Below, piece by piece: positions 1 to 64,000 of a stretch of 64,000 nt of DNA. Numbering within the stretch: position 1 is the first letter of the stretch; each line of letters starts with the position of its first letter. The notes beneath the pieces were generated by a model. It did not search any database. It was not told the DNA's origin and saw nothing but the letters and a program-made list of their open reading frames with translations. Both the position numbers and the translations under genes were made by a program. Location of the stretch: sequence record ON529851.1, one strand, 5' to 3'.

Positions 1-20
1 ATCCGCCACACAGGAAAAGG

Positions 21-95
21 TGGCCCACCCAGGAGCGCTCGCATCTCCGTCTCGGGGATTTCACTCCCGTGCTAATCTGTCTCAGCTATGAGTGG
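21..95 (-). tRNA. tRNA-Phe(GAA)-like, atypical
   Basis: Acceptor CCACTCA/TGGGTGG-G-CCA, D arm GCT/AGC, anticodon loop with GAA but 8 nt long or bulged, irregular T loop (ATGCGAGCG). Confidence 0.6.
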
Positions 96-96
96 A

Positions 97-180
97 TGGT
101 GGGAAGGGAGAGAATTCGCACTCTCACAGCTTGCGCGGGGGATTTACAGTCCCTTGGGCTCACTCGTGCCCAGCCTGCCC
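97..180 (-). tRNA. tRNA-Tyr(GTA)
   Basis: Cloverleaf, AGGGA-CTGTAAA-TCCCC anticodon arm, long variable arm, encoded CCA. Confidence 0.92.
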
Positions 181-246
181 AAAATGTTACGGCTCAGTCG
201 CCGCCGGTCATGGTGATCTCCTGGATCAGATGAAGGTGTTGGAACG

Positions 247-281
247 GAAAAGGCCCGCCTGGTGGAAACCAGGCGGGCCTT
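247..281 (-). terminator. Intrinsic terminator (attenuator) upstream of the Tyr/Phe tRNA array
   Basis: 13-bp stem AAGGCCCGCCTGG/CCAGGCGGGCCTT followed by a T run on the minus strand. Confidence 0.8.
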
Positions 282-312
282 CGAAACTTGGGTGTTCTAA
301 GTGGGTATCAGA

Positions 313-408
313 TTAAATCTGCGTCCCACCATCGCCCATGCACGAATGGCCCGCCCGGTTAAACCGGACGACCTGAATCTGCTGCACGTTGTTGCGATAG
401 GTGAACAT
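313..408 (-). CDS. Candidate leader peptide MFTYRNNVQQIQVVRFNRAGHSCMGDGGTQI (31 aa)
   Basis: ATG lies at the predicted TSS of the 416-444 promoter; composition biased to F/Y/R/N/V/Q/I; contains an antiterminator arm. Confidence 0.72.
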   Translation of the reverse strand: MFTYRNNVQQIQVVRFNRAGHSCMGDGGTQI

Positions 409-415
409 GAGGAGA

Positions 416-444
416 CATTTACTACAGGTGGCGGGCAGTGTCAA
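416..444 (-). promoter_or_regulatory. Housekeeping-sigma promoter TTGACA-N17-TAAATG
   Basis: Perfect -35 and 17-nt spacer; TSS about 409, giving a leaderless mRNA. Confidence 0.7.
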
Positions 445-446
445 CA

Positions 447-659
447 TTATTGTCGACGATGGACCCAAGTTTTTTCGATCTCGCGATCCCAGACGCCCCA
501 ATTGCCGTCCGTCGGATAGTCGCGGTAGCGCCAGCCGCCGCAGTAACGGCACATGGCTTCGGTCTGGTCAGCCTCAGCGGGATGCGGCTCGCAGTCCCCC
601 GAGACGTCGCACAAAGGCCACCCGTCCGGCCCCAGGGTGGGGTCGTCCGGGTCCGTCAC
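447..659 (-). CDS. Hypothetical protein, Cys-containing (70 aa, GTG start)
   Basis: GTGA overlap with the stop of 656-952; CxxC motif. Confidence 0.6.
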   Translation of the reverse strand: MTDPDDPTLGPDGWPLCDVSGDCEPHPAEADQTEAMCRYCGGWRYRDYPTDGNWGVWDREIEKTWVHRRQ

Positions 660-952
660 AGCGTGTAGTCGACAGCGGGGTCGGGAAGCCAGACCTCTTC
701 CAGCAGACGTTCCTGCCACTGGGCCTCGTGGTCCCAGGACAGGATCACGCCGGACCGCGTTTCGCTGCCGTCGGTCAGCGTCGCGCAGCCGTAGACGTCA
801 AAGGGAGGCGCGCCATCATAGGAATGATGGCGCAAGGTATAGTGATGGGGACCGTTGCCGCCGCACCAGCGCACCAGAACTTTCGCTCCGTCGGGGAGAG
901 CGCGGATTTCGGCCGGGGTCAGCCTGGGGGTATCGGGGACGGCGTGGGTCAT
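656..952 (-). CDS. Hypothetical protein (98 aa)
   Basis: ORF translationally coupled to neighbours. Confidence 0.7.
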   Translation of the reverse strand: MTHAVPDTPRLTPAEIRALPDGAKVLVRWCGGNGPHHYTLRHHSYDGAPPFDVYGCATLTDGSETRSGVILSWDHEAQWQERLLEEVWLPDPAVDYTL

Positions 953-1215
953 CAGGCGGGGTTCGGCGGCGTATACGGCATGGGGCGCAGACGGGGCTCG
1001 GTGCGCGGATGACTGATTCCGGTCGGCATGATGTTCAGTTGCAACCCGGCGCCCCGGCGCAGCAGCATCATGAAGTCATGGGCACGCACAGCCTCGGCCG
1101 GCGAGGCGAATACCAGTTCGATCAGCACGCGATTGCTGTCGGTGCTGCACGCGGTCGCGATCTCGTCAGGCTCCAGGTCCAGAGCCTGCGTGGGACTGAT
1201 GTTGAGCCGGCTCAT
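952..1215 (-). CDS. Hypothetical protein (87 aa, MSRLNISP...)
   Basis: ATGA overlap with the def stop. Confidence 0.65.
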   Translation of the reverse strand: MSRLNISPTQALDLEPDEIATACSTDSNRVLIELVFASPAEAVRAHDFMMLLRRGAGLQLNIMPTGISHPRTEPRLRPMPYTPPNPA

Positions 1216-1754
1216 GCGCGTTTCATCCGACGCACGTTGTCCTGGTGCTTCTTCAGCAGCATCGCCCGCTTCAGCGGCGAGACCCGGTCGATGTTGCGCA
1301 CCCCGTCCAGGTGGTCCATCTCGTGCTGAAGGCAAATGGCCTTGTAGCCCTTGCCGGAGAGGCTCTGCATACGGCCGTGAATGTCCTGGTATTCGACCGT
1401 CACTTCCCGATGCCGTCGCACGGGGAAAAAGACGCCCGGCATGGACAGGCATCCCTCCGGCATCTCGATCATGTCCTCGGACTTGTCGACGAACGTCGGG
1501 TTGATCAGGATCAGTTTGGGACGATCGACCATGGCGTCCTGCACCGGCAGGCCGACATCCGGCAGGTCGATCATGGTGAAGATGCGCAAGGGCACGCCGA
1601 CCTGAACGGCGGCGAGCCCCGCGCCTTCCGCCAGCAACATGGTGTCGACCATGTCGAAGCAGAGCGCCCGCACCTCGTCGGTGATCTCGAAGACCGTATC
1701 AGAGGGCTTCGTCATCCGGGCGTCGGTGCAGGGGATGATCTGGCGCAGCGCCAT
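1212..1754 (-). CDS. def: Peptide deformylase
   Basis: Motifs GAGLAAVQVG, EGCLS and QHEMDHLDG. Confidence 0.95.
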   Translation of the reverse strand: MALRQIIPCTDARMTKPSDTVFEITDEVRALCFDMVDTMLLAEGAGLAAVQVGVPLRIFTMIDLPDVGLPVQDAMVDRPKLILINPTFVDKSEDMIEMPEGCLSMPGVFFPVRRHREVTVEYQDIHGRMQSLSGKGYKAICLQHEMDHLDGVRNIDRVSPLKRAMLLKKHQDNVRRMKRA

Positions 1755-1981
1755 TAGGGCAGGCTCCCCAGGCCGCCGGCGGCGGAAGCCCGCCCATCAC
1801 GCCAGCGGCCGACGGCGCTGACCATCCGATCGGCCTGGCCCTCGACGACTTCCAAGACGTCGATCGCCTGCATCAGCGCCATGCGCGCGTCTTCCAGGTC
1901 AAGGTCCTGGAGTTTGACAATGCGGCCCCGCACCACGACCTGATAGTCGTGGTACGGCGCCCGTTCGGCCACTTCGGACAT
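1754..1981 (-). CDS. Hypothetical protein (75 aa)
   Basis: ORF coupled to def. Confidence 0.65.
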   Translation of the reverse strand: MSEVAERAPYHDYQVVVRGRIVKLQDLDLEDARMALMQAIDVLEVVEGQADRMVSAVGRWRDGRASAAGGLGSLP

Positions 1982-1984
1982 GGC

Positions 1985-2278
1985 TCAGATTTCGCCGAGC
2001 GCGCTCAGGTACAGGTCCAGGATGGCGTCTTCTTCCTGGCGCTTGGCCTTGTCCTGCTTGCGCAGGCGCAGCACCTTGCGCAGAATCTTCACGTCGTATC
2101 CCTCGCCCTTGGCTTCGGCGAAGACTTCCTTCATGTCGACCATGACGGCCTGCTTGTCCTCTTCGAGGCGCTCCAGCCGCTCGATGATCGAGCGCAGGCG
2201 GCCCTGGGCGGAGGCGGTCAGGGCGTCGTCGGCCGACATGGCGTTGGCGGGCTCGACGCCGGTGGTGGTCTCGGTCAT
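1985..2278 (-). CDS. gapR: GapR / DUF2312 nucleoid-associated protein
   Basis: LRSIIERLERLEEDK...EVFAEAKGEGYDVKILRKVLRLRK...EEDAILDLYLSALG is the DUF2312 signature. Confidence 0.9.
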   Translation of the reverse strand: MTETTTGVEPANAMSADDALTASAQGRLRSIIERLERLEEDKQAVMVDMKEVFAEAKGEGYDVKILRKVLRLRKQDKAKRQEEDAILDLYLSALGEI

Positions 2279-2302
2279 AGGTCTCTCGGGGTTGGTCGCC
2301 GG

Positions 2303-2548
2303 TTATCCGGTGATGAGGAAACGGAGGACGGCGAGAAGTTCGCGGTCCGCATCAGGCTGTAGGGCCTTCTGGTCGATGAGGCGCAGGGCGGCGTTCTTGC
2401 GCGCCTGCTTCTTGGCGGCGTGGACGCCGAGAGTTTGCGCCAAGGCGCGCATCTCGGTCTCGTCCACATAGGCGCCGAGCGCATCCCCATACCGCCGGTT
2501 GGCGGGATAGGTGGCGTAGTCGGGGGCGAGCGGCGGTAGGCCGTCCAT
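2303..2548 (-). CDS. Hypothetical protein (81 aa)
   Basis: ATG coupled to the upstream stop. Confidence 0.6.
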   Translation of the reverse strand: MDGLPPLAPDYATYPANRRYGDALGAYVDETEMRALAQTLGVHAAKKQARKNAALRLIDQKALQPDADRELLAVLRFLITG

Positions 2549-2724
2549 CACATGTCTCCACAAGGATCGTGCAGGGTGTCGCCCTGGTCGAGGTCCTCGA
2601 CGAAACGGCCGTCCCGGAAACGACCGGTGGTGGTCTGGCCGTTGAGCCGGCGCACGACCCGCAACTGATGGTCCAGCCAGTAGTAGGGCACGCCCCACGC
2701 CTCGCGGTAGACCGGCTCGGTCAC
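2548..2724 (-). CDS. Hypothetical protein (58 aa, GTG start)
   Basis: GTGA overlap with the stop of 2721-2981. Confidence 0.55.
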   Translation of the reverse strand: MTEPVYREAWGVPYYWLDHQLRVVRRLNGQTTTGRFRDGRFVEDLDQGDTLHDPCGDM

Positions 2725-2981
2725 GAGTAGGTCGCGCCTGAAGCGCGAACCACCAGATCGGCGACAGGTTTGCCGTGGGCGACGATCATCTCGTCGTAGG
2801 TGTTGATGTGGAAACGCATCAGGGCGTTGTCGACCGTCTGCCAGGCGTAGGCCTTCCACGCGTCGCGGGCGTCTTCGCGGCGCGTGAAAGACCCCACGAA
2901 GATGATCTTGCGCGGATCGCGGAAGGCTTCGTCGCGGGGATGGGGGTGCTCGCCCCCATAGACGTAATAGGTGTCAGGCAT
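2721..2981 (-). CDS. DUF4170-like protein
   Basis: VYGGE...F.DP..I.FVGSF...DA..AWK..AWQTVDNALMRFHI resembles alphaproteobacterial DUF4170 (from memory). Confidence 0.7.
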   Translation of the reverse strand: MPDTYYVYGGEHPHPRDEAFRDPRKIIFVGSFTRREDARDAWKAYAWQTVDNALMRFHINTYDEMIVAHGKPVADLVVRASGATYS

Positions 2982-2983
2982 GC

Positions 2984-3871
2984 TTACAAAGTCACGATCA
3001 ATCGGGGATTGAAGTTCGGGTTCAGTTCATGCCCGACATAGCCGCGCGGATTGCAGATCACGCGGGTCTCGCCGATCTGGTAGTCGCTGCTGTCATGCAT
3101 ATGACCATGGACCCACAGGGCGGGCTCCCATTCCAGCATCAGCGGCTCCAGCCGCGAGGCGTAGGCCGGGTTCAGCGGCGATCCCCGATAGCGATGGTGG
3201 CTCGACTGCTCCGACGGCGCATGGTGAGTAATCACCACGGTCGGGCCGTCATGCGGAACCCGTAGCGTTTCGGCCAGGAAGAACCGGCTCTCCAGGTGAA
3301 GGCGCCGCGTGTCTTCCGCCGTCAGGCGCTGCTGCTGCTTCAGTTCGATCTGCTGATAGTCGTTCATATCGGACTGGGCGTGCCGGATCGACAAGGGCCA
3401 GGTCCCGTAGAGATCGAAGTCGGTCCACAGGGTGGCGCCGAGGAACCGGACGTCGCCCATATGGACCTGCTCGTTATCCATGACGAAGACGCGGGCGGGC
3501 GCCAGTTCGTCCGCCTTGGCCTTCATCTTCTCGATGTGGCGGTGGTAGCGCCGCTTGCCGTAGAACTCGTGGTTGCCCGGCACATAGAGGCAAGGGACGT
3601 CAGGGAAATGACGCGCCAGCCAGATCACGCCGACGACGCCCGTCGCCAGGTCGCCGGCGGCGATGACCAAATCGATCTCGTCCGCCGTCGGCGCCGTCCA
3701 GGTGCGCCGGTCCATGCCGCCGAACTCCAGATGGAGGTCCGACAGGATCAGGGCGCGCAAGGGCCGTCGTCCGGACCGGCGCTGCGCCAGGCCGGCTTCG
3801 ATGTCGGCCTGCATGTCGGCCGCAGCCGCCACGGTGAACTCCATCTCAGCCTTGCTCCACTCGGTCTCCAT
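2984..3871 (-). CDS. Calcineurin-like metallophosphoesterase
   Basis: Motifs SDLHLE, AGD, VPGNHE, THHAP and HGHMH. Confidence 0.92.
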   Translation of the reverse strand: METEWSKAEMEFTVAAAADMQADIEAGLAQRRSGRRPLRALILSDLHLEFGGMDRRTWTAPTADEIDLVIAAGDLATGVVGVIWLARHFPDVPCLYVPGNHEFYGKRRYHRHIEKMKAKADELAPARVFVMDNEQVHMGDVRFLGATLWTDFDLYGTWPLSIRHAQSDMNDYQQIELKQQQRLTAEDTRRLHLESRFFLAETLRVPHDGPTVVITHHAPSEQSSHHRYRGSPLNPAYASRLEPLMLEWEPALWVHGHMHDSSDYQIGETRVICNPRGYVGHELNPNFNPRLIVTL

Positions 3872-3891
3872 CGTGGAGCATCCTTGAAATC

Positions 3892-4010
3892 TGGAGCGGG
3901 TGGACAGACTCGAACTGCCGCCTCCGGGTTAGCCACCCGGCGCTCCTGGGTCCACGCGAACCCCCGACGATGATTCGCGTGATCATCGTCGGCCCTAGAG
4001 CCTCACCCGC
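3892..4010 (-). ncRNA. tRNA-like RNA with a structured insertion replacing the D loop
   Basis: Acceptor GCGGGTG/CACCCGC-T-CCA, D stem GCTC/GAGC, anticodon arm CCGGG-TGGCTAA-CCCGG, T arm GGCAG-TTCGAGT-CTGTC; the 52-nt D loop holds an 11-bp hairpin. Confidence 0.75.
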
Positions 4011-4122
4011 ATAAGTTGGCAGGAGTTTTCAGATATGGCGAGCCATACCCAGGGCGACCCTCCTGCCAGGAACCCCCGTCTCGGTTTCTTTCACCGGCCC
4101 CGACACGAGCACCTGTCAAAGC

Positions 4123-4203
4123 CTATTTAGCCGTCAGGCTTGTGAGAACAAGAGAGGCGATTAGGCGCCTCTCGATGAACCACGTTGCGGACGGACGTAA
4201 CAT
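4123..4203 (-). CDS. Possible small ORF MLRPSATWFIERRLIASLVLTSLTAK
   Basis: Just downstream of the promoter at 4216-4245; contains an 8-bp hairpin. Confidence 0.3.
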   Translation of the reverse strand: MLRPSATWFIERRLIASLVLTSLTAK

Positions 4204-4215
4204 CGGCTTGCCGTG

Positions 4216-4245
4216 ATTACTGGCAGACGGCGCCGTAGCTGTCAA
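4216..4245 (-). promoter_or_regulatory. Sigma70-type promoter (TTGACA...AGTAAT)
   Basis: Perfect -35 immediately after the 4250-4284 terminator. Confidence 0.55.
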
Positions 4246-4249
4246 CAAT

Positions 4250-4284
4250 GAAAAACGCCCCGACCTTTCGATCGGGGCGTTCTT
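4250..4284 (-). terminator. Intrinsic terminator ending the main tRNA array transcript
   Basis: AACGCCCCGA/TCGGGGCGTT stem with a T run on the minus strand. Confidence 0.75.
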
Positions 4285-4595
4285 CAGAGATTCGCCATCC
4301 ACTGCTTGCGGCAGCGGGTGTGGTCCTTCCAGGACTTGCCGCCGGGACGCGACGCCATGAGGTCGTCGTAGGACGACGGCAGGACCATCCGGCGGCCACG
4401 GGCGCGGTAGAGGCGGTCGTGGGCTTCGCCGGTGTTGCGACGCCGCTCCTGCATGGTGCGGGGGCAGCGATGCATGTAGCGCCAGCGATGGCGGAAACGC
4501 CGGCAGCGGTAGGGCTCGCCGGGCTCCAGGTAGAGGACGCGCCAGCCCACGAAGTAGAAGCCGGTGTGGGTGACGCGTTCGAATTGGGGCTTCAT
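4284..4595 (-). CDS. Arg-rich hypothetical protein (103 aa)
   Basis: Strong SD AGGAGG; LPSSYDD...SWKDH...KQW pattern seen in phage proteins. Confidence 0.75.
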   Translation of the reverse strand: MKPQFERVTHTGFYFVGWRVLYLEPGEPYRCRRFRHRWRYMHRCPRTMQERRRNTGEAHDRLYRARGRRMVLPSSYDDLMASRPGGKSWKDHTRCRKQWMANL

Positions 4596-4620
4596 GACAG
4601 CCTCCTGCTAGGTTGAGTAC

Positions 4621-4656
4621 CTAGCGGGTGCTGTATTCCAGGTAGAATTTGATCAT
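4621..4656 (-). CDS. Possible uORF MIKFYLEYSTR
   Basis: AGGA SD; its stop sits in a hairpin next to the SD of 4284-4595. Confidence 0.3.
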   Translation of the reverse strand: MIKFYLEYSTR

Positions 4657-4695
4657 GGCCGCATCCTATCTCAAGCGGGGCGGTTCGTCGAGGAA

Positions 4696-4784
4696 TGGCG
4701 GATGGGGCAGGGATCGAACCCGCGTAACCCTCTCGGGTGTCGACCGCTTAGCAAGCGGCTGCCTTACCTCTCGGCCACCCATCC
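4696..4784 (-). tRNA. tRNA-Ser(GCT)
   Basis: Cloverleaf, loop TT-GCT-AA, long variable arm, G73-CCA. Confidence 0.93.
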
Positions 4785-4791
4785 GGGGTGA

Positions 4792-4876
4792 TGGCGGTGC
4801 GCCAGGGAATCGAACCCTCAACCTTGCGGTCGGCGACGGTTTTCAAGGCCGCTTGTCCCCATGGACGCTGCACACC
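4792..4876 (-). tRNA. tRNA-Ser(TGA)
   Basis: Loop CT-TGA-AA, long variable arm, G73-CCA; irregular D arm. Confidence 0.85.
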
Positions 4877-4881
4877 AAAGA

Positions 4882-4972
4882 TGGCGGACGGCACGCGATT
4901 CGAACGCGTGGGACCCAGGGGGTCCGCCTGCTTTCCAAGCAGGTGCCTTAAGCCGGGCTCAGCCAGCCGTCC
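4882..4972 (-). tRNA. tRNA-Ser(GGA)
   Basis: CCTGC-TTGGAAA-GCAGG, long variable arm, CCA. Confidence 0.93.
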
Positions 4973-4977
4973 GGTGT

Positions 4978-5195
4978 TGGTGGAGGCGAGGGGATTCGAA
5001 CCCCCGTAGACGCCGAACCCCCGCATTACCGAGGGCCGATCTCAGGTTTAGAACGCGTGTGCCGTCCTGACCATCTTCCGCAGGCCAGGAGGTCTATCGT
5101 AACGACCCCGTCGATCGGTTGCCTCTGCGTCCCGGATTTACCCGGACCGTTGTTCTGTTCCACGGTGCTCATGCCGAAACCCGAGCGACGCCCCC
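4978..5195 (-). ncRNA. Compact one-piece tmRNA-like RNA (218 nt)
   Basis: GGGGGCG/CGCCTCC-A-CCA acceptor with G3:U70, canonical T arm, no anticodon arm, tmRNA-like 5' end GGGGGCG..GGGTTTCGGC, internal GCA-started frame at 5122-5048. Confidence 0.62.
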
Positions 5196-5205
5196 GTGAA
5201 GGAAA

Positions 5206-5293
5206 TGGAGGATGGTGTGGGATTCGAACCCACGGAACCTTGCGGTCCTCCGGCTTTCGAAACCGGCGCGATCGGCCACTCCGCCAACCATCC
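5206..5293 (-). tRNA. tRNA-Ser(CGA)
   Basis: CCGGT-TTCGAAA-GCCGG, long variable arm, CCA. Confidence 0.92.
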
Positions 5294-5300
5294 AGAACAG

Positions 5301-5489
5301 TCAGGCCGAGGCCGGACTGTAGTTGTCGATGTCGTCGACCCGGATCGCCGTGCCCGCCGCAATCTGGCGGTCGGCGCTCAACAGGTCGGCGACCAGGTCG
5401 TCGGCCGAGACGGCGGTGCCGAGGGTGGCGAACTTCACGTTCACCAGGCGGCCGTCCGCAAACATCTCGTCGATCGCGGCGCGATCCAT
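5301..5489 (-). CDS. Hypothetical protein (62 aa) within the tRNA array
   Basis: ATG with SD AAAGGT; fills the gap between tRNAs. Confidence 0.7.
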   Translation of the reverse strand: MDRAAIDEMFADGRLVNVKFATLGTAVSADDLVADLLSADRQIAAGTAIRVDDIDNYSPASA

Positions 5490-5522
5490 GATAGACCTTT
5501 CTGCCGGACGCGCCGGCGGTGA

Positions 5523-5593
5523 TGGTGGAGACAGTGGGGCTCGAACCCACCAAGGCGTCCTTGCAAAGGATGCCTGCGCCCTGCGCTGTCCCC
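5523..5593 (-). tRNA. tRNA-Ala(TGC), minimal D loop
   Basis: GGGGACA/TGTCTCC with G3:U70, loop TT-TGC-AA. Confidence 0.85.
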
Positions 5594-5630
5594 GTAGGGG
5601 TTGATCGTCAGCCATGCTGACAACCATTGT

Positions 5631-5706
5631 TGGTCCTGGCACTCAGATTCGAACTGAGCCATCGTGCTCCACAAACACGCGCCTCCACCGCAGAGGCTTT
5701 ACCAGG
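5631..5706 (-). tRNA. tRNA-His(GTG)
   Basis: CGTGT-TTGTGGA-GCACG; A73 and no encoded G-1. Confidence 0.88.
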
Positions 5707-5708
5707 GT

Positions 5709-5796
5709 TGGTCGCGACGACAGGGATCGAACCTGCCCGGCCTCTCGGCCACTACCACCTCAAGGTAGCGCGTCTACCAGACTCCGCCACGTCGCG
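5709..5796 (-). tRNA. tRNA-Leu(GAG)
   Basis: CTACC-TTGAGGT-GGTAG, long variable arm. Confidence 0.92.
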
Positions 5797-5805
5797 ATCG
5801 AATGT

Positions 5806-5891
5806 TGGTGCCCGACCCCGGACTCGAACCGGGACGCCACGAGGGCCACGCCTTTTGAGGGCGCTGTGTCTACCGTTCCAGCCAGACGGGC
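5806..5891 (-). tRNA. tRNA-Leu(CAA)
   Basis: GCGCC-CTCAAAA-GGCGT, long variable arm. Confidence 0.92.
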
Positions 5892-5900
5892 AGTGAAAGA

Positions 5901-5987
5901 TGGTGCGGGTGAGAGGATTCGAACCTCCCCGGCACAAAGGCCACGAGTACCTGAGACTCGCGCGGCTACCAACTTCGCCACACCCGC
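5901..5987 (-). tRNA. tRNA-Leu(CAG)
   Basis: CGAGT-CTCAGGT-ACTCG, long variable arm. Confidence 0.92.
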
Positions 5988-5992
5988 ATTTT

Positions 5993-6074
5993 TGGAGAAC
6001 CCTGGTGGAGTCGAACCACTTGCGCCTGGATTAAAAGCCCAATCCCGGCCACCCGGATTTAACGCTCAAGGTCC
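5993..6074 (-). tRNA. tRNA-Lys(TTT), enlarged D region
   Basis: TTGGG-CTTTTAA-TCCAG; acceptor GGACCTT/AGGGTTC with wobble pairs. Confidence 0.72.
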
Positions 6075-6087
6075 CCTAAAATGATGT

Positions 6088-6178
6088 TGGTGAACGTGGT
6101 CGGACTCGCACCGACGATGAAGGTTGTAACCTAACGGGATTAAGAGCCCCGGCCTCTCGCTACTGAGGTGACACGTCC
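6088..6178 (-). tRNA. tRNA-Lys(CTT) with long variable arm
   Basis: CGGGG-CTCTTAA-TCCCG, 19-nt variable region, T loop TGCGAGT. Confidence 0.8.
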
Positions 6179-6216
6179 AAAACTGTTGTTCTTCTCCTGA
6201 AGACTTGATATGTGCA

Positions 6217-6287
6217 TGGAGCCGGCGGACGGTGTCGAACCGTCCCATGTCCACTACGAAAGGTCAGCCCTGCCACCAGGCGCCGGC
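6217..6287 (-). tRNA. tRNA-Thr(CGT)-like, degenerate
   Basis: GCCGGCG/CGCCGGC acceptor (Thr-type G1,C2,C3), good T arm, loop TT-CGT-AG with two stem mismatches. Confidence 0.55.
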
Positions 6288-6295
6288 GTTGTTGT

Positions 6296-6366
6296 TGGTG
6301 CCAAGGGAGGGAGTCAAACCCTCGCTGAACCCATACCAAGGGCTCGACCGATCACCCGGCCTTGGC
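6296..6366 (-). tRNA. tRNA-Thr(GGT)
   Basis: AGCCC-TTGGTAT-GGGTT; short D arm; CCA. Confidence 0.8.
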
Positions 6367-6374
6367 GTTGAAGA

Positions 6375-6449
6375 TGGTCGGAACACCGGGATTCGAACCT
6401 GGGACCCCTAGCTTCCCGAGCCAGTGCGCTACCGCTGCGCTACATTCCG
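6375..6449 (-). tRNA. tRNA-Pro(GGG)
   Basis: C1:G72, CTGGC-TCGGGAA-GCTAG. Confidence 0.92.
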
Positions 6450-6458
6450 ATTTGAAGA

Positions 6459-6535
6459 TGGTCGGCGAGGGAGGATTCGAACCTCCGATCCCTCCGACCC
6501 GAACGGAGTGACTTACCAGACTTGCCCACACGCCG
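6459..6535 (-). tRNA. tRNA-Pro(CGG)
   Basis: C1:G72, CTCCG-TTCGGGT-CGGAG. Confidence 0.93.
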
Positions 6536-6544
6536 ATGGAAACG

Positions 6545-6578
6545 AAAAAAGACCCCGGAGGCTATGCGCCTGGGGCCT
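6545..6578 (-). terminator. Intrinsic terminator (attenuator) about 10 nt upstream of the first tRNA of the array
   Basis: AGGCCCC-AGG/CCT-CC-GGGGTCT stem followed by TTTTTT. Confidence 0.75.
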
Positions 6579-6649
6579 GAAACAACTGCTGTTTTGGGAT
6601 TCAGCAGGTGATCGGCCCCTTAAGGGCGCCTCACCTGCGAGGACTGGAC

Positions 6650-6784
6650 TTAGGGCCAGCCTTCCAAGGAGACGCCACCGGTGGTGGGGGACTTCGGCGA
6701 CAGTTTCGTCGGCGCATGCGCGAGCGTCGACAGCGCCGTGGCGGCGGTCGAAAGATGGCTCAGCTTGTGCGACAAGGTAGTCAC
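6650..6784 (-). CDS. Candidate leader peptide MTTLSHKLSHLSTAATALSTLAHAPTKLSPKSPTTGGVSLEGWP (44 aa, GTG start)
   Basis: Codons 2-35 encode only T,L,S,H,K,A,P; lies between the promoter and the terminator of the tRNA array. Confidence 0.75.
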   Translation of the reverse strand: MTTLSHKLSHLSTAATALSTLAHAPTKLSPKSPTTGGVSLEGWP

Positions 6785-6836
6785 GATGAAGGTCCAGTCC
6801 GAAGAAGGAGCGCGAATGCGCTGTGATGAAGTCTGA

Positions 6837-6865
6837 TCTCTACAGGAAGCTTGAGCGTATGTCAA
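6837..6865 (-). promoter_or_regulatory. Promoter TTGACA-N17-TAGAGA of the main tRNA array
   Basis: Perfect -35 and 17-nt spacer. Confidence 0.7.
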
Positions 6866-6884
6866 GAACTTCAGCAGAAAAAGT

Positions 6885-6923
6885 TGGTAGAGGGGCTGAT
6901 CGCGCTTGTCGAGCGACCCTCTC
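6885..6923 (-). ncRNA. Candidate 39-nt CCA-ending minihelix RNA
   Basis: AGAGGG/CCCTCT-A-CCA hairpin starting at the predicted TSS of the 6931-6959 promoter, followed by a T run. Confidence 0.45.
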
Positions 6924-6930
6924 GAAACGC

Positions 6931-6959
6931 CTTGTGCCAGGATCGGCGGCGATCGTCAA
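6931..6959 (-). promoter_or_regulatory. Promoter TTGACG-N17-CACAAG
   Basis: Shares GCCGCCGATCCTGGCAC with the 8206-8234 promoter. Confidence 0.55.
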
Positions 6960-7062
6960 CAGGGAAAATGCACGCGCGCGGCCGAGGGGGAGCGGAAGAC
7001 CGCGCGCGTGCCCGGCAGACCGTCGGGGGACGGGGCCTGGGTCGTCGGGGGACGGGGAGGGG

Positions 7063-7299
7063 TCAGCCGGCGCGGCGCTTGAGCGTCTCGTGCAGCGGCG
7101 GATAGGGGACCGGGCCGTAGATCACCTCGACGAGGCGAGGGCGGCGGCCGGTGCGGATTTTGGAAGGCAGGGGCACGTTGCGGCGCCGCAGTTCGGCGGC
7201 GGCGGCGGCGCTCGCCAGGGAGCCTGACAGGTAGACGCCGATCAGTTCGGCGACCGTCAGGGTCATCATGCGCTGGGCGCGGGTGGTGTTGTGAGCCAC
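7063..7299 (-). CDS. Hypothetical protein (78 aa)
   Basis: GTG start with SD GGAGAG. Confidence 0.65.
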   Translation of the reverse strand: MAHNTTRAQRMMTLTVAELIGVYLSGSLASAAAAAELRRRNVPLPSKIRTGRRPRLVEVIYGPVPYPPLHETLKRRAG

Positions 7300-7397
7300 G
7301 AGGGTCTCTCCATCTGGATGTGATCCAGGCGGGAGACGCGGTTTCGCGCTGGGTGACCGGTGTGGTCCCCGTCCTGGAAATTACCAGATGCGAGAGT

Positions 7398-7589
7398 TTA
7401 GTCGGAGGGCTTGGCCCCGAAGACCGAGGCGATCGCCGTCAAAGCCTTCTTGACCCGGTTGGGCCGCTGGGTCAGCGCCGAGGCGCAGACCTTCTTGATT
7501 TCGTCGAGGGTGAGCGAGGCCGGGTCACGCAGGCCGCGCGCGGCGATCGAGCCGACGCTGGCGGAGGTGACTTCGGGGGTGATGCTCAT
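7398..7589 (-). CDS. Hypothetical protein (63 aa, MSITPEV...)
   Basis: ATG after GAGG, just downstream of tRNA-Asp. Confidence 0.65.
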   Translation of the reverse strand: MSITPEVTSASVGSIAARGLRDPASLTLDEIKKVCASALTQRPNRVKKALTAIASVFGAKPSD

Positions 7590-7600
7590 GGAAAAACCTC

Positions 7601-7675
7601 TGGCGAGTCCAAGGGGAGTTGAACCCCTCTCTCCACCGTGACAGGGTGGTGTCCTAACCGATAGACGATGGACCC
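7601..7675 (-). tRNA. tRNA-Asp(GTC)
   Basis: CCACC-CTGTCAC-GGTGG, G73-CCA. Confidence 0.94.
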
Positions 7676-7706
7676 GTATCAGAGGGTCGATCCGCAGGAA
7701 GATGCT

Positions 7707-7784
7707 TGGAAGGGCGCCGGAGACTCGAACTCCGCTCACTTGGTTGAAAGCCAAGTATCCTGCAAACCGCTAGACGAGCGCCCC
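7707..7784 (-). tRNA. tRNA-Glu(TTC)
   Basis: CTTGG-CTTTCAA-CCAAG, CCA. Confidence 0.9.
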
Positions 7785-7818
7785 ATAAAGCACAGGGCGT
7801 CGAACACGAGAGCCGCGA

Positions 7819-7884
7819 TTAGGCGGCGGTCGTATCTCGGCCCTGGAAGGCCTCTCGTTCGTAGCTGGTCAGACGGTAGATCAT
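7819..7884 (-). CDS. Candidate leader peptide MIYRLTSYEREAFQGRDTTAA (21 aa)
   Basis: ATG at the predicted TSS of the 7891-7919 promoter, directly ahead of the Glu/Asp tRNAs. Confidence 0.5.
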   Translation of the reverse strand: MIYRLTSYEREAFQGRDTTAA

Positions 7885-7890
7885 TTGGTG

Positions 7891-7919
7891 CTTGTAACAG
7901 AACTGTCGGTGGGTGTCAA
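7891..7919 (-). promoter_or_regulatory. Promoter TTGACA-N17-TACAAG
   Basis: Perfect -35 and 17-nt spacer; leaderless. Confidence 0.68.
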
Positions 7920-8095
7920 GAAGGACGGCGAAACTTTTTGGCCTTTCGGGCGGGTCGATCCTCATCGACTTCAGGCTCGGCCGCGTCCCTGCCCATCCAC
8001 AGGGCCGCGAGAAACGCGGGCGGACCCATCAGGGCTTCCAAGCGCTTCAAGGCCCGGTCGTTGGCCGCCAGGAAGGCGTCGCCGTATTCAAGCAT
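7916..8095 (-). CDS. Hypothetical protein (59 aa, MLEYGDAF...)
   Basis: SD GAGG upstream of the ATG. Confidence 0.6.
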   Translation of the reverse strand: MLEYGDAFLAANDRALKRLEALMGPPAFLAALWMGRDAAEPEVDEDRPARKAKKFRRPS

Positions 8096-8156
8096 GGAAC
8101 CTCGGAGGATACAGGGGCAGGCTTCAATGGACGGCGTTTGACCGCGCCCATCTCGG

Positions 8157-8198
8157 TGGTAGCAGCACACCAGCCCTGCTCGGCTGGCCCCGCCCCTC
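8157..8198 (-). ncRNA. Second candidate CCA-ending minihelix RNA (42 nt)
   Basis: Starts at the predicted TSS of the 8206-8234 promoter; GCCAGCC/GGCTGGT hairpin; ends CT-A-CCA. Confidence 0.35.
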
Positions 8199-8205
8199 GT
8201 TCCGG

Positions 8206-8234
8206 CGTGTGCCAGGATCGGCGGCAAAGGTCAA
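8206..8234 (-). promoter_or_regulatory. Promoter TTGACC-N17-CACACG
   Basis: 17-nt identity with the 6931-6959 promoter. Confidence 0.5.
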
Positions 8235-8431
8235 GGGTAAAATCGACGGGTGACCGCTACCGGCCTCGCCTGCTGGCCCGTCCCAGCGCCTGACCTTCTC
8301 GACGCGACGCCCTTGTGGGCGTTATGGCCTTCCCGTCCGAAGACAGACGCCGCGAAGGGTCAGCGGGACCGCATGATCGTCAGCCGCACGGCCAGCGCAG
8401 CGAGAGGTTCAGAGGCCTGTCCCGGAAAGAG

Positions 8432-8506
8432 TGGAGCGACTGGTCGGAATCGAACCGACGTCCCCAGGTTGGAAGCCTGGTGCTAAGGCCCCTCAGCTAC
8501 AGTCGC
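8432..8506 (-). tRNA. tRNA-Gly(TCC)
   Basis: CCAGG-CTTCCAA-CCTGG, U73-CCA. Confidence 0.92.
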
Positions 8507-8520
8507 AGTATAAAACAAGG

Positions 8521-8596
8521 TGGAGCGACTCTCGGGACTCGAACCCGACCCTGCGCGTTGGCAACGCGTTGTACCCACCCATAATACGTGAGTCGC
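8521..8596 (-). tRNA. tRNA-Gly(GCC)
   Basis: Loop TT-GCC-AA, U73-CCA. Confidence 0.88.
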
Positions 8597-8608
8597 ATGG
8601 TTAATAAA

Positions 8609-8690
8609 TGGCACGGGTGGAGGGATTCGAACCCCCGACATATGCTGGTTTTGGAGACCAGTGCCTTGAGCCAGACTTGGCGACACCCGT
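8609..8690 (-). tRNA. tRNA-Trp(CCA)
   Basis: CTGGT-CTCCAAA-ACCAG, G73-CCA. Confidence 0.9.
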
Positions 8691-8703
8691 GTAAACTTGA
8701 AGG

Positions 8704-9228
8704 CTACTTGTAGCGCTCTTGGAGGAACTTGACAACCCGCTGCGGCGTACTTTCGTCTGCGGTGGTCCGGAAATCGATCCGGTCCCCCAACAGCGCCAGC
8801 AGTTTCTTGTCCACCTCCAGGGCCTCCCTCTCGTTGTGGTGGCGGCCGTAGGTCTGATAGGCGGACGCCGGTCGATCGAGCCAGACGTTGACGTTCTCGT
8901 AGGAATCAAAGAGGTCGAAGACCTCCTGGTGGAACTCCGGCTGGGCGTAGTCGCCCTGGCCGTAGATGCAGCCCAGCAGCAAGGGGCTGTCGGTCAGAAT
9001 CCAGTCGACGTGCCCGAGAAACCGTTTCAGCCGCGACGCCTGCTTCCAGGTGACGCGCCGTTGATCCGCCAGGGTCGCCCAGTCCTTAGAGACAGAACGC
9101 TCGGTGGCGTATTCCTCGACCTGGGCGGCGCGGTAGCCGCCGATCTTCATGTGAAAGAAGGTGCCGGCCTTGACCGTCGACTTTCCGCCGCACGGGCCGG
9201 ACCAGAAGTTCAGGACACGCGTCGTCAT
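8704..9228 (-). CDS. P-loop NTPase/kinase (AAA_28 / NadR-C-like)
   Basis: Walker A GPCGGKST, EEYA, and LTDSPLL motif. Confidence 0.8.
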   Translation of the reverse strand: MTTRVLNFWSGPCGGKSTVKAGTFFHMKIGGYRAAQVEEYATERSVSKDWATLADQRRVTWKQASRLKRFLGHVDWILTDSPLLLGCIYGQGDYAQPEFHQEVFDLFDSYENVNVWLDRPASAYQTYGRHHNEREALEVDKKLLALLGDRIDFRTTADESTPQRVVKFLQERYK

Positions 9229-9299
9229 TCAGCAAACGGACTTTCAACCGGCTGGCAGGATTCAGGTTTTGCGGGGGTGGCGCAGTGCGCCGGCAGGTC

Positions 9300-9599
9300 T
9301 TAGCTGCGCCAGCTTCCGTCGGCGTCGTCAACGACGTCCGTCGAATCCAGGTCGGCTTCGACCGTCCGGCGCTGTCGACCTCGTCCGCGTCCGCGCGGCG
9401 CCTCTTCAGCATCCTCGGGCTCGGCCAAGACGATGAGGGCCTCGACATCGTCGACGACGATCTCAACCGGAGCGACGACTTCGACGCGAGTCCAGGGCGT
9501 GCGCGACCAGCCGTGCTCAAGCACGAGGTTGCTCGCCTTCGCCGTGGGAACGTCGAAGGGCTCGCAAGTTTCCGGATGATAAACGCGCTCGGTAGCCAT
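9300..9599 (-). CDS. Hypothetical protein (99 aa), paralog of 25130-25678
   Basis: Leaderless from the 9608-9636 promoter; similar N terminus and basic C terminus. Confidence 0.75.
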   Translation of the reverse strand: MATERVYHPETCEPFDVPTAKASNLVLEHGWSRTPWTRVEVVAPVEIVVDDVEALIVLAEPEDAEEAPRGRGRGRQRRTVEADLDSTDVVDDADGSWRS

Positions 9600-9607
9600 A
9601 GTGAGGG

Positions 9608-9636
9608 ACCTTATACGAACTGCACGCGATTGTCAA
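9608..9636 (-). promoter_or_regulatory. Promoter TTGACA-N17-TAAGGT
   Basis: Consensus-like; TSS about 9601. Confidence 0.68.
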
Positions 9637-9644
9637 TTATTACG

Positions 9645-10430
9645 TCAATCGAGCGCCCATCGGAACCATACGGCCTTCTTCTCTCCCGGCGTTTCCGCGT
9701 ATTCAGCCTCCACGGGCGTGACGAAGTCGTTGAGGAAGACGCCGTTCAGAAAATCGCCCGTCGCCCGATGGCCGAGGATGAAGCGCGGGGGTCCGCCAGG
9801 TCCGTAGGTGTCGAACCCTTGACCGATGCGTCCGCCCGCAAGGCGTCGAACCGTGCACGCGGCCTGGGTCCAGAGGTAGGCGCGGTAGCGGCCGCGTCGC
9901 AGGCGCGTGTTGAGCGCCAGGCGCAACATGGACCCGACAGGCGGGGCTGCCTCAATGTGGGAGAAGACGAGTTGATCGGCGGCGTCATACAGGCCGATCC
10001 GCACCGCGCCGGCGCCGGCGGTCACCCAGACGCCGGCTTCGACCAGGCGAATCGTATCCGAGGCGACGTAGAAATCTTCAAACAGAATGGTTTCGGGCGG
10101 CAGGTCGACATCTTCCGGAGCCCCGTCCAAGGCCAGGCCAGGAACGGCGAACCCGCCCGGCGGCAAGTCCACCGCCACGACCCCGTCGACGACCGCCAGC
10201 GGCGCGAGGTCCGGGTCCCAAACCAGGACGCCGGCCTTGCGCGTCAGGGGCGCGCCTTGCGGTCCTGCCGCCGGGGCGACGCCGGAGACGGCGGCCGGCA
10301 GGTGGATGGATTCAGGGCGTCCCTCGACGCGAATGTGCAGCGTCCGGTCAGCCGTGTTGTGTCCGACCTGACCCGGCAGCAGATGCGGGCGCGCCTTCGG
10401 CGTGGAGGAGTGTTTGTTCTGGACCGCCAT
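9645..10430 (-). CDS. Putative fibre/filament subunit (261 aa)
   Basis: TGATG coupling; LLPGQVGHNTADRTL fibre-type motif; C domain similar to that of 11041-19185. Confidence 0.7.
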   Translation of the reverse strand: MAVQNKHSSTPKARPHLLPGQVGHNTADRTLHIRVEGRPESIHLPAAVSGVAPAAGPQGAPLTRKAGVLVWDPDLAPLAVVDGVVAVDLPPGGFAVPGLALDGAPEDVDLPPETILFEDFYVASDTIRLVEAGVWVTAGAGAVRIGLYDAADQLVFSHIEAAPPVGSMLRLALNTRLRRGRYRAYLWTQAACTVRRLAGGRIGQGFDTYGPGGPPRFILGHRATGDFLNGVFLNDFVTPVEAEYAETPGEKKAVWFRWALD

Positions 10431-11041
10431 CAGAGGAACCGCAGGGAAACGACATGGTGTTGAGGGGTAGGGGACCAGGGAGACACCGTCCGCACCTGCT
10501 CCACGATCATGTTCGACGTCGTCGGCGTGGTCTCGATCGTGTAATGCCCCGGCGCCAACGAGAGATCAAAACCCGGCTCCAACGTGAGGACGCCATTGAT
10601 GGCGAAGGCGTGCGTTACGATCATGACGCCTTTTGCATCGAGAAGGCGGGCCGTCAGCGTGCCCGTCCCGCCTGCGCCGCGCACCCGCATCGCGATCAAC
10701 TGGGCCGGCTCCAGCAGAGTGATCGAAGCGGTCCGCACCACGGAGCCGAACGGGAGCAGGCTCACTTCCAGGGGCGCACATCCGGGCAGAACCCACAGCT
10801 TGCGATCCATGGGTCGGCCGCCGCCGCCGGCCTGTAGCGGCCCGTGCACGACGCCGCCCTCCGTCATCAGGCGGACGTCGTCGCCGCCGAGCGTGCGTTC
10901 GGGCAGCAGGGGCACGTCCATATCGAACGCATCCGTCCCGACGCCCAGGATGCGGGCCGCCGGATCGAGCGTCAGTTCGCCCGGCGCGCGCGGCTGGGGC
11001 GGGTTGGCCTCATAGGGCGTCAGGTAAATGGTGTCAGGCAT
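10430..11041 (-). CDS. Putative fibre/filament subunit (203 aa)
   Basis: TGATG overlap with the giant gene; APGELTLDPAARIL motif. Confidence 0.7.
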   Translation of the reverse strand: MPDTIYLTPYEANPPQPRAPGELTLDPAARILGVGTDAFDMDVPLLPERTLGGDDVRLMTEGGVVHGPLQAGGGGRPMDRKLWVLPGCAPLEVSLLPFGSVVRTASITLLEPAQLIAMRVRGAGGTGTLTARLLDAKGVMIVTHAFAINGVLTLEPGFDLSLAPGHYTIETTPTTSNMIVEQVRTVSPWSPTPQHHVVSLRFL

Positions 11042-14000
11042 CAGGCGGTCGCCCATACATAGGCCACGGCCAACGCCTCTCGGGCGCTTGGCGCGGGCGC
11101 GTCCAGCAGGTTGCCCGTATCGGGCGCGGAAAGGTCACCCACCAACGCCATATCCGAGGCGCGGGATTGCGGGACGCGGCGCGTCGTCAGGACGGGCGCG
11201 ACGCCCGTGACGGCGATCATCGCCGCGTGCCAGCCGGCCGAGAGCGTCACAGCCTGTTCGACCGGCTTAGGTCCGACCGCTCCGGCGGCGGATACCTGGA
11301 CGCTCAGGGCGACATCACCCGGCGTCTGGGTCGCCGGGTCCCATTGACAGACGCCGAACCGGATCGTTCCGGCGGACGCCACGGCGGTGGTGACGCCGAA
11401 GCGACTGAAGCGGGTCTGACGCGGCAGGAAGAACGGTCGGTAGACCACCTTGCCGACCGGCGGCTGGTCCGCCGAAGCGTCCAGGCCGCAGTCCGTCAGG
11501 TAATGATCCCCGGCGCGGGCCGGCAACAGAACAGGCGCGTCGTACACCGGCGCTGGTGAGCGCCACGTTCCATCCGCGTAAAGGATGTCCCCCGGCGCGC
11601 CGCCTTCGGGAGCCACGCCGCCACGCGCGATCCGCCCGAGCGGGCGCGACTGCATCGTACCGCTCTGGTCGGTGGCGAAGAGGAGACCGTCGGTTTCGTT
11701 CAGGGCGATTTCCAGGGGCTCAAGCGCGACGGGCACATTGCCCTGCACCAGAGTGCGTTTATAGCGGATCACCACGCCGCCCGATCCCGAAACGAGCACG
11801 CCGTCTCCGTCTTCGACGTAGCCTTCCGGCGGCTGGAGGTAGAGCGTCGGCAAGGCGCCGGTGGCCGAGGTGCCGCCGGAGCCTTCCGATTCAGGCGGCG
11901 ACACCAGGATGACGGAATCGCTCAGGTCGCCGTCCACGACCGCCGCCGTCAGTTCGGCGGCGAAGCCGCGCGGCGGGTTCACATAGATGCGGTCGAAGTA
12001 GTTGATGCGGACCAAAGCATTCCGGCTAAACGCCGCCTGGGGCGTGCCGACCAGAATGAGACCCAGATCACGCGAAACGCTCGCCGTCACCTCGATCAGC
12101 GGATCGCCGCTCATGCCGACACGGATCGTTGCGAAAGGCCCGCCCGCCTGCCCGTTACTGACGATGGCGTTCGCCGCGCCCGTCGCGTCACCCACGGCGA
12201 ACGCGATCGAGATGTCGTTGTCGAACGGCGCCGTCGTATAGGTGACCGGCAGTTCGCCCAGACCATCGAGCGTGGTGATCTGAATCGGTCCGCCGAAATC
12301 AACGGAGGCCGTTTCATTCGGTCCGCGCAGTTCGCCTTGCGGCGCTTCGGTCCGCACGATCCAGATGAATTGTTGTCCCGGCGTCGGTTTCCAGCCGGCG
12401 CTGCCCTCGGCGAACCCGTCCGGCGGGGTGAGGGAGATGATGCTGTCGATCTCTCCCACCCACATATCAGCGACGCCCATGTCGCCTGCGATCGGCGAGA
12501 GGCTGATTTCCAGCGGATCGAACAGTTCGAATCCGGCGCCAAGGATGTAGTTCATCGGCTGGAGCGTGACCGCCAGGGTCTCCTCCAACTTGATATTGGC
12601 CCCGGCCTCCAGGTCCACGGTCGGCGGGAAGGGGTAGTAGAGGTCCTCGCCCAAGCCCGTCACGACGACGGCGTCCGTCTGCGGCTGGCCGCCCAGGTCG
12701 CCGGAGACGTAGATGGTGGGCAGGTAGGCGCCGATGCCGCCCTGAGCGGTGGCCTGCGGGTCCATCATGAGGATGGTTTCGCCCAGGTCCCCCGAGCCTT
12801 GAGCGCCCATGGAGATGGCGCCCACAGGGGGAACCACAGTGACTACAGGCAGAGAACCTGAGGCGTTCGCAGCTTTCGAGCCCTCGCCGGCGCCGACCGT
12901 CGAGGTCACCTGGACCGTGCCGATGGACGTGATATTGACCAGCGCCGGAATCGACAGGCCGCCCTCGAAGACCGACAGGGCCGCCAGGCCAGGTCCGCCC
13001 GCAAACGCCGGTTCCACGAAGAAGTTGGGCGTGCCGCCCACGGCGGTGCCCGGCAGATAGGAAGGATGGTCGGTCCCCGCCGGCGTGCCCGTGGTCGACG
13101 TCTGCGTGACGCCGTCCGTCAGCAGTTCCCCGAGGAAGGCCGAGCCGCCGCCGGCCGCTCCGGACGCCGTGCCATTGTTGCCTGCCGCGCCGCCGCCGCC
13201 ATAATAGCCGCCGCCGCCGCCCGCCCCGGAGGCGACGCCGCCTGAGCCGCCCGCACCGCCTTCGCTGGCTTCCAGCGGGAAACCGTCGCCGCCGCGCAGA
13301 TAGGCGCCGTTGCCGTTGCCGCCGGTGTTGGTCGCGCCGACGCCGCCTGCGGTCTGGCTGCCCCCGGCGCCCGCGTACACGGTGCCGCCGAGGCCGGCGC
13401 CGCCGCTCAGGCCGCCGCCGAAGCCGCCGGGACGGGCCGCTACGCCCGCGCCGCCGCCGCCGCCGCCCGCAATCGCCACCAGCACGCCGTTGCGCCAGAC
13501 ACGGGTCGAGCCGCCGCCGGCCCCCATGGCGTAGCTGCCCGCCCCGCCGCCGCCGCCGTCAGGCCAGCCGCCGTAAGCGCCCATGAAGTCCCTGGGCGTT
13601 GCGCCGCCCTGGCCCACTTCGAACCGCAGGTGGTCGCCAGACTGGAACAGGACGACACCGGACAGCAGGCCGCCAGCGCCGCCCAGCGAGGTGCGGGCGA
13701 TCGTATTGTTGACGAGTTGCGAGGCCGAACCGCCGCCGCCCCACAAGGTGAGATTGACGCCCCCCTCGAAGGTCGTGATGTAGTCACGAGAGCCTTGGCG
13801 GTCTCCCGGCAGGAGGGTCTCGCCGAGCGTCAGCGGGGCCAGAGCCGCGCCGGGCGCGAACTCCATAACTGCGCGGCCGTCACCGCCTGGAAGGATGGTG
13901 GCCTTCAGCGCCTGCGCGCCGCCAACGCCCACACCGGCGACGTAGTCGACGTCGTTTTGACGCGGGGGGTTGCGCCCCGCGCCGCTTTCAAGGCGGTGAT

Positions 14001-17000
14001 TGTAAGCCTGCGGACCGCCGTAGCTGGACCCGCCGCCGGCGCCGCCGGCGGTGGCCGCCGCCAGATTGAGCCCCGCCGCGCCGCCGTAGTAGCCGCCGCC
14101 GCCGCCGGGGCCAGCGGCCGCCGCCGCCGCCGTATCAGCGGTCGACCCGTCCGGGTAGCCGTGGCCGCCGTAAAGGTAGGCTCCGGTCGAGATCGAGGTC
14201 GGCAGCCGCGTGCGCACCAATCCGCCGCGATAATCCCGTCCGCCGCCGCCGATCGTGTTCGACGGGCCAACGCCGGTCACACCAATGCGGGCGCCGCCTG
14301 CACCGCCATCGCCGGGGACGGCGGCCGAATACCAGCTATTGCCGCCGCCGCCGCCGGCCGCCACCAATTGCAGGACGCCGTTGACCCAGACGCGCGAGGA
14401 ACCGCCGCCCGACCCCGCCAGGTTGGTCCCGGCCGCCTCGTACTTGCCGCCGCGACCGCCATCAGGCCAGCCGCCCAGGCCTGCGGCCATGTCCGTCGGC
14501 GCCGGCGCGCCGCCGCCCGAGGCGACATCGACTTGAACGATGTCGCCGGGCTTGACCAGGAACTCCGCCTGGCTGAAGGCGCCGGCGCCCGCGACCCCAG
14601 GCGTCGTGACCGTCCCGCGCACTGCTCCCGAGCCGCCGCCGCCCCACAACTTGACCGTCAGGAGGCCGGCGGTGGTGACTTTGAACAACCGTTCGGAACG
14701 GATGCAGTCGAGCGCGGTCTTGCCCGTGGGCAGATCGAGCGGGATCAGATAGTTGAGAACGGCGAGGCCGTCGCCGCCTGGCGCGGGATTCTGGGCCAGG
14801 GTGGTGGTGCCGCCGGACCCGAGCGAGGTGCCCGCGACAAATCCAGGGACGCCGGTCCCGCCCAGCCCGACGACGCCTGAGCCGTTCGCGGGGATCAGGT
14901 GGGAGCCGCCGCCGGCCGATCCCGCGATGCCTGCGGTGTTCGCCGTGCCGGAACCGCCGCCATAGTAGCCGCCGCCGCCGCCCGGTCCGGTCGTCAGGCC
15001 GTTGCCCAAGGAGCCCGTGCTGTAGCGGGCGTTGTTGACCCGGAAGCCGTTGCCGCCCCGGAGATAGCCGCCGCTGTAGGAGGCGTCGGCTGGGGCGGCG
15101 GTGTTGACGCCGCCTGCGGACTGCGTGCCGCCGGTGCCGTATTTCAGGTTGAGGTTGTTGGTGGGGCCGCCGTTGGCGCCGCCGCCCGCGCCGCCGGCCT
15201 CGGCCACAGAGGACCCGCCGCCGCCGCCGCCGCCACCGCCGGCGACCATAATGAGGACGTCGTTTTTGTAGAGACGCGTCGAGCCGCCGCCACCGCCCCA
15301 GCCGACCGCGCCGGAGAGGCGCGCGCCGTCGCCGCCGTCAGGCCAGCCGCCCCGGCCGCCGCCGGTCGGGGAGAAGGCTTGACCCCCTTGGCCGACCTCG
15401 ACTCGCAGGCTGTCGCCAGGGACGACGTCCACGGGCGCACTGACGTACCCGCCGGTGCCGCCAGCGCGGAACGTGCCGACCGTGGGTCCGGCGCCGCCGC
15501 CGCCCCACAGATTGACGTTGATCGTGCCCTTCTGGGTGATCGTGATCGTGCGCGCCGTCGCCGTATGGCTGAAGACGTTGGTGCCCTGGACCAGAGTGGT
15601 CGGCTCAAGCGGGGTCGCCGGAGGGGTCTCATCGAACCGGATGAAGACCTGGCCGTCGCCGCCCATGGTGACCCAGGGCTGCGTGAGGACGGCGGACGCA
15701 CTGGCGGGGCGCGCGACGCCCGTGACGTATTCAGGCAGGTCCGCGCCGGGCGGCGTGACCGTGAGGCTGGCCGTCGCATTGGTGCTGTTCTCAGGCGCCA
15801 GCGAGGAACCGCCGCCGCCGCCGCCGGCGACCGTGACAGCACCGGCGACCGAATCGCAGCCGCCGCCGCCGCCGTAGTAGCCGCCGCCGCCGCCAGGCCC
15901 CATCCCCTCGCCGACGGACTCCGGCGACCCGCCGGTCGGATAGCCGTTGCCGCCCTGGAGGTAGCCGCCGGTGTAGGAAGTGTCGGCCGGGTAGGCCTTG
16001 TTGGTGCCGCCCGCCGTCTGCGTTCCGCCCCGCCCATTGGCGAGGTTGCCGTTGTTGTTCGGGCTGCCCTCTCCGCCCGTCTCGCCGCCGCCGCCGCCGC
16101 CCGTCGCCGTATTGAGACCGGCGCCGGCCGCGCCCGCGCCGCCGGCGACCGCCAGCAGACTGCTGTTGAAGTAAATCCGCGTCGAGCCGCCGCCGCCGCC
16201 CCAACCGATCGCCGTGGAGCCCATGGCGCCGTTGCCGCCGTCGGGCCAGCCGCCCAGACCGCCCGCCGTGGGGGTCGGACCTCGCCCGCCTTGCGCAACC
16301 TGGAAGCTGAAGGTGTCGCCCGGCACGACGTCGCGGGTGAACGAAACCATGCCGCCCGCGCCGCCGTTGGCGAGCGTACCCGTGCCCGCCACGCCGCCCG
16401 CACCCGCGCCCCAGGCGCGGATCGTCACCTTGCCAGGCTTGGTGGCGGTCCAGGTCTGAACCTCGGCGCCCGAGTAGAGGCGCGTACGTTCAGGCGCAAC
16501 GGTCTGCTTGGCGACAAGCGCCAACACCGCCAGACCGTCGCCGCCATTCGTCGTGGTGGCGAGGTTCGTGGTGCCGTAGCCGCTGGATGCAACGCCCGCA
16601 ATGTAGTCAGGGTCCGTGGCGTTTGGGGCGCCGTTAGAGCCAGAGGTGGAGGCGGCGCCGGTCTCCGTGCCGCCCACCTTGCCGTTGTTCCAGCGCAGCG
16701 TATAGCCGTCGTATCCGGGATGGACGTAGCTGGAGCCGCCGGCGGACCCCGAGCCGGAGCCGCCGGAGCCGCCGCCGTAATAACCGCCGCCGCCGCCGCC
16801 GCCGTTGCGGGTGTCAGCGGTGGTCCGATCCTGCCCCTCGCCGTAGCCGTGCCCGCCGCGCAGCAGCCCGCCCGTGGCGACCGCGTCGCCGTAGCGGCCG
16901 ACCGCGAATCCGCCCGCCGCCTGGGAGCCGCCTGCGCCGTAGTTGGCGCCGCCGCCATACTCGCCGTAGTAGTAGCCGCCGGAGCCGCTGAAAGACGCGC

Positions 17001-19185
17001 CGCCGACGCCGCCGCCCGCGCCCGCGACCGCCACAAGCACGTCGTTGATGTAGATGCGCGTCGAACCGCCGCCGCCGCCGCCGCAATAGGACGTCGAGGC
17101 GTAACCGCCGTGGCCGCCGTCGGGCCAGCCGCCGAGGCCGCCTTCAGTGATCACCGAGGGCTTGCGCCCGCCTTGGCCCACTTCGACCTTGACGGTGTCG
17201 CCGGCCTTGACCGGGATCGCGACGTGCGTGAAGCCGCCCGCGCCGGCATAGCGGGTGCCCGAGGTGCTGTAGCCGCCCGCGCCGCCCGCGCCCCAAAGCT
17301 TGGCTTCCAGGAGAGAATCCTGAGCGACCGTGTATTCCTTGGCGGCCCCTTGGAAGGCGAGGGTGGTCTTGCCGGACGGCAACTCAGGCGTGGGCGGCGG
17401 CGGCTCGACGCTCAGGATCGCGAGGCCGTTGCCGCCGGGGGCCGCCTGGTTCGTGGGCGCGCTCTGCGGTGAGCCGATCGCCACGCCAGCGACGTAATCC
17501 GGGTCCGACGTCGACGGCGGGGTGGGTCCCGTGCCTTTGGTCAGAACCGCGAGATCAACGGTGGGATGCGTGTAGGACGAGCCGCCGCCCGCGCCGGAAG
17601 AGTTGGTGGACGCCAGGCCCGACGACCCGCCGCCGCCGTAATAGCCGCCGCCGCCGCCCGCGCCCACGTTGCCGCTGGAGTTGGAGGTCGTGACCGGATA
17701 GGAGACGCCGCCGCCCGAACCGCCTTTCAGGTATCCGCCCGAAGACTGGGCGTCGGTCGTGCGTTGCAGGTTGACGCCGCCCGCGCTCTGCGAGCCGCCG
17801 GTGCCGCGCCAGGCGCCGTTCGCCTCGCCGTCGGAGGCGACCAAGCCGCCGCCCGCGCCGCCGTAGCCTCGCGACGACGTCGAATTTTCATTGACGCTGC
17901 CGCCGCCGCCGCCGCCGGCCACGGCGATCAGGGCGCCGTTGCGATACAGGCGCGTCGAGCCGCCGCCGGAGCCTGCGGAGCGGACGTCCTGCTGGAAGCC
18001 GCCGCGCCCGCCGTCGGGCCAGCCGCCGTTGCCTGCGCCAGAGCCGATGGCGCCGTTATTGGAGCCGCCCGAAGCGACTTCCAGGGTCAGGATGTCGCCA
18101 GCGCTGAAGCGCGCTACGCCCGAGACGAAGCCGCCGGGACCGCCGTAAGAGGCTTCGCGCGAAGCGATGACGGAGCCGCCTGACCCGCCGCCGCCCCACA
18201 GCTTGAAGGCGATCTGACAATCCTGCGGGATTTCGTAGGTCTTGGCCGAGCCCGTGTAGGGCATGGCGTGCTTGTTGCCCGGCTCGAAGCTGGGCGGAGC
18301 AGGCGGTGCGCCCAGTTCCAGGACCGCCAGACCGTGGCCGGCGGGGAGCGCCATGACGCCCGTGGAGCCGTTGTCGGCCCCGACCGCGATGCCGGCTTCG
18401 TAGTCGGGGTCGTCCTGCTTCGGCGGCGTTTTACCGACGCCGCCGATGTTGGCGGGGGCTTCGACCGTGGGGGCGAGATAGGACGAGCCGCCACCGGCGC
18501 CCGACGAGAGGTTGGTGGTCCACTGACCGGAGCCGCCGCCGCCGCCGTAGTAGCCCCCACCGCCGCCGCCGCCGTTCTTGTTGTCGCCGTTGGCGAAGAA
18601 GCCGGAGCCGCCCTTGCGCGCCGCGCCCTGCTTGGCGGCGTTGTTGGCCGGGTTGGAGAACCCTCCCGCCGACTGTGTGCCGCCCAGGCCTGCCCAACCC
18701 GCTGTGCCGAAGCCGTCTTGTCCCACGAGACCGCCGCCGGCGCCGGAGTAACCCAGGGCCACCGTAGTGCCGGTTTCATTGTGGTTGGCGCCGCCGCCGC
18801 CGCCCGCGATCGCCACCAGGACGTCGTTGATGTAGAGGCGCGTCGAGCCGCCGCCGCCGCCTGCGGCGCGAATGGTGAAGGCGTAGCCCCCTTCGCCGCC
18901 GTCAGGCCAGCCGCCCGGAGAAACCGCAGCCCCCGTCAGCGGATCGGTCTTGCCGCCGCCCCCGACCTCGACCTTGACGACGTCGCCGGCCGCGACAAGA
19001 ATCAGGCCCGACACCCAGCCGCCGGCGCCGCCGTAGCCGACGCGGGGGGCGATGTTCGAGGCGTTCGAGCCGCCGCCGCCGCCGCCCCACAGCTTGAAGG
19101 TCAGCGCGCCAGCCGAAGCGGCGGTGAAGGTCTGGGCGGCGCCGGTGAAGCTGACCTTGGTTTTGCCGGTGGTAAGATCAGCCAT
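11041..19185 (-). CDS. Giant glycine-rich fibre/filament protein (2714 aa) with 7 tandem Gly-rich domains
   Basis: Seven xxWG(G/A)G(G/A)xG-initiated ~295-aa repeats with GGWPDGG and GGGGYYGGG motifs; SD GAGG. Confidence 0.85.
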   Translation of the reverse strand: MADLTTGKTKVSFTGAAQTFTAASAGALTFKLWGGGGGGSNASNIAPRVGYGGAGGWVSGLILVAAGDVVKVEVGGGGKTDPLTGAAVSPGGWPDGGEGGYAFTIRAAGGGGGSTRLYINDVLVAIAGGGGGANHNETGTTVALGYSGAGGGLVGQDGFGTAGWAGLGGTQSAGGFSNPANNAAKQGAARKGGSGFFANGDNKNGGGGGGGYYGGGGGSGQWTTNLSSGAGGGSSYLAPTVEAPANIGGVGKTPPKQDDPDYEAGIAVGADNGSTGVMALPAGHGLAVLELGAPPAPPSFEPGNKHAMPYTGSAKTYEIPQDCQIAFKLWGGGGSGGSVIASREASYGGPGGFVSGVARFSAGDILTLEVASGGSNNGAIGSGAGNGGWPDGGRGGFQQDVRSAGSGGGSTRLYRNGALIAVAGGGGGGSVNENSTSSRGYGGAGGGLVASDGEANGAWRGTGGSQSAGGVNLQRTTDAQSSGGYLKGGSGGGVSYPVTTSNSSGNVGAGGGGGYYGGGGSSGLASTNSSGAGGGSSYTHPTVDLAVLTKGTGPTPPSTSDPDYVAGVAIGSPQSAPTNQAAPGGNGLAILSVEPPPPTPELPSGKTTLAFQGAAKEYTVAQDSLLEAKLWGAGGAGGYSTSGTRYAGAGGFTHVAIPVKAGDTVKVEVGQGGRKPSVITEGGLGGWPDGGHGGYASTSYCGGGGGGSTRIYINDVLVAVAGAGGGVGGASFSGSGGYYYGEYGGGANYGAGGSQAAGGFAVGRYGDAVATGGLLRGGHGYGEGQDRTTADTRNGGGGGGGYYGGGSGGSGSGSAGGSSYVHPGYDGYTLRWNNGKVGGTETGAASTSGSNGAPNATDPDYIAGVASSGYGTTNLATTTNGGDGLAVLALVAKQTVAPERTRLYSGAEVQTWTATKPGKVTIRAWGAGAGGVAGTGTLANGGAGGMVSFTRDVVPGDTFSFQVAQGGRGPTPTAGGLGGWPDGGNGAMGSTAIGWGGGGGSTRIYFNSSLLAVAGGAGAAGAGLNTATGGGGGGETGGEGSPNNNGNLANGRGGTQTAGGTNKAYPADTSYTGGYLQGGNGYPTGGSPESVGEGMGPGGGGGYYGGGGGCDSVAGAVTVAGGGGGGSSLAPENSTNATASLTVTPPGADLPEYVTGVARPASASAVLTQPWVTMGGDGQVFIRFDETPPATPLEPTTLVQGTNVFSHTATARTITITQKGTINVNLWGGGGAGPTVGTFRAGGTGGYVSAPVDVVPGDSLRVEVGQGGQAFSPTGGGRGGWPDGGDGARLSGAVGWGGGGGSTRLYKNDVLIMVAGGGGGGGGGSSVAEAGGAGGGANGGPTNNLNLKYGTGGTQSAGGVNTAAPADASYSGGYLRGGNGFRVNNARYSTGSLGNGLTTGPGGGGGYYGGGSGTANTAGIAGSAGGGSHLIPANGSGVVGLGGTGVPGFVAGTSLGSGGTTTLAQNPAPGGDGLAVLNYLIPLDLPTGKTALDCIRSERLFKVTTAGLLTVKLWGGGGSGAVRGTVTTPGVAGAGAFSQAEFLVKPGDIVQVDVASGGGAPAPTDMAAGLGGWPDGGRGGKYEAAGTNLAGSGGGSSRVWVNGVLQLVAAGGGGGNSWYSAAVPGDGGAGGARIGVTGVGPSNTIGGGGRDYRGGLVRTRLPTSISTGAYLYGGHGYPDGSTADTAAAAAAGPGGGGGYYGGAAGLNLAAATAGGAGGGSSYGGPQAYNHRLESGAGRNPPRQNDVDYVAGVGVGGAQALKATILPGGDGRAVMEFAPGAALAPLTLGETLLPGDRQGSRDYITTFEGGVNLTLWGGGGSASQLVNNTIARTSLGGAGGLLSGVVLFQSGDHLRFEVGQGGATPRDFMGAYGGWPDGGGGGAGSYAMGAGGGSTRVWRNGVLVAIAGGGGGGAGVAARPGGFGGGLSGGAGLGGTVYAGAGGSQTAGGVGATNTGGNGNGAYLRGGDGFPLEASEGGAGGSGGVASGAGGGGGYYGGGGAAGNNGTASGAAGGGSAFLGELLTDGVTQTSTTGTPAGTDHPSYLPGTAVGGTPNFFVEPAFAGGPGLAALSVFEGGLSIPALVNITSIGTVQVTSTVGAGEGSKAANASGSLPVVTVVPPVGAISMGAQGSGDLGETILMMDPQATAQGGIGAYLPTIYVSGDLGGQPQTDAVVVTGLGEDLYYPFPPTVDLEAGANIKLEETLAVTLQPMNYILGAGFELFDPLEISLSPIAGDMGVADMWVGEIDSIISLTPPDGFAEGSAGWKPTPGQQFIWIVRTEAPQGELRGPNETASVDFGGPIQITTLDGLGELPVTYTTAPFDNDISIAFAVGDATGAANAIVSNGQAGGPFATIRVGMSGDPLIEVTASVSRDLGLILVGTPQAAFSRNALVRINYFDRIYVNPPRGFAAELTAAVVDGDLSDSVILVSPPESEGSGGTSATGALPTLYLQPPEGYVEDGDGVLVSGSGGVVIRYKRTLVQGNVPVALEPLEIALNETDGLLFATDQSGTMQSRPLGRIARGGVAPEGGAPGDILYADGTWRSPAPVYDAPVLLPARAGDHYLTDCGLDASADQPPVGKVVYRPFFLPRQTRFSRFGVTTAVASAGTIRFGVCQWDPATQTPGDVALSVQVSAAGAVGPKPVEQAVTLSAGWHAAMIAVTGVAPVLTTRRVPQSRASDMALVGDLSAPDTGNLLDAPAPSAREALAVAYVWATA

Positions 19186-19350
19186 CAGCAAGCCTCAGAC
19201 GCAGAAAGGCGCCCGGCGACGAACGCCGGGCGCGAAAAGGTTTGGAAAGAGCGGGGGAGACGCGCCGTCACAGCAGACCAAAGGTGAACCGAAGCCCGTC
19301 TTGTAGCACAAGACGGGCTCGATTGCCAGGAATTACGGCAGCGACTGCTG

Positions 19351-19764
19351 TTAGTTCTGGAAGCGCAGGGGCGCCGAGAAGGTCACAGCGAACGAGGCGT
19401 TCGTCGACGAGATTTCCTGGTTGAAATCGACGTAGGCGACCAGCGGGTTGGCTGCGGCGGCGCCGGCGGCGAAGTAGATCACCGCGCCGCGCGCCGTCAC
19501 CGTGGCGTTGGACCAGGCGACGTTGGAGAAGGACAGGTCGACGCGATTGCTGACGTTGTCCTTGGAGACCGTCACGGTGGTGCCCTGTCCGCCGGCGGTG
19601 TAGCCGGTGCCGGTCACCTCATTGGTGACGTCCGTCATGCGCGTGTGCGATTTCACGGCATTGTATCCCGAGCCGACCAACGCGACTTTGAAGCCGGTGA
19701 CGTCGAATTCAAGGTCCCCTTTGCAGAGGTCCTCGATCATGGAGTTGTAAACGAGAGAGGCCAT
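19351..19764 (-). CDS. Phage structural protein (137 aa)
   Basis: FKVALV...Y...GYTAGG...F.NVAW.NAT.TARGAVIY pattern of phage virion proteins. Confidence 0.8.
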   Translation of the reverse strand: MASLVYNSMIEDLCKGDLEFDVTGFKVALVGSGYNAVKSHTRMTDVTNEVTGTGYTAGGQGTTVTVSKDNVSNRVDLSFSNVAWSNATVTARGAVIYFAAGAAAANPLVAYVDFNQEISSTNASFAVTFSAPLRFQN

Positions 19765-19816
19765 GGGGTTTCTGTCTCCTAGAGGCCGTTAAAGTTGAGT
19801 TCCGACCGGCCCCCGG

Positions 19817-20506
19817 TCAGAAAGTTCCGCCGTCAATCTTGACGTTGGTGAGGGTCACGCCATCCAGGATTCCACCGGTGACGTTGATGTTGTCGGCGTC
19901 CTGAAGCGCCATGGTGCCCAGGTCGCCTGGGGCGCCCGAGCCGGACCCGACGCCGGTCGTGCCGATGTAGCGGTAGGCCTCGAAGTAGACGCCGTGGCTG
20001 GCGACCGAGACCGCGCCGGTCCCGATCGTGGCGGTCTTGCCCGCCGGGATCGTGCCGGTGAAAATCAGGACGCCGGCGGCGTAGTCGAACACCCACTCTT
20101 CATCGGTGGTGTCCGGGAAGATGCGGGCCGCCGGGCCGACGTTGGGGTCGCCGATGAAGACCTTGACCGCGTAGCCGGAGCCGAAGGTCGGGGCGATGAA
20201 GTTGATCGCCCGCGAAGCGATGTCGCCGTGGGCGGTGGTCGCCAGCCAGGCCACGTTCGCCGGCGAGGTCGGATCAGCCGTGGCGCGGATGCGCTGGGCG
20301 CCGGCGTATTCCTGGATGAAGGCGTTCGCGACCGGCGTGGCCGGGATGTCGTCGCCCTGCTGCCACACTGTCGACGGCAGCACCGGGGACGGTGAGGCGA
20401 TCGTCTCGTTCGAGCCGAACTTGAGCGCCGCGCCGGCCGTCTTGGTGACGCCGAAGATGATCTTCTTCCAGAGGAAGTCGATCTTTTCGCTGTCGAGAAT
20501 CGCCAT
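19817..20506 (-). CDS. Virion structural protein (229 aa)
   Basis: N-terminal ~190 aa paralogous to the N terminus of 20519-22690. Confidence 0.8.
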   Translation of the reverse strand: MAILDSEKIDFLWKKIIFGVTKTAGAALKFGSNETIASPSPVLPSTVWQQGDDIPATPVANAFIQEYAGAQRIRATADPTSPANVAWLATTAHGDIASRAINFIAPTFGSGYAVKVFIGDPNVGPAARIFPDTTDEEWVFDYAAGVLIFTGTIPAGKTATIGTGAVSVASHGVYFEAYRYIGTTGVGSGSGAPGDLGTMALQDADNINVTGGILDGVTLTNVKIDGGTF

Positions 20507-20518
20507 CGTCCGCGCGCC

Positions 20519-22690
20519 TTAGTTCGTGAACGACAGCGCGGTGATGGACTGCCCCGCGTTCAGGCGGAAGCGGACGAGGATTTCGTTGCCCGTGGCGTTC
20601 GTCGACGATTGCGTGCCGAAGGTGATCTGGAACGCGCCCGTCCCGCCGGTCATGACCGATCCCAGGGCGCAGCCCGCGTCCGTATCGCCGGCTTCGCCGG
20701 GGACGCCGGCGCCGTCGTAGGGCTTGAAGGCGTTCCACCAGCCGTTCGGTGCGTTCGGTGCGCTGTCCGAAGCGCCGGGCAGTTTGATGCGGCAGTCGGC
20801 GTAGGTGCCGGTGACGTTGATCTTGAAGGCCGACAAGGCCGCGCGGTTGAAGCTGAAGGTGGCGTACTGCTCGCCCGAGCGGCCGACCGACATGTTGGGG
20901 CCGGTAGGCAGGTAGGCGCTGTAATCGGTCTGGTCGTGCTTCAACACGCCGCCGACCACCAGGGCCTCATGGGTCGCCGGGGTGGGCGTGGAATCCCAGG
21001 TCGCGGCGGCGCCAGCGGGGGTCGGACCGGCGGCAAGCGACTTGCGCACGGCGGCGTTGCTGTTGGGTGCAGAGCCCAGGCCGCTGACCGGGACGGACAT
21101 CTCGTTGATGCGGCTTCCGGCAGCGCCGCGCTTGACCAGGATGTTCTTGGCCTGGATCGTCGTGGCGGCGGTCGCCCCGTTGACGTTGCGGGCCGTGGCC
21201 TGGAGAACGCCGACGTTGTGGACGTTCGTCCCGTCGATCGCCACGGTCGCCGGGGTGATGGCGACCGCCGCGACGTCGCCGCGCGCCATGGGCGTCGTGA
21301 TACCCAGAGCGGCGTAGCCCAGGGTGTCCGCCGAGATGATCCCGTTGGTGCCCGAGATCACCAGCGGGTCCGCGCCGCCGTAGTAGGTCTCGCCCGGAAC
21401 CAGATTGGCGAGCGTCAGCCCGACCGTCAGGGTCGCGTTGTCGCCGTAGTGCGGCACGCCCGAGGAATAGGCCAGCGTCCCGGCGGCGGCCTGGACGACC
21501 GTGCCGGCCGAGATGGTCGGGTTGCCGGCGCCGGCGTCGCGTACGAAGAAGACCTCATTGGTCTGGCCCGCGCCGGAGTGGGCGATGCGCGCCTTGTTGA
21601 CGCCGATCTGCGCCGCGAAGCCGGTCAGGCTGACGTCGATGGATTTCCAGAAGCCCGGCGTGGCGGCGGGGAAGTCTTTCTGATCGGCGATCGTCAGACC
21701 GTCGGTCGTGCCGTTGTCGGCCGTCCCCGTGAGGACCTTGGTGGCGACCACGGCGCCGTTGAGCGAGGCCGTGATGGAGCCCGCGTCGCCGGGACCGACG
21801 TCGCCGAACACGTTCGAGTTCACCCCGGCGGCGGTGATGCGCGTGACGGCGTCGCCCGCGACCAGGGTCGAGGCGGCGTGATCGGTCACGCCGGTCGCCA
21901 GGCGCGGAGAGTTTCCAGCGGCGTTCGCCACCGACAGGGCGCCGTTCGGGAACATCGGCGGCTGGCTGGGGACCAGCTTGCCCAGGACCTCGTTGAGGCG
22001 ATCCACGGCTTCCGACACCGGCGTGGCGTCGTCCAGAGGCACAGCGCCCGGCGTCCAGGACCCGTCGCCATGGGCGACGATGTCGCCCAGGGGCAGTTCA
22101 AAGCCGTCCGAGGCCCCCGACTTGGGGATGCCGCGCAGGCCTTGATACTGGTAGGCCTCCAGGTAGATGCCCGAGGTGGCGATGTCGACGGTGCCCGTGC
22201 CGATCGAGGCCGGCTTGGACGTCGGAATCGACGAGGCGAACAACAGGACGCCGGCGGCGTAGTCGAACACCCACTCTTCATTGGTGGTGTCAGGGAACAG
22301 GCGGGCGGCCGGACCCACGGCGGGATCGCCGATGTAGACGCGGGCGGCGTAGCTGGAGCCGAAGGTCGGCGGGATGAAGTCGGTCAGGCGCGTGTCGATG
22401 TCGCCCTGCGTCTCCGTCGCCAGCCAGGTCAGGTTCGGCGTCGAGGTGGGGTCGGTGGTGGCGGCGATGCGGGCCGCGCCCGAGCGCACCTTGACTTCGG
22501 CCGTGTCATCGGTCGGCGCGAAGGCCGGGATCAGGTCGGTCGCGCCCCAGATCGATTCCGGATAAACCGGCTGCGGCGACGGAATGGTTTCGTTGGAGCC
22601 GGCCTTGTCCGCCGCCTTGGCCGACTTGGTCGTGCCGAAGCCGATCTTCTTCCACAGAAGGTCCAGCTTCTCAGAGTCTACAATTGCCAT
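20519..22690 (-). CDS. Virion structural protein (723 aa)
   Basis: Long ORF; C-terminal ~520 aa paralogous to 22703-24745. Confidence 0.85.
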   Translation of the reverse strand: MAIVDSEKLDLLWKKIGFGTTKSAKAADKAGSNETIPSPQPVYPESIWGATDLIPAFAPTDDTAEVKVRSGAARIAATTDPTSTPNLTWLATETQGDIDTRLTDFIPPTFGSSYAARVYIGDPAVGPAARLFPDTTNEEWVFDYAAGVLLFASSIPTSKPASIGTGTVDIATSGIYLEAYQYQGLRGIPKSGASDGFELPLGDIVAHGDGSWTPGAVPLDDATPVSEAVDRLNEVLGKLVPSQPPMFPNGALSVANAAGNSPRLATGVTDHAASTLVAGDAVTRITAAGVNSNVFGDVGPGDAGSITASLNGAVVATKVLTGTADNGTTDGLTIADQKDFPAATPGFWKSIDVSLTGFAAQIGVNKARIAHSGAGQTNEVFFVRDAGAGNPTISAGTVVQAAAGTLAYSSGVPHYGDNATLTVGLTLANLVPGETYYGGADPLVISGTNGIISADTLGYAALGITTPMARGDVAAVAITPATVAIDGTNVHNVGVLQATARNVNGATAATTIQAKNILVKRGAAGSRINEMSVPVSGLGSAPNSNAAVRKSLAAGPTPAGAAATWDSTPTPATHEALVVGGVLKHDQTDYSAYLPTGPNMSVGRSGEQYATFSFNRAALSAFKINVTGTYADCRIKLPGASDSAPNAPNGWWNAFKPYDGAGVPGEAGDTDAGCALGSVMTGGTGAFQITFGTQSSTNATGNEILVRFRLNAGQSITALSFTN

Positions 22691-22702
22691 GCCAGGGCCG
22701 CC

Positions 22703-24745
22703 TTAATTCGTGAAGGAGAGCGCGGGGATCGCCTGGCCCTGGACCAGCTTGAACCGCACGAGGATGAGATTGTCGGTCGCGTTCGTGGACGACTGCGTGC
22801 CGAAGGTGATGGTGAAGACGCCCGAGGCGCCCGTCATGACGGAGCCGGAGGCGCACCCAGCCAGGGGATCGCCGGTTTCGCCGGGAACGCCGGCGCCGTC
22901 GTAGGGCTTGAAGCCGTCCCACCAGCCGCCCGGCGCGTTGGGCTGCTGATCCGAGACGCCCGGCAGTTTGATCCAGCAACCGGCGTAGGCGCCGCTGACG
23001 TTGATCTTGAAGGCCGAACGGGCCGCGCGGCGGAAGGCGAAGGTGGCGTATTGCGCGCCGTCGCGGCCGACCGACAGGTCCGGTCCGACGGGCAGGTGGC
23101 CTTGAGCGTAGTTCGTGCGGTTGTGCGCCAGCACGCCGGCGACGACCGCCGCCTCGTGCGCGGGCAGGGCCGTCGAGGCGTCCCAGGAGCCGTGAGGAGC
23201 GGCAGGCGTGTCGCCGGCGGCCGTGGACACCCGAACCGCGTTGAGGCCGTTGGGCAGCGCCCCCAGGCCCGTCACGGGCACGTTCATTTCGTCGAGGCGC
23301 GCGCCGGCCGAGCCGCGCTTGATCAGGATGGTCGGTCCGCCCAGATCGACCGTGGTCGCGCCGTTGACGTTGCGGGCCACGCCGCTGATCTTGCCGGACA
23401 GATGGCCCGAGCCATCGACCGTGATGGTCTGCGGGGTCACGGCCTGGGCCGTCAGGGTGTTGCGCGGCAGCGGCGCGTCGATCCCGGTCGCGGGGACGTA
23501 GCTGTAGGTCTTGGTCGCGATCACCGGGCCGGTGAACTGGATCGGGTCGCCGCCGCCGTAGTAGGTCTCGCCCGCCAGATTGGCGATCGACATGGAGACC
23601 GTGAGGGCGGCGCCGTCGCCGTAGTGGGGGACGCCCGAGGAATAGACCAGGGTTCCGGCCGACGCCTGCGTCACAGCGCCCGCGCTGATGGTCGGGCTGG
23701 CGGTCAGATCGTCACGCATGAAGGTGACGATGTTCGTGGGGCCGGCTTCGGTGTGGTCGATCTGCGCCGCGTTCAGACCCTGCGGCACAGGGACGCCCGT
23801 CAGGCGCACGTCGAACGACTTCCAGAAGCCCGGCGTCTCTACCGGGAAATCCTTCTGATCAGAGATCGTCAGACCGCCGTAGGTGCCGTTGTCCGACACG
23901 CCGTCAAGCAGGCGCGAGGCGACCAGGGCGCCGTTCAGGTAGACTTCGAGTTGGCCGACATCGCCCGGACCGACATCGTTCAGGGCCGTCGTCTGGACGG
24001 CGGCGGCGGTGATGCGCGTGACCGCCGTGCCCGGCGTCAGGGTGGCGGTGGTGTTGTTGGTGTAGCCTTGGACCAGGCGCGCCTGGGTCCCCGCCGTGTT
24101 CGAAACAGCGATGGCCCCGTTCGGGAACATCGGCGGCTGCGACGGGATCAGCTTGCCCAGGACTTCGTTGAGGCGGTCGACGGCCTCGGAGACCGGGGTT
24201 TCGTTGACCAGGGGCACGGCGCCCGGCGTCCAGGAGCCGTCGCCGAACTCGACGATGTCGCCCAGGACGACATGGAAACCGTCCAGGTTGTCGATCTTGT
24301 CGGCGGCGTCTTGCAGGCGGACGTTGACCTTGGAGATCGCCGTAGCGACGTCGGTGGTTTCGTCCAGATCGACGGCGCCGCTTCCCCACAGGCCTTCGCC
24401 GGTGTCGGGATCGACGCGATCGCCCAGCGGGATGTTGGTCCCGATGGGGGAGAAGTTCGCAAGGGCCAGGTTCAGGCGCTGGAGCGCCTCGGCCAGGTTG
24501 TCGGTCGGCTCCAGCACCACCAGGCCGCCGGTCCAGTCGGTGCGGTCGCCCAGGTAGATTTGATCCGCGTCGCGCGCCTCGGCGACGACGACGCTGACCG
24601 AACCGTCAGCCCCATACTCGCCCGCGAACAGAAGGCCGCAGGTGTAACCCTCGTCTTCCGGCGGGGTCTTGGCGAAGAGGGGGAACGCCCGGTGGGTCTC
24701 GACGTCGACTGCGACATCGCCCGTGACGTCGACGAGCAGAGCCAT
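22703..24745 (-). CDS. Virion structural protein (680 aa, MALLVDV...)
   Basis: ATG just after the stop of 24747-25118; paralog of 20519-22690. Confidence 0.82.
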   Translation of the reverse strand: MALLVDVTGDVAVDVETHRAFPLFAKTPPEDEGYTCGLLFAGEYGADGSVSVVVAEARDADQIYLGDRTDWTGGLVVLEPTDNLAEALQRLNLALANFSPIGTNIPLGDRVDPDTGEGLWGSGAVDLDETTDVATAISKVNVRLQDAADKIDNLDGFHVVLGDIVEFGDGSWTPGAVPLVNETPVSEAVDRLNEVLGKLIPSQPPMFPNGAIAVSNTAGTQARLVQGYTNNTTATLTPGTAVTRITAAAVQTTALNDVGPGDVGQLEVYLNGALVASRLLDGVSDNGTYGGLTISDQKDFPVETPGFWKSFDVRLTGVPVPQGLNAAQIDHTEAGPTNIVTFMRDDLTASPTISAGAVTQASAGTLVYSSGVPHYGDGAALTVSMSIANLAGETYYGGGDPIQFTGPVIATKTYSYVPATGIDAPLPRNTLTAQAVTPQTITVDGSGHLSGKISGVARNVNGATTVDLGGPTILIKRGSAGARLDEMNVPVTGLGALPNGLNAVRVSTAAGDTPAAPHGSWDASTALPAHEAAVVAGVLAHNRTNYAQGHLPVGPDLSVGRDGAQYATFAFRRAARSAFKINVSGAYAGCWIKLPGVSDQQPNAPGGWWDGFKPYDGAGVPGETGDPLAGCASGSVMTGASGVFTITFGTQSSTNATDNLILVRFKLVQGQAIPALSFTN

Positions 24746-24746
24746 A

Positions 24747-25118
24747 TTAGCGGAGACGGACCTGGATGTGGTCCTGCGGGATGATGATCCCTTGACCGGA
24801 TTCGGTGGCCCGCGAGGTGCGCAGGCGGCCGTAGAGAACCATGTCCCCTTCGGCGTCGAAGATGGCGAAGTAGTTGACCTGGACCCAGTCGTTGATCGCC
24901 GGGCCGAAGGCCAGCGGGCCAACCGTAGTCAGGTTGGTGATGCCGGCGGCGACGGTCTTGGCGAGCGTGATCGGCTGGCGGGCGTAACCGAGGTCCGCCG
25001 CCGGTTCGACGATCAGCGTGCCGTCAGGCTCGGGTGCGGACGCGAGCAGGCCCAGGGTGAGATCATCACCCCAGGCCGCGATGATCGCGTCGTGAGTCTT
25101 ATACGACAGGTTGGGCAC
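24747..25118 (-). CDS. Phage structural protein (123 aa)
   Basis: GYARQPIT...FG.A...W..V.YFAIFDA.G pattern. Confidence 0.78.
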   Translation of the reverse strand: MPNLSYKTHDAIIAAWGDDLTLGLLASAPEPDGTLIVEPAADLGYARQPITLAKTVAAGITNLTTVGPLAFGPAINDWVQVNYFAIFDAEGDMVLYGRLRTSRATESGQGIIIPQDHIQVRLR

Positions 25119-25129
25119 GGTGGAGGGCC

Positions 25130-25678
25130 TTACTTGGCCTTGCGACCGCGACGGGGGGTCTTGGTGACGGTGGTCGTGTCGGCGGCGTCTTCGACAGCCG
25201 GGACGTCGATGGCGTCTTCATCGTCCAGGTCGGAGGCGTCTTCCGCCGGGGCGGCGGAGAAGTCCTTGACGGCGGGCTCCGGCAGATGCGCGGCGGCGGC
25301 GGCCGCTGCGGCGGCCTTGGCCTGCATCTCAGCCTGGGCGACCAGCGCGGCTTGAGCGGCGGCGGCTTCCAGGGCTTGCTGCTGGGCGATCGCGGCGGCC
25401 ATGGCGGCTTGCTGCTGTTGCAGGGCCTGGGCGGCCTGGGACGCGGCCGGCGACTGACCGTTCTCGTCCTTGCCCGTGGCGCGGTCGAGCACGCGCTGCG
25501 AGGGCGCGGGGCCTTCCGGCGGGGTCACGGTGGCGAAGGGGGCGTAGGCGGCGGGGTTCGCCGGCACGAAGCGCGACCAGGTGTAGCCGGCGCCGACGAC
25601 GAGGTCACGCGCGTTGGGGCGGGTGTGCTTCTCGGGGTTGCCGTTGGGGTCGTAGATGATGACGGTGTTGTCGGCCAT
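25130..25678 (-). CDS. Hypothetical protein (182 aa, MADNTVII...), Ala/Gln-rich
   Basis: Low-complexity coiled region, KTPRRGRKAK tail. Confidence 0.75.
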   Translation of the reverse strand: MADNTVIIYDPNGNPEKHTRPNARDLVVGAGYTWSRFVPANPAAYAPFATVTPPEGPAPSQRVLDRATGKDENGQSPAASQAAQALQQQQAAMAAAIAQQQALEAAAAQAALVAQAEMQAKAAAAAAAAAHLPEPAVKDFSAAPAEDASDLDDEDAIDVPAVEDAADTTTVTKTPRRGRKAK

Positions 25679-25891
25679 GTGCGGCGTAAATCCTGCGTAT
25701 CGGGTAGATGCGAAAAAGGGCGCAGTCGAGCCGCGCGAGACTAGGCTTTCTGGCATGAATCCTGCTCAAAGTCAAGATTTCCAGCACTGAGCGCCAGGAA
25801 TCACGGCAATGAGAGTCCCCTTCGTCGCGACGCCGTCTCAATCCACATATCCACAACAGCGACGCTTCTGTGGATAAGTCAGGATTCCTGA

Positions 25892-25920
25892 TTGACGGCT
25901 CAGGGCGACCCCGCTAAATC
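25892..25920 (+). promoter_or_regulatory. Caulobacter housekeeping-sigma promoter TTGACG...GCTAAATC
   Basis: Matches the TTGACG / GCTANAWC consensus, antisense to flanking genes. Confidence 0.75.
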
Positions 25921-25925
25921 CCTAA

Positions 25926-26438
25926 TCGTCGCTTCGGAAACGGAGCGGCCGGCAACCGGGCCTCGGCCCGACTAGCCGGGCTCTGAAGGGTATGCAGTCC
26001 TGGACTGATCCTGACAGAGTTGAGGCCGGACGCCGGGGTGACCCGGTCCATCCGCCGAGACATGGTATCTCAAGGCTGCCGCAGCCCAAGAGACCGATCC
26101 TCGGGCCGCCAAAGGTCGTAAGACTGATGGTCAGGCGCATCAGCCGGTCGGCGCAGCGATGTGACGATGGGTCCTAAGGCGCCACGGACTTCGCACCCTC
26201 GGGTGCGGGAGCCAAGGCGTAGAGATGCAGTTCAGGGCCTTCGGGCTGTGGTTCTGTAGGTCAAGTCCAGCCACGGCGACGTGGTCGGCCCGCTGACCCC
26301 ACCTTCTTCGGGGAAACCTGATGCCCTGGTGGACTCTCCTGCCCCTCGCTGTAATGGCGCAGGACGGGCGCGACGTCGAACCAGAACCAGATTGTCGGGA
26401 AGGCCCGCCTCGTATCTTCGGATGCAGGCGGGCCTTTT
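25926..26438 (+). ncRNA. Large structured noncoding RNA candidate (~510 nt)
   Basis: Bounded by a promoter and a terminator; several GNRA/UUCG-capped hairpins; long-range pairing; no credible ORF. Confidence 0.68.
26400..26438 (+). terminator. Intrinsic terminator, possibly bidirectional
   Basis: AAGGCCCGCCT...AGGCGGGCCTT stem followed by TTTT. Confidence 0.8.
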
Positions 26439-26443
26439 GCGTT

Positions 26444-26875
26444 TCAGCCCTCAGGCGCCGCTGCGATCACCAGGGTGTAGGGGTACTGGACGGTGGTCAC
26501 CCCGATCTGCACGCCCACCATGACAGTGATGGCGGTCTCGGCGAGTTCGACCATAAACCCCGTCCCCACAATATAGGCGAAGCCTTCCTCATCCACGATG
26601 ACGCGGCCGTCCTCGGTGAGGAACTTGAAGCGTCCGCCGGCGTCGTCGACCAGGCTATAGTTGGCCCAGGGTTGATCCACCTTGACCATGGCGACGCCGT
26701 GCGCGGCGGACGTCTTGTCGACCAGGGGATGCAGGGGGTGAATCTCGTAACCAGTGATGGACGGCGCGAGGCCGAAGCCAACACTCGCGCCGCGCACGTT
26801 CCGCAGGCTCTGCGGGGTCGTGGCGTGGTGATGACGCGCGAGCGCCTGGAGGTCGATTTGGTAGGTGTGGGCCAC
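26444..26875 (-). CDS. Hypothetical head-module protein (143 aa)
   Basis: GTG start with SD AGGA; downstream of the capsid genes. Confidence 0.7.
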   Translation of the reverse strand: MAHTYQIDLQALARHHHATTPQSLRNVRGASVGFGLAPSITGYEIHPLHPLVDKTSAAHGVAMVKVDQPWANYSLVDDAGGRFKFLTEDGRVIVDEEGFAYIVGTGFMVELAETAITVMVGVQIGVTTVQYPYTLVIAAAPEG

Positions 26876-27033
26876 GGAATGTCCTGAGAGAATCTCGAAA
26901 GGGGTGATCGGCCGCTACCCGATCCGACGCCGTTCGACCCTATGTCCTGGCCGGCGTCCGCGCTGCGCGGTCCCACAGGCCTGGCGACCTGACTCATATT
27001 TACCCAGCGCAGGGTGTAGATGCGCTGCAAAAG

Positions 27034-27062
27034 AAAAGGGCCGCCCCTTGCGGAGCGGCCCT
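27034..27062 (-). terminator. Terminator after the capsid genes
   Basis: AGGGCCGC/GCGGCCCT stem with a T run on the minus strand. Confidence 0.75.
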
Positions 27063-27089
27063 AGTCTTTACCCGAAGGCGAAGGCCGAC

Positions 27090-27515
27090 TTAGGCCTTCG
27101 AGTTCGGTCCGGCGAACGCGTAGTACGAAACCGTACCGCTCGCTTCGACTTCCGCGTAAACGCGGATGCCAGCGGCGTCGGCGTCAGCCGCAGCCAGGGT
27201 GGCGGGGTCGAACTTCAGCACGAAGGTCTTGCCGGCGACGGCAGTGACCGTGCCACCGGGGGCGTCGACCGGGTTGGCGCCAGCGGCGTCAACGGTCTGG
27301 ACCTTGATGGTGGCGTCCGTGGCCGCGTCGACGACGATGACGACGTCGAACGGCGTTTGGCCGTACAGGTTCTTCAGGTCGCCGCGACCAGCGGTCAGGC
27401 GGTGAAGGTCGACCACGAGGCCGCCGGCGGCCGAGGCCGTGACAGCGGTGGCGCGATCATCGATCGAACGGAGCGCCAGAAGGGCGTCATAACCGTGCTT
27501 GATCTTGGAGTTCAT
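27090..27515 (-). CDS. Minor capsid/decoration protein
   Basis: Directly downstream of MCP; beta-rich 141 aa; position typical of phiCbK-like minor capsid genes. Confidence 0.72.
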   Translation of the reverse strand: MNSKIKHGYDALLALRSIDDRATAVTASAAGGLVVDLHRLTAGRGDLKNLYGQTPFDVVIVVDAATDATIKVQTVDAAGANPVDAPGGTVTAVAGKTFVLKFDPATLAAADADAAGIRVYAEVEASGTVSYYAFAGPNSKA

Positions 27516-27593
27516 CTTGAAATGTCCGTTTCGAAGAAGGTTTGTAGAGAGAAAGCCGGGGTGGCCGAAGCCACCCCTTAGCCATCATCGCCC

Positions 27594-28529
27594 TTAGGCG
27601 ACGACGGCAGCCTTCTTGATGCCCCAGACGCGAGCGGCGGCGCGGCCCGACAGCACCGCGAGGCTGATCAGCCACTCGATGCGGGTACGGTAGACGGGCT
27701 TGTCGTTGACTTGGCCGAGGTCGTCGACTTCCATCACGCCGTTTTGCAGGCCCATGACGCCCGAGTCGCCGATGTTCACGACGTAGATCGAGGTGCCGAC
27801 AGCGGCGCCGCCACCGGGGTTCGCTTCATTGAAGTCGATGACCTGGGTGTTGGTGTCGTCGTAGTCGGTGGTCAGGATGGGCAGGTCGTTGTAGAACGCG
27901 ATGCGCTCGCCGAACTCGTTCTTGTCCCAGGTGATGAAGCCGGCAACCGACGTCTGACGCGAAGCGGCCGACAGCAGGTTACGCATGCGCTTCGACATGA
28001 TCAGGTGCGTGGCACCGTCAACGGCGTCGATGGCTTCGTCCAGGACTTGCAGCGACAGAGCGTCGCCGCCCGACGAGGCGCCGGCCGGGATCAGTTGGTC
28101 GCCGACGATGCGCTTGCGCAGGCCGTCGAATTCACGCGGATCGGCTTCCGAGTCGCCGGTGATGATCTTGCCAGCCAGGAAGAGCGAGAGGGCCTTGACC
28201 TTCATCTTCTCCTGCATGGTGCGGATGTTCGCGCCATGGGTCTTGATCAGGGCCTTGTCGACGTCCAGGTCGCCGCCAACAATCTTCAGGACTTCGACCT
28301 GCGAGTTGATGACGCCGACGCCGTTGCCGTAAGCTTCGTTGAAGCCACGGAACGCAACGCCCGGCAGTTGGCCTTCTTGGGTGTAGGTGTACGAGCCACC
28401 CGGAACATCCATGAACGGCAGGACCTTCAGGAGGTCCGGATAGGCGAAGAGTTCGATGATCGCCGAACGCTTGACCTCGTCGTTGCCCATCGCCAGATCG
28501 GCGGCTTCGAGCAGAGTGAGAGCAGCCAT
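27594..28529 (-). CDS. Major capsid protein (HK97-like)
   Basis: LTLLEAA...IIELF...GVAFRGFNEAY...GGDLDVDKAL...FDGL pattern. Confidence 0.92.
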   Translation of the reverse strand: MAALTLLEAADLAMGNDEVKRSAIIELFAYPDLLKVLPFMDVPGGSYTYTQEGQLPGVAFRGFNEAYGNGVGVINSQVEVLKIVGGDLDVDKALIKTHGANIRTMQEKMKVKALSLFLAGKIITGDSEADPREFDGLRKRIVGDQLIPAGASSGGDALSLQVLDEAIDAVDGATHLIMSKRMRNLLSAASRQTSVAGFITWDKNEFGERIAFYNDLPILTTDYDDTNTQVIDFNEANPGGGAAVGTSIYVVNIGDSGVMGLQNGVMEVDDLGQVNDKPVYRTRIEWLISLAVLSGRAAARVWGIKKAAVVA

Positions 28530-28850
28530 GCTACTGTATCCTCAGAGTTTTTAATGGTGGTCGCAATTGAGGAGGCGGCCCCCGCCTCGGGCTCCCCCTC
28601 GGACCGACCACCGGCACCCGAGGGAATGAGTGAGGAGTCATGTTTCCCAGGGAAACGTGACTCCGTTCTTGTTTCGCGGATCGCCATGCGGGCGCTCGAC
28701 GCGGAAAGTAGGTTGCCCATTCGGGCGAAATCTGTGCCGGCAGTTAACGAGGGCCGGCGGCTCGGCGGGCTGATTAAGGAGAGCCCGCAGTCTCCGATCG
28801 ACGGTGCCGCCGATCACCTCTTGGCGGAGAGGAAGCCGTGGGAGGCGTCT

Positions 28851-29642
28851 TTACAGACGCGCACCCTTGTCGCCGTTCGCCAGGGCCAGCTTGTCGTTGG
28901 CCGACATGCCGCGCATCTCAGCGGTCGTCTTGCCGAGCGGACCGCGTTGGTCGCTTGCGCCACCACCGCCGGCGCCGCCGCCGTGCGTACCCTTGAACAT
29001 GTGCGGGGCTTCGTCCTTCAGCTTCATGATCCACTCCTTGGGCGTCAGCGGCGAGCCGCCGTCAGCACCGTACAGTTGCAGATCGCCTTGGAACGCCAGC
29101 ACACGGCCGTCGTCTTGGGCGCGCCACACATCGGCTGCGCGGGACAGGATGTCGCGAACCGCCGAGGGCTGGACACCGAGTTCCGGGTCGATGATGGCGT
29201 CCTTGATCGCAGTCGACACCAGCGTGCGCTTGTGCGTGCTCTCAATCTCGCCGGCCTTGGTCTTCCAGAGCGCGCCTTCCTTCTGGGCGGCGCGAATCTG
29301 GTCCTCCAGGACCTTCTTCATGTCTTCAGTACGACGGATCACTTCTTCTTCGATCCGGCGACTGTCGGTCAGTTGACCGTCTTTGACTCGCTGCGAGGTC
29401 GCCCGCAGTTCGGTCAGTTCGTTGGTGAAGGCGGTGGGGTCGTCGCCGACGATCGGCGCCAGGACCTCAACGGCCTTCTTGAGTTCGTCGCGCTCCTTGA
29501 CGAGCGAGATGTTCGTTTCGCGGAACTCGTCCATCTTGTCCTGGGGGACCAGATTGATTTGAACCTTGTCGCCTTCAGCCTTGGCGTAGGTGCGCAGGGC
29601 GTCCGGAATTTGATCGAGCGAGTCGAACGTGAAAATGGGCAT
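28851..29642 (-). CDS. Capsid scaffolding protein
   Basis: Coiled coil upstream of MCP; LKDEAPHMFK..GGGAGG tail. Confidence 0.8.
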   Translation of the reverse strand: MPIFTFDSLDQIPDALRTYAKAEGDKVQINLVPQDKMDEFRETNISLVKERDELKKAVEVLAPIVGDDPTAFTNELTELRATSQRVKDGQLTDSRRIEEEVIRRTEDMKKVLEDQIRAAQKEGALWKTKAGEIESTHKRTLVSTAIKDAIIDPELGVQPSAVRDILSRAADVWRAQDDGRVLAFQGDLQLYGADGGSPLTPKEWIMKLKDEAPHMFKGTHGGGAGGGGASDQRGPLGKTTAEMRGMSANDKLALANGDKGARL

Positions 29643-29757
29643 AAGTGGATGTGTCTCTTGGACCCTGGACCCCAGGGCATGGCGCTACGACCCGTGCGTC
29701 GCGAGATGATGTTGCGGACGACGCCTCGGGAGCGCAGTCCTATTCGGGATGACGCGG

Positions 29758-29786
29758 ACCCTAACAAAAAAGATCGCCATTGTCAA
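29758..29786 (-). promoter_or_regulatory. Head-operon promoter TTGACA-N17-TAGGGT
   Basis: Consensus-like; overlaps a 15-bp inverted repeat. Confidence 0.68.
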
Positions 29787-29860
29787 GATTCTCAGCAAAT
29801 AACGCTTGCAATCCTGACAATGGCGATCTAAAGATGGGGGTTTGCCGGAAGTTCGGGTCG

Positions 29861-30433
29861 TTATCCGACGATAGGTTGCTTCAGAGTCTTGACAGGTTTG
29901 CGGTTCTTGCGGTCAATAACGAAGCCGTAACGCGCCATGTCTGATTTAGACTTCGCCTTGTGGCACGGGTCCTTACACAAGATTTGAACGTTCTCCGGCT
30001 CCCAGAATGACCAATCCCCAAACGCCAGAAACAAGGGAATGACGTGGTCAGCCTCCCAAGCATCAGACAAGAAGCGCCAGATAACTCCGCAGGAGGCGCA
30101 CTCACCTTTGTCGCGCAAGAAGACGTGCTGGCGCATGACTGAAGGGTCGGAGCGAAGCAAGTAATTTCCGACGCAACGCTGCGAACACCAGGATCGGCGC
30201 AGGTTGATGGCGCCGTCTTTCTTCAGAATCCGCACGCCGCACCACCGGCAATGGCCCGGCGGCGGTCGGGTGATCTTCGAGGGATGGGTGCGGTGGTTGT
30301 AGGACACAGGCAGTTTCGATCCGCGCGGCTTCTTCGCGCGGCGCGGCCGACGCGTCGTTGCGCGGCGGCGGGTTACGGTGCGGGCGGTGGTCGTCTTGGG
30401 AGGCGAGGCGCGCCGCTGGGGGCGGCGGGCCAT
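29861..30433 (-). CDS. HNH endonuclease with Arg-rich N terminus
   Basis: CRWCG...CS.RC, CASCG, WEADHVIPL...N.Q.LC...CH.AK; lower GC than flanks. Confidence 0.85.
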   Translation of the reverse strand: MARRPQRRASPPKTTTARTVTRRRATTRRPRRAKKPRGSKLPVSYNHRTHPSKITRPPPGHCRWCGVRILKKDGAINLRRSWCSQRCVGNYLLRSDPSVMRQHVFLRDKGECASCGVIWRFLSDAWEADHVIPLFLAFGDWSFWEPENVQILCKDPCHKAKSKSDMARYGFVIDRKNRKPVKTLKQPIVG

Positions 30434-30466
30434 CAGGCGACCTGCGCGCGATGCTTGGGGTCGGCG

Positions 30467-30919
30467 TCAGTCATCAGTGAAGAGGTAACGCAGCGCCATC
30501 GCGTCCCAGTAGGCGTTGTGCTGGACGGCGCCCTCCAGCGTGGTCGGATAGGCCTGGGCGCGGATCATCTCGAAGGTGAGGTGGCGCTTGGCGACCATTT
30601 CGCCCGGCCCGGTCATCAGGGCGCGGCAGAAGTAGGCGATGTCGTCGGGCCAGTCCGCGATGATGTGCGGCCGCTCGTCGCCCAGCAGGAAGGCGGCGAT
30701 GGTGCGGGCGGCGTTGCCCGGCGTCAGGTGATCCCAGATGGTCTGGGTCGCGGGGACGGCGCCCATCAGCGGCTTGACGTTCTCTTCCACCCAGGGCGTG
30801 CAGGGCTGATAAGCCCGGTCCATGATGATGTAGAGGGCGCGGCCGTCCTGGCGCACCAGGGCCAGGCTCAAGAGATCGCCGCCGAAGCCGTCGAACTCGC
30901 AGTCGAGGTAGTAGTTCAC
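30467..30919 (-). CDS. DEDDh-type 3'-5' exonuclease-like protein
   Basis: YLDCEF...LLSLALV...HNAYWDA motifs. Confidence 0.8.
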   Translation of the reverse strand: MNYYLDCEFDGFGGDLLSLALVRQDGRALYIIMDRAYQPCTPWVEENVKPLMGAVPATQTIWDHLTPGNAARTIAAFLLGDERPHIIADWPDDIAYFCRALMTGPGEMVAKRHLTFEMIRAQAYPTTLEGAVQHNAYWDAMALRYLFTDD

Positions 30920-31161
30920 AGGATGTAAATCCGATCTATACGCCCAGGGGCGAGCAGGGCCGGCAGCATGCCCAGCCAGCGCGAATAGCCGTCGCGGGCG
31001 CCTTGGGTCTTCAGGCGGTGGTCCGGCGGCGGAACCACCAGGATGGTGTCGAACCGCTCGACGGTGTAGGCCCCCACGACGTAGACCTTGACGTCGCCGC
31101 CCAGGGCCGGCGCCATCCGATCGGCCAGACCCGCGTTCCAGTGAAACAGCGCTGTCGTCAT
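30916..31161 (-). CDS. Hypothetical protein (81 aa)
   Basis: ATGA coupling. Confidence 0.6.
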   Translation of the reverse strand: MTTALFHWNAGLADRMAPALGGDVKVYVVGAYTVERFDTILVVPPPDHRLKTQGARDGYSRWLGMLPALLAPGRIDRIYIL

Positions 31162-31430
31162 GTCAGCTTTCCCTTCAGCGCCGCCAGGTGGGCCAGGTTG
31201 TCGTGATGGATGCGCATCGCATCGAGCAGCGCTTCGTAGGCCGACACGGCGTGCAGCCGCAGGTTCTCCAGGTCCGTGCCGCTGCGCCGGCCCTTGGCGG
31301 GCGCTTCGGTCATGGCGCTGTTGTAGGCGTTGTGGGCCAGGGCCTGTTCGCGGTGCACGATCGTGATCTGGGCCAGCGAGACCTTGGCCTGCTGGATCGC
31401 CTCGCGCAGCTTGTCCTTGCGGGTGCTCAC
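31158..31430 (-). CDS. Hypothetical coiled-coil protein (90 aa)
   Basis: Coupled ORF. Confidence 0.7.
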   Translation of the reverse strand: MSTRKDKLREAIQQAKVSLAQITIVHREQALAHNAYNSAMTEAPAKGRRSGTDLENLRLHAVSAYEALLDAMRIHHDNLAHLAALKGKLT

Positions 31431-31858
31431 AGGCGAGTGTCCTCGGCGCCGTCGTCGAAGCCGGGCGACAGGATCGGGAAATCGCTCCAGTCAGGCGGCG
31501 GCGTCGGCAGGGCGTGGACCATGACGTCTCGGTCGCCGACCCACTCGGCGAAACGCACCGTGTGCGGGAACCGGGCGCGGCAGTCGGCAGACGTCTTGTC
31601 GTCGACGTCGTCGCGCGGGCCAAACATCGTCTCCAGGTCCTCCAGCGACCAGGGTCCGGTCGGGTTGGCGCGCAGGATGGCGTCGATCTCTTCGGTCACG
31701 GCGTAGCCCAGCCGTTCGACCACCGTGCGCAAGGTCAGCGCTTCGGCGTCGGCCTCGAACACTTCGGCCAGCAGCGCGTCGCTGAAGCGTGCGGTCAGCG
31801 TTCCGGTCACGGCGTCGTTTTCAACGGATGGGCTTGGGAGTCCGGTGTCCGTCAGCAT
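31427..31858 (-). CDS. Hypothetical protein (143 aa)
   Basis: Coupled ORF. Confidence 0.7.
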   Translation of the reverse strand: MLTDTGLPSPSVENDAVTGTLTARFSDALLAEVFEADAEALTLRTVVERLGYAVTEEIDAILRANPTGPWSLEDLETMFGPRDDVDDKTSADCRARFPHTVRFAEWVGDRDVMVHALPTPPPDWSDFPILSPGFDDGAEDTRL

Positions 31859-32073
31859 GTGATTTCATCCTCGTTGTGGACTTCTACTCCCGCCTCGAAG
31901 ATCGCTGTAATGTCGCCGGGGTCCGTGTTCACGCGCGCGATCTCCGCACGCAATTCATTAGAAGCTTGGCGGGCGTAGTGCGCGGTGATCAACCAGCTAG
32001 ACAGCGCACCAAAAGCGACTCCTAGAGTCCACGTAAACCAGGGGTTGTAGAGCCAATTGTTACAGTCAAGCAT
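31852..32073 (-). CDS. Small membrane protein, lower GC
   Basis: One hydrophobic helix; start uncertain. Confidence 0.5.
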   Translation of the reverse strand: MLDCNNWLYNPWFTWTLGVAFGALSSWLITAHYARQASNELRAEIARVNTDPGDITAIFEAGVEVHNEDEITC

Positions 32074-32114
32074 AGCGTTCGTCCCGCTCGGCGGCGATCT
32101 CGCCCAGGGTCTTG

Positions 32115-32540
32115 TCAGCCGACATGGCGGTGCTCTTCTTCAGCTTCAGCTTCTTGTTCAGCCTTGGGGCCGAGGGAGGCGCGGACCTGTTCGATCCAGG
32201 CGCGGTTGTCTTCGGCCGACGCGGCGCGCGGCGGCAGGTGGGGTCGAAAGCCGACGACTTCATGGGAACCGGGCGCGTAGACGATCTCGACCGCCTCCGC
32301 ATGAGCGATGTCGCTCTCCAGTTCCTCGGCCGGACCGGCGATCTCCAGGATCGCCAACGCCAGCCGACGCGCCAGGCGGCGGTCGAACAGCATCGTGTTC
32401 TGCCCGGTCACGATCTCCACGCAACGGCCGTCGGGGTTGCCGATCGTGCGGAAGACATAGTGAAACCGGGGGTCCATCGCCTCGGTGCAGCGCCAGACCA
32501 TGAGACCGGCCTGGATGGTCACGCTGAAGTCGTCGACCAA
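32115..32540 (-). CDS. Hypothetical protein (141 aa)
   Basis: ORF; TTG start uncertain. Confidence 0.6.
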   Translation of the reverse strand: MVDDFSVTIQAGLMVWRCTEAMDPRFHYVFRTIGNPDGRCVEIVTGQNTMLFDRRLARRLALAILEIAGPAEELESDIAHAEAVEIVYAPGSHEVVGFRPHLPPRAASAEDNRAWIEQVRASLGPKAEQEAEAEEEHRHVG

Positions 32541-32545
32541 CGACG

Positions 32546-32686
32546 TCAGCGCCGCGTGATGGGTTGCAGAGCGGTGGTGTTCATCAAGGCGCTGCGCAGC
32601 GTCTTGTAGGCCGGGACTTCGTAGACCTTCGCCGGGGCGGTGGTGTTGAAGTCGTCGACGTAGGTGTATTGGATGGGGTCGGACAT
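32546..32686 (-). CDS. Hypothetical protein (46 aa, MSDPIQY...)
   Basis: SD GAGG; fills the gap. Confidence 0.55.
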   Translation of the reverse strand: MSDPIQYTYVDDFNTTAPAKVYEVPAYKTLRSALMNTTALQPITRR

Positions 32687-32696
32687 GAAGGCCTCG

Positions 32697-32924
32697 TTAG
32701 CGGGATTGGATGTTGTGACGGCGGGCCTCGCGGCGCCGGCGCTTCTGGTCGCCCAGGGCGAGCCAGTGGAGGAAGGTGAGGGCGGCCAGGGCCAGGCTGA
32801 GCGCCGCGCCGTATTCGACGCCGGGCGGCGGGTCCTGGGTCATGGAGCCGACCATAACGAGAAGGCTGGCCGCCAACGACGTGATCGACGTCAGTAGCCA
32901 CAGGGTGCGGGCGCGCTCGGTCAT
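32697..32924 (-). CDS. Two-TM membrane protein (75 aa)
   Basis: ATGA coupling; two hydrophobic helices. Confidence 0.65.
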   Translation of the reverse strand: MTERARTLWLLTSITSLAASLLVMVGSMTQDPPPGVEYGAALSLALAALTFLHWLALGDQKRRRREARRHNIQSR

Positions 32925-33175
32925 GCGAACTTCGCGAACAGCCATTCCGCCAGCAGGTAGAGGCCGGCGGCGACGGGCGGGATCGCCGAAAAGATCGAGA
33001 CGGGCAGGATCATCACGGTGAAGTCGTGCTGCCACAGGGCGAAGGGCAACGAGAAGATCGCCCCGACCACGGCGCCCAGGAAGGCCAGGGCGACGGCCGC
33101 GCCGACGAAGGTCAGTCCGACCAGGAAGGTGATCGACCCTTGATCAAAGACGGGTGCGCCCGCCATGTCATTCAC
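32921..33175 (-). CDS. Two-TM membrane protein (84 aa)
   Basis: Hydrophobic helices. Confidence 0.65.
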   Translation of the reverse strand: MNDMAGAPVFDQGSITFLVGLTFVGAAVALAFLGAVVGAIFSLPFALWQHDFTVMILPVSIFSAIPPVAAGLYLLAEWLFAKFA

Positions 33176-33911
33176 CCCCGTCGAGCAGGTGCTGGATGCG
33201 GTCCCAGCCCGACGGGTCGATCTTGGAGATCGCCGCCAGCAGCAGGCCGACCAGGGTGTCCTTGTGGACCTGGGGTCCCGCCATGCCGTGCACCGGCGGC
33301 TGGCCGCGCGGAGCGAGGATGCCGGCCCAGGTCTCTTCCTGGTTGAACTTCTTCATCACCGTCAGGGTGACGCCGTGGCCCCGGCTCTCGTGGTAGCGGC
33401 GCTTCGGGAAGCTGTAGGTCTCGCCGGCGCGGATGACTTCGATGCCGTCGATGTGCAGGTCGACGCCGCTCTGACGGATGGTCGGCTCAGCCGATCCGAG
33501 ATGGGCCGGCATAACCTCCCACTCGTTGAACCGGCCGAAACCTTCAAGCACCTCGTCGCCCGACCCGGCGGTGGTGCTCCAGCCCGGCGTGATCGACAGG
33601 AAGATGTTCGTCACCGCGCCCAGCAGCACCGTCGAGGTGAAGTCGAAACGGTGGTCATGGCGGCAGCCGAAGGATTCCGGCTCAGTCGGCAGGTCCGGAT
33701 GCCACAGGTGCAGACGGACGTCCTCGTTCAGATAGACCTGGGCGAAGCCGACCCCGGCGTGATAGCGCGGCTTCAGCGTGCCGCTGATCAGTCCCGCGCG
33801 GACAGTCTGATAGAGGGGATGCTGATCGGACACAGAGAGGATTTCCTTGAGACGGGCGTTGGCGGCGGCGCTGGCGCGCTTGAGGGTTTCGGGGGAGACG
33901 CGATGCGTCAC
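33168..33911 (-). CDS. Cupin-like hypothetical protein (247 aa)
   Basis: LHLWHP...HDHRFDFTS...YHES motif; GTGA coupling. Confidence 0.65.
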   Translation of the reverse strand: MTHRVSPETLKRASAAANARLKEILSVSDQHPLYQTVRAGLISGTLKPRYHAGVGFAQVYLNEDVRLHLWHPDLPTEPESFGCRHDHRFDFTSTVLLGAVTNIFLSITPGWSTTAGSGDEVLEGFGRFNEWEVMPAHLGSAEPTIRQSGVDLHIDGIEVIRAGETYSFPKRRYHESRGHGVTLTVMKKFNQEETWAGILAPRGQPPVHGMAGPQVHKDTLVGLLLAAISKIDPSGWDRIQHLLDGGE

Positions 33912-34819
33912 CCCTCGCCCTCCCAACCGGCGGGGACGCGGAAGCCGGCGGCGTTCTTGTGGCCGCCGCCGCCGAACTGGCTGGCGACCTGGGAGACGTC
34001 CACCGCCTTGGGATCGTCCTTGTCCGAGCGCAGCGAGAACGAGCGCTGGCCGTCCGAGGTGTCGAAGTAGCTGGCCGAGAAGGCCTCGCCGCGACACATG
34101 ATGTTGCCGCCCTCAGAGGCGAAGATGTAGGGCAGGTTCGCGACCGGGACGTCGTAGCCGCCGATCACCATGCGGCGCTTGGCGGCGCGGATGGCGCCGG
34201 AGATTTCCGCGTCCTGCTTCTTGACCAGGGCCTCGCCGATCTTCACGGCGTGGCGCATGCCCTCGTCGTCGTCGAGCGTCTGGGCCATGTCCATCCAGCT
34301 ATCGAAGTCCAGCGGCGACAGACCCATCCAGGCGCAAACCGCCTTGGCGTTGGGCAGAGCCCAGGTCCACAGATCGCGGTCCTGGACGTAGCGGACCAGA
34401 GCCGGCGCGCCTTCGTCGTCCTTCAGGTCCCAGACGGCCGCAACGCCGTCTTCGGCGCCGAAGCAGAACTCCCACGACAGCATGGCGCCCGACTTGGTCA
34501 TGTCGAAGACGCCCATGATCGTGCCGTCCTGGATCAGCGGCTCCAGCAGGCGCTGGGCCGAGACGTGGTGATCCAGAATGGTCACCGAGGCCGCCTCGGA
34601 CACGATCTGCATCGTCGGCTCGGGCTTGTAGGAGAAGTCGACGATCAGGACGTGCTTGCCGGCGACATCCGGCAGGGTGTCGGCCTGGTAGACGCCAGGG
34701 ACCATCTTGCAGTTCGGCCAGCGAAGCTGCACGGCCCAGGCGGCGGTGAAGCCGTCGGCGCAGGGGTGATGGTAGATGCAGACGTCAGGCTCGTACCCGA
34801 ACGGGGCGTGATAGGCCAT
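33908..34819 (-). CDS. DHH/DHHA1 phosphoesterase
   Basis: YH..CADG, IVDF, LDHH, DRDLW, SLRS...GGGGHKNAAG. Confidence 0.9.
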   Translation of the reverse strand: MAYHAPFGYEPDVCIYHHPCADGFTAAWAVQLRWPNCKMVPGVYQADTLPDVAGKHVLIVDFSYKPEPTMQIVSEAASVTILDHHVSAQRLLEPLIQDGTIMGVFDMTKSGAMLSWEFCFGAEDGVAAVWDLKDDEGAPALVRYVQDRDLWTWALPNAKAVCAWMGLSPLDFDSWMDMAQTLDDDEGMRHAVKIGEALVKKQDAEISGAIRAAKRRMVIGGYDVPVANLPYIFASEGGNIMCRGEAFSASYFDTSDGQRSFSLRSDKDDPKAVDVSQVASQFGGGGHKNAAGFRVPAGWEGEG

Positions 34820-35085
34820 CAGTCTTCGGCCCCAAACGCGTCGTCTTCATCTTCGTCGTCGCTCTCGGCGAGGTTTTCGATCTCCTCGACGGCGCGCTCG
34901 ATCAGGTCGTGCGTGACGGGCGTGGTGGTCGAGGAGGCGACGTAGATTTCGTCGTCCTCGGTCAGGCCGATGACCACGACCTGCTCCAGGTCCGCGTCCA
35001 GGGCGCCTTCCAGCACCTTGTGGACAGGGACGCGGAACTGCGGGCCTTCACGCACGATGCGCTTGCGGGTGAACTTGGAACTCAT
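34819..35085 (-). CDS. Hypothetical acidic protein (88 aa)
   Basis: Coupled ORF. Confidence 0.65.
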   Translation of the reverse strand: MSSKFTRKRIVREGPQFRVPVHKVLEGALDADLEQVVVIGLTEDDEIYVASSTTTPVTHDLIERAVEEIENLAESDDEDEDDAFGAED

Positions 35086-35303
35086 GGCAGGGTCTCGGGG
35101 AACAGGTCGTATTGACGGGGGACGAACCCGACGCCCTTGCACGTTGGGCAATGGACGGTGCGGGCGCGTAGGGTGTAGGAATCGATGTCGTCGGGGTCGG
35201 GGGCGATCCACCCGGCCTGACAGCCGGCGAGGCAGACGGTGTGCTTGTCGTGGTAGGCCTCGGTCATGGCCTTGAGGGCGGCCCTAGTGATCAGGTGTCG
35301 CAT
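35082..35303 (-). CDS. Small Zn-finger protein
   Basis: C.AGC.AGW...CPTCKG.G (DnaJ-type CxxCxGxG). Confidence 0.6.
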   Translation of the reverse strand: MRHLITRAALKAMTEAYHDKHTVCLAGCQAGWIAPDPDDIDSYTLRARTVHCPTCKGVGFVPRQYDLFPETLP

Positions 35304-35661
35304 CGAGCGGCAGACCCGTCTTGAGGTCGAAGGACTGGCCGGCGGCCTTGGCCTCTTCCATCTTGCGTTTGACGTGGGTGAACTCGCAGCAGGAGAACTG
35401 GAAGCCGTGAACCAGGTCGGCGTAGATGAAGATCGGCAGTTCGCCGGACAGCTTGGATGCCGCGAAACGTGACTCCCACGCCGCCTTCAGGCGCACGATG
35501 TCCAGCGGCGTCTCCTTGACCGTCAGATAGTCGGTCTTGTCGGTCGCGAAGGTCGTGTAGACCTGGGTGCGCGGGACGGTGGCGGCGTTGCCGCGCGTCG
35601 AGACGATCTGCTCGGGCGCGACGTAAACGTATTCGCCGGTGGTGAGGGTGAGGCGGATCAT
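35284..35661 (-). CDS. FlbD/SwrD-like protein
   Basis: MIRLTLTTG..VYV....I...TV.ETPLDIV resembles the FlbD pattern. Confidence 0.55.
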   Translation of the reverse strand: MIRLTLTTGEYVYVAPEQIVSTRGNAATVPRTQVYTTFATDKTDYLTVKETPLDIVRLKAAWESRFAASKLSGELPIFIYADLVHGFQFSCCEFTHVKRKMEEAKAAGQSFDLKTGLPLDATPDH

Positions 35662-35966
35662 TCGGCGATCAACCGGAACGACATATCGCCTTCCGCGTCG
35701 CGGTGCGCGTAGATGGCAGGCCTCGGCGGGGCGAACTCGGCCCGCGCGCCCCAGGCCGCGATCAGCGTGGCGACCTCGTCGGGCGTCTCGACCACGTCGA
35801 TCGGGTCATGACCGCCCGTCATCAGGACGAAGTTGCGCAGGGCGGCGCCCTCGGCGTCGGCCGCCACGGCGAAGCCCCGGTGGTCGCAGGGATAGACTCC
35901 GACCTCCTGGACCTTGGTCGGGTTCAACAGGCGCTTGAGGCCGTTGAGCAGGGTCACTTGAATCAC
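35658..35966 (-). CDS. FlbD/SwrD-like protein (paralog)
   Basis: MIQVTLLNG...LNP..V...V.ETPDEV. Confidence 0.55.
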   Translation of the reverse strand: MIQVTLLNGLKRLLNPTKVQEVGVYPCDHRGFAVAADAEGAALRNFVLMTGGHDPIDVVETPDEVATLIAAWGARAEFAPPRPAIYAHRDAEGDMSFRLIAE

Positions 35967-36439
35967 AGGATCACCGTCGGCGCCCCAGGCGCCACGTAGC
36001 AGTTGATGGAGTCGCGGAGCCATTCATCGAAGGCTTCGCGGGTGATGAGGTCGCCTTCGCGGGGCGGGATCACGACCAGGGCGCGGAAGTTCTCCTGCCG
36101 GCGGCCGACATAGGTCATGCCCTTCGCGCCGTAGGGAATGACGCGGACGCCGTCGTTCGCTTCGGTCGGGAAGGACGTCACCAGCGGGATCAGGGCCTCG
36201 GCCTGGGCGTGGCTCGCCACCGCAAAGGCCAGGGCGCCGACCCGCTCAGGGTGGGTGGCGATGGGACGCGTGAAGCCGCCCAGCTTGTAGGCGTCCATCT
36301 GGTCCTGGGTCGGCGGATGGAGAAACCGCAGGTGCGTCGGATAGACGTGCCCGTTGCCGCAGCGGTCGTTCCCGCCGGGGCGGCGCTCGCGTGCATGTCC
36401 GCCGTCGCCGCAGACGGGGCAGTAACCCAGCAGGCTCAT
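35963..36439 (-). CDS. Hypothetical protein with N-terminal Zn ribbon (158 aa)
   Basis: CPVCG...RC.NGH. Confidence 0.65.
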   Translation of the reverse strand: MSLLGYCPVCGDGGHARERRPGGNDRCGNGHVYPTHLRFLHPPTQDQMDAYKLGGFTRPIATHPERVGALAFAVASHAQAEALIPLVTSFPTEANDGVRVIPYGAKGMTYVGRRQENFRALVVIPPREGDLITREAFDEWLRDSINCYVAPGAPTVIL

Positions 36440-36792
36440 CGCGGCGCCCACGAGACGTCAAAGGACGCGGAGCCGTGATGCCCGCCTTGATTGAAGCTGA
36501 CCGCGTATCCGGCTTTCACCAGGGCGCGGTGCGTCGACACACGACAGTCGTTGATGTAGGCCGACGTCAACTGGCCGTCGTGCCGAGGCAAGACGCTGAT
36601 GACGTCGACCTGGTCGCGCCCGACGCGGGCGGCTGCCACGATCAGGGCTTCGATCCGCTCCAGGGCCTCGTCGAGATCGAAGGCGGGCATGAGGTCCCGC
36701 ACGGCGTCTGCCGAGGCGATGCCATTGATGCGCTTGAGGCTCGGTCGTTCCATGGTCGAGTCCAGTTCAGGGCGCGGCGTCGAAGCCCACAT
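36436..36792 (-). CDS. Hypothetical protein (118 aa), paralog of 36792-37115
   Basis: TGATG coupling; shared SA..(A/V)R...P.(F/L)D motif. Confidence 0.65.
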   Translation of the reverse strand: MWASTPRPELDSTMERPSLKRINGIASADAVRDLMPAFDLDEALERIEALIVAAARVGRDQVDVISVLPRHDGQLTSAYINDCRVSTHRALVKAGYAVSFNQGGHHGSASFDVSWAPR

Positions 36793-37115
36793 CAGGCGTC
36801 GGCCGTTTCCGCCCACGAGAGGTTGATGTAACCGCGCTTGGCTGCCGAGCCCTCGAAGGCCTCGACCCGATAGCCTGCGTCGGCCAGGGTTTCGATCAGG
36901 CCCAGGACCGTGGCGTTGCCGGCGATCTTGCCGGTCATCCAGGCGCCCGAGTTGGGCTGGGGAACGATCGTCGAGATGTCGACGTGGGTGCGCCCGAGCG
37001 AAATCGCGTTGCGGATCGCGTGGTCGATCTTGGCGTAGACGCCGGTCGGGTCCAGCGCCGGCACATAGGCGCGGGCTTCGGCGGCGGACAGGAGGGGGAG
37101 GGTCTTCTTGGTCAT
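36792..37115 (-). CDS. Hypothetical protein (107 aa)
   Basis: ORF. Confidence 0.7.
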   Translation of the reverse strand: MTKKTLPLLSAAEARAYVPALDPTGVYAKIDHAIRNAISLGRTHVDISTIVPQPNSGAWMTGKIAGNATVLGLIETLADAGYRVEAFEGSAAKRGYINLSWAETADA

Positions 37116-37117
37116 GT

Positions 37118-37825
37118 TTACTCAGGGGTGATTTGGGTCGCCAGGTAGGCCTGGATGGAGGCGTGGTCGCCGCGCATGGCGGCCTCGATCTGCTCTCGCG
37201 GCAGACCGGTGATCCGCATCATGCTGCGGATGTTGCGCTCGCGCAGTTCAGCCGGCGTCACCTCGGGGATGACGAAGGTCTGGGGGTCCTTCATCTGACC
37301 GAACATCCAGGTCCTGATCTGGGCGCGGTGCGCGACTTCCCAGGCGCGGAACGCATCCTGGAGCAGACGCTGAAGGTCTTCTTCGGCCGTGACGTCGTCT
37401 GGGCTGCGGATGAACATCCAATCGCCGGCCGCTTTCGTCAGTCCCGTGATCAGGGCGATCTCGGCTGCTTCGGCGGCGCCGGTCAGGCCGTCCCAGCCGT
37501 CCTCGCCCCAGCAGTCCTCGTTGGCCTCCATGAAGAGGTCCAGGACCGCTTCGGCGTTGAAGGTCACGCCGCCGGTGGTCTGGTATTCCGCCAGCAGCGC
37601 CTGGGTGTCGAACACCGGCGGCACGGTGGTGCGCTTGTCGGCTTCGCAGACGTAAATCGTGACTCCGGGCTCAGGTCCGTAGGCTTCGTCCTCGGATTCC
37701 TTCAGCGCGTGCGCCTTGGCGGCCGCGAAGCTGTCGAACGGGCCTTGGGCGTATTCGAACTCTTCGTGGTCCGCCCAGTAAAAGCGGAAGACGCCGTCGG
37801 AGGGCGTATCGTCCCAGAGCGCCAT
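37118..37825 (-). CDS. Hypothetical protein (235 aa)
   Basis: TGATG coupling. Confidence 0.7.
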   Translation of the reverse strand: MALWDDTPSDGVFRFYWADHEEFEYAQGPFDSFAAAKAHALKESEDEAYGPEPGVTIYVCEADKRTTVPPVFDTQALLAEYQTTGGVTFNAEAVLDLFMEANEDCWGEDGWDGLTGAAEAAEIALITGLTKAAGDWMFIRSPDDVTAEEDLQRLLQDAFRAWEVAHRAQIRTWMFGQMKDPQTFVIPEVTPAELRERNIRSMMRITGLPREQIEAAMRGDHASIQAYLATQITPE

Positions 37826-38004
37826 CAGCGGGCGCCTTCCAGGGCCGCGATCAGGGCGCCGATCTCGGCGCGATGCAGGACGAAGCGCCGGTCGCCCATG
37901 TAGGTCTCGCCCGAGGTCTGCTCGACCAGGACGAAGGGCGAATTGGGATCGCACTCGACGATGTCGCCCTGCGGATTGCAGGGGTAGGTGGTGAAGGCGG
38001 TCAT
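37825..38004 (-). CDS. Hypothetical protein (59 aa, MTAFTTY...)
   Basis: Coupled at both ends. Confidence 0.6.
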   Translation of the reverse strand: MTAFTTYPCNPQGDIVECDPNSPFVLVEQTSGETYMGDRRFVLHRAEIGALIAALEGAR

Positions 38005-38348
38005 GCCGCGACGTCCTTGCGCAGGGCGTAGACGACCGGGTTGGCGACGACGTCTTCAGCCTTCGCGATGGTCTCGGTGATCTGCTGATGCGCCTTGGTG
38101 ATCGCCTCGACGTCGATGTCCAGGCGCTCGGCCGGGCTGCCTTGCAGCAGGTTGTAGAGACGGTTCTGCTCGTGGCGCAGCGTGGCGATGCCGACGCCTT
38201 TGAAGGCCAGCAGGCCCAGGCTGATGTCGCCGGCCTCGTAGCGCGCCAGCACGTCGTTGTAGCGGCCGTCGGCGTTGTTCGCGGCGATATGGTCCAGGGC
38301 TTCCTGCTCGGATTCCGTCGGGGACTGGAGTTGCGGTTGCACGGTCAT
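38001..38348 (-). CDS. Hypothetical protein (115 aa)
   Basis: Paralogous N terminus with 38353-38592. Confidence 0.7.
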   Translation of the reverse strand: MTVQPQLQSPTESEQEALDHIAANNADGRYNDVLARYEAGDISLGLLAFKGVGIATLRHEQNRLYNLLQGSPAERLDIDVEAITKAHQQITETIAKAEDVVANPVVYALRKDVAA

Positions 38349-38352
38349 GGGC

Positions 38353-38592
38353 TCAGAGGGCTCGCGGCGTGAAGTAGATCACCGGCTGGGCGATCGAGAT
38401 TTCAGCCTGTTTGATGATGTCGTCGTACTTGCCCAGGACGTTCGCCTGCTTGAGAATATGCAGGCTCGGACCGAGGTAGCGGATGATGCCGACGTTGATC
38501 TTGCCGGCGGCGTAGTCCTCCAGGGTCTGGTCGTAGACCCCGGTCTGGTTGTTCGCCCGCATGTACGCGAGGGCGTCTTCCTGGTTAGTCAT
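38353..38592 (-). CDS. Hypothetical protein (79 aa)
   Basis: ORF; paralog of 38001-38348. Confidence 0.7.
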   Translation of the reverse strand: MTNQEDALAYMRANNQTGVYDQTLEDYAAGKINVGIIRYLGPSLHILKQANVLGKYDDIIKQAEISIAQPVIYFTPRAL

Positions 38593-38603
38593 GGAACTCG
38601 TTA

Positions 38604-38864
38604 CTAAGTCGGAGGGGAGACGGCCTTCGCGTCGTAGCGGCAGGGGCGCCCTTCGAACGGCGGGGTCGTGTGGGAATAGGTGATGGGGGCGCTGACTTCG
38701 GCCTGGACCAGGATCGCCTCGACCAGGTCCTTGACCGCGACGCCCGCGTCGACCGCCGCCGCAATCACCATGCGCGCCAGTTCCGGCGCCTTGGGCTTAA
38801 GGGGCGGTGCGGCGGTGATCGTGGCGCCGTCCGCGTGCAGGGTGTTGGTGAATATGTCGGTCAT
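38604..38864 (-). CDS. Hypothetical protein (86 aa)
   Basis: Coupled ORF. Confidence 0.65.
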   Translation of the reverse strand: MTDIFTNTLHADGATITAAPPLKPKAPELARMVIAAAVDAGVAVKDLVEAILVQAEVSAPITYSHTTPPFEGRPCRYDAKAVSPPT

Positions 38865-39778
38865 CAGTGACGGCCCACGACGGAGTGGATCGCCGAGCCG
38901 TGCCAGGGGTAGGACGGCGGCGAGACAGGGTTGGCCCGGCGGAAACCTTCCACGTATGCGGCAGGTGCGTCATTGTGTGGCGTGGCGTAGGCTTCGCCGG
39001 GCTTGGGGAACACGCCCTGAGTCAGGTACGCGTATCGGTGCAGGAACCGCTGGCGCGCTTCGAGCGGCGACCAGGGTTCAATGGTGAAGGGCAGCGGCTC
39101 GACGCCGCGCAGCATCGTCCAGACGGCGTCATCGTCGGCGCGGCGCGGCATCAGATCGCGCTTCTCGGTCGCCAGCATCACCAGGTCGATCGCCTTGACC
39201 TCGGGGCTCAAGGTGGTCGGCACGCCGAAGGTGGTGAAGATGCAGTTCTCGACGCGGGCCTCGACCGCCTTGTAGCAGGGCAGAAGCTGTTTCAGCGGGC
39301 TCGACATGTCGCCGATGACGCTCTCGGCGCCGTCGTGCAGCAGGGCCGCCAACTCATGGCCGGGTTCGCAGTTCTCGCTCGCCAGGACCGAGTGCTGGGC
39401 GATCGTGTAGATCGCGTCGGACGAAACGTGGGCGCCGAGTTGCCCGGTGAAGCGACACAGCCGCGACAGGCCGGCGGCGATGTCCTCGATCGACAACGGC
39501 GTGTCGCAGGGATTGAGGAAGTCGAAGTATTCACCCGAGGCCAACTGGACCGACGGATACATCTTCAGCGGGGCGGTGGTCTTGGCGCGGGCGTTGATCG
39601 CCGCAACGTGCAAGGCGTTCTGGTCGTCCCGGTTCGCCTGCATCAGGTCGAGGTAGGCCTGGGCGACCAGGGCGGCGTCAGTGCCGGGGTCGGAAGCCCC
39701 CGAGCGGTAATCCGCGCCGCCGATGCGCGTTTTCATGGTCAGGCGGAGCGCCGCGCGCTCAAGCTGGACCTCGGTCAT
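38864..39778 (-). CDS. HD-domain phosphohydrolase (YfbR-like)
   Basis: EDIA..LSRLCRFTG...YTIAQHS...LLHDG.E...GDM.SPLK...K..D...LATE.RDL; start uncertain. Confidence 0.85.
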   Translation of the reverse strand: MTEVQLERAALRLTMKTRIGGADYRSGASDPGTDAALVAQAYLDLMQANRDDQNALHVAAINARAKTTAPLKMYPSVQLASGEYFDFLNPCDTPLSIEDIAAGLSRLCRFTGQLGAHVSSDAIYTIAQHSVLASENCEPGHELAALLHDGAESVIGDMSSPLKQLLPCYKAVEARVENCIFTTFGVPTTLSPEVKAIDLVMLATEKRDLMPRRADDDAVWTMLRGVEPLPFTIEPWSPLEARQRFLHRYAYLTQGVFPKPGEAYATPHNDAPAAYVEGFRRANPVSPPSYPWHGSAIHSVVGRH

Positions 39779-39940
39779 CGACAGGCGATTGTTGTCCACT
39801 TGGACGTCGCGCTCTCGATTATTACGGGCGGTGTCGGAGAGGGGCACTGGGAACGGGGTCCAGATGTGATTAACGCCAGCCGTTGTGCCACGGCTGGCGC
39901 TCCCTGTCAACAATACTGGCAATCAATGTCGCCTGTGGAG

Positions 39941-40300
39941 TCAGTCGCAGCCTCCGCCGCTGTCGCCGCCGCCCGACGAGCAGGACCCGGCAGAATGGTG
40001 GCTGGCGGACGTCGAGCCGTAGTCGACATAGCCGAAGTCCACGATGTGCGACGTTGGGGCGGCGCGCTTGGCGTAAGGCTGGTACGGCGTGTAGCGAGAC
40101 GCCTGGACGGGCGACTTGCCGAGGGTCGCGCGAGACGCAAACGAGCGGGCGCGCGCCGCACTGGCCGCGCGCTTGGCGGCTTCGTTGCTGCGCACCTGCG
40201 CCTCGTACCGGCGATTGGCGGCGGAGACCGCGCCGCGCGCCCACAAGATCAAAGCGATGGTGAGGGCGATGACGACCCCGATGGTGATGGCGAGCCCCAT
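39941..40300 (-). CDS. Membrane-anchored protein with Gly/Ser-rich tail
   Basis: N-terminal TM; SSGGGDSGGGCD end. Confidence 0.7.
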   Translation of the reverse strand: MGLAITIGVVIALTIALILWARGAVSAANRRYEAQVRSNEAAKRAASAARARSFASRATLGKSPVQASRYTPYQPYAKRAAPTSHIVDFGYVDYGSTSASHHSAGSCSSGGGDSGGGCD

Positions 40301-40321
40301 GCTCGTCTCCTTAAAGCGTTG

Positions 40322-40447
40322 TCAGAAAGGGCGCCGGCGGGGCCGCATCGACGTTCGGCGGTCTTCGGGCGGGGCGCGCAACACTGAAACGATCTCCACG
40401 ACAGTCGCCAGGAGCAGCGTAGCGAGCAGCAGTTGCGGCAGGCCCAT
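40322..40447 (-). CDS. Small membrane peptide (41 aa)
   Basis: TGATG coupling; hydrophobic. Confidence 0.45.
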   Translation of the reverse strand: MGLPQLLLATLLLATVVEIVSVLRAPPEDRRTSMRPRRRPF

Positions 40448-40689
40448 CAGAGGCGTCCCGACATGAAGGCGCGGTGCAGTCCCATGACCTGGGCGTCGGT
40501 GGCCTTCTTGGTCTGGGCCGGCAGGAGGCGGCGGCACATGGCGACGATCTGGGCGTCGCGGGCTTCGCCGTCCGGCTCGGGCGCGGTGTCCGCCTGGGTG
40601 AAGCGGGCGATGTAGTCGCGGCTGGTCATGGCGCCGGCGGCCTTGGCGCGGCGCGCTTCCATGTCCGGGTTGATGCGGGTCGGCCGCAC
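40447..40689 (-). CDS. Hypothetical protein (~80 aa)
   Basis: ORF; start uncertain. Confidence 0.5.
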   Translation of the reverse strand: MRPTRINPDMEARRAKAAGAMTSRDYIARFTQADTAPEPDGEARDAQIVAMCRRLLPAQTKKATDAQVMGLHRAFMSGRL

Positions 40690-40736
40690 CGGTGACTGCT
40701 CAGCGTCGGGGCGCGGCTTGCGTTCAGTCTGTCGGC

Positions 40737-41156
40737 TCAAAGGGTCAGGCTCCGGATAGGTCCGCCGGAATGGATGTCCAGCTTGATGGCGGCGGCGACC
40801 GCTTCGACCGCCGAGGCGCCGGCCAGCATCGCCCCCATCGCCAGGTCGCCGCCGGAGCCGAACGCCACCACGCCGGTGGTGTTGACCCAGGGACCTTGCG
40901 AGCCCCAGACCACCATGGTGCCGTCCGGGGTGATGACGAAGCCGTTGGCGTTGTTGCTGCCCTCGACCGGGCACTTGCCGCGCATGCCGCCCCGGACCCA
41001 CTCGCAGAAACGATGACAGATCGCGGTGCAGCCGGCGCCGCCGATCAAAACCCGCCTATGACGCCAAATCTTCTGGGAGAACCCGTCCCGTTGTCCGCCG
41101 GACGTCACGAGAGAGTCGGCGGCGAGCACGCCGTCTTTGAATGCGATGGTCGTCAA
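40737..41156 (-). CDS. Ntn-hydrolase (HslV/proteasome-beta-like) protease
   Basis: MTTIAF...LAADS, K, GSG...A.GAM..GASA.EAV..A...D..SGG. Confidence 0.8.
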   Translation of the reverse strand: MTTIAFKDGVLAADSLVTSGGQRDGFSQKIWRHRRVLIGGAGCTAICHRFCEWVRGGMRGKCPVEGSNNANGFVITPDGTMVVWGSQGPWVNTTGVVAFGSGGDLAMGAMLAGASAVEAVAAAIKLDIHSGGPIRSLTL

Positions 41157-41171
41157 GAGGGGAAATCGATA

Positions 41172-41459
41172 CTAGGGGCGTGGCTTGATGTTGCGGAAGT
41201 CCGCAGGCAGGGGCCAGCAGGTGATCAGGATGTCGTCGACGAACACGTAGAGATGCCCGGCGTGGACCCTCATGTTGTTCGCGGTGCGCTCGCGCAGGTA
41301 GATTCCGTCCAGGTAGCGTCGGAACTTCCCGGAGAACTGACTGTGGGTCGCGCCCTTCTCCAGGGCGGCGGCGGCCTGCCGTTCAACGGCGCGGCGAGGT
41401 AGACCCAGGCGTTTCCGCACTCTCAGGTCCGCGTGGTCGGTCACTTGAACATCGGTCAT
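41172..41459 (-). CDS. Hypothetical protein (95 aa)
   Basis: Own promoter at about 41468-41493; TDHA..R..KR motif. Confidence 0.7.
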   Translation of the reverse strand: MTDVQVTDHADLRVRKRLGLPRRAVERQAAAALEKGATHSQFSGKFRRYLDGIYLRERTANNMRVHAGHLYVFVDDILITCWPLPADFRNIKPRP

Positions 41460-41498
41460 GGCGCATTGTCAGCTAAACCGGCATTCAGTGTCAAGGAA

Positions 41499-41693
41499 TC
41501 AGTGGTCCGGCGGCGGCGTTTTCGGCGGCTGCGGCTCGGTCAGCGCCTTGTAGTCTTCCTCGGACATCAGGACGTAGCGGTGGTAGCCGTCCACGATCAC
41601 CAGGGGCTCGACGTAGGCCTTGCGGGAGAAGTTGGACCAGTGGTCGCGAATCTGGCTGGCGGAGATGCGCAGCAGGCCGTTGAAGCCGATCAT
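41499..41693 (-). CDS. Phd/YefM antitoxin-like protein (64 aa)
   Basis: ISASQIRDHWSNFSRKAYVEPLVI....RYVLMSEEDY matches the Phd pattern. Confidence 0.6.
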   Translation of the reverse strand: MIGFNGLLRISASQIRDHWSNFSRKAYVEPLVIVDGYHRYVLMSEEDYKALTEPQPPKTPPPDH

Positions 41694-41929
41694 TGCGGTC
41701 GATCCTTGAAACCGAACTGGGCGGGGACGCCATAGTGGGGCGCGTAGGCTGAGTAATCCTGGTCGTTCAGGATCACCCCGTGGAAGTTGCGCATGTAGCG
41801 CCGGTAGAAGATGTGGGCGCTCTTGGCGTCGTCTTCATCAAAGGCCAACTGGCGCCCGTTGACCTGGACGCCGAACGCCTCCAGCTTCGCCGTTCCAGAC
41901 GGGTTGAGCGTGAAGATGAACCGGGTCAC
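41690..41929 (-). CDS. Hypothetical protein (79 aa)
   Basis: Coupled ORF. Confidence 0.65.
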   Translation of the reverse strand: MTRFIFTLNPSGTAKLEAFGVQVNGRQLAFDEDDAKSAHIFYRRYMRNFHGVILNDQDYSAYAPHYGVPAQFGFKDRPQ

Positions 41930-42096
41930 ATCGTCTCCGCGATGAACTGCTCATCCCAGTCGGCCTCATGCATCGTCGCCGGCCAGTGCTCCGCGTTGAT
42001 CGCGTGCATCGCGCGCCACTTCACGGCGAAGGCGTCGACTTCCGCATGCAGCCGGCGCACGTAGTCGTCCAGGTTGAGTTCGGCCGGTTCAGGCAT
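41926..42096 (-). CDS. Hypothetical protein (56 aa)
   Basis: Coupled ORF. Confidence 0.6.
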   Translation of the reverse strand: MPEPAELNLDDYVRRLHAEVDAFAVKWRAMHAINAEHWPATMHEADWDEQFIAETM

Positions 42097-42289
42097 CAGG
42101 CGCTTCCAGGTCGACCTGCTTTTGACGACGGGCATGGTGTCCGGCGATGCAGGCTTGGGTCGCGAGTTCATCGCGATAGTATTTGAGACGGATCACCAGC
42201 CGCGCCATCTGCTCCTCCATGGAGGCGATCTGGTTTTCCAGGCTGATGCAGCGGGCGGACGCGGCGGCCGAAAGGAGGCTGTCGGTCAC
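42089..42289 (-). CDS. Hypothetical protein (66 aa)
   Basis: Coupled ORF. Confidence 0.6.
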   Translation of the reverse strand: MTDSLLSAAASARCISLENQIASMEEQMARLVIRLKYYRDELATQACIAGHHARRQKQVDLEAPDA

Positions 42290-42597
42290 AGCAGGGCTCC
42301 CTGCGGGCCGCCTTCCACCTGGTTTTTCGTCAGCCGGGCCAGGTCGTCAGCGGAGAGACGGGTGAAGTCGACCGCGTTGACCGTGACGGTCGATTGGACC
42401 TCGACGGTCTTGACGTCCTTGGTCGCCACCAGGATCACGCCGGCCAGGCCGGAGCCGACACCGCAGATCAGTTCGACGTGCTCGGGCTGGACGACGACGC
42501 CGAACGCCGCCAGCAGGGCGATCACGCCGAGCCAGGTCGAACGCTCGGTGGCGCGGGCGAGGACCGTGGCCCAGAGGATGTTCCAGTCGATGTTCAC
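42286..42597 (-). CDS. Two-TM membrane protein, holin-like
   Basis: E.STW.G...LAAFG...; two hydrophobic helices; no endolysin adjacent. Confidence 0.5.
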   Translation of the reverse strand: MNIDWNILWATVLARATERSTWLGVIALLAAFGVVVQPEHVELICGVGSGLAGVILVATKDVKTVEVQSTVTVNAVDFTRLSADDLARLTKNQVEGGPQGALL

Positions 42598-43448
42598 GCG
42601 GTGGTTCCATGCATGGCGCCGGCGGCGCCCGTCAGGAGGGAGGCGACGTTGACCGGCTGGGCTTTAGTCTGCGGCACGGCGAAGCGGATGTGGGAGAGGT
42701 CCAGCTTCGGCGCAGCGACGGGATCATCCAGGATCGCCAGGACCTTGTCCGGCGTCATCGGCTCAGGGATCGGAGCCTGGTCCATTTCCGGGTGGTACGC
42801 CTGCGTCAGTCGCAGCGCCTGGGTCTCGCGATCCAGAAGGCCCTTCGGCTCATTGATCCCGTAGGGCAGGCCGGCGAGCAGAGACGCGTAGGCGTTGTCA
42901 ACGTAGAAGCGGGCCAGGCCCGTCGGCAGGTCGACGTCGATCTGGGTGAAATACTCGCCGGAGCCGCAGGCCGCGACATTGAGGCCGGCGTCGGCCGCCA
43001 GGCGCGCGTAGGCGATGGTCAGGTGGTCGTAGTCCTCGCGCAGCTTCAGCGCGGCGGCCTCGGCGCCCTTCAGGTCGTCCTTCAGCGTGAGGTTTTCCTT
43101 GGTGGCGGCCGCCAGGGCGGCCTCGGCGCGCTTGGCCCGTTGCAGGTTGTCGTCGACCTGGGCGGAGAGTTCCTTCAACGCCGCGTCGCGGTCGTTCAGG
43201 GCGCGATTCAGGCGCTCGATCTCGGCCTGGGGCGTTTCGGCCGATGCAGGCGTCTCGCCCAGCTTGTCGCGGACCTCTTCCAGGAACTTCAGCTTCTCGG
43301 GGTCGAAGCACTCCGGCTGCTTGGCGAGGCGGTCGAACTCCGACGCCTTCTTGATGATGTCGTCGAAGGTCGGCAGGGCGCCCGGATTCTTCCAGGTGTC
43401 CTGGGGCAGCTTGGAGCCGTAGTCGTGGATCATGGAGATGATGCACAT
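42594..43448 (-). CDS. Coiled-coil hypothetical protein (284 aa, MCIISMI...)
   Basis: TGATG coupling. Confidence 0.75.
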   Translation of the reverse strand: MCIISMIHDYGSKLPQDTWKNPGALPTFDDIIKKASEFDRLAKQPECFDPEKLKFLEEVRDKLGETPASAETPQAEIERLNRALNDRDAALKELSAQVDDNLQRAKRAEAALAAATKENLTLKDDLKGAEAAALKLREDYDHLTIAYARLAADAGLNVAACGSGEYFTQIDVDLPTGLARFYVDNAYASLLAGLPYGINEPKGLLDRETQALRLTQAYHPEMDQAPIPEPMTPDKVLAILDDPVAAPKLDLSHIRFAVPQTKAQPVNVASLLTGAAGAMHGTTA

Positions 43449-44446
43449 CAGGCGCGACCTTCCAACAGCTTGGCGAACAGGGGATGGGCGACCGTGTCGG
43501 CGTCCAGGTCGCGCTCGATCGCCGAGGTGAGGGACGCTTCTTTCCACACGGCTTCCGACTGCGTGAGGGGAACGGCGGCGTCGGCCGCGCGCGCCTGGGC
43601 CATTGCTTCGACCGCGTCGTTGTAGCCCATGCCGGCGTCCTCAAACATGGCCTCGGCGATAGATTGCGCACTATCGTCGAGGGCGGAGGCGACGACCTGT
43701 TCGGCCGACGTCACCGGGCTGGCGCCGTTCGCCAGGGCCAGCTTGTCCGTCGCGCTCAACTGCCGGGCGGCGGCGCGGCGCTCCAGGGCGATGTCCGCCG
43801 GGGTCTTGACGCGGGGGCGCGCGCCAGTCAGGGCGTGCGTCAGAAGGGCGTGGGCTTCTTTCAGACGGGCCGTAGCCTCGTCGCGCATCTTGGAGGATTC
43901 CGACTTCAGGTCCTCGGTGCGGCGCACCACTTCCTGGCGGTCCCGCTCGATGATGGCGCTCTCGCGGGCGTAGGTCAGCGCCTCGGTGATCATCATCTCG
44001 GCCCTGGCCGGCGAGGGGATGCGCTCGCGCAGGTCGTGCAGTTCCTTGGAACGTTCAATCAGGGCTTCGCGGAACTCACCCAGCTTGGCTTCAGACTTCG
44101 TAGCGCGGGCGGACGCTTCGGCCGCTTCCTGGCGCGCGGCGGTGAGCGCCTCGGCCAGGCCCTCGGTGCGTTCAACGAGACCTTCCAGTTCGTCGGCGAT
44201 GTCCTTGGTGTCCACCACCACGGTCAGGGTTTCAGCGCCCGGCTTCGCTTCGCGGAAGGTGACACGGTAGGGGCGCGACAGGTCCGAGATCGCCCGCGTG
44301 GTGCTCGGGGTGTTCTCGGGCACAACGACTTCGTGGCCGGCGCCGCGCAGGGCCTGGGCCAGCACCGCCATCAGGGTGGACTTGCCGGAGCCTGCGTCGC
44401 CGGACACCGTCACGGTCACTTCGCAGGTTTGGTTCTTATCGGTCAT
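43448..44446 (-). CDS. Coiled-coil protein with N-terminal P-loop and a scaffold-like motif (332 aa)
   Basis: GDAGSGKST; SATDKLALANG. Confidence 0.75.
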   Translation of the reverse strand: MTDKNQTCEVTVTVSGDAGSGKSTLMAVLAQALRGAGHEVVVPENTPSTTRAISDLSRPYRVTFREAKPGAETLTVVVDTKDIADELEGLVERTEGLAEALTAARQEAAEASARATKSEAKLGEFREALIERSKELHDLRERIPSPARAEMMITEALTYARESAIIERDRQEVVRRTEDLKSESSKMRDEATARLKEAHALLTHALTGARPRVKTPADIALERRAAARQLSATDKLALANGASPVTSAEQVVASALDDSAQSIAEAMFEDAGMGYNDAVEAMAQARAADAAVPLTQSEAVWKEASLTSAIERDLDADTVAHPLFAKLLEGRA

Positions 44447-44455
44447 GGAGTTCTT

Positions 44456-44740
44456 TCAGAGCCACACGGGGCGGCGGGAAGGGCGCAGGCGAGGCGCGAC
44501 GATGGTGTTGATCCAGTCCACGAGGCGCTTGCGCAGGTCGGGATCGACGAGGCGCGCTTCAGCGTCCGGACAGGAGTAGAGACTGGACCAGCAGATGATC
44601 GCGGTTTCGAACCGGAAGCCGTAGATCGCGTCGCTGTCGAACGCTTCGACCGCATGGACCATGCAACCCTCCAGGCCGACGTCGATCTTGTCCTCAGCGA
44701 CGTTGAACGCCACCAGGAGGACGGGCTTGGGGAACTGCAT
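44456..44740 (-). CDS. Hypothetical protein (94 aa)
   Basis: TGATG coupling. Confidence 0.6.
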   Translation of the reverse strand: MQFPKPVLLVAFNVAEDKIDVGLEGCMVHAVEAFDSDAIYGFRFETAIICWSSLYSCPDAEARLVDPDLRKRLVDWINTIVAPRLRPSRRPVWL

Positions 44741-44901
44741 CAGAAGCACTTCCCGAGAATGTAGCCGATGGCGACGCCGGTCATGACGGGCGTCCCGCCG
44801 ACGACCACCAGGGTGGCCCTCCAGTGGGAGACGCACCAGGCCAGAAGCCGGTTGCCGCCCTCATCGAGCCATCCGAAGTAGTCGTCGGAGGTGGAGTTCA
44901 T
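44740..44901 (-). CDS. Small membrane protein (53 aa)
   Basis: TGATG coupling, C-terminal TM. Confidence 0.55.
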   Translation of the reverse strand: MNSTSDDYFGWLDEGGNRLLAWCVSHWRATLVVVGGTPVMTGVAIGYILGKCF

Positions 44902-45062
44902 CAGTTTGAGCCCAGGCCCTCGAAGATCGCTCCGAGGAGTTCGCCGCAACCTTCCAGAAGGTCGCCGAGGAAAGCGAAGACGAAGAAACCGTCCCAGAAG
45001 CTGTCGTTGTGACGACGCTGCGGCCGGGCCGGCTCCTTCTTCTTCAGGTCGATGCGGGTCAC
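44901..45062 (-). CDS. Small protein (53 aa, MTRIDLKKK...)
   Basis: GTGA/TGATG coupling at both ends. Confidence 0.55.
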   Translation of the reverse strand: MTRIDLKKKEPARPQRRHNDSFWDGFFVFAFLGDLLEGCGELLGAIFEGLGSN

Positions 45063-45205
45063 CCGTAGAGGACGCAGCCGGACATCACGCCGAGGATGAA
45101 GATCATCGCAGCGGCGATCTTGGTCTCCTTGACGATGGTCAGCGCCTGCTTGGCGCCGGCTTCGAGGGCGGCCTTGACGGGCAGGAAGATGGTGTTGAAG
45201 TCCAT
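45059..45205 (-). CDS. Small membrane protein (48 aa, MDFNTIF...)
   Basis: C-terminal TM; coupled. Confidence 0.55.
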   Translation of the reverse strand: MDFNTIFLPVKAALEAGAKQALTIVKETKIAAAMIFILGVMSGCVLYG

Positions 45206-45209
45206 AGGA

Positions 45210-45362
45210 TCAGGTCTCGGTTCGTTTGGGGGCGGTGAGGAAGGCGTAGAAGAGGCTGGCGGTCTCGATCACGTCATGCTTGTCGTCATCGCTGCCGCGA
45301 ATGGCGATGGCGGCGCGGAGCGCGTCCAGAGCCAGGTCGGGGTTGTAGTCGGTGGGGCTCAT
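45210..45362 (-). CDS. Hypothetical protein (50 aa, MSPTDYN...)
   Basis: TGATG coupling. Confidence 0.55.
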   Translation of the reverse strand: MSPTDYNPDLALDALRAAIAIRGSDDDKHDVIETASLFYAFLTAPKRTET

Positions 45363-45571
45363 CAGGAGGTCTTCCGAGGCCGCCCGCGTTTCGGCTTGGC
45401 CGGCGCGGGTTTCTTGGCGGGGAGGGGGCGCGGACCGTCGGGCGAAAAGCCGCCCAGGATCGCAAGGTCTTCATCGTCGAACTCGGCGATCCCGAAGGGG
45501 TTGTCCGAGTGGGCCTCTTCTTCATCCAGGTCGTGGATGAGATCATTGAGGTCGGAGTAGCGGCGAGACAT
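45362..45571 (-). CDS. Small acidic protein with C-terminal AT-hook-like motif (69 aa)
   Basis: KPKRGRPRKTS. Confidence 0.6.
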   Translation of the reverse strand: MSRRYSDLNDLIHDLDEEEAHSDNPFGIAEFDDEDLAILGGFSPDGPRPLPAKKPAPAKPKRGRPRKTS

Positions 45572-45591
45572 GATCTGGGCGGCTGACGCGG

Positions 45592-46002
45592 TTACGGGTT
45601 CGGGTTGATCCGGTAGATCGGCAGCGGCGCCGCCTCCTGACCGTTGCGCGCGGCATGGAAGAGGGCGGTGGTCTCCTCGACGGCGCCCTTGGCGATCAGT
45701 TCCGGGATGCGGAACCCGCGCACGCGGTGCGCCGCCAGGTCGCGGTCGGTAAAGGACCGCCACTGGGTCTCCGTCACCCAGCCGGCGCCGGAGGCTTCCA
45801 TCACGCGGGCCAGGCCGACGCAGGCCTTGATCTCGGTGTTGGTCATGCCGACGGTGGTCAGGTGGGCCGGCAGGGACGTCGCGGTCAGCGTGTCTTCGGC
45901 TTCAGGCAGCTTGGCGAACGCCACAGTGCCGGCGGGGCGCAGTTGCTGAGGCGCGCCGGCGGAGCCGGGGCCAGTGCGGAACTTATCGGTTTGGGAGGGC
46001 AT
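45592..46002 (-). CDS. Hypothetical protein (136 aa)
   Basis: ORF downstream of the portal. Confidence 0.65.
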   Translation of the reverse strand: MPSQTDKFRTGPGSAGAPQQLRPAGTVAFAKLPEAEDTLTATSLPAHLTTVGMTNTEIKACVGLARVMEASGAGWVTETQWRSFTDRDLAAHRVRGFRIPELIAKGAVEETTALFHAARNGQEAAPLPIYRINPNP

Positions 46003-46008
46003 GTACGG

Positions 46009-46125
46009 TTACGACTTCTTGCGCTTGTGCGGCACGGGGTTCTTCTTGGTGTTCGGTTTGGCCTTGCCGGGCTTTCCGACGGGCTTGGCGAACGGGTTGG
46101 CGGTGAGGGCGTCGAGCGGCGGCAT
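46009..46125 (-). CDS. Small Lys-rich peptide (38 aa, MPPLDAL...HKRKKS)
   Basis: TGATG overlap with the portal stop. Confidence 0.5.
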   Translation of the reverse strand: MPPLDALTANPFAKPVGKPGKAKPNTKKNPVPHKRKKS

Positions 46126-48110
46126 CAGGTGGTGCTGCCAGGTCGACGCGTGGTGGGGGCGGGGGTGGGGGCGGTCGCTTTGTTCGCGGCGGCCCGGATG
46201 GCGGCGTCGGCCTGCTTCGCCTGGATGTCCAGTTGACGCTGGGCCTTCTGCGAGGGCGGGGCTTGCTCGATGTCGCCGAGTTCTCGCGACGCCGAGACGG
46301 ACGTGGCGCCGTACTGCTGCGCGAAGGCCAGCTTCTCTTCTTCCAGGGCGCGGGCGCGTTCCTGGAGGTCGATTTCCTGCTGCTGGAAGTCGGCTTCGCG
46401 AGCGATGCGGGCCTGCTCCAGTTCCTGGGCGCGGGAGACGTAGCCGCGACGCATGGCTTCAGCGTCAGGTTGGCCGACGAAGGAGTTGGCGTCCTTCATC
46501 TTGGCGGTGAACTCGTCCAGGGTTTCGCTGGACGGGATCAGGCCGTACTTGATCCACACCTCATACACATGCTCGGACGTCAGCAGGCCGGCTTCGACCA
46601 GTTGCTGCACCGCGCGGATCGCGCGGGCGTCCAGGGCGGTCGACAGGAAGGTGGTGTCGATCTCGTAGCGCACCTTGGCGGTGTCGCTGAGCAGGACGTC
46701 GCGGAACATGAGCCAGAAGCGCACGACCTGCGTCATGCCTTCTTCCAGGGCGGTGATGACGTTCAGCAGCAACGACTGTTCGTTGGCCTCGCGCATCGCC
46801 GACTGCTGGTTGGATTCGGAGGTGGACTTGGAGGCGCCGGGCATCATGCGCCCGCCGATCGCTGCGATCTGCTGCTCCTTCTCGTTCAAGGCGCGTTCCA
46901 GGGTCTTCAGACCCTCGCCCTTGAACTCCAGGATGCCGGGCTGCTCGCCGGACGGCACTTCCCAGACGGTGCCGGGGCCGATGTGGTATTCCGCCGCGTC
47001 ATTGTCGGCGTTGCCCGGCGCGTAATAGGTCGGCAGGGCGGTGTAGAAGCGCCCATACTCCAGTTCGGCGTAGGTGCGGTAGTGCTTCAGGTTCAGGTCG
47101 ACGATGTCGAGGATCGGCGGCTTTTCGCAGTCGGCCGCGTTCGAGAAGGCGCCGAAGAAGACGAAGGGGATGAAGCGCAGCGGGTTGCCCCGGATCAGCG
47201 GCGTCAGCACCTCTTCGGGAATGCCGGTCGGGTCCTCGCGGTAGACGCGCTGGACGTAGACGCGGGAGCCGTCATCCTGGAACTCCAGGACGAGTTCGCG
47301 ATAGATCGTGGTGTAGTGGTAGCCGCCGGCAACCGTCGGATCGGGCAGCGCCTGACGCGACTTGCCCGCCGCCGGGGTCATGGTGCCGTCGGCCGTGCGG
47401 ACCATGGCGGTCTGCGGGCGCGTGCGGCGTCCACGGCGGTTCGGCTCGTCGATCCACCGGTTATCGTGACTCCCTGACGCCTGCTCGCGAACGAACTCAC
47501 GCAACAGGATGCGGGTGGGGACGTAGAAGCCGTCAACGTCTTCGATCTGCCAGTCGAGGATGTTTTCGGCGGCGTAGCCGACGGCGAACGCCTGCGGCTT
47601 GGCGCCGGGCGTCGACTTGGCGGCGTCGACGAGCACGCCGAACCGCCCCAGAGCCAACTGCTCGGTGGCGATCGTCTTGGCGAAGGTCGAGTGGCTGGAG
47701 CCGTCCTTGGCGAAACGGTAAAGCGAGGGGGCGATGTCCTGGCCGGCGTTGACGACGATTTCCTCGCCGTCCGAGCCGCGCGCGATCACCGCGCCGGGAC
47801 GCGGCAGGCCGCGCACCTGGGGCGGGCGGCGGAAGACCTGACCCACCATGCCCGCCAGGGTCTGGTTGGTCATGTTGTAGAAGACGGCGCGGTGCAGGTA
47901 TTCTTCGTACTGGGCGCCGTCGGACCCGGTCATCGGGCGCAGGTACTCCGCGCCCTTCTTCTTGATCTCGCGCTCGCCGGCGATGGCGTCGCGAATCTTC
48001 GACCACTCGGGGCGCCAGTATTCGTATTCGGGGTGAACGACGTGGCTGAAGGCCTGGACAGCGCGCTTGGTGCGGCTGATGTTCGTCGAGTTGGGCGCGG
48101 TGCCGGCCAT
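46125..48110 (-). CDS. Portal protein (DUF4055-type)
   Basis: HPEY...W.KIRD...GE...Y..YL.RAVFYN.T..TL...GRFGVLVD...IPF.FFG...PP.LDI..LNL.HY. Confidence 0.88.
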   Translation of the reverse strand: MAGTAPNSTNISRTKRAVQAFSHVVHPEYEYWRPEWSKIRDAIAGEREIKKKGAEYLRPMTGSDGAQYEEYLHRAVFYNMTNQTLAGMVGQVFRRPPQVRGLPRPGAVIARGSDGEEIVVNAGQDIAPSLYRFAKDGSSHSTFAKTIATEQLALGRFGVLVDAAKSTPGAKPQAFAVGYAAENILDWQIEDVDGFYVPTRILLREFVREQASGSHDNRWIDEPNRRGRRTRPQTAMVRTADGTMTPAAGKSRQALPDPTVAGGYHYTTIYRELVLEFQDDGSRVYVQRVYREDPTGIPEEVLTPLIRGNPLRFIPFVFFGAFSNAADCEKPPILDIVDLNLKHYRTYAELEYGRFYTALPTYYAPGNADNDAAEYHIGPGTVWEVPSGEQPGILEFKGEGLKTLERALNEKEQQIAAIGGRMMPGASKSTSESNQQSAMREANEQSLLLNVITALEEGMTQVVRFWLMFRDVLLSDTAKVRYEIDTTFLSTALDARAIRAVQQLVEAGLLTSEHVYEVWIKYGLIPSSETLDEFTAKMKDANSFVGQPDAEAMRRGYVSRAQELEQARIAREADFQQQEIDLQERARALEEEKLAFAQQYGATSVSASRELGDIEQAPPSQKAQRQLDIQAKQADAAIRAAANKATAPTPAPTTRRPGSTT

Positions 48111-48348
48111 ATAGGGATGTGTCGGTCAAAAAGACCGGGAGGGTCACCGCCCGAACGACGGACCGAGACCCTCCCGAAGGGTCAGACGAAAACGTCAGGG
48201 CCAGAAGGCCTTAACGCCGCCATACCTGCCATGAAACGGCACCTGTGTCAAGATTTACGGCAATCAAGGCCGCCGTTCGAGTCATCAATCCCGGCCGTTA
48301 ACCCTCTTTTGCCATTGACGTTGACAGATTCGCCTCTAAGGTCGGGCT

Positions 48349-48539
48349 TTCCAACGAGGCCTGCGGGCTTCCTGATAACCCGAGCGGAGGAGGTCGCCAT
48401 GTGAAAGACACACCGCCCTGGGGGAGCCAGGGGTCGGCCGGCGCGAGACTTTACCCAGAGGCGCGACCGGTCTTCAGCAGCGCACGCTTGACCACATAGT
48501 GTGAAGGCCCCGCCGAGCAATCGACGGGGCCTTCTTCTT
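48349..48539 (+). ncRNA. Candidate antisense-oriented small RNA or minigene transcript
   Basis: Promoter TTGACG-N16-TAAGGT (48315-48342); SD GGAGGAGG + ATG-TGA; terminator at 48504-48539. Confidence 0.45.
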
Positions 48540-48558
48540 GGGCGGGGTCTGGGCGGTG

Positions 48559-49266
48559 CTACGGTTGGGGCGTCCTCCATTGCAGGGCCGCGCACAGCGG
48601 CGTTTCAACCAGGTTGCGGGCGCCGGCCGCTTTCGGCCCGCCCGTATTGAAGATCGCCACCACCTCTCCGGCGCCGTTGACGATCGGGCCGCCCGACATG
48701 CCGGGGTGGGCCTCGCCCCCCAGGACCGCCTGGTGATAGGCCGTCTCGCCCGTCTTCAGGCGCTGGTCGGCGTAACCGCCGGCGAAGGTCAGGCGCTGCG
48801 CGGCGAAATCCACGCCGTGCGCGTAGCCGAAGCCCAGATACTCCGTGCCGGCGCGAAGCCCGTCGCAGTTCACCGGCGTGACCGGCGTCTCGCCCAGATC
48901 GGCGGTCAGAACCGCCATGTCCAGACGCCGGTCCAGGTAGGAGACCGCGACGATCCGCTCCTTGAAGACGCAGGCGGCGTTGTGGTCCACGACGTGGGCG
49001 GCGGTGAGGATGCGGTTGCGGGCGATGATCGTGCCGGTGCCGGTGTAGATGCGCGACCGCGCCTTCTGGTCCGGCGTCATGGCGTCAAGGTCCGCGATCC
49101 CCAGGCCGTCCGGCAGGCGCAGGCAGGTGATCAGACCGACGGTGTTCAGGTTGAGGAAGTATCGATCCTGGGAGGAGCCGGAAAGGCTCAGGGGCGCCGC
49201 CGCCGGCGTCAACGTGGACGCGAAAAGGACGATGGCCGTGAAGAGTACGGCGAGCGATCGGCGCAT
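48559..49266 (-). CDS. Trypsin-like serine peptidase with signal peptide
   Basis: GTG...ILTAAHVV...DMAVL...GMSGGPI. Confidence 0.88.
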   Translation of the reverse strand: MRRSLAVLFTAIVLFASTLTPAAAPLSLSGSSQDRYFLNLNTVGLITCLRLPDGLGIADLDAMTPDQKARSRIYTGTGTIIARNRILTAAHVVDHNAACVFKERIVAVSYLDRRLDMAVLTADLGETPVTPVNCDGLRAGTEYLGFGYAHGVDFAAQRLTFAGGYADQRLKTGETAYHQAVLGGEAHPGMSGGPIVNGAGEVVAIFNTGGPKAAGARNLVETPLCAALQWRTPQP

Positions 49267-49765
49267 GGCGAGGACCAATGTGATGTGTCAGGAATACTGA
49301 CACACTTGACCTAAAAAAGCAACGCTTACGCAACGCCCGTGCGAAAATAGCGAGAACCTTGCAGCGCTACGCACGATCCTGCGCCCCACGGTCCCCGGAG
49401 GGCCGCGCCGGGGAGAATTGTGTCATGACCTGGGCAGGTTTCACGGCGAGCGCACCTGGAGTCTTCCCCATTCCGGGTGCGTCAAAATTGGATTCAATAA
49501 TTTTTCGGAAATTCGATGTTCAGTTTTGAATCCGATTCCGGGAAAACGCGCCGGCCGTTTTGATCAAGACCCCCTACCCCCGCCCCCCTGGCGGGCGCGC
49601 GCCAGGTTCGGAAGGGAATGCTCAAATCTCAATCCATCCGCCTGGCGCCCCGGCGAAAATCGGCCAAGGGTGGGGGGCCTTGGGTCCCTGCCCGTCCCGT
49701 TTTGAAACAGGGGGGCCATGGGGGGTCCGGCCCCCCGTGGGAGGGGGCCGGGGGAGGCGGGGCCG

Positions 49766-49993
49766 TTAGGCCGCCGCCGCCATTTCCTCCGCGACCGCCG
49801 CCGAGATGCGGGCGAAGTCGGCGGCGGTGGTGTTGGCTTCGAGGTCCGCCATGGAGCGGATTTGACGGCCCGCCATGTTGGCTTTGCGGAAAGCCGCGTT
49901 CAGGACGTAGTGGAAACGGGTGGCGAGTTCACCGGCTTGTTGCGAGGCCAGCATGGTGGCGAGAACTTCGTAGTGCGATTGAACCGTTTTCAT
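49766..49993 (-). CDS. Hypothetical protein (75 aa)
   Basis: Downstream of the CtrA-box promoter at 50058. Confidence 0.7.
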   Translation of the reverse strand: MKTVQSHYEVLATMLASQQAGELATRFHYVLNAAFRKANMAGRQIRSMADLEANTTAADFARISAAVAEEMAAAA

Positions 49994-50195
49994 TTTCGTC
50001 AGTCCCTGTGCGGGGGGCCAATCCCTCCGTCCATGTGAAGAGAATACGGGGAAAGTCTTAACAAGAAGTTAACACGCACAACAAAACGCACGCCGCGCGA
50101 AGAAAAACGCACGCCGCCGGAAAGGCCGTTTTTAGCCCCATACAGGGCAGGGGAGGGCTCGCCGCTGTCAGGTGACAGGCGAGCCCCTGAAGCCC

Positions 50196-50441
50196 CTAGC
50201 TGGCCGCTCCCTCGGCCTCGCAACGCAGGTCGTCGGAGGCTTGCGCCGCGTTCAGGCAATCTTGCGCGCTCATGCCGTAGTCATCGACGTAGGCGTGAAC
50301 CTCGCCGCCCTCGACCACGTATTGAACGAGGGCGTAGGATTCGGCGGGGGGCGTCGGCAGGGTGAAGCCGTGGCCGTTAAAGGCGACAAGGCCAAGGGCG
50401 GCGACGGCGAAGAGGGCGGCGGGCAGGATCAGGCGGGGCAT
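50196..50441 (-). CDS. Secreted or membrane hypothetical protein (81 aa)
   Basis: Signal-like N terminus; SD AAGGA. Confidence 0.65.
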   Translation of the reverse strand: MPRLILPAALFAVAALGLVAFNGHGFTLPTPPAESYALVQYVVEGGEVHAYVDDYGMSAQDCLNAAQASDDLRCEAEGAAS

Positions 50442-50465
50442 GGGCGGGGTTCCTTTGGGCAGGGG

Positions 50466-50624
50466 TCAGGCGCGAAGGTCTAGGGCGGCGGCGTCCGCCT
50501 TCGCCAGCGCGTCGGCCTTGGCGTAGGCGACGGCGGCGAGGGTCAGCGTATCCAGCCGGGCGGCGATCTGGCGGCGGGCGGCGCGGCGCTGGCGGCGTTC
50601 TTGGGGGGTCAGGTCGCGGAGCAT
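50466..50624 (-). CDS. Hypothetical protein (52 aa)
   Basis: ORF in the cassette operon. Confidence 0.55.
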   Translation of the reverse strand: MLRDLTPQERRQRRAARRQIAARLDTLTLAAVAYAKADALAKADAAALDLRA

Positions 50625-50680
50625 GGGGGAAGCCTTGGCAGGAGGGCGGGGGAGGCGGGCTTGCGCCCGCCCCCTTGGGC

Positions 50681-50845
50681 TTAGGCCAGAAGGGCGGCGA
50701 TGCGGGCGGCGGCGCCTTGCGGGCGGGCTTGCTCGCCGGTCCACTCGGCGCGGACGTGCGCGGGGGCGGGGGCGGCGGCTTCCATGGCGGGCTTGCGCTG
50801 GCCGAAGGTGGCGGTGCGGGTCAGGGGCGAGGCGTTCTTGAACAT
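50681..50845 (-). CDS. Hypothetical protein (54 aa, MFKNASP...)
   Basis: SD GGAGA after the CtrA promoter at 50888. Confidence 0.65.
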   Translation of the reverse strand: MFKNASPLTRTATFGQRKPAMEAAAPAPAHVRAEWTGEQARPQGAAARIAALLA

Positions 50846-50971
50846 GGGTCGTTCTCCGTTGTTGAACCCACTATAGGGGCGCAGAACTTAACAGCAAGTT
50901 AAAATCGACAAGCCCCTGAATCTTTTTTGAGGGCAGGGCAGGGGAGGCTTTCGGCCTCCCCTTGGGGCGGG

Positions 50972-51109
50972 TCAGCCGCGCGCGCCGCGCAGCCAGCCGT
51001 CCGCCCATTGCGCGGCGTCCGCCGAGTCGAGGGGATGGGGGCAGACGTCGAAGGGCTGGCCCGATTCGTAAGCATCACGGCCAGCCTTGTAAGCGGAGGT
51101 CAGGGGCAT
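50972..51109 (-). CDS. Rmf/CrpP-like small protein (45 aa)
   Basis: AYKAGRDAY..G.....CP.......QW.DGW pattern. Confidence 0.5.
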   Translation of the reverse strand: MPLTSAYKAGRDAYESGQPFDVCPHPLDSADAAQWADGWLRGARG

Positions 51110-51375
51110 GAGAGGCGTTCCCGTCGGCGCTTTCTTGGGGCCAATCCCCTAGCGGCGACATAGGCAGATTAGCCGTCCAACCGTTAACAAGAAGTTAACG
51201 CCGAGAAAGTTTTTCCGGGCAGGATGGTTAACGGATTCGCCTCCGGCGTTAACCATAGGGCCAGGCGCGGCGCTGGCGCGAGGGCGGGTTAACCTTAACG
51301 GAATCGGGGGCCGCGTTAAGGTTAACGGCGGCGTATGGGCCTAGCCCCGCCCGGCGCGCCGGGCGGGGTCTGGCG

Positions 51376-51654
51376 TCAGGCGACCTGACGAATCAGCCGC
51401 CGTTCCCGGAACAGCCGATAGGTGAAGAAGGCCCGGCCCATTTCCGATTCGGTGTCGCCCGCGAAGTGGTCGGCGAACGCCAGCGGCATCGACGCATAGT
51501 CGGCGCCGTCGTCGCCCGTCCGGGCGATCAGCGAGCCTTCCGCGTCGCAGATGTAGAGGTCGAAGTCGCGACCGTCGTTCGGCGCGACCGCCGCGACCAA
51601 ACGGCAGGCGGCGCAGTCGTGAGCGAAGCGGGCGGTTTTGAAGAAAGAGGCCAT
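51376..51654 (-). CDS. Hypothetical protein (92 aa)
   Basis: SD GGGA; CtrA promoter at 51707. Confidence 0.7.
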   Translation of the reverse strand: MASFFKTARFAHDCAACRLVAAVAPNDGRDFDLYICDAEGSLIARTGDDGADYASMPLAFADHFAGDTESEMGRAFFTYRLFRERRLIRQVA

Positions 51655-51771
51655 GGCGTTTCCCTTGGGGTTGCCGTTGAATGTCACCCTTTATCCCACC
51701 CAACCCTTAACAAGAAGTTAACGGCGGAAAAGAAAATCGCCCGCCCGGCGAACCGGGCGGGCGGGGTCGTC

Positions 51772-52683
51772 TTAGGCGGCGAGGGCGACGTCTAGGGCCT
51801 CGCCAGCGGGCTCCGCCTCGCCCGCGTCGGCCTTGGCGTTTAGAATGAACTCGGCGGCGGCTTGGGCCTTCGAGCACGCCTGAATGAAGGCCTTGGGGTT
51901 GGAGCGGATGCGCTTGGCCCATGCGCCGATATAGGCGGCGTGGTCGTCGCGCTCGACGCTGGCGAAGCCTTGCGAGGCGCAGACAAACGCCGCCGTCAGT
52001 TCCGCGACCAATTCCTCAAAGGCGTAAGCGTCGTCGCCGAACTCGCGCCCAAAGACGCGATTCAGGCGGTGCGCCGCGCCGGTCCAATGGCCGATCTCAT
52101 GGAAGGCCGTGGAATAAAAACCGTCAACCGAAACGAAGTCGGCGAAGGCCGGAAGCTGGATGCGATCGACGCTCGGCGCGTAAAAGGCTTTCGTGCCGCC
52201 GTAACGGATTTCGGCCCCGGTGGCGGTCATGAGGGCGTCAGCGGCGGCGATGCGCTCCAGTTCCGGGCGCGCGGCGGCGGGCTCCGCTTGGGGCAGTTCG
52301 ATTCCGTCGCACTGGGCGATGTTGAACACGGTGTAAGCCTTGGCGAAGAAAGACGCCTTTTCCTCGCCCGTCGCCTTGTCTTTGCGATTCGTCCGCGACC
52401 AAAAGAACACTTGCGTTCCCTTCTCGCCCGCCCGGACGGAACCGCCCTTGGCCTTGGCTTGCTTGAACGTCAGCCAGACGGGTTCGGCATAGCCGCGCGC
52501 CTCCTGTTCCATCCAGAGCCAGAACACGTTCGCGCCGCGATAGGCGCGGCCTTCGATGTTGTGCGGCATGGCGATAGCGCCGGGGCGCGCGGTCCAAGGC
52601 TTGGCCCAAGGGCGCACGCCCGATTCCAGCTTGCCCGCGATGGTCGCGGCGATCTTGTCGAAAACGTCGTTTGCTTGGGCCAT
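51772..52683 (-). CDS. ArdC-like ssDNA-binding/antirestriction protein
   Basis: PW.KPW...Y.G.N...W.TFKQA...GG.V..GEKG...Y.VFNIAQ...Y.P..D.I.LP...F...FHE.GHWTG...RL.R...YA.EEL.AEL. Confidence 0.88.
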   Translation of the reverse strand: MAQANDVFDKIAATIAGKLESGVRPWAKPWTARPGAIAMPHNIEGRAYRGANVFWLWMEQEARGYAEPVWLTFKQAKAKGGSVRAGEKGTQVFFWSRTNRKDKATGEEKASFFAKAYTVFNIAQCDGIELPQAEPAAARPELERIAAADALMTATGAEIRYGGTKAFYAPSVDRIQLPAFADFVSVDGFYSTAFHEIGHWTGAAHRLNRVFGREFGDDAYAFEELVAELTAAFVCASQGFASVERDDHAAYIGAWAKRIRSNPKAFIQACSKAQAAAEFILNAKADAGEAEPAGEALDVALAA

Positions 52684-52970
52684 GTCAGGCGCTCCCGTTG
52701 AGGTGATAGGGCCAAACTACCGTCCAACCCTTAACAAGAAGTTAACGCCAGAAATCTTTTCCGGCAAGCCTTATTTTAACTTTTTGTTAAGACTTTCGCC
52801 CTATGGTGTATCTTGGGGAGGGATCGGCTGGGCCGTTAACCATGTTCGTTAGGGCGGCGTTAACCTTAACGGAAACGAAGGCCGCGTTAAGGTTAACGAA
52901 TCGGGCGGCGGCGTTAACCATGGGCCAGGCCCGCCGAAGGGCGGGCGGGGCCGCAGCCCCGCCGCGCCGG

Positions 52971-53333
52971 TCAGAACGGCTTGACGATTCGATAGGCGTC
53001 GTTCGCCCGCGCTTGGGCGCCGCCGTAGTCGCAAGCGAGGAAGTTTTCCGCCGCGCGGGCTTGCAGCATGAGCGACTCTTGCAGGGGCGTCGCCGGGGCG
53101 TTGTCCGGGCGCGCCTCGATCAGCTTGGCGATCACCACGCGAACCATGCCGGTCGCGTCGTTGCGGGTCAGTTGGCGCGTGTCGCGCATCCACTGAATCG
53201 CCTTTTCGTGAACGTCGTGAACCATGGTCAGGCACTCGCGATCAAAGGCCGATGCGCCGCGCGCGGCGGCGGTGATGTCGCCGAGGGTTTGCAGCATGAA
53301 GCCGATGGTCCGGGTTTTGCGTTCGTTCCGCAT
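52971..53333 (-). CDS. Hypothetical protein (120 aa)
   Basis: SD AAGGA. Confidence 0.7.
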   Translation of the reverse strand: MRNERKTRTIGFMLQTLGDITAAARGASAFDRECLTMVHDVHEKAIQWMRDTRQLTRNDATGMVRVVIAKLIEARPDNAPATPLQESLMLQARAAENFLACDYGGAQARANDAYRIVKPF

Positions 53334-53428
53334 CGCGGTGATTCCTTGGCAGGGGCGGCAACAGCGCCGCCCGACTGTTAGAACACGCGGAACGTTCCTT
53401 TACAAGAGCGTTCCGCGTCTTTTTGAGG

Positions 53429-53614
53429 TCAGCGGCGCGCCGGGCGCGACCAGCGGGGTTCGGTTCCGCGCGGCGGCATCGGGGCCGATTCGTCGTCGTC
53501 GTGGTCGCGCCACTTGCGCGAGCGGGAGGCTTCGCGGCTGGCGAATCGGTCCTGCTTGTCGAGCGTGTTGCGGGCGTCGTCGAGGGCGGCGTTACGGCGG
53601 AAGGTGCGGGCCAT
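53429..53614 (-). CDS. Hypothetical protein (61 aa)
   Basis: SD GGAG; CtrA promoter at 53682. Confidence 0.6.
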   Translation of the reverse strand: MARTFRRNAALDDARNTLDKQDRFASREASRSRKWRDHDDDESAPMPPRGTEPRWSRPARR

Positions 53615-53928
53615 GTCTGGACTCCAAGGGTTCGGGCGGCGGCCAGTCCGTCGCCCTGTTGACACCCTAGAGGCCAAGGTCTTAACAAAACGTTAAGAGC
53701 GGGGCCAGTCGAAAATCTTTCTGCTGTTAATCTTTTGTTAAGACTTTTGCCCTATGGTGTATCTTAGGGAGGGATCGGCTAGGCCGTTAACCATGTTCGT
53801 TAGGGCCGCGTTAACCTTAACAAAATCTTAAGCCCGTTAACCTGAATCGTTAAGGTTAACGGATTCGCCCGCCGCGTTAACCATGATTCCCCCGGCACAA
53901 AGAGAGGGGGCTGTCAAGCCCCCTCGCC

Positions 53929-54171
53929 TTAATCGTGGCGGAAGATCGTGCGGGGCTTCGCGGCCAGCCGCATCGCGTGGCGGCGCTCGATTCGCTTGCC
54001 CTGATAGAAATAGGTGCAGCGACCGAAACGGCCCTTCGGGCCGCGATGGATTCGCGTGACCAGTTCGCCGCCGTTCACTTGCGCGACCAGAACGGTCAGG
54101 CGGGCGGTGCGGGCCTCGACCAGCGAGGCGGTCAGGGCGTTGCGGGCGTTCAGGGCGCGGGCGGTTTGCAT
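53929..54171 (-). CDS. Hypothetical basic protein (80 aa)
   Basis: SD GGAG; CtrA promoter at 54228. Confidence 0.65.
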   Translation of the reverse strand: MQTARALNARNALTASLVEARTARLTVLVAQVNGGELVTRIHRGPKGRFGRCTYFYQGKRIERRHAMRLAAKPRTIFRHD

Positions 54172-54443
54172 CGGGCGTCTCCGTGAGGGCCAATCCCTCT
54201 TGACCTGACCAATATGGGGGCAAGAAGTTAACAAGAGGTTAACACCAGAAAAAAGTTTGGTGAAAACGACTCGCAAGTTTTCGGCCCTCGACGCCGGGCG
54301 CGGAGGGGTGCGGGCGGGCCGGGGCGGCGGGCCTCGACCGGGCGGGGCGGTCCAGCCCGCCGAGGGGCGCGGCGCGAGCCGGGGGTCAGGATCGACCGGG
54401 CGGCCAGCCCTGCCGGGCGCGGGCCGCGCGGGCGGCAGGGTCT

Positions 54444-54559
54444 CCCGTGGGCGGAAACGGCCCGACGTCAAGTTCGCCCGTGTAGGCGGAAACGGCCCGA
54501 CGTCAAGTTCGCCCGTGTAGGCGGAAACGGCCCGACGTCAAGGTCGCCCGTGGGCGGAA
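54444..54559. repeat. 35-bp tandem repeat, about 3.3 copies
   Basis: Unit GCGGAAACGGCCCGACGTCAAGTTCGCCCGTGTAG. Confidence 0.9.
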
Positions 54560-54643
54560 GTGAAGCCGCGTCAAGTCAAATCCGCGAGCGAAAGCGAAGC
54601 GGCGTCAGGTCAAGCCCGAAGGCGAAAGCGACGCCGCGTCAGG

Positions 54644-55123
54644 TCAGGCGGTCAGCGTCCGCCGATTGACCGAATCGGCGTAGGCCCAGGCGCGGTTACG
54701 CTCTTCGGCGCGGGCGTAAGCCTCGGCGGCTTCGGCGGCGCATTGCGCCTCGAACGCCTCGCGCGGAAAGGCCCGCTCGATGCGCTCGCGTTGGGTCTCA
54801 TGCCACGGGCGCGGGTCATGCTTCGGGGCGGGCGCCGGCGGCGCTTTGCCGTCCAAGGTGACGCGCGCGCCTTTAAGGCCGTGCGACCAGCAGCCGCCGG
54901 GGGTCAGGTTGTCCAGCAGGGTCTCCGCGCTCATGCCCTCGGGCGCGGTCAGGGCGAGGCCGGTGCGGCGGTTCAGGACGTGGGCCGGGAACAGGCCCGT
55001 CGCCGGGTCCGGCAGGATCAGGGCGTAGGCGGAGGCGTAGCCGTCGGAGTCGATTGCCCCGTCTTCCAGCAGATAGGCGTTGATGGCGGGGTTGGCCTTG
55101 AGGGCTTTGGCGAGGGTCAACAT
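54644..55123 (-). CDS. Hypothetical protein (159 aa)
   Basis: SD GGAG; CtrA promoter at 55169. Confidence 0.75.
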   Translation of the reverse strand: MLTLAKALKANPAINAYLLEDGAIDSDGYASAYALILPDPATGLFPAHVLNRRTGLALTAPEGMSAETLLDNLTPGGCWSHGLKGARVTLDGKAPPAPAPKHDPRPWHETQRERIERAFPREAFEAQCAAEAAEAYARAEERNRAWAYADSVNRRTLTA

Positions 55124-55260
55124 GACGGGCGTCTCCGGTTTCGATCCTGCTACCCTAGCGGACAGAAGTTAACAAGAGATTAACGCCGTGGTGATTTTTC
55201 AGGCGGGCGGGCGCCGGGCGGGCGTTAACCTTAACGGGCGTTAACGACGCCAGGCGCCGC

Positions 55261-55593
55261 CTAGTGCGCGTGGAAGTCCACGCGCCCGGCGGGCGAGACG
55301 TCGAAGTCCCAGACGTTGAAGCGGGCGGCCTCGGCGGCCTCCGCCGCTTCGGCCTCGCGGGCGGCGGCCCACGCCTCGCCCTCGGCCTTGTAGGCCGCTT
55401 CGGCCTCGGCCAGTTCCGCGCACTCGCGGGCGTAGGCCTCGGGGCAGCCGTAGCCCGTGGGGCGGTCGGGACGCGCGTCGAGCCACGCTTGCGCGGCGGC
55501 GACCGTGACGCCCGCCATACGGGGGCGGTAGCCGTAGTCGTTGCGGTGCAACTCATAATAGGTTTCGAGGATGGATTCGTCGCGGGTCAGCAT
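55261..55593 (-). CDS. Hypothetical protein (110 aa)
   Basis: SD GGAGAG; CtrA promoter at 55649. Confidence 0.75.
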   Translation of the reverse strand: MLTRDESILETYYELHRNDYGYRPRMAGVTVAAAQAWLDARPDRPTGYGCPEAYARECAELAEAEAAYKAEGEAWAAAREAEAAEAAEAARFNVWDFDVSPAGRVDFHAH

Positions 55594-55683
55594 GACAAGT
55601 CTCTCCGGCGGGACAGCCCCGCCACACCCTCACTATAGGGCAGAGGTGTTAACAGGAGGTTAACGGAACGGATAAATCGGTCA

Positions 55684-55790
55684 GGTCCCCGGTCGGAAAA
55701 TGGGGCAGGGTCCCCGGTCGGAAAATGGGGCAGGGTCCCCGGTCGGAAAATGGGGCAGGGTCCCCGGTCGGAAAATGGGGCAGGGTCCCC
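55684..55790. repeat. 25-bp perfect tandem repeat, 4.3 copies
   Basis: Unit GGTCCCCGGTCGGAAAATGGGGCAG. Confidence 0.95.
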
Positions 55791-55816
55791 GTTAACCTTA
55801 ACGGCCGGGCGCCGCG

Positions 55817-55936
55817 CTAGGCTCCGCGTCCCTTGCGGGAGTAGGAGCCTTTGCCCTTGCGGGCCTTGACCACGCGGACCCGGTAAGCCGGGGTGGCGAG
55901 GGCGGCGGCGGCGGGGTTGCGTTTCGGGGCGGCCAT
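55817..55936 (-). CDS. arfA: ArfA-like alternative ribosome-rescue factor (39 aa)
   Basis: NPAAAALATPAYRVRVVKARKGKGSYSRKG aligns with the ArfA core (N...ALL.DPLFRQRV.K.KKGKGSY.RK); SD GGAG; CtrA promoter at 55980. Confidence 0.75.
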   Translation of the reverse strand: MAAPKRNPAAAALATPAYRVRVVKARKGKGSYSRKGRGA

Positions 55937-55990
55937 GGGGTGTCTCCGTGGTTGATGGAAACACCCTAGCCGACAGAGGTTAACAAGAGG

Positions 55991-56437
55991 TTAAGCGGTC
56001 GGATATTTCGCCTGAAGCGCCGCCAGCTTGGCGCGGTCCTCCGCTTCGGCGGCGCGGCGGTCGGCGGCGGCCTTACGGGCGGCGGCGGCGCGCTTGGCGT
56101 CGCGGGCGGCGGTTTCCGGGGCCAGCCACGCCGGGTCCGCGCCGTCCGCGACGGGGGCCAGGTAAGCCAAGGGGAAGGACACCTCGACCCAATCCTGATA
56201 GCCGTAGCTTCCCGAAACGTAGAATTTGGCGTCCACGGTTTCAGGCTTTTCGCCACGCGCCTCGTCCAGTTCCCAGCTTTCGAGATAGCCATAGACGACG
56301 GTGTCGAGTCGTTGATCCTTGGGCTTCACAGGCTCATCCAGCCGGAAGATGTAAATCTCGCGGGCCAAGGGTTCCAGCGCCTCATTCAGGGCGTCGCGCT
56401 CGGCCACAAAGGCCTTCAGACGGTCAGGGGTCAGCAT
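55991..56437 (-). CDS. Hypothetical protein (148 aa)
   Basis: SD GGAG. Confidence 0.72.
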   Translation of the reverse strand: MLTPDRLKAFVAERDALNEALEPLAREIYIFRLDEPVKPKDQRLDTVVYGYLESWELDEARGEKPETVDAKFYVSGSYGYQDWVEVSFPLAYLAPVADGADPAWLAPETAARDAKRAAAARKAAADRRAAEAEDRAKLAALQAKYPTA

Positions 56438-56451
56438 GGCGGTTCTCCGGT

Positions 56452-56925
56452 TCAGGCCGCAGGCGTTTCGGTCAGGGCGGCGCGTAGGGCGTGGGTGACA
56501 GGGCGGAGCGACAGGGGGTAGGTTTTCGAGGCGTCCCAGTGGCGCTGCATCAGGGCTTCGGCCTCGGTCAACGTCTCGGCGGTCCCGCTCTTCAGCTTGA
56601 CCCAGCCGGGGGCGATAGACGACACGTCTTCCAGCACGACATAGGGCGCGGGCAGACGCACAACCTCAAAGCGCAGGGCCGGGTTTTCGGCCACGCCGAA
56701 CGATTTGTCGATCTTGAAATGGGACTCATCGTCCGTGCGGAGGCTGAAGCGGGCCTGATAGGAATCGGCGTCTTTCTTTTCGACGAAAAGGCCCAGCCCG
56801 TTGTGCCGCTTCCACTCGGCCAGCTTCTTGTTGAAGCGGGCGGGCGGCTTGGCGGTCCCGTCCGTGAAACGGATCGTCGCCCCGAAGGGGGCCAGCGCGT
56901 GCAGTTCGGTGGCGGTCAGAAACAT
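56452..56925 (-). CDS. Hypothetical protein (157 aa)
   Basis: SD GGGAGAG; CtrA promoter at 56969. Confidence 0.72.
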   Translation of the reverse strand: MFLTATELHALAPFGATIRFTDGTAKPPARFNKKLAEWKRHNGLGLFVEKKDADSYQARFSLRTDDESHFKIDKSFGVAENPALRFEVVRLPAPYVVLEDVSSIAPGWVKLKSGTAETLTEAEALMQRHWDASKTYPLSLRPVTHALRAALTETPAA

Positions 56926-57063
56926 GGGGCTCTCCCGTAGATGATGCGTCGGTTCTAGCACCGATTCGTTAACAGGAGGTTAACGCGCCGGGCGGGGCGG
57001 CGGGCGTTAACCTTAACGGCAGGCGATCAGGATCAGGCCCGCCGGGGAGGGCGGGCCGTCGCC

Positions 57064-57576
57064 TTAGACGGTGATGGCGTCGCGGGCCTTGGTCAGTTCC
57101 TCGATCAGCACATCGAGGCGGCGCACGGCCTCGGCGCCGCTATCGCAGTCTTCCTTGGCGTCCAGTTCCACCATGACGGCGGTAAAGATGGTGTCGCCCG
57201 CGTCCGTCGCATCGGCCAGGGTCGCCATCCAAGCATAATCCGCCTCGCCGTAGGCGTCGGCGAACTCGCGTTGCCACGGCGACAGGGGCGTGTCTGGCAG
57301 GGTCACGCCCAGCGTGTGCGGCATCAGGGCGGCGGCGACTTTCAACACTTGGAAGTCGCCCGCCATGCCGTCGTCACAGGCGGCTTGCAGTTCCTTGGCG
57401 ATCTGGCCCGCAAGAGCGGCGCCGGTCACTTGGTCACTGGCACGGCCCAGCACGGCCGCGTCGTCGCCGAGGTCGCGGGTCAGCAGCACGATGGCTTGAT
57501 ATTGATGGTCGGGATGGGCGCGGCAGGTTTCCACCACGTCGGCGCGGGGCAGGATGAAAGGGGTCAGGTCGGTCAT
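57064..57576 (-). CDS. Hypothetical protein (170 aa)
   Basis: SD GGGAGAG; CtrA promoter at 57620. Confidence 0.72.
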   Translation of the reverse strand: MTDLTPFILPRADVVETCRAHPDHQYQAIVLLTRDLGDDAAVLGRASDQVTGAALAGQIAKELQAACDDGMAGDFQVLKVAAALMPHTLGVTLPDTPLSPWQREFADAYGEADYAWMATLADATDAGDTIFTAVMVELDAKEDCDSGAEAVRRLDVLIEELTKARDAITV

Positions 57577-57690
57577 GGGGCTCTCCCGTCGATGATGCGT
57601 CGGTTCTAGCACCGATTCGTTAACAAGAGGTTAACGCGCCGGGCGGGGCTGGCGGGCGTTAACCTTAACGGAAGGTGAAGGGTCGGCGCG

Positions 57691-58020
57691 TCAGGGGAGG
57701 CGCGCCGGGTTCAGGGCCAGACTGACGCGGCGGGCCTTGGACGGCTTGCCGGTCAGGATTCGCTTGTCGGTCTTGGCCCCGCAGCAGGTGCAGACGGCGC
57801 GGCCTAGATCGAACCGGACCGAAGCCAGGGGGTCGCAGGTGCCGTTCACGGTCAGCTTGAGCGCGGCGTCTGACAGCTTGGGGTGATGGCCCAGCCTGTC
57901 CCGGCGCCGCTCGGCGTGGGCGCTCATGCCCGCCGCGTTGCGGTTGCCCCGGCGCACCACAGTCCCGGCGACCTTGTAGAGGCCGCCGGAAAAGGTGTTG
58001 TCGGTAACGTAGCGGCGCAT
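57691..58020 (-). CDS. Hypothetical protein (109 aa)
   Basis: TGATG coupling. Confidence 0.65.
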   Translation of the reverse strand: MRRYVTDNTFSGGLYKVAGTVVRRGNRNAAGMSAHAERRRDRLGHHPKLSDAALKLTVNGTCDPLASVRFDLGRAVCTCCGAKTDKRILTGKPSKARRVSLALNPARLP

Positions 58021-58193
58021 CAGGCGTTCACGTTGTAGTGACCGACTTTGTTGCCGTTGAGGTCGCGGACGGACCCTTCGTCGGCGCCGTTCTCGATCTT
58101 TTGGGCGAGGTCACGCAGGATGCGGGCGATTTCGTAAGGCTTGTCGCCCTCGTCAAAGGCGGCGTTGCCGGTGTCGATTTCCAGTTTGAACAT
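58020..58193 (-). CDS. Hypothetical protein (57 aa, MFKLEIDTGNAAF...)
   Basis: SD GGAG; CtrA promoter at 58236. Confidence 0.7.
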   Translation of the reverse strand: MFKLEIDTGNAAFDEGDKPYEIARILRDLAQKIENGADEGSVRDLNGNKVGHYNVNA

Positions 58194-58348
58194 GGTCTGT
58201 CTCCGTTTCGATCCTTAGACCATAGCCGACAGAAGTTAACAAGAGGTTAAGGACTTCGCGGCCTGTTGCGAGGGGTTGGCGTTAACCTTAACGGGGCGGG
58301 GCAAAAGAGGGACGGCGGCCATCCCGGCGCCGTCCAGTTGCAGGCGGA

Positions 58349-58642
58349 TCAGGCCGCGAAGGGCCGATTACGGGTGCGGCGCTCGCCGTAGTCGGTGACG
58401 GCCTCGCGCAGGTCCGAGAAATAATGACCCGACGAATAGCCAGGGCGGGGCTGATTGCGGTAGTCGACTCGCATATGGGTCACGTAGCGATTCGCGTCGT
58501 GATGGTCGGGGCCGAAGTCACGCAGGACGATGGCGCCGGGTTCGGTGGCGGAGTCGCCGCGCAGCTTGAACTCCGCGAGGGTGACGGGGAACTTCGTCGC
58601 CGCTTCAGAGCGGGCCTTGATCTTGTTGAACAGGTCGGACAT
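58349..58642 (-). CDS. Hypothetical protein (97 aa)
   Basis: SD GGAGAG. Confidence 0.7.
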   Translation of the reverse strand: MSDLFNKIKARSEAATKFPVTLAEFKLRGDSATEPGAIVLRDFGPDHHDANRYVTHMRVDYRNQPRPGYSSGHYFSDLREAVTDYGERRTRNRPFAA

Positions 58643-58826
58643 CGGTTTCTCTCCTTCGATGCCCCCAACATCGCACAAAGGTCTTAACGAAACGTTACCA
58701 CGGCGGGGCCAGGGTGGTGAAGGCGCGTTAGGGTTAACAGGGCGGGGCAAAAGAGGGGACGGCGGCCATCCCGGCGCCGTCCAGTTTGCCGCGATCAGCG
58801 TTCGCGGCGACGCGTTCGGTTGCCGC

Positions 58827-59126
58827 CTAGAGGGCGGTCAGGGCGTGCCACAGGGCGTTAGGGACTACGGCGCCCGCCGCGACCGGCGCGAAGGCGGTTT
58901 CCCCGCCCTCGGGGCCGTAGTGGGGCATGACGCAGCCGGGCAGGGCGTCGATCATGCGGATGCGGTAGAGCGGCACGTCCGCGAAAGGGGGGTTCTCGAC
59001 CCGGCCCAGCACCTCGGCGCGACCTTCGCCGCCGTTGAGGTAGCCGGGCGCATAGGTCACGATCTGGCCCGGCGCAAAGGTGGTGTTTTCCGGGGTGCGG
59101 GCGGGGGCGAGGGCGATGCGGGTCAT
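58827..59126 (-). CDS. Hypothetical protein (99 aa)
   Basis: SD GGAG. Confidence 0.7.
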   Translation of the reverse strand: MTRIALAPARTPENTTFAPGQIVTYAPGYLNGGEGRAEVLGRVENPPFADVPLYRIRMIDALPGCVMPHYGPEGGETAFAPVAAGAVVPNALWHALTAL

Positions 59127-59127
59127 G

Positions 59128-59307
59128 TCAGGCTCCAGCGGACAGAAGAACGGCGGTCGAAAGGTGTTGCGTCGCCTGCTTGCGCAGGGCGGCGGTCAGG
59201 AGGCGGGCCGCTTCCTTGGCGTTCCCGGCCAGCGCCGCCGCTTCGGCGCGCTTGGCGAAAAAGGCCTTGGACTTGCGGGCGCGCCGGGCGCGTTGGTGAT
59301 CGGTCAT
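59128..59307 (-). CDS. Hypothetical basic protein (59 aa)
   Basis: SD GGGAG; CtrA promoter at 59352. Confidence 0.6.
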   Translation of the reverse strand: MTDHQRARRARKSKAFFAKRAEAAALAGNAKEAARLLTAALRKQATQHLSTAVLLSAGA

Positions 59308-59431
59308 CGGGCTTGCTCCCTTGTGATGCCCCTAGTCCTACAGGATAGAAGTTAACAAGAGATTAACGCCGAGACGATCGGTCGGCGGGGCGCCGGGCCT
59401 TAACCTTAACGCCGGGCGGCGGTGGGGCGGC

Positions 59432-59644
59432 CTAGCGGCCAGCCCCTTGGGTCTTTTGCGCCATGCGCCGCGCGCGCCCGGCGGTCCAGCCCCGGCGGTA
59501 GGCGTCGCCGATCTGGCGGCGGTCTTCGCCCACGGCCCATGACATCCGGTTGTCGCGGCGCCCATATTCCAACCCGCCCTCGGCGTCGATGACGCCGCCG
59601 TGATATTGCGCCATCAGGGCGCGTTCCGTGACCGGGAGCCCCAT
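59432..59644 (-). CDS. Hypothetical protein (70 aa)
   Basis: TGATG coupling; AYRRGW.AG motif. Confidence 0.6.
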   Translation of the reverse strand: MGLPVTERALMAQYHGGVIDAEGGLEYGRRDNRMSWAVGEDRRQIGDAYRRGWTAGRARRMAQKTQGAGR

Positions 59645-59868
59645 CAGTGAACCCCGCCCAGCCGGGCGGCGCGCTGGCCGTCGTTTTCCATGTAGAAGTG
59701 ACCGTCGATGCGGTAGATGCGTTTCCCGGCGTCGTAGGGGCGCAAGCCCCCGAACGCGACTTGGAAGGTGGCGGGCGTGTCGCCCACGTAGAGGGTCGCC
59801 CCGTCCGGCTTGACGCAGACGGCGACGCCCTCGCGGACCTGAACGGTTCCGATCAGTCGGCGGGCCAT
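59644..59868 (-). CDS. Hypothetical protein (74 aa)
   Basis: TGATG coupling. Confidence 0.65.
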   Translation of the reverse strand: MARRLIGTVQVREGVAVCVKPDGATLYVGDTPATFQVAFGGLRPYDAGKRIYRIDGHFYMENDGQRAARLGGVH

Positions 59869-60167
59869 CAGGCGGCGGCCTTCTTGGCGGCGGGCTTGTA
59901 ACCCTCGACTCGACCGTCCAGCAGGGCGGCGCCGTCCAGCGGTCCCTCGAACGACTGCACGTCGTCCAGCGCCGCCATCGTCACGGCGCGGAAGGCCTTT
60001 TTGCGGACGTTGGAATTGACGGCCCCGTCCGTGGCGCGGCTAACGGCGCGGTAACAGGCTTCGGGGTGGGATTGCGCCTGAACCGTCCTCTTATAGACGC
60101 CCAGGTCATCGCCCAGCCAGAACATGACGACGAAATCTTGGCGGGCGGGTCGGATCGGGTGATGCAT
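59868..60167 (-). CDS. Hypothetical protein (99 aa)
   Basis: SD AAGGG; CtrA promoter at 60219. Confidence 0.68.
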   Translation of the reverse strand: MHHPIRPARQDFVVMFWLGDDLGVYKRTVQAQSHPEACYRAVSRATDGAVNSNVRKKAFRAVTMAALDDVQSFEGPLDGAALLDGRVEGYKPAAKKAAA

Positions 60168-60319
60168 CGCGGGTGGTCCCTTGCGGTGGTTTGTTCCCTT
60201 ATACATAGACGACAGAAGTTAACAAGAGGTTAAGACGCCGACGTTTTCGCGGGGCGGCGGCGGGGTGTTAACCTTAACGACAGGTTAACGGGTCAGCGGC
60301 CCCGAAGGGCCGCCTTGCG

Positions 60320-60739
60320 TCAGGCCGCGACCGGCTGGCGCAGCAGGGACCACAGCCGGTCCATCGCCTTGTTGACGACGTGAGGCGACCCGACGCCGAA
60401 CGGCGTGACGTTGACCACGTCGGCGGACTTCCAGACATAGGCCCGGATCGTGCCGACGCGCGGGCCGTGCGGCGGCTGTTCGGTGGTGACGAACAGGGTC
60501 ACGCCCAGATGGTCGAAGTCGTAGAAGCCGCCGGGGAACTTCGTGCCGAAACCCTTCATGGCGTTCTTGTCGAACCAATGACCGCGACGGCGGCGGGCGT
60601 AATCGCGCTCGATGTTGGCGAGGCAGTTGCTCGAACCCTCGAAGGCCGGGCCTTCGTGCGGGGCGGGCGCGGCGTCCGCCAGAAGGCCCGGCAGGGCGGC
60701 GGCGGCGGCGAGGGCGATGCGTTCGGCTTGGGTGGTCAT
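60320..60739 (-). CDS. Hypothetical protein (139 aa)
   Basis: SD GGAG; CtrA promoter at 60781. Confidence 0.72.
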   Translation of the reverse strand: MTTQAERIALAAAAALPGLLADAAPAPHEGPAFEGSSNCLANIERDYARRRRGHWFDKNAMKGFGTKFPGGFYDFDHLGVTLFVTTEQPPHGPRVGTIRAYVWKSADVVNVTPFGVGSPHVVNKAMDRLWSLLRQPVAA

Positions 60740-60799
60740 GGGCGTCTCCGGTTTGATAGGGCCAACCTACAGGGAGGAAGTTAACAAAGCGTTAACGGG

Positions 60800-61129
60800 C
60801 TAGTCAATGACCTTCAGGCCGGACTCGATTTGGGCGCGGTAATGGGCGGCGTTCGCCTTGGCCTCTTTGTATCCGGGGCTGTCCGCCGGGAAGCGCGCCG
60901 CCTGACGCTCATAGGTCGCGGCGGCGTCGGTCGCCATGGCCTCGATGCGGGCGCGGGCGCGGCGCCTGGCCTCGGCTTCGTTGGGCGCGGCGTCGGAATC
61001 ATAGCCGCCTTGCGACCACACAGAGGCCGATTGCCCTTCGCGCCAGTCGCCCCGGCCATGGGATTGCACGTAGCCGTGAATGACGTGACCGCCTTGGCGA
61101 TTGTCGGCTTTCAGGGATGCGACGAACAT
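60800..61129 (-). CDS. Hypothetical protein (109 aa)
   Basis: SD GGAGAG; CtrA promoter at 61172. Confidence 0.7.
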   Translation of the reverse strand: MFVASLKADNRQGGHVIHGYVQSHGRGDWREGQSASVWSQGGYDSDAAPNEAEARRRARARIEAMATDAAATYERQAARFPADSPGYKEAKANAAHYRAQIESGLKVID

Positions 61130-61287
61130 GGGACTCTCCGTGGGTTGAGGCTTCACACTAGAGGCTAGTTCTTAACAAACCGTTAAAGACTGTCAAGCGG
61201 TTTCGCAGGGCTTAACCTTAATGCCGCGTTAAGGTTAACGGCGGGCGGGCGGGCGTCGCCCCGGCGCGAGGCCGGGGCGATCCTGGG

Positions 61288-61608
61288 TCAGCCGATCAGG
61301 CGCGTCTTGAGCGTCGCCCGGCCTTCCGGCGTCAGCTTGGCGCGTTGGGCGCGGAGGAAGGTCAGGCCTGCCGCAAAGCTGTCGATGCGGCCCGCGTATT
61401 GGCGCTCCAACCACTTCAACGGTTCCGGGTAATGCGAGGCGTAGAAGGCCACGCGGCCCGGCTTGATGCGGGGGAACAGCTTGGCGCGGGCCTCTTTGAT
61501 CGAGGTCGCGCCGGGCACGGGGAGTTCCGCGACCACACGCCCCTTGCGGAGGATGTGGGCCGTGTTCAGTTCCGGCGCGTAGGCGTGGCGTTCGAGGATC
61601 AGTTTCAT
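61288..61608 (-). CDS. Hypothetical protein (106 aa)
   Basis: SD GGAG; CtrA promoter at 61651. Confidence 0.72.
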   Translation of the reverse strand: MKLILERHAYAPELNTAHILRKGRVVAELPVPGATSIKEARAKLFPRIKPGRVAFYASHYPEPLKWLERQYAGRIDSFAAGLTFLRAQRAKLTPEGRATLKTRLIG

Positions 61609-61661
61609 CGGTCGACTCCGTTTCGATCCTTAGACCATAGGCGACAGAAGTTAACAAGAGG

Positions 61662-62303
61662 TTAAGAGGTGAAGTTTTCCAGATAGCGGCGGCGCATGGC
61701 CGCGACCGTCGTCGGCGTGACCCGGACAATGTCAGCGTTTTTGCGCATCATCTCTTCACGCATGAATGACGTCGTCGCCAATTGCAGGGTGTGATTCACG
61801 CAGGAATGATAGCCGTCTTTCAGGCGCGCAATCGGCCACGTCGGCGGGTGCAACGTGACGTGTTCCAAGGCCTCCAGCGGGATCGGCAAGGGGAGGTCGT
61901 CGCGATGCTGATTGGCCTCGGTCTGCTCATAGGTCGCGCCGCGCGGGTAGACCCCCAAGATCAAATCGCCGTTGTTCAGCCGGAACCACGTCAGGCCGGA
62001 TCGCCCGTCGTCGCCGACCGCTTGCGCCAGCACGTAGCGGGCCACGGCGGCGTCCGCCGGGACGGCCCACGCCACAACCATATCCAGCGTGTTACCGTCG
62101 GCGTCGTGGGCGAAGATCGGGGAAACAGGGCCAGGTTCTTCCACGACGTCGGACGGGTCGAGGCCGAAGGGTCCGTCGAGCCAGACGGCGCGGGCCATGG
62201 TCAGGCCGTCGCTGTAGGCGTCGCGTTCGGCCAGCGTCGCAAAAGGGCCGTGAAGGATATTCGCCGGGCAACGCAGATAGTGTCCAACCGCTGAATCGGT
62301 CAT
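61662..62303 (-). CDS. Hypothetical protein (213 aa)
   Basis: SD GGGAGG; CtrA promoter at 62346. Confidence 0.75.
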   Translation of the reverse strand: MTDSAVGHYLRCPANILHGPFATLAERDAYSDGLTMARAVWLDGPFGLDPSDVVEEPGPVSPIFAHDADGNTLDMVVAWAVPADAAVARYVLAQAVGDDGRSGLTWFRLNNGDLILGVYPRGATYEQTEANQHRDDLPLPIPLEALEHVTLHPPTWPIARLKDGYHSCVNHTLQLATTSFMREEMMRKNADIVRVTPTTVAAMRRRYLENFTS

Positions 62304-62411
62304 TGGGGCCTCCCTTGAATGAGCCTCATGCCTAGCACCGATTCGTTAACAAGAGGTTAACGCCGTGCGGCGGTCGGGCGTTAACCTTAACGGGCGTTAG
62401 GAAAGCCAGGG

Positions 62412-62822
62412 TCACAGGCCCCGGCACGTTGGGCCGAACCCGGACTCGATCGACGCGGGGTCGGTCAGGGGCAGGGCGCAGCGCCCGCAGCGGCCCTCAT
62501 GATAGACCTTGAGCGCGGGCGGGATGCGCCCGGCGGCGAGGTGGGGCCACGCCCACGCGAAGGCGCGCGCGGACGGGGCGTCGGCGCCGATGCTGGCGCG
62601 GCGGCCATGCCGGAACGAATCATCGGCGAAGATCGTGCCGAGGAAGGTGTAGTCGGCTTCGTTGTCCGCGCCCGTCAGGACCGACACGAACCAGACGCTG
62701 TCCTTGGCGCCCACGCGATAGGTGAAGCGGGCGCCGGTGGTCTCGCTGACCAGCGTGACGCGGGCGCGCCCGGCGAGCATGAAACGGCGGACGGTTTCGG
62801 CGGACATTTCAGCGGCGGACAT
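62412..62822 (-). CDS. Conserved phage hypothetical protein with C-terminal Zn motif (136 aa)
   Basis: F.LAG.A.VTL.S..TG..FTYRV...GRCGRC..PLTDP.SI..GFGP.C. Confidence 0.75.
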   Translation of the reverse strand: MSAAEMSAETVRRFMLAGRARVTLVSETTGARFTYRVGAKDSVWFVSVLTGADNEADYTFLGTIFADDSFRHGRRASIGADAPSARAFAWAWPHLAAGRIPPALKVYHEGRCGRCALPLTDPASIESGFGPTCRGL

Positions 62823-62964
62823 GGGGTCGGCTCCGGGCGGGTGATCCTGTCACCCTAGAGCCGATTCGTTAACAAAAGGTTAAGCCCGCGCCGTCGCCGG
62901 GACGCGTTAAGGTTAACCGGCGGCAGGCGGGAAAACGCCGCCCGGCGAACCGGGCGGCGCGGGA

Positions 62965-63474
62965 TCAGGGGGCCAGAGGATCGGGGGCGGGGATGATCTC
63001 GACTTGACGCCGGCCCTGCTTGACGCGCCCGACCTTGATTCGCTTCTCGACGGCGGCGCGCGCCCATTCGTTGCGCGTGGTCTCGGCGGCGTGGCGGCCC
63101 GTCTCATCAACGGCGCTGTAGATGGAATACAGCAGGCCGAACAACGCGACCTCCGGCATGGCCTTGACCGCCTCCAGCATTTCGCCGTTATCGTAGGCGC
63201 CTGACACTTCCACGACGCGCGTCCCCGCGCCGTGCTGCATCAGAATGTAGAAGGTCGATTTGCGGTCGCGGCGGCGCTCGCTTTCGCCGGTGCGGCGGAC
63301 GGCCAGCTTGACGTCATAGGCGCGGTAACAGACGCCCGTGCCGGGCTTGCCGTTGTCGCTTCCCAGGATTCGCATTTCGCGTTCCGGCAGGGGATGGCGC
63401 AGGACCTCGAAGGGCTCGAAAGTCGTGTCGTCGGCGTAGCCCGACCCACGGGCGATGATGGCGCTTTTCAGCAT
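62965..63474 (-). CDS. Hypothetical protein (169 aa)
   Basis: SD GGAG; CtrA promoter at 63518. Confidence 0.72.
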   Translation of the reverse strand: MLKSAIIARGSGYADDTTFEPFEVLRHPLPEREMRILGSDNGKPGTGVCYRAYDVKLAVRRTGESERRRDRKSTFYILMQHGAGTRVVEVSGAYDNGEMLEAVKAMPEVALFGLLYSIYSAVDETGRHAAETTRNEWARAAVEKRIKVGRVKQGRRQVEIIPAPDPLAP

Positions 63475-63528
63475 GAGGGGTCTCCGGTTGCGAGCCTGTA
63501 TCTCTACAGGCCCGGCGTTAACAGGGGC

Positions 63529-63966
63529 TTAATACGTGATGTCGTTCGTGCGGTCCCGCAGGGCCTCGGCGTAGGTGTCGAAGGGCGCCGATTCGGCCTC
63601 TTCTTCGGCGTCATACCAATGGAACTTCTCGACCGGGGCGGCGTCTTCCGTCGCGCCGGGGTAGGTGCGCAGGAAGACTTCCAAGTCTTCCAGATCGGCG
63701 TCGTCCGGGTCCATTTGCAGGGCGAGGGCCTTGGGCTGGGCCGGGACCGCGCCGCCCGAATAGACGTCCACGCACACGCCCATGAAGGTCGCGATTTCGG
63801 TCGCCTGCTTCAGGAACAGCCGCTGATTGTCGCGGGGCAGGGCTTGGGCCACGGCCACCGTATAGGCGTCGCTGGCGAGGCTCCAGACCAGTTCGGTGAA
63901 GGTCTCGACGCCGTCGTCCATATCGGCGTAACCGACGACGGTGTAAAAGGCGGGGGATTCGGCCAT
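63529..63966 (-). CDS. Hypothetical acidic protein (145 aa)
   Basis: SD AGGAG. Confidence 0.72.
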   Translation of the reverse strand: MAESPAFYTVVGYADMDDGVETFTELVWSLASDAYTVAVAQALPRDNQRLFLKQATEIATFMGVCVDVYSGGAVPAQPKALALQMDPDDADLEDLEVFLRTYPGATEDAAPVEKFHWYDAEEEAESAPFDTYAEALRDRTNDITY

Positions 63967-64000
63967 GGGGCGCTCCTGTTTCGTTGGGGATACCCTAGAC

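Follow-up and report, generated by a model that had tools for sequence, protein, structure and literature searches.

Candidate leader-peptide attenuators preceding tRNA gene blocks in Brevundimonas and Caulobacter phages

What decides whether the tRNA genes of a phage are transcribed? The window analysed here, 64,000 nucleotides in length, is 100% identical to bases 1–64000 of ON529851.1, Brevundimonas phage vB_BpoS-Marchewka, a jumbo phage whose relatives include Caulobacter phages, phiCbK among them. On the minus strand a putative TTGACA promoter is followed by a 44-codon ORF starting with GTG (here referred to as leader C), a hairpin, a U-tailed terminator and a block of tRNA genes (block C), and the positions of promoter, ORF, hairpin and terminator given in the original prediction all agree with the sequence (Table 1). 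We conclude from sequence comparison and fold modelling that leader C is probably a ribosome-mediated (leader-peptide) transcription attenuator gating the phage tRNA genes. The attenuator mechanism itself is known; what would be new here is its application to tRNA genes. We found no published description of attenuation of tRNA gene blocks, and the RNA-seq study of phiCbK that was consulted makes no mention of tRNAs or of the leader gene.

Table 1. Features of the leader units and tRNA blocks in the window
Feature	Position	Strand	Details
Putative promoter of leader C	6837–6865	minus	-35 TTGACA 6865–6860, 17-nt spacer, -10-like TAGAGA 6842–6837
Leader C 5' UTR	6785–6830	minus	small hairpin AGCGC-AUUC-GCGCU (fold); weak SD-like GGA
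Leader C ORF MTTLSHKLSHLSTAATALSTLAHAPTKLSPKSPTTGGVSLEGWP	6650–6784	minus	GTG at 6784, TAA at 6652–6650, 44 sense codons
Leader C regulatory core, codons 2–35	6680–6781	minus	Thr, Leu, Ser, His, Lys, Ala, Pro only
Segment 0 UGGCGUCUCCUUGG, codons 36–40	6664–6677	minus	partner segment 1
0:1 apical hairpin around stop codon (GGCUGG...CCAGUC)	6642–6661	minus	fold
Segment 1 CGCAGGUGAGGCGCCC	6624–6639	minus	partner segment 0 or segment 2
Segment 2 AGGGGCCGAUCACCUGCUG	6602–6620	minus	partner segment 1 or 3; almost unchanged in Brevundimonas phages
Segment 3 (CAGCAG...GGCCCCAGGC)	6568–6591	minus	partner segment 2 (antiterminator) or segment 4
Intrinsic terminator 3:4	6545–6577	minus	stem 6577–6551, -16 kcal/mol, U6 at 6550–6545
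tRNA block C	4696–6535	minus	Pro x2, Thr-like x2, Lys x2, Leu x3, His, Ala, Ser x4 (ARAGORN, Rfam, alignment)
Leader D unit	248–444	minus	putative promoter TTGACA 444–439, -10 421–416; terminator 279–252 + U4
Leader D ORF MFTYRNNVQQIQVVRFNRAGHSCMGDGGTQI, core YRNNVQQIQVVRFNR	408–313	minus	sequence
Block D start	1–180	minus	Tyr-GTA 180–97, Phe-GAA 95–21, Val-GAC (7 across origin); tRNA calling
Candidate leader B MIYRLTSYEREAFQGRDTTAA	7819–7884	minus	35 nt before tRNA-Glu + tRNA-Asp

Block C had been described as an array of 15 tRNAs, a count that stands fairly well, but for five of them the canonical status does not. With default settings ARAGORN gave 10 tRNAs in 4696–6535, and Lys-CTT (6091–6178) scored 38.6 bits, above the Rfam tRNA threshold. 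Ser-TGA, Thr-CGT and Lys-TTT were obtained at relaxed ARAGORN thresholds only. No program called the "Thr-GGT" at about 6290–6365, which aligns to the canonical tRNA-Thr(GGT) genes of the relatives, with the anticodon loop TTGGTAT kept. Besides its tRNAs, the block holds a small CDS and an element resembling tmRNA. From the U-tract to tRNA-Pro (6535) there are merely 10 nt, which leaves no room for a promoter, and the tRNAs are therefore reached through the terminator. The Brevundimonas and phiCbK groups retain this terminator, while the "terminators" of Colossus, PW and BL47 are without a good U-tract. As for the promoter, its TTGACA and TGTA.AG blocks are unchanged in an alignment of seven phages whose flanks have diverged. 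A simple signal scan detected neither the leader C promoter nor its terminator, because it barred bulged stems and demanded T at position 6 of the -10 element.

Codons 2–35 of leader C were said to encode only seven amino acids, those of block C, and in fact all 34 of the 34 residues fall in the block set. In a six-frame scan of the 64 kb this core is the longest set-confined run, with 34 codons against 21 for the next, and the iid expectation for such a run is 2e-7. Although no residue is commoner in the leader than Thr, Marchewka's Thr tRNAs are non-canonical, which counts against the attenuator reading. The exact cognate codon was further reported for 13 of 15 anticodons; the number is correct but does not exceed chance, since 10.9 ± 1.2 are expected from the peptide and the phage codon usage (P = 0.075). 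The leader–tRNA match stands at the amino-acid level, and exact codon-to-anticodon matching is not significant.

Moreover, a second leader of different composition matches a second block, which strengthens the central reading. Leader D agrees with its block Tyr/Phe/Val/Ile/Gln/Asn/Arg and is the longest run confined to that set in the six-frame scan (15 versus 12 codons for the next). Both leader–block units recur in all the Caulobacter-phage relatives, phiCbK included. The rest of block D (Ile, Val, Gln, Asn, Arg and Arg) lies at the genome end; the block's Tyr, Phe and both Arg tRNAs were called at relaxed threshold only. Base composition cannot account for the set-restricted leaders, because the codon choice in the split boxes CAN/AAN/TTN is opposite in the two: His/Lys/Leu against Gln/Asn/Phe are 76 to 8 in leader C and 12 to 71 in leader D, or 8:0 and 1:9 in Marchewka alone.

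We then compared leader C among phages. Across five phage lineages, 19 distinct leaders share the ORF, its frame, the spacing to tRNA-Pro (113–126 nt) and the amino-acid set, all with GTG or ATG start, 38–47 sense codons and in-frame indels only. The leader is present in Marchewka, Bambus, Papperlapapp, Domovoi, Kabachok, Kikimora, Gurke and Bajun, in phiCbK, Karma, Ccr2, BL57, Rogue and BL10, and in Colossus, PW, BL47, BL9 and four environmental contigs. At positions 2–35 of the 19 distinct leaders, 614 of 646 residues belong to the set, against a background of 0.456. Counted by hand on the alignments, amino-acid replacements remain within the set in about 22 of 24 cases for leader C (0.47 expected, P about 5e-6) and in about 14 of 17 for leader D (0.23 expected). 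Residues of leader C change freely within the set, and there is no purifying selection on residue identity; as far as the alignments indicate, selection acts on set membership and not on the sequence itself. Conservation in relatives was predicted for the codon bias; at the amino-acid level it holds throughout the subfamily, where indels preserve the frame and substitutions keep to the set. The predicted co-variation of leader and tRNA sets is borne out by one case. In Bertelyviruses a tRNA-Trp ends block C, and only in these phages does Trp occur inside the leader C core, with 5 of the 34 residues of their leaders being out of set. Since block composition is otherwise almost invariant in the subfamily, the co-variation rests on this case.

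These data bear on two other readings of the ORF. In the first, the open frame is incidental and the tRNA precursor carries a structured, untranslated 5' leader that serves in processing or stability or as an sRNA element. This reading would suit the strong fold of the whole leader (z -5.0), the conserved hairpins and the conserved synonymous sites at the ORF start, where TTGTCGCACAAGCTGAGC is unchanged in eight phages, synonymous sites included. An SD-like GGA/AGGA/GAGAG lies 5–12 nt 5' of the start codon in every lineage, and that of Marchewka is weak, which also suits an untranslated RNA. Nevertheless, indels inside the ORF are all multiples of three versus 1–2 nt in the flanks, the start and stop positions are kept across lineages too diverged for nucleotide alignment, restriction to an amino-acid set is meaningless without translation, and no Rfam family matches; we consider this reading highly improbable.

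The second is that the ORFs are ordinary genes for small phage proteins, with the tRNAs transcribed by leaky read-through and the match a coincidence of low-complexity peptides. Leader C is indeed annotated as CDS in Bajun, phiCbK, Rogue, BL10, BL47 and BL9, in several records as hypothetical protein, its LSH motif at the N-terminus and LSLAHAP in the centre show fair conservation, and leader peptides of attenuators can act in trans, as described for peTrpL of S. meliloti (PMC7298713). But two unrelated peptides with disjoint sets each match their own block, and replacements preserve the set rather than the residue. A profile search of 5.8 billion proteins found leader C only at the same genomic position, with no homologue elsewhere. 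Besides, each ORF supplies, with its 3' part, a segment of conserved alternative hairpins and the terminator lies 10 nt from the first tRNA, all of which makes the protein-gene reading very unlikely.

The RNA of leader C contains four successive and mutually exclusive hairpins, 0:1, 1:2, 2:3 and 3:4, which are found in every lineage with differing sequences. In Marchewka the 0:1 hairpin has -30.5 kcal/mol (z -3.1), and equivalents with z from -3.1 to -5.3 occur in 8 of 8 lineages tested, again in differing sequences. The 1:2 hairpin (6638–6604) has -22.5 kcal/mol and the 2:3 antiterminator -24.2 kcal/mol. Folding reproduced the proposed pairing of codons 37–40 with the 5' arm of the hairpin and that of GGGGCC with the terminator arm GGCCCC. 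A further pairing proposed between the 5' UTR and the sequence after the stop, GGACTGGAC with GTCCAGTCC, is limited to Marchewka and Bambus and is not conserved. Compensatory stem changes were expected among relatives and were found in the 0:1 apical hairpin, in its helices 3–4, among Marchewka, Papperlapapp, Kikimora and Bajun. Single duplexes have modest z-scores of -1.1 to -3.4. The minimum free energy structure of the whole leader is the antiterminated form, which RNAalifold gives independently; in this fold double changes occur at 10 pairs, and its covariation score was reached by none of 500 shuffles. In the alignment, pairing is kept in 89.6% and 77.9% of cells for the two folds, versus 35–58% when slid. 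In 7 of 7 lineages the upstream hairpin is more stable than its competitor, E(0:1)<E(1:2) and E(2:3)<E(3:4), and in 7 of 7 lineages tested segments 2–4 fold as antiterminator when segment 1 is sequestered.

We propose the following mechanism. Host RNA polymerase would start at TTGACA and a ribosome would translate the 44 codons of leader C, the first 34 sense codons being read by tRNA families encoded just downstream. Hairpin 0:1, in which the ORF end pairs with segment 1 and the loop holds the stop codon, would compete with 1:2, while 2:3 would act as antiterminator and 3:4 with its U6 as terminator. A ribosome in step with the polymerase would cover segment 0 as segment 2 emerges, so that 1:2 forms, 3:4 follows and transcription ends 10 nt before tRNA-Pro. 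Slow decoding at any of the 34 codons would make the ribosome lag; 0:1 would then form first, leaving segment 2 free to capture segment 3, and without a terminator the tRNA block would be transcribed. Since slow decoding anywhere in the mixed-codon run would give read-through, the run would be one summed sensor of seven charged-tRNA families, and the phage would express its tRNAs on demand and in a self-limiting manner. The simpler trp-type unit at 408–248 would do likewise for the Tyr/Phe/Val/Ile/Gln/Asn/Arg block. A translated leader with a tRNA-matched set and a switchable terminator passed every comparative test run; that the leader is translated and that stalling causes read-through is what we infer from them.

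Modelling with a ribosome on leader D supports this logic. The terminator forms in the model with a probability that is about 1 when no ribosome is present, falls to 0.05 in Marchewka, 0.08 in Kikimora and 0.00 in Bajun with the A site at codons 10–12, and is about 1 again beyond codon 16. Segment 2 of leader D, CCGGGCGGGCC, duplicates the terminator 3' arm CCAGGCGGGCC, and the classical logic was obtained in 4 of 5 phages. As modelled, leader D is a textbook trp-type attenuator in fold. Its ATG lies 7 nt past the -10, and the transcript is probably leaderless.

For leader C, modelling is less uniform. When the A site moves beyond codon 34–36, the probability of 1:2 rises from about 0 to 0.9 in Kikimora, Bajun and phiCbK (3 of 7 phages modelled). 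In Marchewka, Papperlapapp, Colossus and BL47 the 1:2 hairpin is predicted at any ribosome position, and the model there therefore rests on the order of synthesis. Full-length equilibrium profiles are inconsistent among the seven phages and agree with the prediction in 3–4 of them, namely Papperlapapp, phiCbK and Colossus, with Marchewka being noisy. In Bajun the terminator is out-competed at every ribosome position, and in Kikimora the profile is reversed, with terminator probability 0.87 for an upstream ribosome and about 0 at codons 36–44. This reversal would fit an attenuator with another logic or signal, such as global ribosome availability, transcription–translation coupling, or translation to the stop favouring read-through. 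So would the read-through fold taken by untranslated leader C, by which any failure of translation would give read-through, and the long hairpin around the stop codon of candidate leader B, which a ribosome near the stop would melt as in pyrBI. Nevertheless, a coupling sensor needs no codons confined to the block's amino acids, and the confinement survives about 36 replacements in two leaders. As leader D behaves classically and the energy ladder favours the classical logic in all lineages, another logic is unlikely, and stall-dependent read-through at the mixed-codon run is our preferred reading.

Leader-peptide attenuators of amino-acid biosynthetic operons in Enterobacteria include those of trp, his, thr, leu, ilv and pheA. 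To our knowledge, the genes regulated by classical attenuators are always amino-acid biosynthesis or aaRS genes. The phage leaders share with them a short ORF with regulatory codons and overlapping hairpins ending in an intrinsic terminator and, as proposed here, the choice of hairpin by ribosome position, slow decoding leading to read-through. The 1:2 / 2:3 / 3:4 layout of leader D, with termination by default when modelled as untranslated, resembles the trp attenuator, and the thr and ilv leaders likewise mix two or three amino acids. However, the phage leaders precede tRNAs and not enzymes, so that the product would relieve the stall directly; seven families would be polled at once, by 34 consecutive codons in leader C and by about 15 in leader D; and the element is viral, with two or three units partitioning one tRNA region. 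Because of the extra segment 0, untranslated leader C RNA is predicted to read through, unlike classical attenuators. T-box riboswitches, found mainly in Firmicutes where they control aaRS and amino-acid genes, sense tRNA charging and control terminator read-through, and are the known link of translation-supply genes to tRNA status. They bind uncharged tRNA directly via a specifier codon and the T-box sequence, without translation, whereas the phage leaders, as proposed, rely on it. T-box identity was rejected, the leader strand having no Rfam match even at E=1. Leader-peptide attenuation in general has been described (PMC1183508), and two papers treat the trpL attenuator of the alphaproteobacterium Sinorhizobium meliloti (PMC6614838, PMC7298713). 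In pyrBI-type attenuation, as in the occlusion of a terminator by a ribosome near a stop codon (PMC4824070), a ribosome near the polymerase blocks terminator folding; this mechanism may hold for candidate leader B, with its hairpin around the stop codon. It senses coupling or NTP supply rather than codon-specific decoding, and leaves the set-restricted leaders C and D unexplained.

What would such control be for? Typical nuclease targets are Lys, Tyr, Asn, His and Arg tRNAs, all of which are represented in the two blocks, and sensing of host tRNA cleavage or starvation may be the purpose. It is a tentative suggestion that the tRNA complement is mostly split into separately sensed blocks, each polled by a composite leader, in an inducible and self-limiting response to host tRNA loss. 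If so, tRNA loss from host shut-off, starvation or anticodon-nuclease defences could be the trigger, giving counter-defence a built-in damage sensor, and other tRNA-rich phages may follow the same principle. Phage tRNAs are reported to counter tRNA-targeting defences (PMC10264068, PMC11464382, PMC11555353), and these papers provide a rationale for a tRNA supply that tracks tRNA loss; as far as we found, they deal with tRNA roles and not with such regulated expression. The leader C core is rich in C and poor in G (C/G 1.8) and, exposed behind a stalled ribosome, could recruit Rho, opposing read-through.

The TTGACA-17-TAnnnn spacing also precedes leaders D and B. The phiCbK authors ran TransTermHP and obtained terminators at exactly these three positions, the leader C site, with its U-tract at about 49770 in phiCbK, being annotated as rho-independent. 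The peptide of candidate leader B shows no Glu/Asp enrichment, and peptide and spacing are kept in all lineages. Five further tRNAs (Trp, Gly, Gly, Glu and Asp; 7601–8690), absent from the original prediction, were found upstream of leader C by ARAGORN.

The window covers bases 1-64,000 of Brevundimonas phage vB_BpoS-Marchewka (ON529851.1) and has the same numbering. Marchewka, a member of the subfamily Dolichocephalovirinae, has a genome of 348 kb. It is closest to Bambus (99.9%) and to Papperlapapp, Domovoi and Kabachok (95-96%), and less close to Kikimora and Gurke (~85%). The remotest relatives comprise Bajun (207 kb), four environmental contigs and the Caulobacter phages (phiCbK, Rogue/BL10, Colossus/PW and Bertelyvirus groups). 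All coordinates originally predicted for the unit of leader C, the 44-codon ORF ahead of the Pro/Thr/Lys/Leu/His/Ala/Ser tRNA genes (block C), hold on the minus strand, and they are listed below together with those of the neighbouring features. A simple scan, which rejects bulged stems and -10 boxes lacking a terminal T, flagged neither the promoter nor the terminator. The Shine-Dalgarno sequence is weak in Marchewka. We also considered a 71-codon ORF from the TTG at 6865 and rejected it; it begins within the -35 box and is disrupted by a 1-nt insertion in Kabachok. Farther upstream, the preceding CDS ends in a GC-rich palindrome (GCACGCGCGCGG...CCGCGCGCGTGC) and ATTTT, directly followed by a second conserved promoter-like site (TTGACG-17-CACAAG) ~95 nt upstream of the leader C promoter. 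Papperlapapp alone carries a 107-nt insertion between these two sites (columns 187-296 of comparison alignment A1), and an opposite-strand CDS is annotated across the leader C region in the Papperlapapp and Kabachok records.

Positions of the leader units and neighbouring features in the window
Feature	Position	Strand	Basis or remark
Leader C promoter: TTGACA, 17-nt spacer, TAGAGA	6865-6860; 6842-6837	minus	sequence
Leader C ORF: GTG start, TAA stop	6784; 6652-6650	minus	sequence
Leader C core (codons 2-35)	6781-6680	minus	
Leader C segments 0 and 1	6677-6664; 6639-6624	minus	
Leader C hairpin (1:2)	6638-6604	minus	sequence
Leader C terminator stem and T6, ending 10 nt ahead of tRNA-Pro	6577-6551; 6550-6545	minus	sequence
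Leader D ORF MFTYRNNVQQIQVVRFNRAGHSCMGDGGTQI	408-313 (unit 248-444)	minus	homologue of phiCbK unit, at very start of window
tRNA genes after leader D	1-180, on across genome origin	minus	
Candidate leader B mini-ORF MIYRLTSYEREAFQGRDTTAA	7819-7884	minus	
Non-canonical tRNAs of block C	6217-6365; 5993-6178; 4792-4876	minus	some only below default threshold
132-nt element	4978-5109	minus	
MARCHEWKA_00180 (62-codon CDS)	5301-5489	minus	
Palindrome at end of upstream CDS and second promoter-like site	6954-7011	minus	

The core of leader C had been described as encoding only amino acids carried by the tRNAs of block C. We took this set (T, L, S, H, K, A, P) from the tRNAs without reference to the ORF, and the core proved to be the longest run of it in the six frames of the window, with 34 codons against 21 for the runner-up; the iid expectation for such a run is 2e-7. 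The exact cognate codons for 13 of the 15 anticodons were counted correctly in the original prediction, but the number does not exceed expectation (10.9+-1.2, P=0.075) when synonymous codons are resampled using the phage's own codon usage. Codon diversity is marginal (18 observed vs 14.9 expected, P=0.046). The match is therefore at the amino-acid, or tRNA family, level and not demonstrably at the codon level. The core consists of 42% C and 24% G, and its C/G ratio is 1.6-1.8 in all lineages. Rho loading sites have such a composition, and Rho might conceivably load here behind a ribosome that has stalled; the C-richness may simply be due to the NCN codons of Thr, Ser, Ala and Pro.

In every relative examined leader C occupies the same site, 113-126 nt ahead of the first tRNA-Pro. 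Its start lies at a homologous position, as GTG in the Brevundimonas phages and ATG in the Caulobacter phages, and all indels within the ORF are multiples of three. The sequence itself drifts (TTLSHKLSHLSTAATALSTLAHAP..., TKLSHTLSKLKTATTASLSLAHAP..., FALSHNSLSTKAASPASLSLAPLATATKP... and TFSTHKPSTLKPATGAASLAHASLL...), and yet among 19 distinct peptides 614 of 646 residues at positions 2-35 are members of the set, where the six-frame background is 0.456. About 22 of 24 replacements (our own count from the alignments) stay in the set, compared with 47% for random non-synonymous changes (P ~5e-6). Such in-set replacement is what regulatory codons should show, rather than a peptide that folds or binds. 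A single-sequence protein search with the leader C peptide gave no match, whereas a profile search recovered matches; an IMG/VR scan with the conserved 17-mer returned chance matches only. The proposed co-variation of leader and tRNA set is visible only once, since block composition hardly varies across the subfamily. In the Bertelyviruses, tRNA-Trp lies at the end of block C and not in the first block (3747-3820 in BL47, 10911-10984 in BL9), and only there does the leader core contain a Trp codon (..LASWPASS..).

Of the 15 tRNAs claimed for block C, 10 are called by default ARAGORN and Lys-CTT exceeds the Rfam tRNA threshold, but the others are below default or uncalled: Ser-TGA, Thr-CGT and Lys-TTT appear at relaxed thresholds only, and 'Thr-GGT' is called by no program. 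This last gene can nevertheless be aligned to the canonical tRNA-Thr(GGT) of Bajun, Rogue and two environmental relatives, with the anticodon loop kept. Marchewka and Kikimora both keep it, differing by a compensatory change in the T-stem, and it is thus probably functional rather than decayed. Its anticodon stem has 3 bp, and the Lys-CTT gene is 88-91 nt long. Five more tRNAs (Trp, Gly, Gly, Glu and Asp), omitted from the original list, lie upstream of leader C, which would therefore govern one block and not the whole array.

In phiCbK, the next tRNA block is likewise preceded by a promoter, a mini-ORF and an annotated terminator, and Marchewka carries the homologue of this unit (leader D), which is conserved in the whole subfamily. 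The 15 residues of its core are only Y, R, N, V, Q, I and F, the longest run of that set in the window, and the tRNAs that follow are Tyr, Phe, Val, Ile, Val, Gln, Asn, Arg and Arg. The sets of leaders C and D are disjoint. In the split boxes CAN, AAN and TTN, His/Lys/Leu versus Gln/Asn/Phe codons number 76 vs 8 in leader C and 12 vs 71 in leader D (8:0 and 1:9 in Marchewka alone); with usage so opposed, base composition cannot explain the two sets. By our own count ~14 of 17 replacements in leader D remain in its set, against 23% expected. The geometry TTGACA-17 nt-TAnnnn-7 nt-ATG is identical in five lineages, which suggests that the mRNA is probably leaderless. An IMG/VR scan with the leader D pattern found the known isolates Colossus, Karma and PW and chance matches only.

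The pairing scheme of leader D is simple. Segment 1, the codons V-V-R (GUCGUCCGG), pairs with segment 2, the codons R-A-G (CCGGGCGGGCC). Segment 2 is nearly a copy of the 3' arm (CCAGGCGGGCC) of the terminator, a 12-bp GC stem, and is therefore able to pair with its 5' arm (GGCCCGCCUGG). In a partition-function model with a 28-nt ribosome footprint, the terminator probability is ~1 without a ribosome, falls with the A site at codons 10-12 (0.05 in Marchewka, 0.08 in Kikimora, 0.00 in Bajun and ~0.3 in Colossus) and is back to ~1 from codon 16 on; phiCbK gives only a weak dip. As modelled, leader D is of the classical trp-type in layout and logic.

The RNA of leader C can form four consecutive, mutually exclusive hairpins between segments 0 to 4 (0:1, 1:2, 2:3 and 3:4), of which 2:3 is the antiterminator and 3:4 the terminator. 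The predicted pairing of codons 37-40 with the 5' arm of the hairpin was confirmed as 0:1, whose apical part is a small hairpin holding the stop codon; it recurs in 8/8 lineages tested with unrelated sequences (z -3.1 to -5.3). The alternative pairing of GGGGCC with GGCCCC was borne out as 2:3, in which GGGGCC and CUGCUG pair with CAGCAG and GGCCCC, and segments 2-4 fold as the antiterminator in 7/7 lineages once segment 1 is unavailable. A further pairing proposed between GGACTGGAC in the 5'UTR and GTCCAGTCC after the stop was rejected as not conserved. Papperlapapp, Domovoi and Kabachok have another sequence in place of GTCCAGTCC, and Kikimora and Bajun differ in both partners; GTCCAGTCC is instead part of the small apical hairpin that holds the stop codon. 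In every lineage 0:1 is more stable than 1:2 and 2:3 more stable than 3:4 (-30.5, -22.5, -24.2 and -16.0 kcal/mol for 0:1, 1:2, 2:3 and 3:4 in Marchewka), so the 5'-most hairpin free to form should dictate the outcome.

The whole 287-nt leader has a z of -5.0 against shuffles, and both its MFE structure and RNAalifold on eight Brevundimonas-type leaders give the antiterminated form. With structures taken from Marchewka, related sequences, and Bajun and L057 (another leader) poorly aligned by MAFFT, 89.6% of alignment cells are paired in the terminated fold (36-58% when slid) and 77.9% in the antiterminated fold (35-47% when slid). The compensatory changes expected in the stems were found: ten pairs of the antiterminated fold changed on both sides, with a covariation score reached by no shuffle. 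Folding with a ribosome footprint agreed with the model only in part. In Kikimora, Bajun and phiCbK the probability of 1:2 rises from ~0 to ~0.9 once the A site has moved beyond codon 34-36, but 1:2 is predicted regardless of the ribosome in Marchewka, Papperlapapp, Colossus and BL47. The full-length equilibrium terminator probability fits in Papperlapapp, phiCbK and Colossus, but the Marchewka profile is noisy and that of Kikimora reversed, and in Bajun the probability stays low throughout. The U-tract is poor in the leader C 'terminators' of Colossus, PW and BL47. The hairpin topology is thus well supported, and the proposed direction of the switch rests on the energy ladder, the order of synthesis and the analogy with leader D.

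We propose that a ribosome abreast of the polymerase would cover segment 0, allowing 1:2 and 3:4 to form and ending transcription before tRNA-Pro. If the ribosome were held up at any point of the 34-codon core, 0:1 would form, segment 2 would take segment 3, and block C would be transcribed. The signal would be the total time needed to decode codons served by seven tRNA families, and the released tRNAs would relieve the stall directly, giving negative feedback. Without translation, read-through is predicted for leader C, unlike for leader D. Candidate triggers are host shut-off, starvation and tRNA-cleaving defence systems, which phage tRNAs are described as countering (PMC10264068, PMC11464382, PMC11555353).

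In anatomy, the Marchewka leaders have the structural features of leader-peptide attenuators, which are also described in alphaproteobacteria, for S. meliloti trpL (PMC6614838, PMC7298713). They differ from known ones in that the cargo is tRNA genes, more amino acids are sensed and the system is viral, with an extra segment in leader C. Leader C matched neither the T-box nor any other Rfam family. The phiCbK genome paper annotates terminators and some mini-ORFs without discussion, contains 'attenuat' 0 times and gives no leader peptides for these tRNAs; the Brevundimonas phage paper mentions neither attenuation nor leader peptides, and the phiCbK RNA-seq paper neither tRNAs nor gp335. A full-text literature search, with subscription journals mostly outside its coverage, returned no description of attenuation of tRNA genes.

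Why phages carry tRNAs is debated, with codon compensation, host tRNA decay and evasion of tRNA-cleaving defences as the proposals, and to our knowledge essentially nothing is known of how phage tRNA genes are controlled. If true, ours would be the first case known to us of leader-peptide attenuation governing tRNA genes, a rare multi-input attenuator with seven amino-acid families in one leader, and direct evidence that tRNA supply is something the phage regulates. Attenuation would also explain why units of promoter, mini-ORF and terminator divide the tRNA region into blocks, why terminators annotated in 2012 lie directly ahead of tRNAs, and why several conserved 'hypothetical proteins' of 39-45 residues occur at these sites. 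The same elements are present in phiCbK, a phage of the genetic model Caulobacter crescentus, which makes the idea directly testable.

Several other elements of the region may be noted. The candidate leader B mini-ORF is conserved 35 nt ahead of tRNA-Glu and tRNA-Asp; its stop codon is enclosed in a -30 kcal/mol hairpin, and the U-tract is weak in Marchewka. As a Glu/Asp-matched leader it is unproven: its Glu and Asp codons are conserved but not enriched, making up 3/20 residues, which equals background, and its logic is ambiguous. Between tRNA-Ser(CGA) and tRNA-Ser(GGA) lies a 132-nt element whose acceptor stem, T-arm and CCA end resemble those of a tRNA, but which lacks a normal anticodon arm. 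Its score is 31.9 bits with the Rfam tmRNA model (threshold 47) and 21.8 with permuted tmRNA, and relaxed ARAGORN reports it as an intron-bearing tRNA; relatives have a gap of similar length between the same two genes. Block C also includes the CDS MARCHEWKA_00180 between tRNA-Ala and tRNA-Ser, which all Brevundimonas relatives conserve at this position.

What the first reader, a model, noticed from the sequence alone, without database searches (positions are those of the whole stretch)
4978..5195. Compact one-piece tmRNA-like gene with a non-canonical tag
Seen: a tRNA-Ala-like domain (G3:U70, A73, CCA, canonical T arm) without an anticodon arm, spanning only 218 nt. After a hairpin there is a frame GCA-ACC-GAT... 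reading ATDRRGRYDRPPGLRKMVRTAHAF-stop (5122-5048). Established: alphaproteobacterial host tmRNA is two-piece (permuted), and its tags end in AA for ClpXP recognition. Typical one-piece tmRNAs are considerably longer. Inference: this phage tmRNA is unpermuted, minimal, and would add a basic tag without the AA degron, possibly rescuing ribosomes without destroying the product. The resume codon is a guess.
Basis: partly seen in the sequence, partly recalled or inferred. Interest (0 to 1): 0.75.

Follow-up and report, generated by a model that had tools for sequence, protein, structure and literature searches.

The report
Alanine tRNA-like RNA with giant arm
A jumbo Brevundimonas phage carries, inside its tRNA gene array, a conserved 218-base RNA that looks like an alanine tRNA whose variable arm has grown into a 137-base folded domain; it is a real, undescribed RNA family, but the proposed 24-residue "tag" message is not supported, and the phage has an ordinary two-piece tmRNA elsewhere.

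Summary
The window is Brevundimonas phage vB_BpoS-Marchewka (ON529851.1). It fills the gap between two tRNA-Ser genes.

It is not a compact tmRNA. Homologues occur in five lineages: seven Brevundimonas jumbo phages, 543-kb and 608-kb viral contigs, and two metagenome fragments. Across them, 21 of 59 base pairs show compensatory changes.

The fold is a full cloverleaf. It has a D arm, a hairpin at the anticodon-arm position (11-12-nt loop, no anticodon) and a T arm. A 137-nt branched domain sits at the variable-arm position.

The frame to the UAA is lost in two lineages. Substitutions show no codon-position bias, and the "ORF" is the least conserved part of the RNA.

ARAGORN finds nothing, and Rfam's tmRNA model scores 28-32 bits (cut-off 47). 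The same phage has an unannotated canonical permuted tmRNA elsewhere, with tag AHNDNFAAGERVLLAA.

Best reading: a new tRNA-Ala-like, probably alanylated, non-decoding RNA. Its function is inferred, not shown.

The parts
4978..5195 (-). Whole RNA gene, 218 nt (RNA position p = 5196 - window coordinate)
   Evidence: Fills the gap between two tRNA-Ser genes. Scores 266.8 bits on model R1. Conserved in 7 phages and in lineages B, C, D and E.
5189..5195 (-). Acceptor stem, 5' strand GGGGGCG (pos 1-7); G3 at 5193
   Evidence: 7/7 pairs. Invariant in all 8 aligned sequences.
4978..4988 (-). Acceptor stem 3' strand CGCCUCC (pos 208-214; U212 = U70 equivalent at 4984), discriminator A215 (4981), CCA (4978-4980)
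   Evidence: The 3' end is invariant, also in the cut copy L010.
5167..5186 (-). D arm: stem GCUC/GAGC (pos 10-13/26-29) with an 11-12-nt loop holding invariant UCGGCA
   Evidence: Two compensatory pairs in lineage C (GCCU/AGGC). 100% of cells paired. Same stem sequence as in the phages' tRNA-Ala.
5146..5166 (-). Hairpin A at the anticodon-arm position (pos 30-34/46-50). The 11-12-nt loop has an invariant (G/A)GAACAG 5' half and a hypervariable 3' half.
   Evidence: U-A changes to G-C in lineage D. Loop positions 42-44 vary even among the seven close phages.
5132..5145 (-). Hairpin B (pos 51-54/61-64) with a GUAA-type loop
   Evidence: G-C changes to A-U in lineage D and C-G to U-G in lineage C.
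5123..5131 (-). Helix Px 5' strand (pos 65-73), base of the giant variable-arm domain
   Evidence: Pairs with 5009-5017. The sequence is entirely different but still paired in lineage D (CAGCUAGU/GCUGGCUG). 3+1 compensatory pairs.
5119..5122 (-).
   Evidence: Single-stranded link between Px and Py. Reads UAAA in lineage D and GAAA in soil variant X7 (5121 G>T).
5113..5118 (-). Helix Py 5' strand CCGAUC (pos 78-83)
   Evidence: Pairs with 5036-5041. 4 of 6 pairs have compensatory changes.
5091..5109 (-). GG + hairpin E (pos 87-105), with a loop UUACGAU that resembles a T loop
   Evidence: Stem kept in M, B and C, weak in D. This stretch is what Rfam's tmRNA model mistook for a 5' end.
5065..5090 (-). 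Hairpin C (pos 106-113/124-131)
   Evidence: 5 of 8 pairs have compensatory changes. U-A changes to C-G even within the close phages.
5045..5054 (-). Invariant single strand GUUCUAAACC (pos 142-151). GUUCU can pair with the loop of hairpin A.
   Evidence: Invariant in all lineages. The pseudoknot GGAAC/GUUCU is 100% paired, with one G.U to A-U change and no compensatory change.
5036..5041 (-). Helix Py 3' strand GAUCGG (pos 155-160)
5018..5035 (-). Hairpin D (pos 161-166/173-178) with invariant loop GUAAUG
   Evidence: 3 of 6 pairs compensatory, including changes among the close phages.
5009..5017 (-). Helix Px 3' strand (pos 179-187)
4989..5008 (-). Linker UAC (pos 188-190) and T arm GGGGG/UUCGAAU/CCCCU (pos 191-207)
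   Evidence: G-C changes to C-G in lineage D. The T loop is invariant.

Best explanation
This is a real gene for a roughly 215-nt structured RNA of a previously undescribed family, found in the tRNA arrays of very large phages.

Shown:
- The RNA folds as a tRNA-Ala-like cloverleaf.
- The acceptor stem is invariant and carries the alanine identity set: G1-C72, G2-C71, G3:U70, G4-C69, A73, with CCA encoded.
- It has a D arm and a hairpin where the anticodon arm should be. That hairpin has an 11-12-nt loop and no anticodon.
- It has a canonical T arm.
- A 137-nt branched domain sits in place of the variable arm. The domain has two long-range helices, four hairpins and two GUAA-type loops.

Inferred:
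- The RNA is transcribed with its tRNA neighbours.
- RNase P and 3' trimming release it.
- Host AlaRS charges it with alanine.
- It acts on the translation machinery as a non-decoding alanyl-RNA. This makes it functionally tmRNA-like (ribosome rescue, or competition for its factors) beside the phage's canonical two-piece tmRNA.
- If it carries any message, that message is no longer than the invariant UUC-UAA.
For: Gene and family:
- Exact fit between two tRNAs on the same strand in every lineage.
- 95-100% identity in 7 phages.
- Homologues in L015, L009, L017 and L010.
- Model R1 separates family members (172-269 bits) from tRNAs (35 bits or less), with one copy per locus.

Structure:
- 94.9% of cells are paired.
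- 21 of 59 pairs have changes on both sides.
- 0 of 500 shuffles reach this, and the slid controls give only 1-5 such pairs.

tRNA-Ala affinity:
- The D stem GCUC/GAGC followed by A-CC is the same as in the phages' tRNA-Ala.
- tRNA-Ala is the best non-family hit of R1.

Alanylation probably matters:
- All 7 acceptor pairs, A73 and CCA are invariant across lineages in which other helices were rewritten.
- The tRNA-Ala genes of the same phages differ in their acceptor stems.

No conserved tag.

Canonical tmRNA in the same genome.
Against: - There is no expression, end-mapping or charging data. The only RNA-library hits were contigs that may be DNA.
- The invariance of the acceptor stem could reflect a partner other than AlaRS.
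- A hairpin in the anticodon-arm position would occupy the place SmpB takes on a tmRNA, so classical SmpB-dependent trans-translation is doubtful.
- A phage that already has a tmRNA has no obvious need for a second rescue RNA.
- The MFE z-score of the single sequence is unremarkable (-1.67).
- The family has only 4 full lineages, so several helices rest on one or two events.
Confidence: 0.55

Rival explanations
1. One reading: a minimal one-piece tmRNA that resumes at GCA (5120-5122) and tags stalled chains with ATDRRGRYDRPPGLRKMVRTAHAF.
For: - An alanine tRNA-like end.
- The frame is open and kept in lineage B, where indels sum to 3 nt.
- Within the seven close phages, the three substitutions in the frame are two synonymous changes and one T>A.
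- Rfam's tmRNA model is the only family hit.
Against: - GCA is not conserved: it is AAA/UAAA in lineage D and GAA in X7.
- The frame is lost in C and D.
- There is no codon-position bias, and all frames score alike.
- The ORF is the least conserved stretch, and 32 of its 72 nt lie in covarying helices.
- Stop codons are rare at 63% G+C, so an open frame carries no weight.
- No PK1 was found.
- ARAGORN and Rfam are below threshold.
- The phage has a canonical tmRNA.
Confidence: 0.07
2. A tRNA-scaffolded RNA. The tRNA-like module only provides RNase P/CCA processing and stability. The function lies in the 137-nt domain (protein or ligand binding, or an RNA machine) and has nothing to do with aminoacylation or ribosomes.
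For: - The variable-arm domain is elaborate, with invariant loops (GUAAUG, GUAA-type, GUUCUAAACC) and covarying helices.
- Phage tRNA arrays also host other ornate RNAs. GOLLD lies next to or around tRNAs in L008 and L015.
Against: Processing alone does not require G3:U70, A73 or an invariant 7-bp stem. Yet these are the most conserved part of the RNA, while other helices drift.
Confidence: 0.22
3. A decoy. An alanine tRNA/TLD mimic titrates a host factor (SmpB, AlaRS, EF-Tu) or a host defence nuclease or toxin aimed at tRNA-Ala or tmRNA acceptor stems.
For: - Precedent: mycobacteriophage DS6A carries little more than a tmRNA TLD, and TLD-only molecules strongly inhibit tmRNA (PMC4131195).
- The acceptor/T module is invariant.
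- No phage SmpB was found.
Against: - The phage itself encodes a canonical tmRNA that needs SmpB, so titrating SmpB would be self-defeating.
- A decoy does not need a conserved 137-nt domain.
Confidence: 0.12
4. A decaying tRNA-Ala or tmRNA pseudogene with an insertion and no function.
For: Standard finders do not recognise it. The record does not annotate it.
Against: It is conserved with compensatory changes in phages that differ greatly elsewhere. It is more conserved than its surroundings: 95% against 89.8% for Gurke.
Confidence: 0.02

Closest known systems
tmRNA (one-piece, Rfam RF00023)
   Same: An alanine-identity tRNA-like end (G3:U70, A73, CCA, T arm). No decoding anticodon. A large structured insert. 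Phage-encoded examples exist.
   Different: tmRNA has no D stem, and its body leaves the core where the anticodon stem would be (helix P2). It has PK1, a resume codon and a conserved tag frame. Here a D arm and an anticodon-position hairpin are present. The body leaves at the variable-arm position, and no conserved frame exists. Score is 28-32 bits against GA 47.
Permuted (two-piece) tmRNA of Caulobacter/Brevundimonas phages (RF04321), e.g. CcrMagneto L008:1468-1787 and Marchewka L020:1490-1747
   Same: Same phage subfamily. The Magneto tmRNA has the identical acceptor stem GGGGGCG/CGCCUCC-ACCA and a near-identical T arm.
   Different: Those are permuted, 260-320 nt in the gene, with tags ending AA: VADNDNDVVAFASAREAIAA and AHNDNFAAGERVLLAA. 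There is no significant similarity outside the tRNA-like end. The element scores only 14.6 bits on RF04321.
tRNA-Ala / class II tRNAs with long variable arms
   Same: Cloverleaf order of arms. The D stem GCUC/GAGC-A-CC is as in tRNA-Ala. Alanine identity elements. An extra arm between the anticodon stem and the T stem.
   Different: The anticodon loop is 11-12 nt with no anticodon and no U33. The variable region is 137 nt and branched; natural ones are about 4-25 nt (my own knowledge). Neither ARAGORN nor RF00005 calls it.
TLD-only tmRNA of mycobacteriophage DS6A (tmRNA Website tmID 11587; PMC4131195)
   Same: A phage-encoded alanine tRNA-like domain without a credible tag.
   Different: DS6A is described as 'little more than the TLD'. 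This RNA carries a large conserved domain and full D and anticodon-position arms.
Stable RNAs of unknown function in the phage T4 tRNA cluster (species 1 and 2 RNAs; recalled from memory, not checked here)
   Same: Small stable RNAs co-transcribed and processed with phage tRNAs.
   Different: No sequence or structure comparison was made, and no alanine identity is known to me.

Membership tests
tmRNA (RF00023) | tRNA-like domain: 7-bp acceptor stem with G3:U70, A73, 3' CCA, canonical T arm | tested here: met
   all present and invariant.
tmRNA (RF00023) | No D stem. Helix P2 replaces the anticodon stem and carries the rest of the molecule. | tested here: not met
   The D stem and the anticodon-position hairpin both have compensatory changes. 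The big domain (helix Px) starts after that hairpin, at the variable-arm position.
tmRNA (RF00023) | Resume codon and tag reading frame ending in a stop, conserved among relatives (usually ...AA) | tested here: not met
   GCA is not conserved. The frame is lost in 2 of 3 other lineages. No codon-position bias, and the stretch is the least conserved.
tmRNA (RF00023) | Pseudoknot PK1 upstream of the resume codon | tested here: not met
   The stretch before GCA is the Px helix. The only candidate pseudoknot (loop A with GUUCU) covers the stop codon, not the resume region.
tmRNA (RF00023) | Recognised by the curated model or by ARAGORN | tested here: not met
   28.4-31.9 bits against GA 47. ARAGORN finds none even at -ps70.
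tmRNA (RF00023) | Binds SmpB, is alanylated, performs trans-translation | not testable with these tools
   No SmpB gene in these phages by tblastn. Biochemistry is needed.
Permuted tmRNA (RF04321) | Acceptor piece upstream of coding piece; score at or above 47 bits | tested here: not met
   14.6 bits for the element. By contrast, L020:1490-1747 of the same phage scores 57.2 bits.
tRNA (RF00005) | Acceptor, D and T arms in cloverleaf order | tested here: met
tRNA (RF00005) | 5-bp anticodon stem with a 7-nt loop, U33 and an anticodon | tested here: not met
   The loop is 11-12 nt, GGAACAG plus variable bases.
tRNA (RF00005) | Short or single-hairpin variable region; recognised by RF00005 or ARAGORN | tested here: not met
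   A 137-nt branched region. No RF00005 or ARAGORN call at 4978-5195.
TLD-only phage tmRNA (DS6A type) | [quoted passage not shown] | tested here: not met
   A conserved 137-nt domain is present. The DS6A description comes from PMC4131195; its sequence was not compared.

The most novel reading that the evidence does not exclude
A self-decoding, tag-less rescue RNA. The invariant GAA in the loop of the anticodon-position hairpin pairs in cis with the invariant UUC of GUUCUAAACC, forming a built-in codon-anticodon helix. This would let the alanyl-RNA enter an empty A site without SmpB. After transfer of a single alanine and translocation, the invariant UAA that follows UUC is read by a release factor. 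The stalled ribosome is freed and the protein receives one alanine and no degron. In this model the pairing sets the frame, not the distance from an upstream signal. That would explain why no upstream frame is conserved.
Probability: 0.08. Interest if true: 0.9.

Novelty: new variant of a known kind. Interest (0 to 1): 0.6.

Why it matters
tmRNA is the only known RNA that combines an alanine tRNA-like end with a large non-tRNA body. This family would be a second, differently built solution. It keeps the whole cloverleaf and hangs a folded 137-nt domain on the variable-arm position. It coexists with a normal tmRNA in the same phage genomes.

If the RNA is alanylated and meets the ribosome, it offers a natural experiment on two questions. 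One is how much of tmRNA/SmpB is needed to enter an empty A site. The other is why very large phages invest in translation-rescue RNAs.

There is also a practical point. ARAGORN missed both this RNA and the canonical permuted tmRNA of these phages, although the genome paper reports that no tmRNA was detected (PMC10070969).

Tried and rejected
- ARAGORN in tmRNA mode at default and relaxed thresholds found nothing. At -ps80/-ps70 it gave one spurious permuted call stitched from neighbouring tRNAs.
- Rfam's alternative 5' end at 5109 (GGGGUCG) was rejected. It has a U.C mismatch, it is not conserved as an acceptor complement in B, C and D, and Rfam itself picks the full-length ends in C and D.
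- Alternative pairing of CCGUGGA with UCUACGG (a tmRNA-like P2a) is invariant in M, B and C. It is broken in D and clashes with Px and the T stem, which covary.
- Sequence similarity of the inner 183 nt to the canonical tmRNAs of Marchewka and Magneto is not above shuffles: 68/300 and 288/300 shuffles score as high.
- I looked for a conserved reading frame anchored on any landmark (junction, hairpin E, hairpin C, the three invariant UAAs). None is kept in all lineages.
- Pattern scans returned chance matches in L011-L013, L018, L019 and L021-L031.
- No family member was found in 185,579 bacterial species genomes with the family pattern. The exact 3' 28-mer also found none.
- No protein gene is shared next to the RNA across lineages, apart from a metallophosphatase shared by M and B.
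- tblastn with E. coli SmpB found no hit in Brevundimonas or Caulobacter phages.
- Public runs gave only contigs from related phages in soil and wastewater. There is no evidence on transcription or RNA ends.

Full report
**Origin of the window.** The stretch 4600-5600 is 100% identical to Brevundimonas phage vB_BpoS-Marchewka (ON529851.1, 348 kb, Dolichocephalovirinae) at the same coordinates. The record annotates tRNAs on both sides of the finding and nothing at 4978-5195. The genome paper states that ARAGORN detected no tmRNA in these phages (PMC10070969).

**The observation.**
- Read on the minus strand, the 218 nt start with GGGGGCG and end with CGCCUCC-A-CCA.
- The two ends pair over 7 bp with a G.U at the third pair. 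A GGGGG/UUCGAAU/CCCCU T arm precedes the 3' strand.
- The unit begins 10 nt after the CCA of tRNA-Ser(cga) and ends 5 nt before tRNA-Ser(gga). These spacings are normal for this array.
- ARAGORN calls no tmRNA, even at relaxed thresholds.
- Rfam's tmRNA model gives 31.9 bits (gathering score 47). It matches only the tRNA-like end, with an inferior internal 5' end.
- An ordinary tRNA-Leu reaches 26.5 bits on that model, so this score shows tRNA-likeness and nothing more.

**Relatives.**
- Seven Brevundimonas jumbo phages (312-357 kb) carry the element at 95-100% identity. The surrounding kilobase is 89.5-100% identical.
- Pattern scans of public contigs found diverged copies:
  - L009, a 543-kb viral contig.
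  - L015, a metagenome contig.
  - L017, a 608-kb viral contig.
  - L010, a copy cut by a contig end.
- All lie in tRNA arrays on the strand of the tRNAs.
- Reads or contigs from soil and wastewater metagenomes hold further variants.
- No bacterial genome matched.
- Covariance model R1, built from the alignment, scores members 172-269 bits and tRNAs at most 35 bits. It finds one copy per locus.

**Structure.** On the model-guided alignment:
- 94.9% of cells are paired.
- 21 of 59 pairs show changes on both sides.
- No shuffle of 500 reaches this, and sliding the partners leaves only 1-5 such pairs.

The alignment is fitted to the model and the lineages are few. The key events are nevertheless visible in the raw sequences:
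- D stem: GCUC/GAGC becomes GCCU/AGGC in L009.
- Hairpin A: U-A becomes G-C in L017.
- Hairpin B: G-C becomes A-U in L017.
- Px: GACGC.GAG/UUC.GCGUC becomes CAGCUAGU/GCUGGCUG in L017.
- Py: CCGAUC/GAUCGG becomes CGGUUG/CAGCCG in L015 and UGGAU/GUCCA in L009.
- T stem: G-C becomes C-G in L017.

The order of elements is:
1. Acceptor stem, 5' strand.
2. D arm.
3. Hairpin A, at the anticodon-arm position.
4. A 137-nt region. It comprises hairpin B; helix Px; the junction strand GCAA; helix Py enclosing hairpins E and C and the invariant strand GUUCUAAACC; and hairpin D.
5. The 3-nt linker UAC.
6. T arm.
7. Acceptor stem, 3' strand.

This is a cloverleaf with a giant branched variable arm. It is not the tmRNA plan. 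The D stem and the following A-CC are those of the phages' own tRNA-Ala, and tRNA-Ala is the best non-family hit of R1. The loop of hairpin A can pair with GUUCU. That pairing is 100% kept, with one G.U to A-U change, but it lacks compensatory support.

**The proposed message.**
- GCA lies in the four-base junction strand between Px and Py. It is AAA (context UAAA) in L017 and GAA in a soil variant (5121 G>T).
- From that triplet, the frame reaches the UAA of GUUCUAAACC in the Marchewka group and in L015.
- In L009 a 1-nt length difference sends the frame past that stop to the UAA in the loop of hairpin D. L017 also ends there.
- Differences from the other lineages fall evenly on the three codon positions. 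The three frames give equal peptide similarity.
- The ORF stretch is the least conserved part of the RNA.
- 32 of its 72 bases are in helices supported by covariation.
- The only hint for coding is that the three substitutions among the seven close phages are two synonymous changes and one T>A. Two of these sites also form the covarying closing pair of hairpin C.
- At 63% G+C an open frame of 24 codons is expected by chance about half the time (my own estimate).

I conclude that the tag is not supported as a family feature.

**A canonical tmRNA in the same phage.** The phiCbK-like relatives have an unannotated permuted tmRNA. In CcrMagneto, ARAGORN reads the tag VADNDNDVVAFASAREAIAA and RF04321 scores 70.3 bits. 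Searching with it showed a second locus in all seven Brevundimonas jumbo phages. In Marchewka this lies at about 275.6-275.95 kb, outside the window. There RF04321 scores 57.2 bits (GA 47). The frame reads AHNDNFAAGERVLLAA-stop, a normal alphaproteobacterial tag. ARAGORN misses it. So the 218-nt RNA is an additional RNA, not the phage's version of tmRNA. Its acceptor stem equals that of the Magneto tmRNA (GGGGGCG/CGCCUCC) and differs from Marchewka's own tmRNA (GGGGCCG/CGGCUCC). Outside the tRNA-like end there is no significant similarity to either tmRNA. No SmpB gene was found in these phages.

**Mechanism.** What is shown is a conserved, highly structured tRNA-Ala-like RNA gene. The rest is inferred. 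Co-transcription and RNase P/3' processing follow from its place and spacing in the array. Alanylation is suggested by two facts:
- The whole alanine identity set and the complete acceptor stem are invariant, while other helices were rewritten.
- The tRNA-Ala genes of the same phages vary in that stem.

Because it has no anticodon, a charged RNA of this kind can only act in a tmRNA-like way or as a competitor. The alternative is that the tRNA part is merely a processing handle for the large domain. I favour an aminoacylation-dependent, translation-linked role, with moderate confidence. I list the scaffold and decoy readings as rivals. The DS6A TLD-only precedent and the inhibitory effect of TLD-only molecules are from PMC4131195.

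The most novel reading not excluded is a cis codon-anticodon mimic: GAA pairs with UUC, followed by the invariant UAA. This would give rescue with one added alanine and no tag.

**Verdict.** The tmRNA-with-basic-tag interpretation is mostly wrong. What remains is a new, well-supported RNA family of unknown function that deserves experimental follow-up.

Noticed in passing
Outside the window: ON529851.1 about 275,600-275,950 (-), = L020:1490-1747(+): Unannotated canonical permuted (two-piece) tmRNA of Marchewka. RF04321 scores 57.2 bits, and the tag frame reads AHNDNFAAGERVLLAA*. ARAGORN misses it, and the genome paper reports no tmRNA. All seven related phages have the locus.
   Followed up: partly
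window 4795-4877 (-): A tRNA-like gene between two tRNA-Ser genes that ARAGORN does not call here. The record skips locus tag MARCHEWKA_00150. Rfam gives tRNA-Sec 30.6 bits (below threshold). The homologous stretch is annotated tRNA-Ser in Domovoi (L002:1693-1777). It is probably a tRNA-Ser(UGA) with a long variable arm.
   Followed up: partly
L008:473-959 (-) and L015:6814-7279 (+): GOLLD RNA (169.4 bits, and 143.1 bits just under GA 150) lies in the tRNA arrays. In each case it encloses a tRNA gene: tRNA-Lys in CcrMagneto and tRNA-Gly in L015. It sits close to the tmRNA or to the new RNA.
   Followed up: no
window 5523-5593 (-): The tRNA-Ala(tgc) of the Marchewka group is only 71 nt, with a shrunken D region (ARAGORN puts the anticodon at position 29). 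Gurke and Kikimora have a normal 76-nt tRNA-Ala at the same place.
   Followed up: no
window 5015-5023 and 4997-5005 (-): GGGGGUUCG occurs twice, 9 nt apart: once at the 3' side of hairpin D plus linker, and once at the 5' half of the T arm. The upstream copy can pair with the 3' half of the T arm, which is why the single-sequence MFE fold destroys the T arm. The exact repeat is seen in the Marchewka group; L015 keeps only GGUUCG there.
   Followed up: partly
window 1212-1754 (-): The record annotates a peptide deformylase gene 3 kb from the tRNA array. This is another translation-related gene of the phage.
   Followed up: no
window 4785-4858, run X18: Very high contig depth (about 11,000-14,000) over the tRNA-like gene in a wastewater RNA library. 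It most likely comes from similar tRNAs of other organisms, not from this phage.
   Followed up: no

Follow-up and report, generated by a model that had tools for sequence, protein, structure and literature searches.

Brevundimonas phage vB_BpoS-Marchewka (ON529851.1) – a 348 kb, phiCbK-like member of the Dolichocephalovirinae – very probably carries, among its head genes, a real and transcribed gene for a structured non-coding RNA of a new family. We analyzed the first 64,000 nucleotides of this genome (the window, in which position numbers are those of the record). The RNA is encoded on the plus strand at 25925–26438 and is ~510–515 nt long, with a predicted 5′ end at ~25926–25929 and a 3′ end within the U-run at 26435–26438. 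It is a new class of the GOLLD and ROOL kind and a member of neither. An earlier, sequence-only reading had proposed a large structured phage RNA at this site, and our analysis supports that proposal in that the RNA is structured, transcribed, and distinct from GOLLD and ROOL. The complete statement – that this is a stand-alone gene for a ~510 nt RNA of a new family, expressed by host RNA polymerase under the influence of DnaA and acting in trans as a compact particle – is in our judgment an even call.

The RNA gene lies within a 687-bp gap between two minus-strand coding sequences (25130–25756 and 26444–26875). Genes around the gap are on the minus strand throughout, and the RNA unit, counted from promoter to terminator (25892–26438), is on the plus strand. 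The capsid side of the gap holds a 143-amino-acid ORFan (26444–26875), convergent with the RNA gene and adjoining its 3′ end with a stop codon at 26444, as well as a phrog_427 protein (annotated as a minor capsid protein in the phiCbK record), the major capsid protein (27594–28529), and the scaffolding protein (28851–29642). On the other side is a phrog_10854 protein (MARCHEWKA_00440; 25130–25756) and, beyond it, the head protein phrog_240. With these neighbors, the head operon setting recognized from the sequence was correct. The annotated start of MARCHEWKA_00440 (25679–25756) is probably too far upstream, since alignments to homologues and to the PHROG profile begin only at about residue 22–30 and an in-frame ATG is present at 25678; a minus-strand terminator-like hairpin (25736–25720) falls inside the annotated N-terminus. 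Elsewhere in the window, at least ten tRNA genes are clustered at 4699–8690 on the minus strand, 17 kb from the RNA gene. The phage has been reported to encode 24 tRNAs (PMC10070969).

The unit opens with an RpoD-type (sigma-70 family) promoter at 25892–25920, composed of a −35 element TTGACGG (25892–25898), a 14-nt spacer, and a −10 element GCTAAATC (25913–25920). This promoter matches the Caulobacter RpoD consensus TTGaCgS / GCtANAWC at 15 of 15 positions (PMC8144410), and the near-perfect Caulobacter promoter noticed earlier is therefore present. Its pattern is rare in the 64-kb window (three matches versus 0.10 expected), and a scan for E. coli-type promoters did not see it, as expected for a promoter of the host's type. 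TTGAC and CTA.A are invariant across the seven phages that carry the RNA, and the spacer between them varies in sequence at constant length.

At the other end, a strong intrinsic terminator had been claimed and is likewise present at 26399–26438, where a 17-bp hairpin with a UUCG loop (26399–26437) is followed by UUUU in a U-run ending at 26438. The hairpin was found by folding and is helix 27 of the consensus fold described below, 98% paired and with one compensatory change among the seven sequences. A simple terminator scan missed it because its stem has a bulge. The terminator abuts the stop codon (26444) of the convergent gene and, when read on the minus strand, its hairpin has no U-tail.

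Homologues of the RNA occur at the syntenic site in six other B. pondensis phages, within a gap that holds no minus-strand gene. The seven phages form three clades: Marchewka and Bambus (99% identity); Kabachok, Domovoi, and Papperlapapp (~82% identity to the Marchewka clade); and Gurke and Kikimora (53–58% identity to the other clades). The place of the RNA between head genes is the same in all three clades, though the neighboring genes differ. At its 3′ side, Marchewka and Bambus have the 143-amino-acid ORFan, and Kabachok, Papperlapapp, Gurke, and Kikimora have a 311-amino-acid protein that is weakly related over 145 amino acids. Domovoi has no gene there; ~350 bp of non-coding DNA contains a duplicated ~35-bp segment, CATATTTACCCAGCGCGGGGCGTAAACGCGCTGC. 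On the 5′ side, the Kabachok clade (L002:2680–2850 in our Kabachok locus, and also Domovoi and Papperlapapp) has an additional plus-strand ORF of 56 amino acids just upstream of the DnaA-box-like sites discussed below. This ORF comes with a similar promoter of its own and a ribosome-binding site, and ends in a stop codon that overlaps the first of these sites; it has no match in Pfam or PHROG and is absent from Marchewka, Bambus, Gurke, and Kikimora.

Comparison of the clades bears on whether the RNA gene might instead be a protein-coding gene that has decayed or been mis-annotated. In the Kabachok clade, one frame runs open along the full length of the RNA, and two records annotate it: KABACHOK_04620 (L002:2822–3460) and DOMOVOI_05190 (L005:1822–2466) are plus-strand ‘hypothetical protein’ coding sequences of 639–645 nt that lie over the RNA gene. 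Long spurious ORFs are, however, expected at 65% G+C. This frame is broken in Marchewka and Bambus by three 1-nt indels and by stops, and differs again in Gurke. The clades have no ORF over the RNA in common, the three indels that separate Marchewka from Kabachok within it are each of 1 nt, and substitutions fall at the three codon positions in the proportion 29/33/31 and thus have no codon periodicity. The two annotated coding sequences are almost certainly spurious, because of the missing shared ORF, the 1-nt indels, and the lack of codon periodicity. Together with the strong covariation of the structure, these observations make a coding origin scarcely credible, and they bear out the original assessment that the RNA holds no credible ORF.

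We derived a consensus fold from the seven phage sequences with RNAalifold. It comprises 165 base pairs in 27 helices, with compensatory double changes in 40 pairs. In the alignment, 91.8% of consensus pair cells are paired, versus 33–46% when the 3′ partners are slid by one to three columns, and the 40 pairs with double changes compare with 3–12 in the slid controls. None of 500 shuffles reached the observed covariation score – a statistic limited by a sample of three effective lineages from one host species and one sewage source, and by an uncertain alignment in the central part of Gurke and Kikimora. G–U cells outnumber A–C cells by 134 to 33, which points to the plus strand as the folded one. 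Minimum free energy z-scores across the three clades range from −3.9 to −5.4 on the plus strand and from −1.0 to −2.2 on the minus strand; for Marchewka itself they are −3.6 to −4.5, and for its relatives −3.9 to −5.4. The homolog search and covariation check proposed at the outset thus yielded a conserved fold that passed its controls, and covariation above controls, combined with the discrete transcript described below, is what would generally be looked for in a structured non-coding RNA.

From 5′ to 3′, the fold consists of a 5′ hairpin, a closing helix, a central domain, three further arms, an invariant junction CCAGAACCAGAU, and the terminator. The 5′ terminal hairpin (helix 1; 25928–25949) begins within ~3 nt of the predicted 5′ end. 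It has 9 bp and a GAAA loop, replaced by GUAA in Gurke and Kikimora, and pairing across the seven sequences is 100%, with one compensatory change from G–C to A–U. The closing helix (helix 2) pairs 25950–25957 with 26390–26397 and encloses the multi-domain core. Its seven pairs are 100% paired, with A–U to G–C covariation. A second long-range helix (helix 4; 25975–25980, GCCGGG, with 26271–26277) closes the central domain and its five hairpin arms; it is 95% paired, and its support is moderate, as its changes are one-sided only. Among the conserved loops of the RNA are five GNRA tetraloops, which point to probable tertiary contacts, and a GUAAN pentaloop.

The most strongly conserved part of the RNA is near its 3′ end. 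Segment GAACCAGAACCAGAUUGUCG (26378–26397) contains the junction, which is single-stranded, and the 3′ side of the closing helix. Within it the stretch 26381–26392, which runs from the second C of GAACC to the end of AGAU, does not differ among the seven phages, so that CCAGAACCAGAT is invariant across clades that are otherwise 53–58% identical. We found no conserved pseudoknot and no conserved pairing partner for this invariant segment within the RNA, candidates being about as numerous as expected by chance. Sites complementary to it were not enriched in the window, and none was convincing. We also observed no palindromic kissing-loop signature of homo-oligomers in the RNA, taking palindromic covarying loops as a proxy.

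The hairpins and long-range pairings first picked out in the Marchewka sequence were conserved to differing degrees. All five tetraloop hairpins named there exist in Marchewka, and four of the five are kept across clades, several with compensatory changes, but GCC-UUCG-GGC is specific to Marchewka and Bambus. The proposed long-range complementarity is real in these two phages, but it is not conserved in the other clades and does not belong to the consensus fold. TGGTTCTG, which had been placed at about 26228, is in fact at 26249–26256, with its partner CAGAACCA at 26382–26389. The second suggested pairing, CGACGT with ACGTCG, is likewise not conserved beyond Marchewka and Bambus and falls outside the consensus fold.

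No known family accounts for the RNA. A search of the window with Rfam 15 at gathering scores returned no family at the RNA locus, and relaxing the threshold to E≤10 at the locus and E≤5 for Kabachok and Gurke returned chance rows only. The cmscan comparison that had been suggested as a check therefore favors a new class over membership of GOLLD or ROOL. ARAGORN found no gene and no tmRNA at the locus; the paper that describes the isolation of these phages also found no tmRNA (PMC10070969). Our literature search found no description of the RNA.

We considered and rejected several specific assignments. Membership of GOLLD or ROOL is contradicted by the absence of an Rfam model match, the distance of 17 kb to the tRNAs, and the head-gene neighborhood. 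RNase P RNA has no Rfam model match here, and the invariant 3′ segment has no conserved partner. A tmRNA, in one or two pieces, is found neither by ARAGORN nor by Rfam. Group I and group II introns have no Rfam match, and the unit sits between genes with its own promoter and terminator and gives contigs without joints. A phi29-type packaging RNA (pRNA) has no family-model match; the single row named ‘pRNA’, RF01518, is the mammalian NoRC RNA, lies on the minus strand at E=1.1, and is a chance match. As for a cis-regulatory leader or riboswitch, no plus-strand gene lies downstream, and the terminator abuts the convergent stop codon.

A catalytic RNA outside these families – for example, a divergent RNase P-like enzyme for the phage's 24 or more tRNAs – has a slight chance of being correct. 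Large bacterial RNAs that are rich in GNRA loops and multi-helix junctions are often catalytic (PMC5737381), the phage has many tRNAs (PMC10070969), and an invariant single-stranded segment sits beside the closing helix. Against these points, the models for RNase P, group I and group II introns, and small ribozymes were unmatched at E≤10 in three divergent homologues, the invariant segment has no P4-type pairing, and the RNA contigs have neither joints nor internal ends.

Orientation raises another alternative, in which the unit is an antisense or transcription-interference element that separates upstream from downstream head-gene expression and the fold is incidental. The initial description of the RNA as antisense-oriented holds for its orientation only, in that the opposite strand of the RNA carries no gene in Marchewka. 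The RNA is convergent to the minus-strand gene at 26444–26875, and the lack of a minus-strand U-tail at the terminator hairpin would allow read-through from that gene across the RNA gene in Marchewka. The minus-strand terminator-like site at 25736–25720 could likewise fit such an element. In the Kabachok clade, however, the convergent gene has a separate terminator of its own that would block read-through, so that the overlap is not conserved. No CDS or annotated minus-strand gene overlaps the RNA, and its fold is kept by compensatory substitutions, which pure antisense action does not require. We give this alternative a very slight chance.

Public sequencing data indicate that the RNA exists as a transcript. 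We searched an index of public runs by 31-mers and placed Logan contigs from four libraries, representing four studies, on positions 23500–29000. Runs with words of the RNA are mainly RNA libraries (ten, from seven studies, with many from wastewater). In RNA libraries, the fraction of query words present is no higher than 0.18 when a 1.4-kb stretch is the query and reaches 0.60 when the query is the RNA by itself, so that every indexed 31-mer they contain comes from within the RNA. In DNA libraries the fraction does not exceed 0.06.

In a rhizosphere metatranscriptome (X2), the RNA is represented by a single 460-nt contig that covers exactly 25941–26400 at a depth of 94.5 and has the Bambus alleles. 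Capsid gene depth in this library is 0, and its flanks contain no phage sequence, only one unrelated 33-nt partial match near 24941–24973. A viral-particle RNA library (X1) covers the RNA at a depth of 37–48 (48 for 25935–26284), versus 0.3–3 for scattered phage contigs. In both X1 and X2, flank depth is 0–3 over 2.4 kb on each side, capsid gene included. Two further libraries (X4 and X8) hold pieces of the RNA at low depth, and the flanks in X8 are matched only by short parts of unrelated contigs. Contigs of the RNA stop within the 5′ hairpin loop and at the base of the terminator hairpin, because palindromes break k-mer assemblies, and they contain no joints, indels, or internal ends. As Logan contigs carry neither strand nor true ends, the strand and the 5′ and 3′ ends of the RNA are those predicted above. 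The runs were picked for holding the RNA, and carry-over between sequencing projects is possible for any single run. The RNA is a discrete, abundant, and long-lived species that is present far above the neighboring capsid mRNAs.

The nature of these libraries leads to the possibility that the RNA is associated with virions – packaged in, or taking part in the assembly of, the very long prolate head, loosely in the manner of the phi29 packaging RNA. Such a role would explain both why the gene sits in the head module and why the RNA turns up in libraries made from particle-derived RNA, and the gene stays between head genes in three clades despite differing neighbors. In two ‘viral metagenome’ RNA libraries, X1 and X3, depth over the RNA is ~15–25 times that over the phage flanks, and many of the other runs are wastewater RNA libraries. 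If X1 and X3 came from the phage-isolation study – a link that is a guess – the particles had been treated with Salt Active Nuclease before extraction (PMC10070969). Host rRNA also survived this treatment, however, and survival is thus no proof of encapsidation (PMC10070969). In addition, phiCbK, CcrColossus, CcrPW, and Bajun build similar heads without the RNA, the promoter is of a host housekeeping type and not obviously late, and no Rfam model, phi29 pRNA included, matches. We consider a virion role unlikely.

The region upstream of the promoter suggests a different connection to the host. Three DnaA-box-like sites lie at 25839–25877, with the RNA promoter on one side and the divergent region upstream of the phrog_10854 gene on the other: CAATCCACA at 25839–47 (plus strand), ATATCCACA at 25847–55 (plus strand), and a perfect TTATCCACA at 25869–77 (minus strand). 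For comparison, the published consensus sequences are TTATCCACA for the DnaA box of E. coli and TGATCCACA for the G-box of Caulobacter (PMC4285127). Of the five ATCCACA heptamers in the 64-kb window, three fall within this cluster, as does the window's only TTATCCACA (0.07 expected), and the sites are conserved in all seven phages and all clades. The ATATCCACA and TTATCCACA sites form a 17-nt imperfect palindrome centered on 25862. Measured from the predicted RNA start, the site centers lie ~55, ~75, and ~85 bp upstream, a placement that appears to resemble the position of an activator; it is equally possible that the palindrome is the operator of a phage regulator. The cluster could therefore serve DnaA control, a phage regulator, or a replication origin of which it is part. 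The RNA site has no AT-rich unwinding element and no change in GC skew.

A second region with similar sequences is found on the minus strand at 54229–54560. At least three tandem ~35-bp repeats there each contain TTGAC-N16-19-CTAMA, like the RNA promoter, and are followed by GTTAACCTCTTGTTAAC, which has the TTAA-N7-TTAA CtrA-box consensus, and then by an ORF. This region may have a regulatory role or act as an origin, with a link to the host cell cycle.

The DnaA-box-like cluster brings in the further possibility that the RNA belongs to an episomal pseudolysogen, as a DnaA-controlled persistence RNA made by host RNA polymerase from an otherwise silent episome or as part of a host-recognized origin. 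The idea has two forms: the RNA could maintain the carrier state, or its transcription could activate a nearby DnaA-dependent origin. Members of the Dolichocephalovirinae persist as episomes in soil and rhizosphere bacteria, and a host-recognized origin has been proposed for them (PMC12195562). The cluster adjoins a perfect host promoter, and in the rhizosphere metatranscriptome X2 the RNA has a depth of 94.5 against 0 for the capsid gene. Missing capsid mRNA is nevertheless weak evidence, as any stable non-coding RNA would give the same pattern; stable non-coding RNAs normally exceed mRNAs by orders of magnitude. The origin form also meets the lack of an unwinding element and of a GC-skew change at the site, and a better origin-like region is available at ~54.2–54.6 kb, with its tandem repeats and CtrA box. 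Neither a primer nor an activating transcript needs to be a terminated RNA of conserved structure. Finally, although the carrier state is known for the subfamily, pseudolysogeny in these Brevundimonas phages is only presumed. An episomal role strikes us as improbable on this balance. The catalytic, antisense, and coding alternatives discussed above are less likely than either the virion or the episomal one.

The distribution of the RNA is narrow. BLAST searches of phage records with Marchewka and Gurke as queries returned only the same seven phages, with one copy each, and a search of plasmids returned no match to the RNA. We also scanned for motifs, screening the resulting loci by alignment, BLAST, and profile HMM. 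Four patterns in IMG/VR gave 2, 0, 0, and 6 loci, JGI metagenomes gave 76, and GTDB genomes gave 65; all were chance matches to the motif alone. No RNA homologue accompanies the IMG/VR relatives of the capsid protein, of which the two closest contigs end before the slot, and the downstream neighbor of the RNA has no IMG/VR relatives. The syntenic slot is ~190 bp in phiCbK and is filled by unrelated genes in CcrColossus, CcrPW, and Bajun; CcrColossus gp083, which has the same slot and orientation, encodes an ordinary, unrelated protein. Because the slot lacks the RNA or holds other genes in relatives, it is a variable cargo site, and the RNA is a cargo of 312–357 kb B. pondensis phages at that site. 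In one surface metatranscriptome (X4), we observed a 154-nt contig corresponding to ~26025–26086 that represents a diverged variant of the RNA (~90% identity over 62 nt) and has flanks unlike those of any of the seven phages. This variant hints at further lineages that are so far seen only in RNA data.

Our preferred reading, a trans-acting RNA particle, would operate as follows. The sequence itself indicates that the plus strand is transcribed from the RpoD-type promoter, by what would be host RNA polymerase, and that the RNA ends at the intrinsic terminator. The 5′ hairpin, the closing helix that joins both ends, and the terminator hairpin seal the molecule, and the sealed, GNRA-rich, multi-domain fold would – judging from its architecture and by analogy – form a compact, nuclease-resistant particle. 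We infer from the same analogy that its three-dimensional shape is what lets this particle act in trans, be it as a scaffold, a sponge, or an RNA-protein or RNA-only assembly like those of GOLLD and ROOL, and that neither antisense pairing nor cis regulation would be its mode of action. Host DnaA may tune expression through the upstream box cluster, which would uncouple the RNA from late head-gene expression. A more specific version makes the RNA a new kind of functional particle, either packaged with or needed for building the very long prolate capsids, or else the signature transcript, switched by DnaA, of the episomal carrier state; we offer it tentatively, as more doubtful than probable.

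ROOL (~581 nt) and GOLLD (>800 nt) are large ornate RNAs of phages and prophages that provide the closest comparison. Like them, the Marchewka RNA is phage-encoded, forms its own transcription unit, exceeds 500 nt, has many helices and junctions, has no known protein partner, and is abundant during phage activity. GOLLD and ROOL are thought to act as folded particles, with 8-mer and 14-mer nanocages seen by cryo-EM; the Marchewka RNA is known from sequence and contigs. It differs from them in having no sequence or structural homology (their Rfam models are silent at E≤10), in lying 17 kb from the nearest tRNA, where GOLLD and ROOL are often beside tRNA islands, in its alphaproteobacterial host and its restriction to seven phages, and in the absence of a palindromic kissing-loop signature. 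With phi29 pRNA it shares being a structured, phage-encoded RNA found in particle-derived preparations and linked, by position only, to head morphogenesis. Unlike pRNA, it is about three times longer, has no model match, and is expressed from a host-type promoter inside the head module.

Other comparisons extend to the host. Bacterial RNase P RNA and tmRNA (the latter also in its two-piece alphaproteobacterial form) resemble the Marchewka RNA in size class, in having ends joined by a terminal helix, in GNRA loops and stability, and in the tRNA-rich phage context, but the RNA matches neither in Rfam and has no ARAGORN match. The placement of DnaA-box-like sites directly upstream of a housekeeping promoter resembles units timed by DnaA and CtrA in Caulobacter, such as the promoters in and around the chromosomal origin, and suggests that expression of the RNA may be coupled to the host replication cycle. 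In contrast to those units, the product here is a 510-nt structured phage RNA.

Very few non-coding RNAs of bacteria and phages are longer than ~400 nt and have complex conserved folds – the rRNAs, RNase P RNA, tmRNA, self-splicing introns, OLE, GOLLD, ROOL, and a handful more – and work on each of them has brought unusual biochemistry or architecture to light. The Marchewka RNA adds one to this small set. It is also tractable, as the phages and their host are cultured, the promoter and terminator are defined, the RNA is abundant in the environment, and the DnaA boxes offer a possible regulatory handle; it is thus open to genetics, pull-downs, and cryo-EM. More broadly, RNA libraries made for the study of RNA viruses hold unrecognized stable RNAs of DNA phages, and two public phage records annotate the RNA gene as a protein. 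If either the capsid-particle or the episomal-carrier reading is true, the role would be new among those described for phage non-coding RNAs of similar length.
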